DNA from: a virus
Taxonomy: Duplodnaviria; Heunggongvirae; Uroviricota; Caudoviricetes
Reading direction: 5' to 3' (one strand)
DNA length: 50,883 nucleotides
IMG/VR virus record: IMGVR_UViG_2874962485_000005
Part shown: piece by piece, positions 1 through 50,883 of the stretch
How positions within the stretch are numbered: position 1 is the first letter of the stretch
How the letters are laid out: every line of letters begins with the position of its first letter
Notes under the pieces: model-generated
What the model was told of the DNA's origin: nothing
The model's input: only the letters and a program-made list of their open reading frames with translations
Database searches by the model: none
Program-made: the position numbers and the translations under genes

Positions 1-22570: not shown

Positions 22571-23424
22571 TGGCATTATTACTGGAGCCACTGCAGTTCA
22601 CCTTTATGAGTCACGCACTGCTGATTTCACTGGTAGTTTCCATACCCTGTGCGCTGCTGTCGGTCTTTCTGGTCCTGAAAGGTTGGGCACTGATGGGTGA
22701 CGCGATGAGTCATGCGGTTTTTCCTGGCATCGTGCTTACCTGGATTCTGGGGTTACCTCTGGCTACAGGGGCATTCGTCGCCGGAGTATTCTGCGCGGTG
22801 GCGACGGGATACCTGAAAGACAACAGCCGAATCAAGCAAGATACAGTTATGGGGATTGTTTTTTCTGGCATGTTTGCCGCAGGTCTGATCTTGTATATTG
22901 CAATTAAACCAGACGTACATCTTGACCATATTCTTTTCGGCGACATGCTCGGGATAACCATCGGCGACATAATCCAGACGGTGATTATTGCCGGGCTGGT
23001 TACACTTGTTATTAGCGTAAAATGGCGGGATTTTTTGCTGTTCAGCTTTGATTATCAACAGGCGCAGGTAAGCGGTTTGCATACGAGATGGCTGCATTAT
23101 GGGCTGCTGTGCATGGTTTCCCTGACCATTGTGGCGACGCTGAAAGCAGTAGGTATCATTCTCTCTATTTCTCTGCTCATTGCGCCTGGCGCCATTGCAG
23201 TACTCCTGACACAACGCTTTCATATTGCGCTCCTACTGGCGACTGGCATATCGGTAATAGTGTCAATGACTGGTGTCTGGCTGTCCTTTTTTATCGACAG
23301 CGCACCAGCTCCGACGATTGTCGTCTTATTCGCGGTCGTGTTCATCATGACGTTTACCGTTACCAGCATCAACGCACGCACAAAGGGAAACGCCCATACA
23401 CAGGATCTGTTATCACCCAATTAG
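22567..23424 (+). CDS. sitD: SitD ABC transporter permease
   Basis: 285-aa hydrophobic paralogue of SitC, overlapping its stop. Confidence 0.88.
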   Translation: MMALLLEPLQFTFMSHALLISLVVSIPCALLSVFLVLKGWALMGDAMSHAVFPGIVLTWILGLPLATGAFVAGVFCAVATGYLKDNSRIKQDTVMGIVFSGMFAAGLILYIAIKPDVHLDHILFGDMLGITIGDIIQTVIIAGLVTLVISVKWRDFLLFSFDYQQAQVSGLHTRWLHYGLLCMVSLTIVATLKAVGIILSISLLIAPGAIAVLLTQRFHIALLLATGISVIVSMTGVWLSFFIDSAPAPTIVVLFAVVFIMTFTVTSINARTKGNAHTQDLLSPN

Positions 23425-23547
23425 CACAACATCCGAGGACAGCATCGTCCGCCAGCCTACAGAAGTCCGGAAAGCCATGGAAGGTCGTTGGGAGGAGGTA
23501 CGAATTCTATCATGCAAAAAATACGTAAAATCGATAACGCCTAGAAA

Positions 23548-23617
23548 TCATTCAATACTCGCACTATCGAAAGTTTACCAGCCAACCGCGGCACGTTCCT
23601 GCATACGACGTGCCGCA
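23548..23617. repeat. Copy B of the conserved ~70-bp hairpin element
   Basis: Aligns with 3371..3440; lies between convergent sitD and tail-fibre-assembly genes. Confidence 0.6.
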
Positions 23618-23624
23618 GCTTCTG

Positions 23625-24248
23625 TTATTCCACGATAAAATTCCTAACCAAATTCAAATCCTTCAGACTATTCAGCTCTTCCTTCAGCTCCCGCTGACGG
23701 CGATAAATCTCATCGTTGCGATCGACCTGCGCCTGCACCATTGCTGCCGCCAGTTCTTCCAGTTCCGGCATCGACAGTTTCACCTGCTGATTATCGGCAT
23801 CGCTCCACGCCATATGTGTTTGTGCTGTGACAGATTTTGCCAGCATGACTACCGGGGACAGGCGGCCCAGTGAGTCGGGACCAGCATTCCAGATACGACC
23901 GTTCCATTCAAACGTGAACAGCTTCGCCTCCTGTTCTGCGCGCCATGCTTCAATTTCCTGACGTCTGGCCTCTCTGGCCGCTTCCAGCATTTCTGGTGTC
24001 ACAGTGAATGGGGCTATCTCACCCCATTTGCCGCTTTGCAGTTCCTGCCAGATTTGCTGACCCGTCGGAGCGACATCATCAGCGGTGGCTGTGTAGGGGA
24101 CTGCCTGGTCCCTGTCGTCAAAAAAAACGTCACAGTCTACTGCGCCACTTTCGGTATAACGGGGATTAATGATTTTTTTAATTTCCACGGTGCATTCCTC
24201 ACGATGTGCGAATAAAAAGCCCGGGCATTGCGCCAGAGACATGAGCAT
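23625..24248 (-). CDS. Phage tail fiber assembly-like protein (copy 2)
   Basis: 207-aa ORF immediately downstream of the tail fibre gene. Confidence 0.5.
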   Translation of the reverse strand: MLMSLAQCPGFLFAHREECTVEIKKIINPRYTESGAVDCDVFFDDRDQAVPYTATADDVAPTGQQIWQELQSGKWGEIAPFTVTPEMLEAAREARRQEIEAWRAEQEAKLFTFEWNGRIWNAGPDSLGRLSPVVMLAKSVTAQTHMAWSDADNQQVKLSMPELEELAAAMVQAQVDRNDEIYRRQRELKEELNSLKDLNLVRNFIVE

Positions 24249-25467
24249 CCGGCACCCCGGACAGGGCGCAATATGACCCCGGTAATGAATGCTCTGAACA
24301 TCCCGTAATGAAAAATTGTGGGGATGCTATATACGTTCCGGTGGGAGTACTGGGCACTGAAATCCCCACCGGTCCCAGTCGTGAGCCTCTGTATGACTGC
24401 CCCCTGACAAGTCTGATGACTTTATCACCGTCAGCTTCTCCCTGGTACGCAGCAATAATCAGCCCGCCAATGTCAGGGTCTCCCCATCTGTTGCGGACAG
24501 AGCTCGCCACGATTCTGTAAATAATATCTTCTGTGGTTATATTTATTTTCACCCAGTCAGTCAGTCTGGATATGGGCCAGTAGCGGTAGCGGGTGTGATA
24601 AATGGGGCCGTTAATGCCGTAAAAAGTAAGGGATTTGGCTCTGTACCGCGGTTCTGTTGTCTCAGGGCGTGCATCAGTCCACCGGATGCTGAGCACCCCT
24701 TCAAACCGTGTGTCGGGTATGATGATGCCGTAGGGGCCAGCAACGGAATATTCACCTGGCAGCGCATTCCTTACCCAGGCCAGGAAATCACTCTTAGTGT
24801 CAAAACGGATAACATCTTCAGGCAGAAAAGCACACCCAAAGCCGAATGCGCCGGGTATCGCCAGACGGCCTTTTGTCCGGTCGTAAATGTCGCTCTGTGC
24901 TTCCATCGTGGCCGCACTTTTCAGCCCCAGATTATCCCGGGACTTCTGTTGTGCCTTTTCGCCTGCTGCTGCGATTTCAGACAGATGGTTAGCCGTTTTC
25001 AGAGTGCCGGTCAGCGCAGCATCAATGTCATTTTTGGCCTGCTCTGCTGCGCGGGCATAACCTGCGGCTGCCGCCACATCCTGCGCCGTCTGCTGTGCGT
25101 TTCCGGCTGCGGCCCCGGCGCTCTGCTGCGCCTGCGCCACCATTTCCTCAAAGCGTTTGACGACATCCGGTTTCAGGTCGCCCTCATCAGGAGCAATCAG
25201 AAAGTCATTCAGCGTGCCGGGCTTTGAGTCCTCATATACAGCAATGTCGCCAACGTTGTACTCGTTGCGCCAGTCCTGTTTCAGATACACACCATATTTT
25301 CCAGTCCGCGCATGGAAACAGTATTCACCATCGTTTCCTGTCATCACATCAGCAACAGTGTTCATCACCACTTCCGGGGGGTTTACCCGGGATTTCAGAA
25401 TAATATGGTATCCGGACATGGGGATACCTGCGCCATCAGTCAGCGCACCTGATATCACTACAGACAT
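24199..25467 (-). CDS. Phage (side) tail fiber protein
   Basis: 422-aa ORF with Ala/Gln-rich coiled region then a variable C-terminal domain; paired with an assembly gene. Confidence 0.6.
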   Translation of the reverse strand: MSVVISGALTDGAGIPMSGYHIILKSRVNPPEVVMNTVADVMTGNDGEYCFHARTGKYGVYLKQDWRNEYNVGDIAVYEDSKPGTLNDFLIAPDEGDLKPDVVKRFEEMVAQAQQSAGAAAGNAQQTAQDVAAAAGYARAAEQAKNDIDAALTGTLKTANHLSEIAAAGEKAQQKSRDNLGLKSAATMEAQSDIYDRTKGRLAIPGAFGFGCAFLPEDVIRFDTKSDFLAWVRNALPGEYSVAGPYGIIIPDTRFEGVLSIRWTDARPETTEPRYRAKSLTFYGINGPIYHTRYRYWPISRLTDWVKINITTEDIIYRIVASSVRNRWGDPDIGGLIIAAYQGEADGDKVIRLVRGQSYRGSRLGPVGISVPSTPTGTYIASPQFFITGCSEHSLPGSYCALSGVPDAHVSGAMPGLFIRTS

Positions 25468-25490
25468 TGTTTTTCTCGCGATAAATTAAA

Positions 25491-25862
25491 TCAGGAAGAA
25501 CCTTCCGGAGAGGCGGGCCATTCAATGGCGTTGTATGAGGATTTATCAGTGATGGTGCTGAAATCCATCGCCTGCAGCGATTTCGCGTAAATACGACAGG
25601 CTTTCAGCTTTTCTTTATCTTCGTCGCTGATTAACCCCAGCAGCAGGTCTTCTTCCCATTCCCCTGTCCGGGCACTGACCTGAGCCAGAAGGGCATCACG
25701 CTCATCTTCCGCTTTGAGTCTGTAGTCAAAGACAAATTCATCATTGCGGTAAAACCAGTAACCCGGCGCGGTAATGCGGCGGTTGGCGGTAATATCAGGA
25801 ACTTCAATAACACTGGCGTTACGGGGTTCAATGCCTGTCACATCCTTACCGACCCACACCAC
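25491..25862 (-). CDS. Phage tail fiber assembly protein (second cassette)
   Basis: C-terminal ...ISDEDKEKLKACRIYAKSLQAMDFSTITDKSSYNAIEWPASPE fits the Tfa C-terminal pattern. Confidence 0.5.
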   Translation of the reverse strand: MVWVGKDVTGIEPRNASVIEVPDITANRRITAPGYWFYRNDEFVFDYRLKAEDERDALLAQVSARTGEWEEDLLLGLISDEDKEKLKACRIYAKSLQAMDFSTITDKSSYNAIEWPASPEGSS

Positions 25863-26058
25863 GCGACCGTCTCCGGTGTAAGTTATTTTAATTGTGTCCT
25901 GGCGAAATTCTTCAGCTCTTCATACCAGTTTTTTCCGTCTTCTGAAAAAAGCCAGGTGACCGAATATCGTTTTGTCATCTGATATTGTTCTGCTGTTTTC
26001 GGATTACCCGTAGTAATATTTTTTAAATGCAACATTGTTAAATACTCGCTACGTTATA

Positions 26059-26411
26059 CTAGGTGCCATTAATCAGTTTTTGCAGTGGTCGGTAATACAC
26101 ACCGTCAACGTTATCCGCTGAGTTACGGCCGGTATCCGATATCGCCATCCCTGACAGCCCGTGTCCCGAAGGTGCGCAAAATCTCCACGAAACGGTGTTA
26201 CTGCCGGGGCTGTAATACATTTCATGGCCATACCGTACATCCTGTACCCCCTCTGTTCGATATTTATAGCGGGCATCGAAGTTTCCGTAATTTAACGGAA
26301 TTACCTGTCCGTTAACAGTGAACACTATGCTGTTATCCGGGTTTCTCTGGCTGAAAAAATGCCAGCCTGAATCATCGCCAAGCTCTGCAACAACAGGCCT
26401 GGATGGATTAC
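26059..26411 (-). pseudogene. Tail fiber protein C-terminal fragment (second cassette), 5' end removed by IS600
   Basis: ORF 26059..26427 reads into the IS600 copy 3 terminus at 26412. Confidence 0.45.
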
Positions 26412-27360
26412 TGAGGTGTACTGGCAATAGCGGACACTACCATTTGTTCTTTTTTTAAGCAGTCATCTGATGATATTTTTCCCTGAAGGCTGCCGGGGAG
26501 ATATTCCCCAGACGAGAGTGACGACGCTGACGATTGTAGAAAATCTCAATGTATTCCCGTATTACTGAGATGGCTTCATCCCGGTTATTAAAACGATAGT
26601 GGCTCAGGCTCTCATTTTTCAGCGTTCCCCAGAAGCTTTCCATCGGAGCGTTGTCGTAACAGTTACCTTTACGCGACATTGATGTTTTCAGACCAGACTG
26701 CTCCTGTATGACCCGGTAATCGTATGCGCAGTACTGTGAACCTCGATCAGAGTGGTGGATTAGCCCGGCAGGTGGGCGCTGGCTCCTGAGCGCCATAAAC
26801 AGGGCTTTACCTGTCAGCTCTTTTGTCATGCGCTCTCCCATGGCGTAGCCGACAATTTCACACGTATAAACATCTTTGATGCCAGCGAGGTACAACCATC
26901 CCTCCTGTGTGGCAACATACGTCAGGTCCGCCACCCAGACCTGATTTGGTGCTGTAGGAGCGAACGTCTGGTTCAGCAGATTTGGCGCAACTGGCAGATT
27001 GTGGTTCGGGTTCGTAGTCGCTCTGAACTTGCGTTTCTGCTTACAGCGTAGCCTCAGCTCCTTACGAAGACGTGCCAGTCGGTCACGACCAACGATGATG
27101 CCATTCTCTGCCAGCTCCGTCTGGAGCCGCCGGGTTCCATATGTTTCGCGAGTGCGGATATGTGCCACCTTAATCTCCGGTTTTAGCCGCTCATCACTTT
27201 GTTTTCTGTCTGAGGGTTCATGCTGTACCCAGTTGTAATAACCGCTCCTGGATACACCAAATACCTGACACATCGCTTCAATGGGAAATTGTTGTCGCCA
27301 TTGTTCGATTAACGCGTATTTTTCAGCGACTCCTGTGCAAAATACGCTGTTGCTTTTTTT
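26412..27360 (-). mobile_element. IS600 copy 3, truncated (949 bp; most of orfA removed by IS1)
   Basis: IRR end at 26412; sequence breaks at 27360/27361 where the IS1 terminus begins. Confidence 0.88.
26455..27273 (-). CDS. IS600 OrfB transposase
   Basis: 272-aa ORF (variant residues KPEIK, HQMTA). Confidence 0.85.
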   Translation of the reverse strand: MCQVFGVSRSGYYNWVQHEPSDRKQSDERLKPEIKVAHIRTRETYGTRRLQTELAENGIIVGRDRLARLRKELRLRCKQKRKFRATTNPNHNLPVAPNLLNQTFAPTAPNQVWVADLTYVATQEGWLYLAGIKDVYTCEIVGYAMGERMTKELTGKALFMALRSQRPPAGLIHHSDRGSQYCAYDYRVIQEQSGLKTSMSRKGNCYDNAPMESFWGTLKNESLSHYRFNNRDEAISVIREYIEIFYNRQRRHSRLGNISPAAFREKYHQMTA

Positions 27361-27375
27361 GGTAATGACTCCAAC

Positions 27376-27879
27376 TTACTGATAGTGTTTTATGTTCAGA
27401 TAATGCCCGATGACCTTGTCATGCAGCTCCACCGATTTTGAGAACGACAGTGACTTCCGTACCAGCCTTGCCAGATGTTGTCTCAGATTCAGATTATGTC
27501 GCTCAATGCGCTGAGTGTAACGCTTGCTGATAACGTGCAGCTTTCCCTTCAGGCGTGATTCATACAGCGGCCAGCCATCCGTCATCCATACCACGACCTC
27601 AAAGGCCGACAGCAGGCTCAGAAGACGCTCCAGTGTGGCCAGAGTGCGTTCACCGAAGACGTGCGCCACAACCGTCCTCCGTATCCTGTCATACGCGTAA
27701 AACAGCCAGCGCTGACGTGATTTAGCACCGACGTAGCCCCAATGTTCGTCCATTTCAGCGCAGACAATCACATCACTGCCCGGTTGTATGCGCGAGGTTA
27801 CCGACTGCGGCCTGAGTTTTTTAAGTGACGTAAAACCGTGTTGAGGCCAACGCCCATAATGCGTGCACTGGCACGACAT
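27376..27879 (-). CDS. insB: IS1 InsB
   Basis: 167-aa ORF (MSCQCTHYG variant). Confidence 0.9.
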
Positions 27880-28073
27880 CCGACGCCATTCATGGCCATA
27901 TCAATGATTTTCTGGTGCGTACCGGGCTGAGAGGCGGTGTAAGTGAACTGTAGTTGCCATGTTTTACGGCAATGAGAGCAGAGATAGCGCTGATGTCCGG
28001 CAGTGCTTTTGCCGTTACGCACCACGCCTTCAGTAGCGGAGCAGGAAGGACATCTGATGGAAATGGAAGCCAC
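27798..28073 (-). CDS. insA: IS1 InsA
   Basis: 91-aa ORF. Confidence 0.9.
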
Positions 28074-28128
28074 GCAAGCACCTTAAAATCACCATCATAC
28101 ACTAAATCAGTAAGTTGGCAGCATTACC

Positions 28129-28284
28129 CGCGTTAAGTTCTTCGAGCATCTTACGAATATCACGAAGGACATTTCGGTGCTCCTTGCCTGTCAGCTCAGC
28201 AATTTCAACTGAGGTCATGGACACAAGCTGGTCGAGGTTAATGATGCTGATTTCTTGTTGTGGTTGTTGTGGTTGTTGAGACAT
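28129..28284 (-). pseudogene. Rha-like phage regulatory protein, N-terminal 52 codons, 3' end removed by IS1
   Basis: MSQQPQQPQQEISIINLDQLVSMTSVEIAELTGKEHRNVLRDIRKMLEEL...; ORF 28102..28284 continues into the IS1 end. Confidence 0.5.
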
Positions 28285-28399
28285 CGCTTGATTTCCTTTT
28301 TGTTTGCACCCTGAAGTCGCACCCCCACTGACCTACTCAAAGTCCCCAAGCGAAGGGAGACCAGCAGGACAACAGGATGCAAACAGAATGACTTTGAGA

Positions 28400-28653
28400 T
28401 TGAATACTATGATGATGACGATGTAGCTGTGCGGAGCTACTGGGAGGGTCTCTCTAGGAGCCACTCTAGGGTCTCTCTAGGGTCTCTCTAGGCATCAGGC
28501 TATACGAAACTACAGGGCATCCTAAAGAATGACGTACAGGGCCATAGAGGACCATAGAGGGCCATAGAGTTAGCTTCTGGGGGTAATGCCTAGAGGAGAC
28601 CCTAGAGAGACCTATAGAGAGACCATAGAGAAGACCTATAGAGAGACCCTAGA
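28400..28653. repeat. Short tandem repeat arrays (GGGTCTCTCTA x3, CCATAGAGG x3, GAGACC(C/A)TAGAGA x5)
   Basis: Direct reading; continues across the IS911-like insertion into 34880..34900. Confidence 0.75.
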
Positions 28654-28661
28654 TGAAGTGG

Positions 28662-32004
<3,343 letters not shown>

Positions 32005-32022
32005 TCAGAACCGTATTGATAT

Positions 32023-33594
32023 TTACTGAGAGCTCAGATCAACTTTCCAGGGCAACAGATCGCGTACCCGGTTTGCCGGCCAGTCCTGGATATGTTCAAT
32101 GACGTAACGCAGCCACTTTTCTGGCTCCACATTGTTCAGACGGCATGTGCCGATCAGCGAGTACAACACCGCCGCATGTTCACCACCGCTGTCGGAACCC
32201 GCGAACAGCCAGTTTTTCCGGCCTACGGCCACTCCCCGTAAGGCGTTCTCTGCGATGTTGTTGTCGATTTCCACCCAGCCATTACTGCAGTACACGTTCA
32301 GGGCCTCCCACTGTTTCAGCAGGTATGCGAACGCTTTTGCCGTATCCGAGTGACGCGACAGTGTTTTCATCTGAGTCTGTATCCAGTCATACAGTGACTG
32401 CATCAGTGGCGCAGCTCTGGCTTTTCTTGCTGCCAGACGCTGTTCTGCTGAACATCCCCGGACTTCTGCCTCGATGGCATACAGTTCACCGATACGCTGC
32501 AGGGCTTCCGTGGTGATATCGGTTGGCGCTCTTGCATGCACATCGTGGATTTTTCTCCGGGCATGGGCCATACACGCGGCTTCCGTTATTCTGCCGGATT
32601 CGTATAACGCCCGGTAGCCACCGTAAGCATCGGCCTGAAGCACTCCGCTGTAACCGGCCAGGTGATTTTGTGGATGGATGCCTTTCCGGTCCGGGCTGTA
32701 CGCGAACCAGACCGCCGCAGGCATCTGTGAACCGGCGTTACGGTCATCACGGACGTAGACCCACAGCCGGGCTGTCCGGGTTTTACCGCTGCCCGGCTCC
32801 TGGACCGGGACGGGGATATCATCGGCATGGACTTTACCGGGCATCAGCACATACTGGCGCAGGACGTCATACAGTGGCTCCAGCAGTTCAGCAACAGCAC
32901 CTGTCCAGCGCCCCAGTGTGGCACGGCTCAGCTCCACGCCCTGACGACGGTATATTTCTGACTGGCGGTATAACGGCAGATGGTCTGCATATTTCCCGGT
33001 GACAACATGGGCAAGAAGCCCCGCTCCGGCATAACTGCGTGCAATGGGTTTTGAAGGTACTGGTGCCTGCACGATATGGTCGCACCGGCAACAGGCCAGT
33101 TTCGGACGTTGTGTTTCGATAACCTTAAAGGCGCTGCTGATAAGCTCCAGTTGCTCTGACACATCACATCCCAGAGAACTGAGTTCACCACCACAGGCAG
33201 GACAGCATTCCTCTTCCGGCCGGATGACCCGGGTTTCACGGGGAAGTGAGGCCGGTAACAGTTTACGGGCTGAAGACTGGCGCAGGGCGGATGGCAGTAC
33301 CGGGTCATATTGCTCACCCAGCGTTTCCGCCATTTCTTCCTGAAGTGCGCTGATTCGCTCCTGTGCTTCCTGTATCTGTCGTTCGGTTTTTGCGCGAAGT
33401 TTTTCTGAGCTTTTACCGAACTGCATGCGCTGCAGTTTTGCAACCAGCGCCTTCAGCCGGTTGATTTCGGAAGCATAAGCCGCCACCCGCAGTGAGAGCA
33501 GGCGGTTATATTCGGCCATCTGGCGGATGGTGTCCTGTTGCGTCTGCAACAGTGCCCGCAGGCGGGCATTCTCATGAGCAAGTGAGGTGTCCAT
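32023..33594 (-). CDS. IS66-family transposase (OrfC)
   Basis: 523-aa ORF with N-terminal coiled coil and CxxC...CxxC zinc-binding motif. Confidence 0.85.
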
Positions 33595-33613
33595 ATCCTC
33601 ACTTTACAACGGG

Positions 33614-33961
33614 TTATATGCGGATTCCAGCGCGTTCCGTTCGTTTCGGGTGCTTCCAGTTGATACCTTCAAGAAGCATGGATAACTGAGCCGGAGTAAG
33701 GTGCACCTTGCCGTCACGGGTGACTGGCCAGACGAAGCGGCCCCGCTCCAGGCGTTTGGTGAAGAGGCACAGTCCGTCACTGTCAGCCCACAACACTTTT
33801 ATCTGGTCACCCCGGCGTCCGCGGAAGATGAACAGGTGTCCGGAGAACGGGTCATCCTTCAGGACGTTCTGAACTTTTGAGGCCAGGCCGTTAAAGCCAT
33901 TTCGCATATCGGTGATACCGGCAACCAGCCAGATACGCGAACCTGCAGGGAGAGATATCAT
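33614..33961 (-). CDS. IS66-family TnpB (OrfB)
   Basis: 115-aa ORF MISLPAGSRIWLVAGITDMRNGFNGLASKVQNVL... Confidence 0.85.
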   Translation of the reverse strand: MISLPAGSRIWLVAGITDMRNGFNGLASKVQNVLKDDPFSGHLFIFRGRRGDQIKVLWADSDGLCLFTKRLERGRFVWPVTRDGKVHLTPAQLSMLLEGINWKHPKRTERAGIRI

Positions 33962-34638
33962 CAGTGGCTGCTCCCTTTTATTTCGCGGATAAGTGTCTGT
34001 AATAACGCCGGCGTCAGTTTACCTTTAAGCCTGAGAGTTCCGGCCGGCAGAACCAGCTCACAACACAGACTGTCGGACGGTGTATTTATCTGCTCTGGTT
34101 CCTGTGCCGGAGCCGGGATTTTATTATCCGGCTCCGGCGTTAACGTCACGGGAAGCAGTGCCGGCATATTTTTTCCGGAAGGCAGCAGGCCACCTTTCCG
34201 GTATTGATGGCGCCAGTTGAAGAGCAGGTTATCGTTGATTCCGTTTTCCCGGGCGATCTGCGCCACACAGGCTCCGGGCTGCAGTGACTGCTCCACTAAG
34301 GCGATTTTAAACTCATAAGGGAAGTTGGGCCGCCGGGGACGTTTTTTTACCACGGGGGCTTCGGATATAACGGTGCTTTCAGGACGTACGACTGGTACCG
34401 TGGAAAATTGTCCGTAAAGGCAGGCATCAAGTTCCTGCTCCGACATGCCTGAGGGCAAAGGCCACGAAAGGCCAGCTCTCCGAAAGCGCACAAACATACT
34501 ACAAACTGTTGATTTTGGTACACCCAGGCGACGCCCGGCCACAACCCGGGGTAAATGTTCTTCAAAGTGAAGACGTAAAGCTTCAGTGATCCAGGTCCGG
34601 TGTTTCATACGATAGTGTCCATTAAAAATGATGGACAT
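33961..34638 (-). CDS. IS66-family OrfA (HTH)
   Basis: 225-aa ORF overlapping tnpB start. Confidence 0.75.
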   Translation of the reverse strand: MSIIFNGHYRMKHRTWITEALRLHFEEHLPRVVAGRRLGVPKSTVCSMFVRFRRAGLSWPLPSGMSEQELDACLYGQFSTVPVVRPESTVISEAPVVKKRPRRPNFPYEFKIALVEQSLQPGACVAQIARENGINDNLLFNWRHQYRKGGLLPSGKNMPALLPVTLTPEPDNKIPAPAQEPEQINTPSDSLCCELVLPAGTLRLKGKLTPALLQTLIREIKGSSH

Positions 34639-34691
34639 TATTTTTGTAGAGCCGGAGGAAACAGACCAGACGGTTTAAATGAGCCGGTTAC

Positions 34692-34807
34692 ATTGTGGAA
34701 AGGCCAACATCCATAGCTTTGGCGGCATCTGCCACCGTGTATTTCTGGTCAACAACCAGTTGAGCGGATTCGCGTTTAAACTCTGCGCTAAAATTTCTTT
34801 TTTTCAT
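34692..34807 (-). pseudogene. IS911-like orfA, N-terminal fragment
   Basis: [39 protein letters not shown] then IS66-family insertion. Confidence 0.8.
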
Positions 34808-34899
34808 TGGAGCACCTGTGTTGTTCTGAGGTGAGCATATCACCTCTGTTCAGGTGGCCAAATTCAGTGTGCCACTTCAAGAGAAGACCTATAGGTTTG

Positions 34900-35110
34900 G
34901 TGATTGATTATTATAAATATCATCACCCCTTAAGGTATTCCCTTAGAGTTAATCTTTAATTGGTCTTTAATTAAATCTTTTATTTAATACTTAAAGTTAA
35001 TCTCTAATTGTGTCTTTAAGTTAACTTTAAGTAATACTATAAGTTAATCTTTAATTGTGTCTTTAAGTTAACTTTAAGTTAAGCCCCTGTAGGGACTAGA
35101 GACCATAATT
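34900..35110. repeat. AT-rich array of TTAAAG-containing direct repeats (two ~45-bp units plus shorter copies)
   Basis: ACTTAAAGTTAATCT(C/T)TAATTGTGTCTTTAAGTTAACTTTAAGT repeated. Confidence 0.7.
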
Positions 35111-35276
35111 AAGATGATTGTGTCTTATTGCTATTCACTTATCGACTGACCCAGAGCACACAGGAAGCATTCACTTTAAGTAGAACGCTTGGTGTCTGTA
35201 ATTGGTCATCCCGCCCCTGAAAGGATGCGATAAGTTACGGTTAGTTGTCCTAGAAGAGAAAACTTTTTGTGTCCCT

Positions 35277-35299
35277 TCTCCCTATAGTGAGTCGTATTA
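35277..35299 (-). promoter_or_regulatory. T7-class (single-subunit RNAP) promoter, copy 1
   Basis: Minus strand reads TAATACGACTCACTATAGGGAGA (23/23 match to consensus -17..+6); fires toward lower coordinates. Confidence 0.8.
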
Positions 35300-35396
35300 A
35301 TTATCCTTGACAAGTAGAGAAAACCATGAGTCAAAAACATGACCACACAGGTCTGTAGTAAGTGTCATCCTAGAAGAGAAAACTTTTTGTGTCCCT

Positions 35397-35419
35397 TCTC
35401 CCTATAGTGAGTCGTATTA
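35397..35419 (-). promoter_or_regulatory. T7-class promoter, copy 2
   Basis: Identical 23-mer, 120 bp from copy 1. Confidence 0.8.
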
Positions 35420-35517
35420 ATTACCCCTTGACAAGCAGAGAAAACTATGAGTCAAAAACATGACCGCACAGGTCTGTAGTAAGTGTCATCCTAGAAGAGA
35501 AAACTTTTTGTGTCCCT

Positions 35518-35540
35518 TCTCCCTATAGTGAGTCGTATTA
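35518..35540 (-). promoter_or_regulatory. T7-class promoter, copy 3
   Basis: Identical 23-mer, 121 bp from copy 2. Confidence 0.8.
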
Positions 35541-35628
35541 ATTATCCCTTGACAAGCAGAGAAAACTATGAGTCAAAAACATGACCACACAGGTCTGTAG
35601 TAAGTGTCATCCTAGACTATGGTCTCCT

Positions 35629-50883: not shown

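Follow-up and report, generated by a model that had tools for sequence, protein, structure and literature searches.

Introduction

Does a direct tandem of two phage tail fibre genes, each accompanied by a helper gene, represent a host-range switch that has lost its invertase, or is it an arrangement in which two separate fibres are carried side by side? This question is raised by positions 23625 to 26411 of a 50,883-nucleotide stretch of Caudoviricetes DNA (IMG/VR record IMGVR_UViG_2874962485_000005, hereafter referred to as the window), which were originally predicted to hold two consecutive fibre/assembly cassettes whose C-termini could be alternatives of the kind found in invertible switches. 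The analysis described here indicates that the two-fibre tandem is the ordinary, already known arrangement of a known prophage group. Nothing in it is missing or anomalous as an arrangement, because the second fibre is complete, the cassettes are unrelated and the direct tandem is the normal order in relatives. What appears to be a switch without an invertase is thus the standard two-fibre order of that group, preserved as a relic beside the sitABCD operon in Shigella.

Gene layout

Gene calls were made from the list of open reading frames together with Pfam and PHROGs profile matches, all of which have E-values far past chance (Table 1). Two fibre genes and two helper genes are all present where they had been predicted to lie, in direct orientation on the minus strand; read along that strand, the order is IS600, fibre 1 remnant, Tfa, fibre 2 and DUF4376, in a single orientation throughout. 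The predicted cut by IS600 at 26411 is exact to the nucleotide, and the second pair proved to match profiles of fibre and assembly proteins, which upholds the gene identities that had been proposed. The first reading had overlooked three lesions, namely the frameshift in tfa, a premature TAG in fibre 1, and the truncation of IS600 itself by IS1.

Table 1. Features at the two-fibre locus and its flanks (window coordinates)
Feature	Coordinates	Strand	Evidence or remark
sitABCD iron/manganese transporter operon	19975..23424	+	Cargo at prophage end, convergent with the fibre genes
DUF4376 ORF	23625..24248 (207 aa); likelier start GTG 24188 (187 aa)	-	PF14301 1.5e-15, 58 bits
Fibre 2, intact, 422 aa	24199..25467	-	PF08400 1e-70; phrog_2636 tail fibre 5.8e-204
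Tfa pseudogene, Mu-U type	25491..26035	-	PF02413 3e-23; phrog_136, phrog_24494
Fibre 1 C-terminal fragment, ~117 codons	26059..26411	-	phrog_454 2.4e-37; phrog_6859 1e-36
IS600 partial copy, 950 nt	26412..27360	-	End common to 4 copies in the window
IS1 copy	27361..28129		769-nt repeat, 4 copies in the window

A decayed Mu S/U-type cassette

The first cassette is of the Mu S/U type and is dead twice over, through the truncation of fibre 1 and the frameshift in tfa; intact coding sequences are absent from it. Fibre 1, a baseplate fibre of the Mu-S type, has lost the 5' ~70% of its length at the IS600 junction, and the fragment that is left carries a TAG at 26061-26059, where homologues have TGG, 7 codons ahead of the natural stop. 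This fragment shares 69% identity with the E. coli CFSAN029787 fibre (intact, 410 aa) over residues 299-403 of the latter, begins to align at approximately residue 302 of the 424-aa VL40 ORF, and matches fibre protein S of phage Mu (5YVQ_A, residues 416-497, E = 6.3e-7), to which an intact fibre 1 homologue is related at 7.9e-56. The Tfa gene is split into two ORFs (26035..25883, 50 aa, and 25862..25491, 123 aa), and alignment with three intact homologues, the 181-aa genes of CFSAN029787 and VL40 and L55 of phiP27, places the deletion of 1 bp between 25899 and 25898. The match to PF02413 (Caudo_TAP) reaches 82.8 bits with a Pfam cut-off of 22.1, and an intact Tfa homologue matches Mu U (5YVQ_B) at 1.1e-36.

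A complete second fibre and its putative chaperone

Fibre 2 is a complete, separate fibre, and not an alternative C-terminus. It starts from an ATG of its own, and its N-terminal anchoring domain is complete, with PF08400 matched at residues 1-131 (profile positions 1-131 of 134). This collar domain, of the lambda-Stf type, is followed by an alanine-rich shaft and by a distinct receptor-binding region at the C-terminus. Residues 1-92 align with the collar domain of Ur-lambda Stf (PDB 9E7M, 1e-16), and the N-terminal region displays a weak but significant match to the collar spike of XM1 (7KJK, 1.6e-5); the PF08400 domain forms a collar on the Ur-lambda tail (PMC12617516), while gp40 of XM1 is anchored to the neck by a related domain (PMC10457771). 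The protein is equal in length to the one annotated in CFSAN029787, with 95-98% identity. In addition, fibre 2 is a self-sufficient fibre unit, since the same C-terminus and DUF4376 gene stand alone in lambdoid contexts, being found after lom, as a side tail fibre, in lambdoid prophage L010.

The DUF4376 gene abuts or overlaps the stop codon of fibre 2, depending on its start. The ATG at 24248 yields 207 aa and a 50-nt overlap, and the GTG at 24188, which is preceded by a GAGGAA motif, yields 187 aa, in line with the length of its phage counterparts (188 aa for L57 of phiP27, 187 aa for gp70 of pPE4). The match to PF14301 covers residues 90-194, with a cut-off of 25 bits, and that to phrog_1141 (1.7e-87) runs from residue 19. 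Chaperones of the DUF4376 family have been demonstrated by experiment for gp27 of V22 (PMC7289586) and for a gene of the CJIE1 prophage (PMC7882524), active fibres depending on the protein in both cases, and membership of PF14301, taken together with these experiments on distant members, suggests that the protein is probably the chaperone of fibre 2. A search against the PDB returned only noise (E of at least 0.05), with no solved relative found. The PHROGs label for the family is 'tail fiber protein', not chaperone.

Conservation of the module in related prophages

The tfa-fibre 2-DUF4376 order is kept colinear in 37 of 99 related loci, with fibre 1 detected upstream of tfa in 33 of these 37, and in every one of the 37 the distance from tfa to the ATG of fibre 2 is 26 nt. 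The colinear phiP27-type module (fibre 1, tfa, PF08400-bearing fibre 2, DUF4376) lies at the end of the tail operon. In phiP27, whose gene content was taken from GenBank annotation AJ298298, genes L54-L57 follow the same order on the same strand, downstream of sheath and baseplate genes and beside attR; in vB_Apl-pPE4 the order is baseplate J, gp66, fibre, tfa, fibre, gp70 and integrase. The prophage of E. coli CFSAN029787 carries head genes, sheath (DUF3383), baseplate J and DUF2612, followed by fibre 1, tfa, fibre 2, DUF4376, sitDCBA and uspF, and the start of fibre 1 overlaps the 3' end of the DUF2612 baseplate gene. This prophage is largely uninterrupted, one tail gene (a lytic transglycosylase domain protein) being annotated as frameshifted.

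Positions 19748-26316 of the window are 98.8% identical to the CFSAN029787 locus (NZ_CP011416, L003), and over the region that spans the IS600 junction, identity is 99.93-99.97% with an IMG/VR contig and with Shigella flexneri SFBU1023. A query that includes 49 nt of IS600 is matched by 4255 E. coli genomes, which is not to be read as a prevalence figure. Copies of the module linked to ipaH also occur in EIEC and Shigella flexneri.

Decay by insertion sequences and the sit cargo

The window is pieced together from prophage fragments and copies of IS600, IS1 and IS2, and includes a second partial copy of the end of fibre 2 with DUF4376 at 5644-6355. The terminal inverted repeat of IS600 abuts the fibre 1 fragment, the junction reading ...CTATTGCCAGTACACCTCA on one side and continuing with G on the other, and this copy of IS600 is itself cut by IS1 at 27360/27361; a full copy, named 'IS3-like element IS600 family transposase' in RefSeq, lies at 12466-13729. 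Beyond IS1, a Pfam search of the remaining window ORFs revealed no tail or baseplate genes, but only early-region, integrase, IS and effector genes. On the other side, the junction DUF4376-sitD-sitC-sitB-sitA, followed by chromosomal uspF and ompN, is common to CFSAN029787; sitABCD has been described as a frequent phage moron (PMC6969025). A promoter scan of 23300-26500 detected no sigma-70-like site, a result that fits read-through from a late operon now lost and is uninformative alone.

The module in the window is therefore an IS-eroded relic adjoining the sitABCD cargo, in which phage function is impossible, because ~70% of fibre 1 and everything upstream of it have been removed, Tfa is frameshifted and tail genes are gone. 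The ORFs of fibre 2 and DUF4376 are most probably intact since decay has not yet reached them.

Alternative explanations for the tandem

One alternative is a degenerate host-range switch, once invertible in the manner of Mu G, P1 C or e14 P, that became locked in a single orientation on losing its invertase and one crossover site. In its favour, the first cassette is of the Mu S/U family, found in Mu's invertible G segment (S-U / U'-S', with Gin). In VL40, the intact fibre 1 homologue also contains a single orphan sequence that agrees with the Mu gix site at 22 of 26 positions, and in one S. flexneri copy a pin/hin-like pseudogene lies ~2.5 kb downstream, beyond ipaH, implying that invertases are not wholly foreign to such prophage ends. 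However, the second cassette is direct and not inverted, has its own start codon and complete N-terminal domain, and is unrelated to the first, while the 26-nt spacer is fixed in all 37 loci. The original prediction had noted that no invertase was visible, and this was borne out by tblastn across the window with Hin (best E = 3.9); the same search found no serine invertase in loci L001, L002 and L003 (CFSAN029787), and none was seen in VL40 or in 16.7 kb of phiP27. That the search works is shown by L089 and L091, where the same query picks up pin-like genes. The inverted crossover sites that might have been expected nearby were likewise not found in the window: a crossover core pattern, based on the consensus, gave either 0 matches or chance-level matches elsewhere in it, no crossover-like site was present in the window, L003 or L089, and inverted repeats within 23300-26500 do not exceed 17 nt, which is chance level. 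None of the attributes of a Din-type switch (Mu G, P1 C, e14 P or p15B Min), namely an invertase, two inverted sites of ~26 bp, and inverted C-termini that have no N-terminus of their own and share a constant one, was encountered. The proposal that the pair represents alternative C-termini of such a switch hence gives way before the ATG and PF08400 domain of fibre 2 and the direct order that is normal in relatives; the switch is largely refuted, and we regard it as very improbable.

Could the tandem instead have arisen by duplication of one fibre-chaperone pair, followed by divergence? The alternation of fibre and helper genes would superficially suggest it, and it is that pattern only which does so. 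The two fibres, however, display no detectable similarity (E = 0.35), and neither do Tfa and the DUF4376 protein, either by BLASTP (E = 0.73) or by hhalign, whose probability of 0.2% was obtained with shallow profiles (Neff ~1.8) built from fetched loci. The Pfam families of the helpers also differ (PF02413 versus PF14301), and PF08400 is present in fibre 2 only. Alignment of the cassettes, which the original prediction had put forward as a check, thus indicates that they are unrelated as far as sequence can tell, and of the origins weighed here duplication is the one to which we attach the least credence. It is of note that remote homology between Tfa and DUF4376 proteins has been asserted (PMC7882524); it was unsupported here, by the same E-value and by the same hhalign probability on shallow alignments. 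Accidental adjacency, brought about by IS-mediated fusion of two prophage ends in a Shigella genome, would be in keeping with the patchwork nature of the window and with the second partial copy of fibre 2 end and DUF4376 within it. Against it, there is no IS or scar between the cassettes, and complete phages, like the CFSAN029787 prophage, have a tfa-fibre 2 junction of the same length, 26 nt. This conserved junction already refutes a fusion, which would have been a highly unlikely origin.

A two-fibre module at the end of a contractile tail operon

The reading that we favour, and consider very likely, is that the locus is what insertion sequences have left of the distal end of a tail operon, that of a temperate phage with a contractile tail, belonging to the group of phiP27 and of the ipaH- or sit-prophages of Shigella and EIEC, and carrying a two-fibre module. 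The late operon of intact members closes with the Mu-S-like fibre 1, directly after baseplate J and DUF2612, followed by the Mu-U-like chaperone Tfa, which would serve fibre 1. Next comes fibre 2, which is independent and bears an N-terminal collar domain of the lambda-Stf type, and then the DUF4376 protein, most likely aiding trimerisation of the fibre 2 C-terminus; the cargo, sitABCD here and ipaH elsewhere, is next, and the attachment site last. From the gene order and homologies observed above we infer that both fibre types would be borne by one virion at once, because each would have an anchoring domain and a chaperone to itself. Receptor recognition would then be widened or staged by simultaneous display, not by DNA inversion. 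An XM1-like architecture for the intact relative, which would put fibre 2 on the neck, was considered and gained no support, as its sheath matches 8ENV and 9B42, and not XM1; for its neck terminator, no solved relative was found.

Between lambdoid and phiP27-type contexts, identity is 90-99% for the fibre 2 C-terminus and DUF4376, as against 49% for the N-terminal collar domain, and ipaH or sit follows the module in both. Tentatively, and with some doubt, it could be suggested that the fibre 2 C-terminus, DUF4376 and the cargo form one exchangeable unit between the two kinds of prophage, recombination in the fibre shaft allowing the receptor-binding end to act as the upstream homology arm for swaps of virulence cargo. 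If true, such exchange would extend what is known of tail-fibre mosaicism and of prophage-end effector loci, and would not constitute a new kind of system.

The locus also offers a caution, in that a direct fibre-helper-fibre-helper order in which the second fibre has an N-terminal anchoring domain points to two co-carried fibres, and not to phase-variable host range. For annotation, the gain is in pseudogene calls, with tfa frameshifted and fibre 1 truncated, and in GTG as the likely start of DUF4376; otherwise the locus is of little importance.

Comparison with known systems

Among characterised phages, Mu provides the homologues of fibre 1 and Tfa in its S and U proteins; unlike the Mu G segment, however, the locus holds no inverted S'/U' pair, gix sites or Gin-type invertase, and the gene that follows Tfa is a fibre of another family, in direct orientation. 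Stf of Ur-lambda is homologous to fibre 2 at the N-terminus, but here it is paired with a DUF4376 protein in place of a PF02413 Tfa; the lambdoid version shares only 49% identity with fibre 2 over the N-domain, and, unlike lambda Stf, which comes after J and lom in a phage with a non-contractile tail, the window copy has intact relatives that possess sheath and baseplate genes. A precedent for such a fibre on the neck of a contractile-tailed phage is gp40 of Vibrio XM1 (PMC10457771), although its similarity to fibre 2 is low. In the Alteromonas phages V22 (gp26/gp27) and A5 (gp8/gp9), a fibre gene is directly followed by a DUF4376 gene, as in the window, the relationship to the window protein being distant and at family level only. 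Gp27 of V22 is essential for an active fibre and absent from the final complex (PMC7289586), whereas the A5 fibre works without its chaperone; a role as transient cap has been proposed for the DUF4376 protein of such pairs (PMC10579305).

Much closer are L54-L57 of phiP27, a Stx2e phage, and gp67-gp70 of pPE4, in which the same four genes, with order and orientation unchanged, close the tail operon beside the attachment site or integrase. With respect to phiP27, identity is 84% for the C-terminal part of Tfa, 85% for the N-domain of fibre 2 and 76% for DUF4376, while the receptor-binding parts differ, with 39% identity for the fibre 1 C-terminus and 29% for that of fibre 2. Unlike phiP27, the window has a truncated fibre 1, a frameshifted tfa and sitABCD behind the module, and the rest of the phage is gone. 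The prophage of CFSAN029787, which shares the sitD junction, reveals the state of the window before decay: unlike the window, it still has head, sheath and baseplate genes, and both its fibre 1 and its Tfa are intact, at 410 and 181 aa.

Gene layout and condition of the block

Every gene between positions 23625 and 26427 lies on the minus strand, with transcription running from high to low coordinates. The upstream cassette consists of fibre 1, of the Mu S type, and its helper Tfa, and the downstream cassette of fibre 2 and its DUF4376 helper. The original prediction had described two fibre and two assembly genes in one direction, and the identification of each piece by profile search bears this out; its coordinates are exact, and fibre 1 is indeed cut by an element that RefSeq names IS600, whose end at this point is common to four copies in the window.

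Features of the fibre block and of other elements in the window
Feature	Position	Strand	Matches and remarks
IS600	end at 26412	minus-strand block	terminal repeat ...CTATTGCCAGTACACCTCA
Fibre 1 fragment	first base 26411, to TAG 26061-26059	minus	tail-fibre PHROGs, 1e-36 to 2e-37
Tfa gene, split	50-aa ORF 26035..25883; 123-aa ORF 25862..25491	minus	PF02413 (3e-23), phrog_136, phrog_24494
Fibre 2, 422-aa ORF	25467..24199, 23-nt gap after Tfa	minus	PF08400 (1e-70), phrog_2636 (6e-204)
DUF4376 ORF, last of block	end at 23625	minus	PF14301 (1.5e-15)
sitABCD operon	19975-23424	opposite	convergent on fibre block
Tyrosine integrase gene	17964-19543		directly upstream of sitA; split by IS1 copy 18133-18903
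Partial module copy	5644-6355	minus	final ~120 nt of fibre 2 and DUF4376; 98% identity, 712 nt; cut upstream by IS
ORF overlapping partial copy	6126..6737		HTH_Tnp_1 transposase domain
ipaH-type effector gene, 571 aa	3719-5434	plus	adjoins partial copy, convergent; NEL (9.5e-77) and LRR
507-aa ORF	29231-30754	minus	reverse-transcriptase YADD motif, maturase-like tail
Transposase fragments	28662-29078; 31346-31986		flank the 507-aa ORF

The fibre 1 fragment covers about the C-terminal 30% of its intact homologues, which are 410-424 aa long, and carries TAG where these have TGG, seven codons short of the natural stop. When the Tfa region is aligned with L55 of phiP27 and with intact genes (181 aa) from two E. 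coli prophages, one base proves to be missing between 25899 and 25898 (CCAGCGACAC in the homologues, CCAG-GACAC in the window), and the window Tfa is thus a pseudogene. The fibre 2 and DUF4376 ORFs equal their annotated E. coli counterparts in length, with 95-98% identity, and fibre 2 retains a full "prophage tail fibre N-terminal" domain (PF08400, residues 1-131). DUF4376 probably starts at GTG 24188, which is preceded by a GAGGAA motif overlapping the fibre 2 stop codon and yields 187 aa, the size of its phage homologues; the PHROG match of the longer ORF begins at residue 19.

Upstream of IS600 and IS1 the window holds no tail or baseplate genes, its remainder being made up of IS elements, integrases, early-region phage genes and an ipaH gene; the fibre block is an orphan relic. 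Shigella flexneri SFBU1023 and an IMG/VR contig match positions 17627-29140, the IS600 junction included, at 99.93-99.97% identity. Frameshifts or truncations affect many of the fibre 2 copies in Shigella and E. coli (loci L004-L098, fetched via the DUF4376 protein), the C-terminal region lacking a one-piece match in 38 of 90 loci, and SFBU1023 alone carries eight DUF4376 copies; damage and copy number are consistent with neutral decay of such prophage ends.

Elsewhere in the window, the stretch 3719-6355 represents this prophage end in its ipaH-linked form. The integrase gene takes the place of uspF and ompN, which lie on that side of sit in E. coli CFSAN029787, implying a rearrangement or a neighbouring prophage. 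Judged by its sequence, the 507-aa ORF looks like a group II intron protein inserted in an IS3-family element.

Two unrelated cassettes and the search for a switch

The original prediction compared the block with invertible host-range switches, in which the two cassettes would be alternatives of each other. Their alignment finds no similarity that would sustain this reading: BLASTP gives E = 0.35 for fibre 1 against fibre 2 and E = 0.73 for Tfa against DUF4376, and profile-profile comparison of the two helpers returns a probability of 0.2%. Cassette 1 is of the Mu type, since an intact fibre 1 homologue aligns with protein S, the Mu fibre (5YVQ_A, 7.9e-56), the window fragment matches the S C-terminus (6.3e-7), and for intact Tfa the match is Mu protein U (5YVQ_B, 1.1e-36). 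The N-terminus of fibre 2 is instead of the lambda Stf type, residues 1-92 aligning with the Ur-lambda Stf collar domain (9E7M, 1e-16) and less closely with the collar spike gp40 of Vibrio phage XM1 (7KJK, 1.6e-5). Fibre 2 has a start codon and an anchoring domain of its own, and is therefore a self-standing, complete fibre and not an alternative C-terminal exon.

An unusual switch that had lost its invertase is likewise not supported. As had been noted, no serine invertase is visible in the window (tblastn with Hin, best E = 3.9), nor did Hin find one in the loci of CFSAN029787, E. coli VL40 or phiP27; the same search picked up pin-like genes in other loci, and thus works. Inverted repeats within 23300-26500 are all of 17 nt or less, and patterns built on the Din-family crossover core gave no matches, or chance-level ones elsewhere. 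In VL40, an enteroinvasive (EIEC) strain, CTCTCGAAAACCTTGGTTTACAGGAA (11445-11470) is an orphan Din-type crossover-like site, agreeing at 22 of 26 positions with the Mu gix site. It lies within ORF 11100..12374, at the junction of conserved and variable parts of the Mu-S-like fibre 1; no inverted partner was found in the VL40 locus, and no similar site in the window, CFSAN029787 or SFBU1023. The SFBU1023 locus contains a frameshifted pin/hin-like serine invertase gene (9050-9622, 65% identity to Hin) about 2.5 kb past the downstream side of DUF4376, with a minus-strand ipaH in between; such a gene also occurs in locus L091 and as fragments in L048, L094 and L095, the spacing being comparable in several copies, and neither crossover sites nor long inverted repeats were found near it. 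The orphan site and the pin-like gene leave the verdict against a switch unchanged.

It is of note that RefSeq divides VL40 fibre 1 into a pair of incomplete pseudogenes, at 11118-11468 and at 11499-12374; because a single uninterrupted 424-aa ORF spans both calls, the split is probably an annotation artefact at a mosaic joint.

Proposed working in intact relatives

At the end of their tail operon, the intact, contractile-tailed relatives carry two fibre genes that belong to separate families. Each precedes its helper, the helpers also differ in family, and all four genes point the same way; the start of fibre 1 overlaps the end of a DUF2612 baseplate gene. Mu S is bound and assisted by Mu U (5YVQ complex). 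On the lambda tail, the PF08400 domain makes up a surrounding collar (PMC12617516), and in XM1 a related domain attaches gp40 to the neck (PMC10457771); a tie of the intact relative to XM1 was sought and not found. DUF4376 proteins are a requirement for fibre activity in a Campylobacter prophage and in Alteromonas phage V22 (PMC7289586, PMC7882524), and have been proposed to act as transient caps (PMC10579305). Such a virion would most likely bear both fibres simultaneously, one on the baseplate and one on a collar, which would provide two receptor specificities without DNA inversion. In the window itself, two-fibre display cannot operate.

Mosaic joint and cargo

Between lambdoid and contractile-tail contexts, the fibre 2 N-domain shares 49% identity, whereas the C-terminus and DUF4376 share 90-99%, and either ipaH or sit follows DUF4376 in both. 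A sharp joint within fibre 2 is seen when a lambdoid prophage locus (L010, 4533-6564) is compared with window positions 23625-25467: the PF08400 N-domain is 49% identical, the C-terminal region and DUF4376 95-98%, and ipaH comes next. On these alignments, the comparison suggests that receptor-binding end, helper and cargo may move together. That cargo follows tail fibre genes is already known (PMC3530523), and sitABCD has been described as a common phage moron (PMC6969025); joint movement would extend well-known tail-fibre mosaicism, and the joint is the only, mildly interesting point.

The tandem order in known phages and prophages

Of the 99 loci retrieved with the DUF4376 protein, 37 carry colinear tfa-fibre2-DUF4376, with fibre 1 detected upstream of tfa in 33 of these and 26 nt between the last Tfa codon and the fibre 2 ATG in all 37. 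In a further 32, only fibre 2 and DUF4376 are present, and the N-domain diverges more, its identity lying under 70% and in most cases at 49%; L010, the locus examined from this set, has lom upstream, as at the lambdoid side-fibre position.

The order fibre1-tfa-fibre2-DUF4376, on a single strand, ends the tail operon in several phages and prophages. In phiP27, sheath and baseplate genes precede fibre L54, Tfa L55, fibre L56 and L57, after which comes attR. Phage vB_Apl-pPE4 has baseplate J, gp66, fibre, Tfa, fibre, gp70 and integrase; its record (PP818812.1, "Actinobacillus phage vB_Apl-pPE4") gives Actinobacillus pleuropneumoniae as host, and it shares ~83% nucleotide identity over 63% of the query with the E. 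coli/Shigella prophage block, a surprising likeness for a Pasteurellaceae host, which may have been mis-assigned. The CFSAN029787 prophage, largely uninterrupted with one tail gene frameshifted, has, in order, head genes, DUF3383 sheath, baseplate J, DUF2612 and the four-gene block, after which come sitDCBA and chromosomal uspF and ompN; the locus is 98.8% identical to window positions 19748-26316, and so displays this region in its ancestral, undamaged state. In VL40 the block is followed by ipaH in place of sit. The tandem order is thus not unusual: the window block is a member of a phiP27-type tail-end module, a real but ordinary finding whose structure is already known from public Shigella and EIEC genomes.

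Follow-up and report, generated by a model that had tools for sequence, protein, structure and literature searches.

The features of the unit studied are listed in Table 1; the window referred to below is the whole stretch of viral DNA that was analysed (50,883 nucleotides). Reading along the minus strand, the first half of the unit consists of the attL-side tRNA-Gly gene, a tyrosine integrase gene (int), three perfect T7 promoters and a structured segment of 160 nt. The second half continues with an AT-rich array and then a GGTGAT…ATCACC palindrome, followed by short-repeat arrays; a leader hairpin comes next, before the first gene. The tRNA-Gly(UCC) gene is the last in a Met-Arg-Thr-Gly tRNA cluster of a lambdoid prophage, and the unit is located downstream of a Q-like antiterminator gene and near sitABCD (19975–23424). 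The integrase showed 100% identity to a cluster of 769 integrase sequences from Shigella flexneri. No open reading frame (ORF) long enough for a phage RNA polymerase was found in the window, the longest being 571 aa; for scale, the T7 RNA polymerase (T7 3171–5822) has about 883 aa.

Table 1. Features of the unit and of the insertion that splits it, in minus-strand order
Feature	Position in the window	Strand	Evidence or remark
tRNA-Gly(UCC), attL-side integration site of the island	37348..37422	-	ARAGORN
Island integrase (int), tyrosine recombinase, 534 aa	35629..37233	-	Pfam Phage_integrase 2e-17
CTCTGTGTCCCT/ATCTGTTA, T7 terminal-repeat right boundary (at the slash) and concatemer-junction (class II pause) signal	36699..36718	-	Inside the int ORF
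Tandem 121-bp units with promoters, 3.1 copies	35248..35616	-	TRF: period 121, 97% matches
Perfect T7 class III promoters TAATACGACTCACTATAGGGAGA	35277-35299, 35397-35419, 35518-35540	-	One per unit; fire away from int
Conserved non-repetitive segment, ~160 nt, ends in CTACAGGGGCT	35082..35241	-	Just downstream of the last promoter; predicted structured
AT-rich TTAAAG-type array	34947..35082	-	TRF 34947-35079: period 47, 2.8 copies, 87% matches
Palindrome GGTGATGAT-ATTTATAATA-ATCAATCACC	34899..34927	.	Pattern search
CTATAGGTCT/CTAGGGTCTCT array, first part, IS-truncated	34883..34898	-	Continuous with 28591-28653 in L006 (array 4021-4109)
Composite insertion, not part of the island	28654..34879 (6226 bp)	-	Direct reading, Pfam, alleles L005-L007
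IS66-family element	32023-34638		Within the composite insertion
Group II intron, reverse transcriptase/maturase	29231-30754		Within the composite insertion
CTATAGGTCT/CTAGGGTCTCT array, rest	28591..28653	-	TRF: period 12, 5.4 copies, or period 24, 2.6 copies
CTCTATGGCC repeat	28538..28569	-	TRF: period 10, 3.2 copies
Opposite-orientation array, CCTAGAGAGAC (minus strand) / AGGGTCTCTCT (plus strand)	28445..28492	-	TRF: period 11, 4.3 copies
Leader hairpin, ~95 nt, directly adjoins the first cargo gene's ribosome-binding site	28301..28395	-	MFE
First cargo gene, Rha-type DNA-binding protein, N-terminal 60 codons, IS1-truncated	28102..28284	-	Pfam Phage_pRha 6e-10

The AT-rich TTAAAG array and the CTATAG/GGGTC-type arrays were recovered by Tandem Repeats Finder (TRF) where the original prediction had placed them. 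Its description of 34880–35248 as repeat arrays was right for the arrays themselves, and the interval also holds the palindrome and the conserved non-repetitive segment. The short repeats do resume on the far side of the insertion, as had been proposed: the allele L006, which is Shigella-like and free of the IS, was collinear across the junction, its positions 3883–4587 matching positions 669–1372 of the rejoined block with 96.5% identity. Likewise, the 3-bp AGA duplication was found on both sides (28651–28653 and 34880–34882), and two further alleles (L005 and L007) carried a plain IS of ~1.24 kb at the identical insertion point. In the window, the insertion is composite, an IS911-like IS3-family element with a group II intron and an IS66-family element inside it (Pfam). 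Rejoined from the int stop codon to the next ATG, the block measured 1125 nt and its longest ORF was 46 codons, in agreement with the claim of a ~1.1-kb block without any ORF of over 60 codons.

The repeat block lies in the non-coding control region of one of the T7 islands, a family described in 2006. The original prediction missed that the unit as a whole belongs to this family of integrative islands. Chen and Schneider reportedly described 12 such islands of 4–13 kb with two to three tandem promoters and no RNA polymerase gene; the islands are said to carry an upstream tyrosine integrase, terminal direct repeats of 17–24 bp and no recognisable structural proteins. The present unit resembles them in having at least two tandem T7-like promoters without a cognate RNA polymerase gene, a tyrosine integrase gene upstream of the promoters and beside a tRNA gene, and a few small phage-related ORFs behind the promoters (the Rha-type fragment, and the corresponding genes of its relatives). 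Terminal direct repeats (in the intact relatives), enterobacterial pathogens including Shigella as hosts, and the sit-island context, here with sitABCD in the window, are further points of likeness. The copy studied here differs in its truncation and in the IS that divides it. A search of the window for the tRNA-Gly 3' end gave no second copy, and hence no short direct repeat marking attR. Because the attR side has been lost and the relatives keep their repeats, the unit is regarded as a truncated member of the T7 islands and not as a non-member. The T7 islands are an already known, integrase-bearing family of which the Shigella copy is a degenerate member, with its block split by the IS, its first gene cut by IS1 and the attR-side half lost.

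Orthologues of the integrase with 83–90% identity were present in at least nine genera, which include Klebsiella, Citrobacter, Serratia, Yersinia, Raoultella, Cedecea and Lonsdalea. The layout described above was common to the loci of these genera and of Rouxiella, Edaphovirga and one further Enterobacteriaceae isolate. The intact relatives were units of 4.2–6.4 kb between tRNA direct repeats of 17–23 bp; in E. coli, Klebsiella and Citrobacter, the island was located at a tRNA-Gly gene, and the repeats were the 3' end of that gene. Among 5426 complete E. coli genomes, the block was found in 91, in the chromosome every time, and a blastn search of 72,556 plasmids gave no match to it. In the E. 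coli loci examined, the island adjoined the glyU tRNA gene, with a 23-bp direct repeat of that gene's 3' end on either side, the complete unit of 4.2 kb consisting of int, a non-coding block of ~1 kb, a KilA-N gene and a gene for a protein of 157 aa.

An integrase beside T7-type promoters and leader-like sequence could also be what is left of a temperate T7-like prophage, an explanation that we find hardly credible. At least nine genera share one and the same compact unit of 4.2–6.4 kb, whose att repeats are intact. Furthermore, the set of RNA polymerase, replication and structural genes expected of a T7-like (Autographiviridae) prophage was found neither in the window nor in the intact relatives, in which genes for RNA polymerase, DNA polymerase, portal, terminase and tail proteins were all missing. 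The Klebsiella island, moreover, has promoters of three specificities, unlike any single phage.

The promoters of the island gave exact matches of 26–27 nt to the T7 promoters phi13, phi10, phi6.5 and phiOR. At least 12 loci in at least nine genera carried one to four phage-type promoters each, all on the strand that runs from int to the cargo genes. The E. coli and Shigella islands had promoters of the T7 consensus, and other variants were found in the islands of Serratia, Citrobacter, Yersinia, Rouxiella and Lonsdalea. In the Klebsiella island, a K11-type promoter, a T7-type promoter and ATTAGGTAGCACTATAGGGAGA lay side by side. The last of these occurred in 337 phage records, 327 of them from Klebsiella phages, with 11–13 copies per genome, indicating that it is those phages' own promoter. 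For the Serratia variant, no specific phage group was matched.

Downstream of the promoters and the structured segment, the AT-rich array contains a sub-array of period 11, CTTTAAGTTAA, in six copies. On the transcribed strand, TAAAG was observed eight times against 2.0 expected from dinucleotide shuffles (z 4.4), and its complement was not enriched over the same shuffles. A strand-limited enrichment of TAAAG is also a feature of the T7 ends. In local alignment, the array scored 29 against the AT region of the T7 primary origin (shuffles 15.7±2.3, maximum 23) and 28 against the phiOL AT region (shuffles 15.9±2.4); both alignments beat every one of the 100 dinucleotide shuffles used as controls. 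In addition, windows of T7, T3 and K11 were scanned strand-specifically for shared 7-mers after the promoters had been removed from the query. The primary origin of T7 (5751–5951) exceeded the genome mean by about 6 sd, T7 and T3 reached about 5 sd in their left-end arrays, and in K11 the left end and the phiOR region came top. The promoters were the sole blastn matches of the block in 50,697 phage records. Accordingly, the proposed resemblance to T7 stands at the level of architecture and motifs (7-mers, AT-array alignment and palindrome) and does not extend to alignable homology.

In the T7 origins (phi1.1A/phi1.1B followed by an AT-rich region, with a secondary origin at phiOL), one or more promoters are followed by an AT-rich stretch with TTAAG/TTAAAG words and then by primase pentamers on the displaced strand. 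The island has the same order, and its AT array aligned to T7 5925–6010 and 405–500 above any shuffle. The recognition pentamers of the T7 primase are GGGTC and TGGTC. Both are contained in the CTATAGGTCT/CTAGGGTCTCT units at 28591–28653 on the transcribed strand, and primase pentamers were enriched in the block as a whole, to a degree inflated by tandem repetition. The promoters, AT-rich region and primase sites of a T7-type origin are thus all present at the motif level. The island differs from the T7 origins in its conserved structured segment of ~160 nt between promoter and AT region, in having a variable tandem array as the AT region, and in the lack of homology at the blastn level. From this likeness, we infer that the AT array may be an origin-like DNA-unwinding region and that promoter, AT array and primase-site repeats together may form an origin of the T7 type.

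The short repeats between the palindrome and the leader differed by lineage. The E. coli alleles had three to five copies of GTATGGCCCT as the counterpart of the 28538–28569 repeat, and the copy number of the AT array also varied between alleles. One lineage of islands (L013, L014, L015 and L028) possessed neither the palindrome nor the short-repeat arrays, which are therefore not universally required. Such variation would be expected if the arrays were functionless, slippage-prone simple sequence in a decaying island in which only the promoters and genes matter. The differing copy numbers fit this explanation, as do the expansion of the CTATAGGTCT/GGGTC array in the Shigella lineage only, the (GATGACCATAGGC)x12 array that E. 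coli alleles carry instead upstream of the promoters, and the lineage devoid of arrays and palindrome. It is nevertheless improbable, given that the AT-rich TTAAAG array occupied the equivalent position in all lineages from Shigella to Lonsdalea, that motif enrichment was confined to one strand, and that the repeat words matched T7 origin and end regions above composition-matched controls.

The ~160-nt segment downstream of the last promoter was conserved from Shigella to Serratia, Klebsiella and Rouxiella. In its consensus fold, five pairs with compensatory changes were located in the closing stem and an internal hairpin, for example ACTTATCG/CGATAAGT versus ACTCATCG/CGATGAGT. An Rfam search of four loci at permissive thresholds revealed no family in the block. 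The leader hairpin had MFE values of −36 to −53 kcal/mol in four lineages; the sequence of its outer stem varied with pairing kept (CTGTTTGCATCCTG/CAGGGTGCAAACA and TAAATGTGCA/TGCATATTTA), the Lonsdalea stem reaching 19 bp. These results were taken from single-sequence folds, as MAFFT/RNAalifold misaligned the outer stem. The hairpin was broken in the chimeric E. coli glyU alleles. It is reminiscent of the RNase III processing sites in T7 leaders and may be processed in a similar way. A junction pause site in the leader (CATTCTGTTT) was considered as a candidate and rejected, because the stretch co-varies as a hairpin arm and is not conserved as ATCTGTT.

Of the palindrome arms GGTGAT..ATCACC, T7 and T3 each had exactly one copy, at 39329 and 37538, respectively, and K11 had one copy of a related form, GTGATGATAATATCAC (40609). 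In all three phages, the site lies downstream of phiOR, between phiOR and gene 19.5. Most island lineages had the palindrome, including those of Klebsiella, Serratia and Lonsdalea. Moreover, the short-repeat words CTATAGGGTC, CTATGG and TAGAGAG were those of the T7 right-end repeat array. The block thus shares with the right end of T7-group genomes a promoter, AT-rich words, the palindrome and the CTATAGGGTC/CTATGG short repeats, in equal order.

The block itself had been suggested to be a fused phage genome terminus or a packaging signal. In line with this suggestion, its repeat words are like those of the short-repeat arrays at the left (SRL) and right (SRR) ends of T7, and directly behind the palindrome of the Klebsiella block stands CTCACAGT-C-CTCTGTGTCTCC, which looks like a collapsed terminal repeat. 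The terminal-repeat boundaries (..TA/TCTCAYAGT and GTGTCCCT/, the slash marking the boundary) and the junction motif ATCTGTT were absent from the block of every allele, including those of Shigella and E. coli, at ≤1–2 mismatches. Unmistakable copies of the end signals were found in int and near attR instead, so that a fused terminus or pac site within the block is very improbable. The suggestions of a replication origin and of a packaging signal pointed in the right direction; the end signals are elsewhere in the island.

The signal in int, on its sense strand, gave an exact 20-mer match to T7 149–168, a 19-mer match to K11 and a 17-mer match to T3. When whole islands were compared with T7, T3 and K11, the promoters and this signal were the only exact matches of ≥18 nt. 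The Shigella, Klebsiella, Serratia and Citrobacter islands contain the 20-mer; in the Yersinia and E. coli glyU copies it has partly decayed, the glyU form being CTCTGCAACTCTATCTGTTAG. Each island has a single sense-strand ATCTGTT, in every case at the position of the int junction signal. The junction-signal stretch carried in int reads CTCTGTGTCCCTATCTGTTA.

A mimic of the T7 left-end cut site was located ~265 nt before attR in every intact island, with TTTCCCACAAAAATCTCAGTGCCTA/TCTAACAGT in the island versus ATACCATAAAAATCTGAGTGACTA/TCTCACAGT in T7 (the slash marking the cut). It matched at 23–26 of 32 positions in every intact island, compared with ≤21 in about 190 kb of control sequence. 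Genome-terminus signals are therefore present in the islands; the left-end mimic has been lost from the window, which keeps only the right boundary and the junction signal. In the Klebsiella island, no terminator-like site was found on the sense strand from the cargo genes to attR. As the two boundaries are on opposite sides of attP, the junction is interrupted by integration and would be restored by excision. If the island were circular or concatemeric, the boundaries would enclose about 0.8–0.9 kb spanning attP. The island is like the concatemer junction of the T7 group in its exact terminal-repeat-end/junction 20-mer and in the left-cut mimic elsewhere in the island. It differs from that junction in this distance, since the boundaries are 160–231 bp apart in the phages, in the separation of the boundaries by integration, and in having cargo genes in place of gene 19.5. 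The T7 islands, which copy T7-type promoters, origin-like DNA and genome-end signals, are on that account probably parasites of T7-type phages.

At the position of the first gene, the relatives encoded KilA-N, Rha or Bro-N proteins, followed by one to three further genes. The larger islands of 6.4 kb encode a 375-aa protein with the predicted HK97 fold of a capsid-like protein; it had no Pfam or PDB match by sequence and was identified by fold comparison alone. The 4.2-kb E. coli islands were without this gene, and the structure model of their 157-aa cargo protein had a pLDDT of 44. The slot between int and the block often held PD-T7-4/RAZR (PADLOC E 2e-101), and in other islands it held other genes. 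Apart from RAZR, the cargo proteins had no NCBIfam or PADLOC match. RAZR is an abortive-infection RNase triggered by the portal proteins of T7 and T3, and on a plasmid it defends from its own promoter (PMC13017515). It has been reported that PD-T7-4, like its homologues, frequently overlaps with a gene for an integrase. The RAZR paper does not contain the words integrase, island or satellite and mentions the T7 promoter in its methods only (PMC13017515), and the first report of PD-T7-4 never mentions T7 promoters (PMC9519451).

The main rival of a satellite lifestyle is an island with a purely defensive or decoy role; the two are not exclusive. The promoters would then sense infection and the cargo would abort it, the T7-like origin and ends would divert polymerase, replisome or terminase, the capsid-like protein would poison head assembly, and the element itself would not be transmitted. 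The portal-triggered RNase in the slot between int and the block (PMC13017515) agrees with this, and so do the other genes in the equivalent slot of other islands. In addition, packaged, circular or particle-derived forms were looked for and none was found: the IMG/VR matches were Shigella prophage regions, the short contigs carrying int were integrated fragments, a metagenome contig of 4180 nt (L028) was an integrated copy, and no contig was concatemeric. We consider a purely defensive or decoy role rather unlikely all the same. RAZR is located upstream of the phage promoters and defends from its own promoter, and therefore has no need of them. The intact att repeats in many genera and the recombined cargo point to a mobile element, as does integration at two different tRNA-Gly genes (glyU in E. 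coli and the prophage tRNA-Gly in the window), and two terminal-repeat boundaries that only excision would join are hard to fit to a decoy. Defence and a satellite lifestyle are, moreover, compatible, as P4 and the PICIs show.

The explanation that we favour, and consider fairly probable, is that the block serves a T7 island as its cis-acting control region, being a promoter/origin/leader module in a satellite of virulent T7-group phages. Judged from the arrangement of its signals, the most likely role of the block would be expression and replication of such a satellite triggered by the phage RNA polymerase. Before infection by a T7-type phage, the island of 4–6.5 kb would stay silent at its tRNA-Gly gene. 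The phage RNA polymerase would then recognise the perfect island promoters and transcribe away from int, through the structured leader segment and the TTAAAG array, a combination that may act as a T7-type replication origin. Transcription would continue through the palindrome and the short arrays, which echo the region from phiOR to the right end of T7-group genomes, cross the RNase-III-like leader hairpin and enter the cargo genes. After excision, it would cross attP into int and reach the terminal-repeat end and the junction pause signal. It has been reported that T7 RNA polymerase pauses at the concatemer junction and initiates packaging by interacting with gp18/gp19 (PMC3276506). The copy in int would correspond to the site where T7 normally recruits its terminase.

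More tentatively, we propose that the T7 islands may be true satellites of virulent T7-group phages by mimicry of four phage signals. The promoters for the helper RNA polymerase would serve as the induction switch, with several specificities in Klebsiella, and a T7-type promoter with an AT-rich origin would let the helper replisome copy the island. The junction boundaries flanking attP would give a packageable junction with a pause site only after excision or concatemer formation, and the HK97-fold protein of the 6.4-kb forms may build small heads. The block studied here would be the switch-plus-origin module. T7 degrades host DNA, and a chromosomal element would therefore have to escape quickly, which is a point against a satellite lifestyle. 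Others are that the likeness to T7 is at the motif level, that the junction motif lies in coding sequence and is degraded in the glyU alleles, that one lineage is missing the palindrome and arrays, and that the 4.2-kb islands have no capsid-like gene.

Like the minimalist and capsid-forming satellites (PICMI, cf-PICI and P4), the T7 island is a small integrase-bearing island with copies of helper cis signals and anti-phage genes, and it would likewise be helper-dependent. It differs from them in its presumed helpers, which are virulent T7-group podoviruses, and in its putative induction by mimicry of phage-RNA-polymerase promoters and not by a derepression protein. To our knowledge, no satellite of a virulent T7-type coliphage has been shown experimentally.

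Among 8 million open-access papers, the 2006 T7 island paper turned up in five, as a citation only and under no title that deals with the islands; one review cites it regarding the Shigella/E. coli sit island. No other work on T7-promoter-bearing islands was found there. As far as can be told from these sources, the block resembling an origin and a right end, the terminal-repeat mimics, the HK97-fold cargo and the RAZR slot apparently go beyond the 2006 report. The interest thus lies in the anatomy of the family rather than in the degenerate Shigella copy. Because sites (promoters, AT array, palindrome, int junction 20-mer and left-cut mimic near attR) and strains can now be named, the anatomy makes the satellite status of the T7 islands directly testable. 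The strains include E. coli carriers of glyU islands as well as K. pneumoniae ATCC 13883; E. coli 14EC001 and E110019 likewise have intact islands. The results also bear on phage therapy against Klebsiella and E. coli and on the use of T7 promoters in wild strains. In addition, the anti-T7 defence protein RAZR is now placed within the T7 island family.

The integrase gene (int) of the T7 island, the small integrase-bearing element at tRNA-Gly, carried a copy of the right end of the T7 terminal repeat with the concatemer-junction pause signal, CTCTGTGTCCCT|ATCTGTTA. The motif lay within the coding sequence (codons ..DSVSLSVNA..) and was kept in the islands of Klebsiella, Serratia, and Citrobacter. 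Furthermore, all intact islands contained the sequence CCCACAAAAATCTCAGTGCCTA|TCTAACAGT, which mimics the cut site at the left end of T7-group genomes and was missing from the window. The cut-site mimic and the int motif would bound a terminal-repeat equivalent of ~0.9 kb across attP, the joined form after excision.

Features of the island and its surroundings (L numbers, related island loci: L001-L003, E. coli glyU alleles; L008 and L023, Klebsiella)
Feature	Locus	Position	Strand	Remark
T7 terminal-repeat right end and pause signal	Window	36699-36718	minus	20-nt perfect copy
Left-end cut-site mimic	L002; L008; L011, L013, L014, L015	~18410-18445 (L002); ~11980 (L008)		~265 nt before attR
K. 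pneumoniae island promoters	L008; also L023	8260-8380 and 8813 (L008)
CCACTCACAGTCCTCTGTGTCTCC	L008	8770-8795		Klebsiella block, directly after palindrome
Diverged second promoter AATACGACTTACTAATAGGAGAC	L001-L003	e.g. 19780-19860 (L002)		None in window
GATGACCATAGGC/TGTGGTCCTA tandem units	L001	~15600-15800		int-proximal side of promoters
PD-T7-4/RAZR anti-T7 defence gene	L008	7610-8251		Between int and promoter block
tRNA cluster Met-Arg-Thr-Gly	Window	37348-37658		Tightly packed; in lambdoid prophage
Q-like antiterminator	Window	39964-40638
IS911-like element (IS3 family)	Window	28654-34879		Broken by two insertions
Group II intron (reverse transcriptase/maturase)	Window	29231-30754		Inside IS911-like element
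IS66-family element (TnpA/B/C)	Window	32023-34638		Inside IS911-like element
sitABCD	Window	19975-23424		Beside prophage tail-fibre genes

In the K. pneumoniae islands, including that of type strain ATCC 13883, three promoter specificities were adjacent, namely K11-type, T7-type, and Przondovirus-type. The element CCACTCACAGTCCTCTGTGTCTCC consisted of a left-end-like word (CTCACAGT) fused to a terminal-repeat-end-like word (CTCTGTGTC.CC), and it may represent a collapsed terminal repeat.

The E. coli glyU alleles possessed a second promoter between the arrays and the leader, preceded by AATCAATACG repeats, whereas the ~110 nt containing it were missing from the Shigella lineage, with CAGTAG on both edges of the gap. 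From the int stop to the promoters, E. coli FT130 (L001) had GATGACCATAGGC repeated twelve times in tandem, along with several TGTGGTCCTA copies, and these units also contained primase-type pentamers. The corresponding Shigella stretch had only GGAGACCTAGAGGAGACCATAG.

The slot between int and the promoter block was occupied by RAZR in L008 and also in L009-L012, L014, L018, L020, L022, L023, and L026-L028. In other lineages, it held a different gene (201 aa or 164 aa) or was empty, which suggests a variable defence slot. No mention of the T7 island or its promoters was found in the RAZR literature consulted.

The island target in the window was the prophage tRNA-Gly(UCC), and the tRNA cluster sat downstream of the Q-like antiterminator. 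The E. coli copies targeted the chromosomal glyU, adjoining the ETT2 type III secretion island. In addition, the iron/manganese transporter genes sitABCD shared one IS-riddled region of the window with the island.

Follow-up and report, generated by a model that had tools for sequence, protein, structure and literature searches.

Three exact copies of the T7 class III promoter lie in the window, by which we mean the whole 50,883-nt stretch of DNA that was analysed, and we found that they belong to the relic of a family of small integrase-bearing islands. It is probable, at a rough estimate of 0.58, that the family is a satellite-like parasite of T7-like (Autographiviridae, Studiervirinae) phages that would be activated by the RNA polymerase of the helper. 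A broader statement, common to this reading and to one in which the island serves defence, is that functional promoters let a mobile island sense T7-like phages, and this we consider very likely.

Three T7 promoters form a tandem array beside an integrase gene

A pattern search with TAATACGACTCACTATAGGGAGA returned three exact copies in the window, all on the minus strand: copy 1 at 35518..35540 (23/23, from -17 to +6, with +1 being the G at 35523), copy 2 at 35397..35419 and copy 3, the closest to the downstream elements, at 35277..35299, the latter two also being exact 23/23 matches. No further match with up to 3 mismatches was present in the window, and 0 of 100 dinucleotide shuffles yielded any match at that threshold (chance expectation, 0.00), which bears out the class III promoters that a sequence-only reading of this DNA had placed here. 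The window 23-mer is identical to T7 phi6.5, phi9, phi10, phi13, phi17 and phiOR, which we take to be the six strongest T7 promoters, and from the established use of this 23-mer in any context, initiation by T7 RNA polymerase at the window promoters is expected.

Each promoter occupies one unit of an array, named P1 (35248..35616, minus strand), that Tandem Repeats Finder (TRF) resolved as a single array with a period of 121 bp, 3.1 copies and 97% matches, in line with the near-identical units of about 120 bp described earlier. P1 begins 12 nt past the integrase stop codon, and its promoters are co-oriented with the integrase and point away from the integrase gene. The non-coding DNA downstream of them extends for 749 bp to IS911 and for about 1.1 kb after in silico removal of that insertion, so the earlier statement that the promoters fire away from the integrase into 1.1 kb of non-coding repeats is correct once it is removed. 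Among 13 units from seven loci, the segment from -17 to +21 is constant except for one G-to-A change at +2 in a single unit of L050, while the flanks vary and the copy number of the unit ranges from 1 to 3. A candidate sigma-70 promoter within the 121-bp unit was dropped because its spacing was wrong, as judged by eye. A tblastn search with twelve T7 proteins, gp1 RNA polymerase among them, found none in the window at E<1e-3, and the window thus encodes no T7-like polymerase, as had been noted before.

The promoter unit is a natural chromosomal sequence

With megablast, the 2.4-kb region comprising the integrase and the array was found in 364 of 5,426 complete E. coli genomes, chromosomal every time. 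The promoter unit itself was present in 58 of the 5,426 complete E. coli chromosomes and in 0 plasmids, each time at tRNA-Gly and annotated in none, and the one plasmid match was to the integrase. The E. coli copies lie at the chromosomal tRNA-Gly adjoining actS/ygeR, and the unit also occurs in IMG isolates and in many metagenome contigs. The sequence-only reading had also proposed a comparison of the block with T7-like phage genomes; megablast against 50,697 phage records gave no match, and distant blastn against phages gave matches limited to the promoter plus 10 to 40 nt.

Expression vectors use this very 23-mer, and the sequence-only reading had kept a cloning vector or an assembly artefact in view. 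Vector contamination, an assembly artefact, or a chance or neutral repeat is refuted as the source of the array and keeps a negligible probability: the flanks match no vector-like plasmid, in 58 complete and independent E. coli genomes the unit occupies one and the same tRNA-Gly site, the chance expectation of the 23-mer is 0.00, and the promoter is conserved while its flanks diverge.

Intact relatives define a compact island

Relatives were gathered via the integrase and via the largest core protein, and two of them delimit the ends of the element. In E. coli 21AR0133 (L001; NZ_CM132251), the 18 nt at the 3' end of tRNA-Gly are repeated and bound a 7.3-kb island that includes IS5, and in FT130 (L004) such 18-nt repeats bound a 4.3-kb minimal element. 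The islands are about 4 to 7 kb in size and are ordered as integrase, optional cargo, 0.7 to 1.6 kb of non-coding DNA and a Rha/KilA-N/Bro-N/ANT-type gene, after which come a gene of about 60 aa, DUF6971 (136 aa) and a capsid-like protein of 330 to 400 aa. Within the non-coding module the promoter array is followed by B1 (a conserved, probably structured element of about 100 nt), an AT-rich block and a second promoter, P2. The minimal E. coli variants (L004, L051 and L052) consist of the integrase, this cis module, a KilA-N gene and a small membrane ORF.

The family was found in Escherichia/Shigella, Klebsiella, Yersinia, Pectobacterium, Serratia, Erwinia, Citrobacter, Dickeya and Pantoea, and distant members (32 to 38% identity) with an integrase occur in some 38 Pseudomonas/Stutzerimonas species; from E. 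coli to Pseudomonas the genes stay in one compact order that includes no RNA polymerase, DNA polymerase, portal or terminase. Searches of the islands against Pfam and PHROG detected no terminase, portal or excisionase genes, and the same databases gave no AlpA, primase-replicase, TerS or complete head module (capsid, portal, protease, adaptors) among the island proteins.

The two ends of one metagenomic contig (L023) overlap exactly over 141 nt, which makes it a closed circle of 6,487 bp, and a second contig (L024) crosses the capsid-to-integrase attP junction in the same way as L023. Therefore, the element exists excised or in tandem. No further circular forms were seen among 22 metagenome contigs or in the small Pseudomonas contigs L073 and L077. 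The family shares the generic traits of satellites in being an att-bounded integrase element (L001, L004) with an excised form (the circular L023), and its gene content is that of a helper-dependent element, with only an integrase, a regulator, two small proteins and one capsid-like gene. One IMG/VR contig with a Yersinia-type promoter (L049; 7.7 kb) was rejected as an island and is a fragment of a T7-like phage.

The window copy is an IS-shattered relic

What is left of the island in the window is the integrase, the promoter/B1/AT-rich module and 52 Rha codons. The copy is an IS-shattered relic, because the window holds no other part of the island and the near-identical locus of a related strain (L009) is as decayed as the window copy. 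Its integration site is the tRNA-Gly(tcc) gene (37348..37422, minus strand; ARAGORN and Rfam), the 3' end of which abuts the island; this gene is the last of a Met-Arg-Thr-Gly tRNA array that is part of a lambdoid prophage remnant with Q-like DUF1133, DUF1367 and DnaC-like genes. The integrase adjoining it (35629..37233, minus strand) is a 534-aa tyrosine recombinase (PF00589, E 2e-17) with a DUF6538-like N terminus, and its stop codon directly precedes P1. It is 83 to 100% identical to its orthologues from E. coli and from IMG isolates; the figure is 87% for Klebsiella and 30 to 35% for Pseudomonas islands. Downstream of P1, and likewise on the minus strand, lie the conserved B1 element of about 100 nt immediately 3' of the array (35137..35235), the T7-origin-like AT-rich block (34935..35095; 24% GC) with short repeats of the TTAACTTAAAGAC type (TRF), and a conserved hairpin, GGTGATGAT...ATCAATCACC (34899..34927).

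The non-coding region is then interrupted by a 6.2-kb IS911 composite (28654..34879) that is foreign to the island and has a 3-bp AGA target duplication; the IS911 is itself broken by an IS66-family element (ORFs at 32023-34638) and a group II intron (reverse transcriptase at 29231-30754). With the composite taken out, the rejoined sequence is colinear with L001 and L004. The rest of the non-coding module (28401..28653, minus strand) consists of short-repeat arrays of the GACCCTAGAGAGA and GGCCATAGAG types, and P2 of the relatives is deleted in the window, as comparison with L004 (11820-12000) reveals.

A conserved leader (28285..28400, minus strand) precedes the first island gene. It is 80 to 92% identical among E. 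coli, Klebsiella, Yersinia and Kayfunavirus-type islands, and a consensus hairpin with weak covariation is predicted in it; a class II T7 terminator or pause site (ATCTGTT) was considered for the leader and dropped, since just an imperfect ATTCTGTTT is found there. Of the Rha-family gene, the first 52 or so codons remain (28130..28284, minus strand) up to the point where it is cut by IS1 (27361-28129), and tblastn matches to the Rha proteins of L001 and L008 (88 to 95% identity) end at 28129. By tblastn, the other island core genes (the small ORF, DUF6971 and the capsid-like gene) are absent from the window. No second att copy marking the far island end was found in the window, and this end has therefore been lost. 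Core genes were also searched in the same-lineage loci L005, L006 and L009, and all were decayed. The PD-T7-4/RAZR HEPN/zinc-finger (DUF4145) gene known from relatives is absent from the window.

Promoter type follows the T7-like phages of the host

Where the window has T7 promoters, homologous islands carry promoters of other single-subunit RNA polymerases. In the E. coli/Shigella islands L007 and L008 the promoter is ACTAAACTATCACTATAGGGAGA, which agrees at all 23 positions (23/23) with the promoter of the capsid gene in Kayfunavirus Ro45lw, and in K. pneumoniae islands, including that of ATCC 13883, it is the K11-type AATTAGGGCACACTATAGGGAGA, in tandem with a T7-type promoter. Among the 414 phage records that match the K11-type query, 371 are Klebsiella phages with 10 to 11 sites each. 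Pseudomonas islands carry the gh-1-type TTAAAAACCCTCACTATGGC, and 77 of the 88 phage records matching this query are Pseudomonas T7-like phages with about 10 sites each. Pectobacterium islands have the T3-like AATTAACCCTCACTATAGGGAGA. Yersinia islands have five T7-variant promoters, and the Yersinia variant is present at 1 to 2 copies in about 20 T7-like viral contigs of 38 to 41 kb. The promoter of the circular contig L023, TTAAGACTCACTA(T/A)AGGGAGA, has at least 5 sites in one T7-like viral contig of 41 kb.

Arrays often mix specificities, for example the K11 type, the T7 type and a third, AATTAGGTAGCAC type, and 20 of the 22 metagenome contigs with the B1 core have 1 to 3 phage-RNAP-type promoters within 500 nt upstream. 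Such swaps of specificity beside homologous neighbours are hard to explain unless phage polymerases use the promoters. Since the island promoters are matched to the T7-like phages of each host, the island is probably switched on by phage RNA polymerase.

A candidate structured element and an origin-like block lie downstream of the promoters

B1 has a putative outer stem (ACTTATCG/CGATAAGT) and inner stem (GATGACC/GGTCAGTC), and is 80 to 98% identical in E. coli, Klebsiella, Yersinia and the circular L023, regardless of promoter type. In an alignment of nine sequences, the nested stems comprise 33 pairs with 95.5% of the cells paired, compared with 27 to 42% in slid controls, and compensatory changes occur at 7 pairs, a number reached by 0 of 500 shuffles. 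These observations are suggestive of a conserved structure, and B1 is a candidate structured transcript or single-stranded DNA site. A search of the non-coding module, B1 included, against Rfam gave no family.

In T7, the primary origin is made up of phi1.1A/B and an AT-rich region, and phiOL is a secondary origin. We compared the AT-rich block with the whole T7 genome by a Smith-Waterman scan of 794 tiles on both strands, and its only strong matches fell on the AT-rich DNA at about 413-495 (directly behind phiOL) and at 5929-6017 (directly behind phi1.1B), both in the same orientation, with scores of 38 to 48 versus a background mean of 17 (sd 4). The block lies about 190 nt from the last promoter, compared with about 7 nt in T7 origins. 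When the non-coding blocks of Kayfunavirus type were compared with Ro45lw, no tile match was significant.

The window module contains 25 gp4 primase sites (GGGTC/TGGTC/GTGTC) against 5.8 +/- 2.2 expected, a count inflated by repeats, and the 4- to 5-fold enrichment of primase pentamers is similar in the relatives, where repeats inflate the counts as well. In a ranking of all pentamers, TGGTC/GACCA takes a place from 1 to 3 in three of five modules, the non-repetitive ones of Kayfunavirus type among them, and place 20 in the window module. When the non-coding modules were compared with T7 and Ro45lw by blastn-short for terminal-repeat or pac homology, only the promoters matched. The hairpin GGTGATGAT...ATCAATCACC is also found in E. 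coli, Klebsiella, L026 and L023 relatives and is modestly like GGTGATTATATTGTATTAGTATCACC, a hairpin about 70 nt downstream of T7 phiOR (z about 4).

Island proteins and cargo

Many relatives carry PD-T7-4 between the integrase and the promoters (PADLOC, E 7.5e-97, full length). The gene, present in L007, L015, L017, L053 and 13 metagenome contigs, overlaps the 3' end of the integrase and lies directly upstream of the promoter array. PD-T7-4 was isolated by functional selection against T7 and was described as 'often overlapping an integrase gene' (bioRxiv 10.1101/2022.05.12.491691); under its current name, RAZR, it acts in abortive infection as an RNase that the portal ring of T7/T3 switches on (PMC13017515). 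Island or native T7 promoters are mentioned in neither report.

The 373-aa, 62-aa and 163-aa island proteins had no match in Pfam, PHROG or PADLOC. An AlphaFold model of the largest protein (pLDDT 72) matched solely HK97-fold capsid proteins and encapsulins in Foldseek, T7-like capsids and the SaPIbov5 procapsid among them, with probability 1.0 and E values of 1e-7 to 1e-8 but TM-scores of 0.3 to 0.5. As modelled, the largest core protein thus matches an HK97-fold, capsid-like protein, and no sequence similarity to T7 gp10 was detected. DUF6971 corresponds to the uncharacterised Shigella protein SF216 (crystal structure PDB 5EUR); TerS and scaffold functions were considered for it and dropped, the structure search having returned nothing but its own crystal structure. 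The Yersinia island encodes a full-length homologue of T7 gp16 (43% identity across 1,389 residues), and the next gene in order is of the HNH type.

A possible helper-dependent cycle and its alternatives

In the uninfected cell the promoter module would be silent, because host RNA polymerase does not use T7 class III promoters. Upon infection by a T7-like phage, the single-subunit RNA polymerase of the phage would fire from the tandem promoters, as their exact identity suggests, and transcription would pass B1 and the AT-rich block into the operon of Rha/KilA-N, the gene of about 60 aa, DUF6971 and the capsid-like gene, and the island would thereby be on in infected cells only. By analogy with the T7 origin, in which a promoter is joined to AT-rich DNA, the promoter transcripts would probably serve the phage replisome as primers for copying the island. 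On a more speculative level, the capsid-like protein and the gp16 homologue of Yersinia may take part in virion assembly or in interference, followed by transfer; it is a matter of speculation that the island is packaged, possibly in capsids altered by its own capsid-like protein, and transferred. The full picture would be one of natural 'T7 phagemids', a widespread family whose helper-RNAP promoter arrays act as infection sensor and replication origin, whose own HK97-fold capsid protein, joined in Yersinia by a gp16 of its own, serves to ride in helper particles or to sabotage them, and which ferries anti-T7 genes such as RAZR; we see even odds of its being right in all these parts.

The sequence-only reading had offered a satellite transcribed upon helper infection as one of two origins. 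This proposal is favoured by the host-matched promoters, the integrase, the circle and the capsid-like gene, and it shares the field with a defence-only island, an unlikely but serious competitor. Several lines of evidence favour the satellite-like parasite: the exact promoters, near-invariant from -17 to +21; the nature of the island as a natural element at tRNA-Gly with att-defined ends; and the host-matched swapping of promoters among homologous islands. The AT-rich block matches just the sequences downstream of T7 phiOL and phi1.1B, although it is about 190 nt away from the last promoter and not about 7 nt as in T7, and the 4- to 5-fold enrichment of primase pentamers is inflated by repeats. 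A closed circular form is present, but as a single contig, 22 more metagenome contigs having given none, and the HK97-fold capsid-like core protein, while fitting a satellite, is assigned from a model with a pLDDT of 72 and low TM-scores (0.3 to 0.5). The gp16 homologue of Yersinia and the PD-T7-4/RAZR cargo tie the islands to T7, the latter experimentally; however, RAZR, carried by some islands and triggered by the T7 portal, would hurt a satellite that depends on T7. There is a precedent in plasmids with a T7 origin, a pac site and a terminal repeat, which T7 replicates, packages as concatemers and transduces (PMC13236587, citing Chung & Hinkle 1990), and pausing of T7 RNA polymerase at the concatemer junction recruits terminase (PMC3276506). 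Against this, the islands show no terminal-repeat or pac similarity to T7 or Ro45lw and have no terminase, portal or excisionase, and the window copy is without all of the genes that its promoters should drive.

The main rival, to which we grant a minor share of the probability, is an island for defence only, in which the promoters are an infection-triggered switch for interfering genes and which spreads by other means and is never packaged by a phage. Its genes could then be viewed, tentatively and with doubt, as coding for a DNA-binding protein of the Rha/KilA-N kind and for a capsid-like product by which head assembly is poisoned, beside abortive-infection cargo. The location of PD-T7-4/RAZR (PMC13017515) between integrase and promoters in many relatives agrees with this, as do the absence of terminase, portal and a recognisable pac site or terminal repeat and the minimal islands L004, L051 and L052, which retain just the integrase, the cis module, KilA-N and the small membrane ORF. 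However, the core proteins have no PADLOC match, and a simple switch needs neither a T7-origin-like AT-rich block nor a conserved structured element; moreover, the 6.5-kb circle, the integrase and the broad horizontal spread point to a mobile element with an autonomous life cycle, and the gp16 homologue of Yersinia suggests a role inside virions. The other origin offered by the sequence-only reading, a remnant of an integrated temperate T7-like phage with promoters left over from its transcription units, is very improbable, even though the integrase adjoins T7 promoters, integrase-bearing T7-like phages such as LUZ100 exist (PMC10134795) and the Yersinia relative encodes a gp16 homologue together with an HNH protein. 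The window is without homologues of the 12 T7 proteins searched by tblastn, with no RNA polymerase, DNA polymerase, portal, terminase or capsid homologue, and the intact relatives are complete at 4 to 7 kb, with att repeats or as a closed circle, and keep their compact order from E. coli to Pseudomonas without RNA polymerase, DNA polymerase, portal or terminase. Besides, the capsid-like protein is not detectably related to gp10 in sequence, and the arrays mix two or three promoter specificities, which no phage needs.

Relation to known systems and implications

A satellite-like parasite of T7-like phages, the reading that we prefer, has its closest engineered counterpart in T7 phagemids and transducing plasmids, which PMC13236587, with reference to Chung & Hinkle 1990, describes as small circular DNAs that are silent until T7 infection, are replicated from a T7 promoter and an AT-rich origin and are packaged as concatemers. 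The island has a promoter and an origin-like block; unlike the phagemids, it is natural, integrated by its own integrase and equipped with its own genes, and it has no recognisable terminal repeat or concatemer junction. With PD-T7-4/RAZR the connection is one of content, the gene residing inside the island family as optional cargo, whereas the published work covers the protein alone.

Phage-inducible chromosomal islands (PICIs), including the capsid-forming ones and SaPIbov5 (with Ccm, a capsid-protein homologue), bear integrases and are silent until a helper infects. The island shares with them the integrase, an HK97-fold capsid-like gene and defence cargo and would likewise be silent before infection, but it is far smaller (4 to 7 kb) and is without AlpA, primase-replicase, TerS or a complete head module. 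Its presumed helper is a virulent T7-like podophage, and its induction would proceed through helper-RNAP promoters, in contrast to the de-repression of PICIs. PLE of Vibrio cholerae and PICMI of marine vibrios are also small islands that answer a strictly lytic phage and depend on phage replication machinery; their genes are unrelated to those of the island, their hosts are different, and we know of no phage-RNAP promoters reported for either. PICMIs are minimal, with 12 genes at most (PMC9966839). The satellite P4, which carries defence hotspots as cargo (PMC9122126), has late promoters activated by Ogr of P2 and hence responds to the transcription system of its helper, as the island would; P4 relies on host RNA polymerase plus an activator and encodes a replicase of its own as well as the Sid scaffold, whereas the island has complete helper-RNAP promoters.

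Phage-inducible islands and satellites are thus already known as a general kind. What is new is the helper class (virulent Autographiviridae), the use of swappable and stackable complete helper-RNAP promoters as a sensor, and the gene set. A literature search of limited scope turned up no account of T7-type promoters native to bacterial islands, and likewise none of DUF6971 or of satellites of T7-like phages. To our knowledge, textbooks treat T7 and its relatives as the 'unparasitised' virulent phages, and natural bacterial chromosomes are assumed to lack T7 promoters, an assumption on which the orthogonality of the T7 expression system rests.

If our reading is true, about 1% of complete E. 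coli genomes and the K. pneumoniae type strain carry perfect T7/K11 promoters in a mobile island, and T7-like phages would have dedicated genomic parasites, or defences that read the phage polymerase. RAZR/PD-T7-4 would gain a genomic home, and helper-specific phagemids, as well as gene circuits triggered by phages, could take the islands as their natural template. The islands would likewise be relevant to therapy with T7-like phages that infect Klebsiella, E. coli and Pseudomonas.

Integration site and decay of the island

The tightly packed tRNA array Met-Arg-Thr-Gly (window 37348-37658) is part of a lambdoid prophage remnant, which carries ORF6N, DUF1133 Q-like, DUF1367, HNH, DUF977, and DnaC-like genes (37867-47298). 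Because the insertion point of the window island is the last tRNA of this array, Gly-tcc, it is an island inside a prophage. The same array is also used by the Kayfunavirus-type island L008, whereas in the E. coli relatives the site is the chromosomal tRNA-Gly adjoining actS. In E. coli 21AR0133, this tRNA-Gly att site holds two islands in tandem, the second being an unrelated one of 10 kb (L001 4885-15066; 650-amino-acid integrase, recombinase, DUF4468, and NIPSNAP).

The window also contains a nested pile of mobile elements, in which IS911 with an AGA target duplication (28654-34879) is interrupted both by an IS66-family element with three ORFs (32023-34638) and by a group II intron (reverse transcriptase, 29231-30754; Rfam domain match, 29141-29227). 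IS1 occupies 27361-28129, and the window is dotted with numerous other IS copies, a Shigella-like IS load. Four co-directional ORFs at 19975-23424 (304, 275, 285, and 285 amino acids) have the pattern of a candidate ABC metal-transporter operon.

Conserved elements and the second promoter

Two conserved noncoding elements, B1 and the leader of the first island gene, both lie downstream of phage promoters. Conserved secondary structure is predicted for B1 (35137-35235), with 7 pairs showing compensatory changes, and for the leader (28285-28400); neither element matched a family in Rfam. At P2, the second promoter position, L008 has a perfect Kayfunavirus promoter, and in the window the position is deleted. 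The minimal island of E. coli FT130 (L004 11823-11870) carries there three repeats of AATCAATACG and then a degenerate T7-like promoter, CAATACGACTTACTAATAGGAGA, with 5 mismatches, about 240 nucleotides upstream of the KilA-N gene.

Cargo genes and mixed promoter arrays

At L018 10503-15534, the Yersinia enterocolitica HF933424 island encodes a full-length homologue of gp16, an internal virion protein of T7, with 43% identity, followed by an HNH_3 endonuclease gene. In front of the gp16 homologue the island leader occurs a second time, and another phage-type promoter lies after the homologue at about 15589. In four other loci (L015 2170-2811, L007 1601-2260, L017 5831-6463, and L053 4870-5484), the integrase overlaps at its 3' end with a cargo gene, PD-T7-4/RAZR, which encodes an already published anti-T7 abortive-infection RNase (PMC13017515). 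The island context of RAZR and the adjoining native T7 promoters appear to have gone unreported. Where RAZR otherwise sits, between the integrase and the P1 promoter array, the circular 6.5-kb contig L023 has an unannotated ORF-like region (380-950) that by eye looks Bro-N/ANT-like; the content of this cargo slot is variable.

Promoters of K11 type, T7 type, and AATTAGGTAGCACTATAGGGAGA type, which differ in specificity, are stacked within single arrays in K. pneumoniae ATCC 13883 (L053 5500-5616), in L017 (6467-6517), and in the metagenome loci L094, L097, L099, L107, L110, L112, and L113. It is as if the island were listening for several phage polymerases simultaneously.
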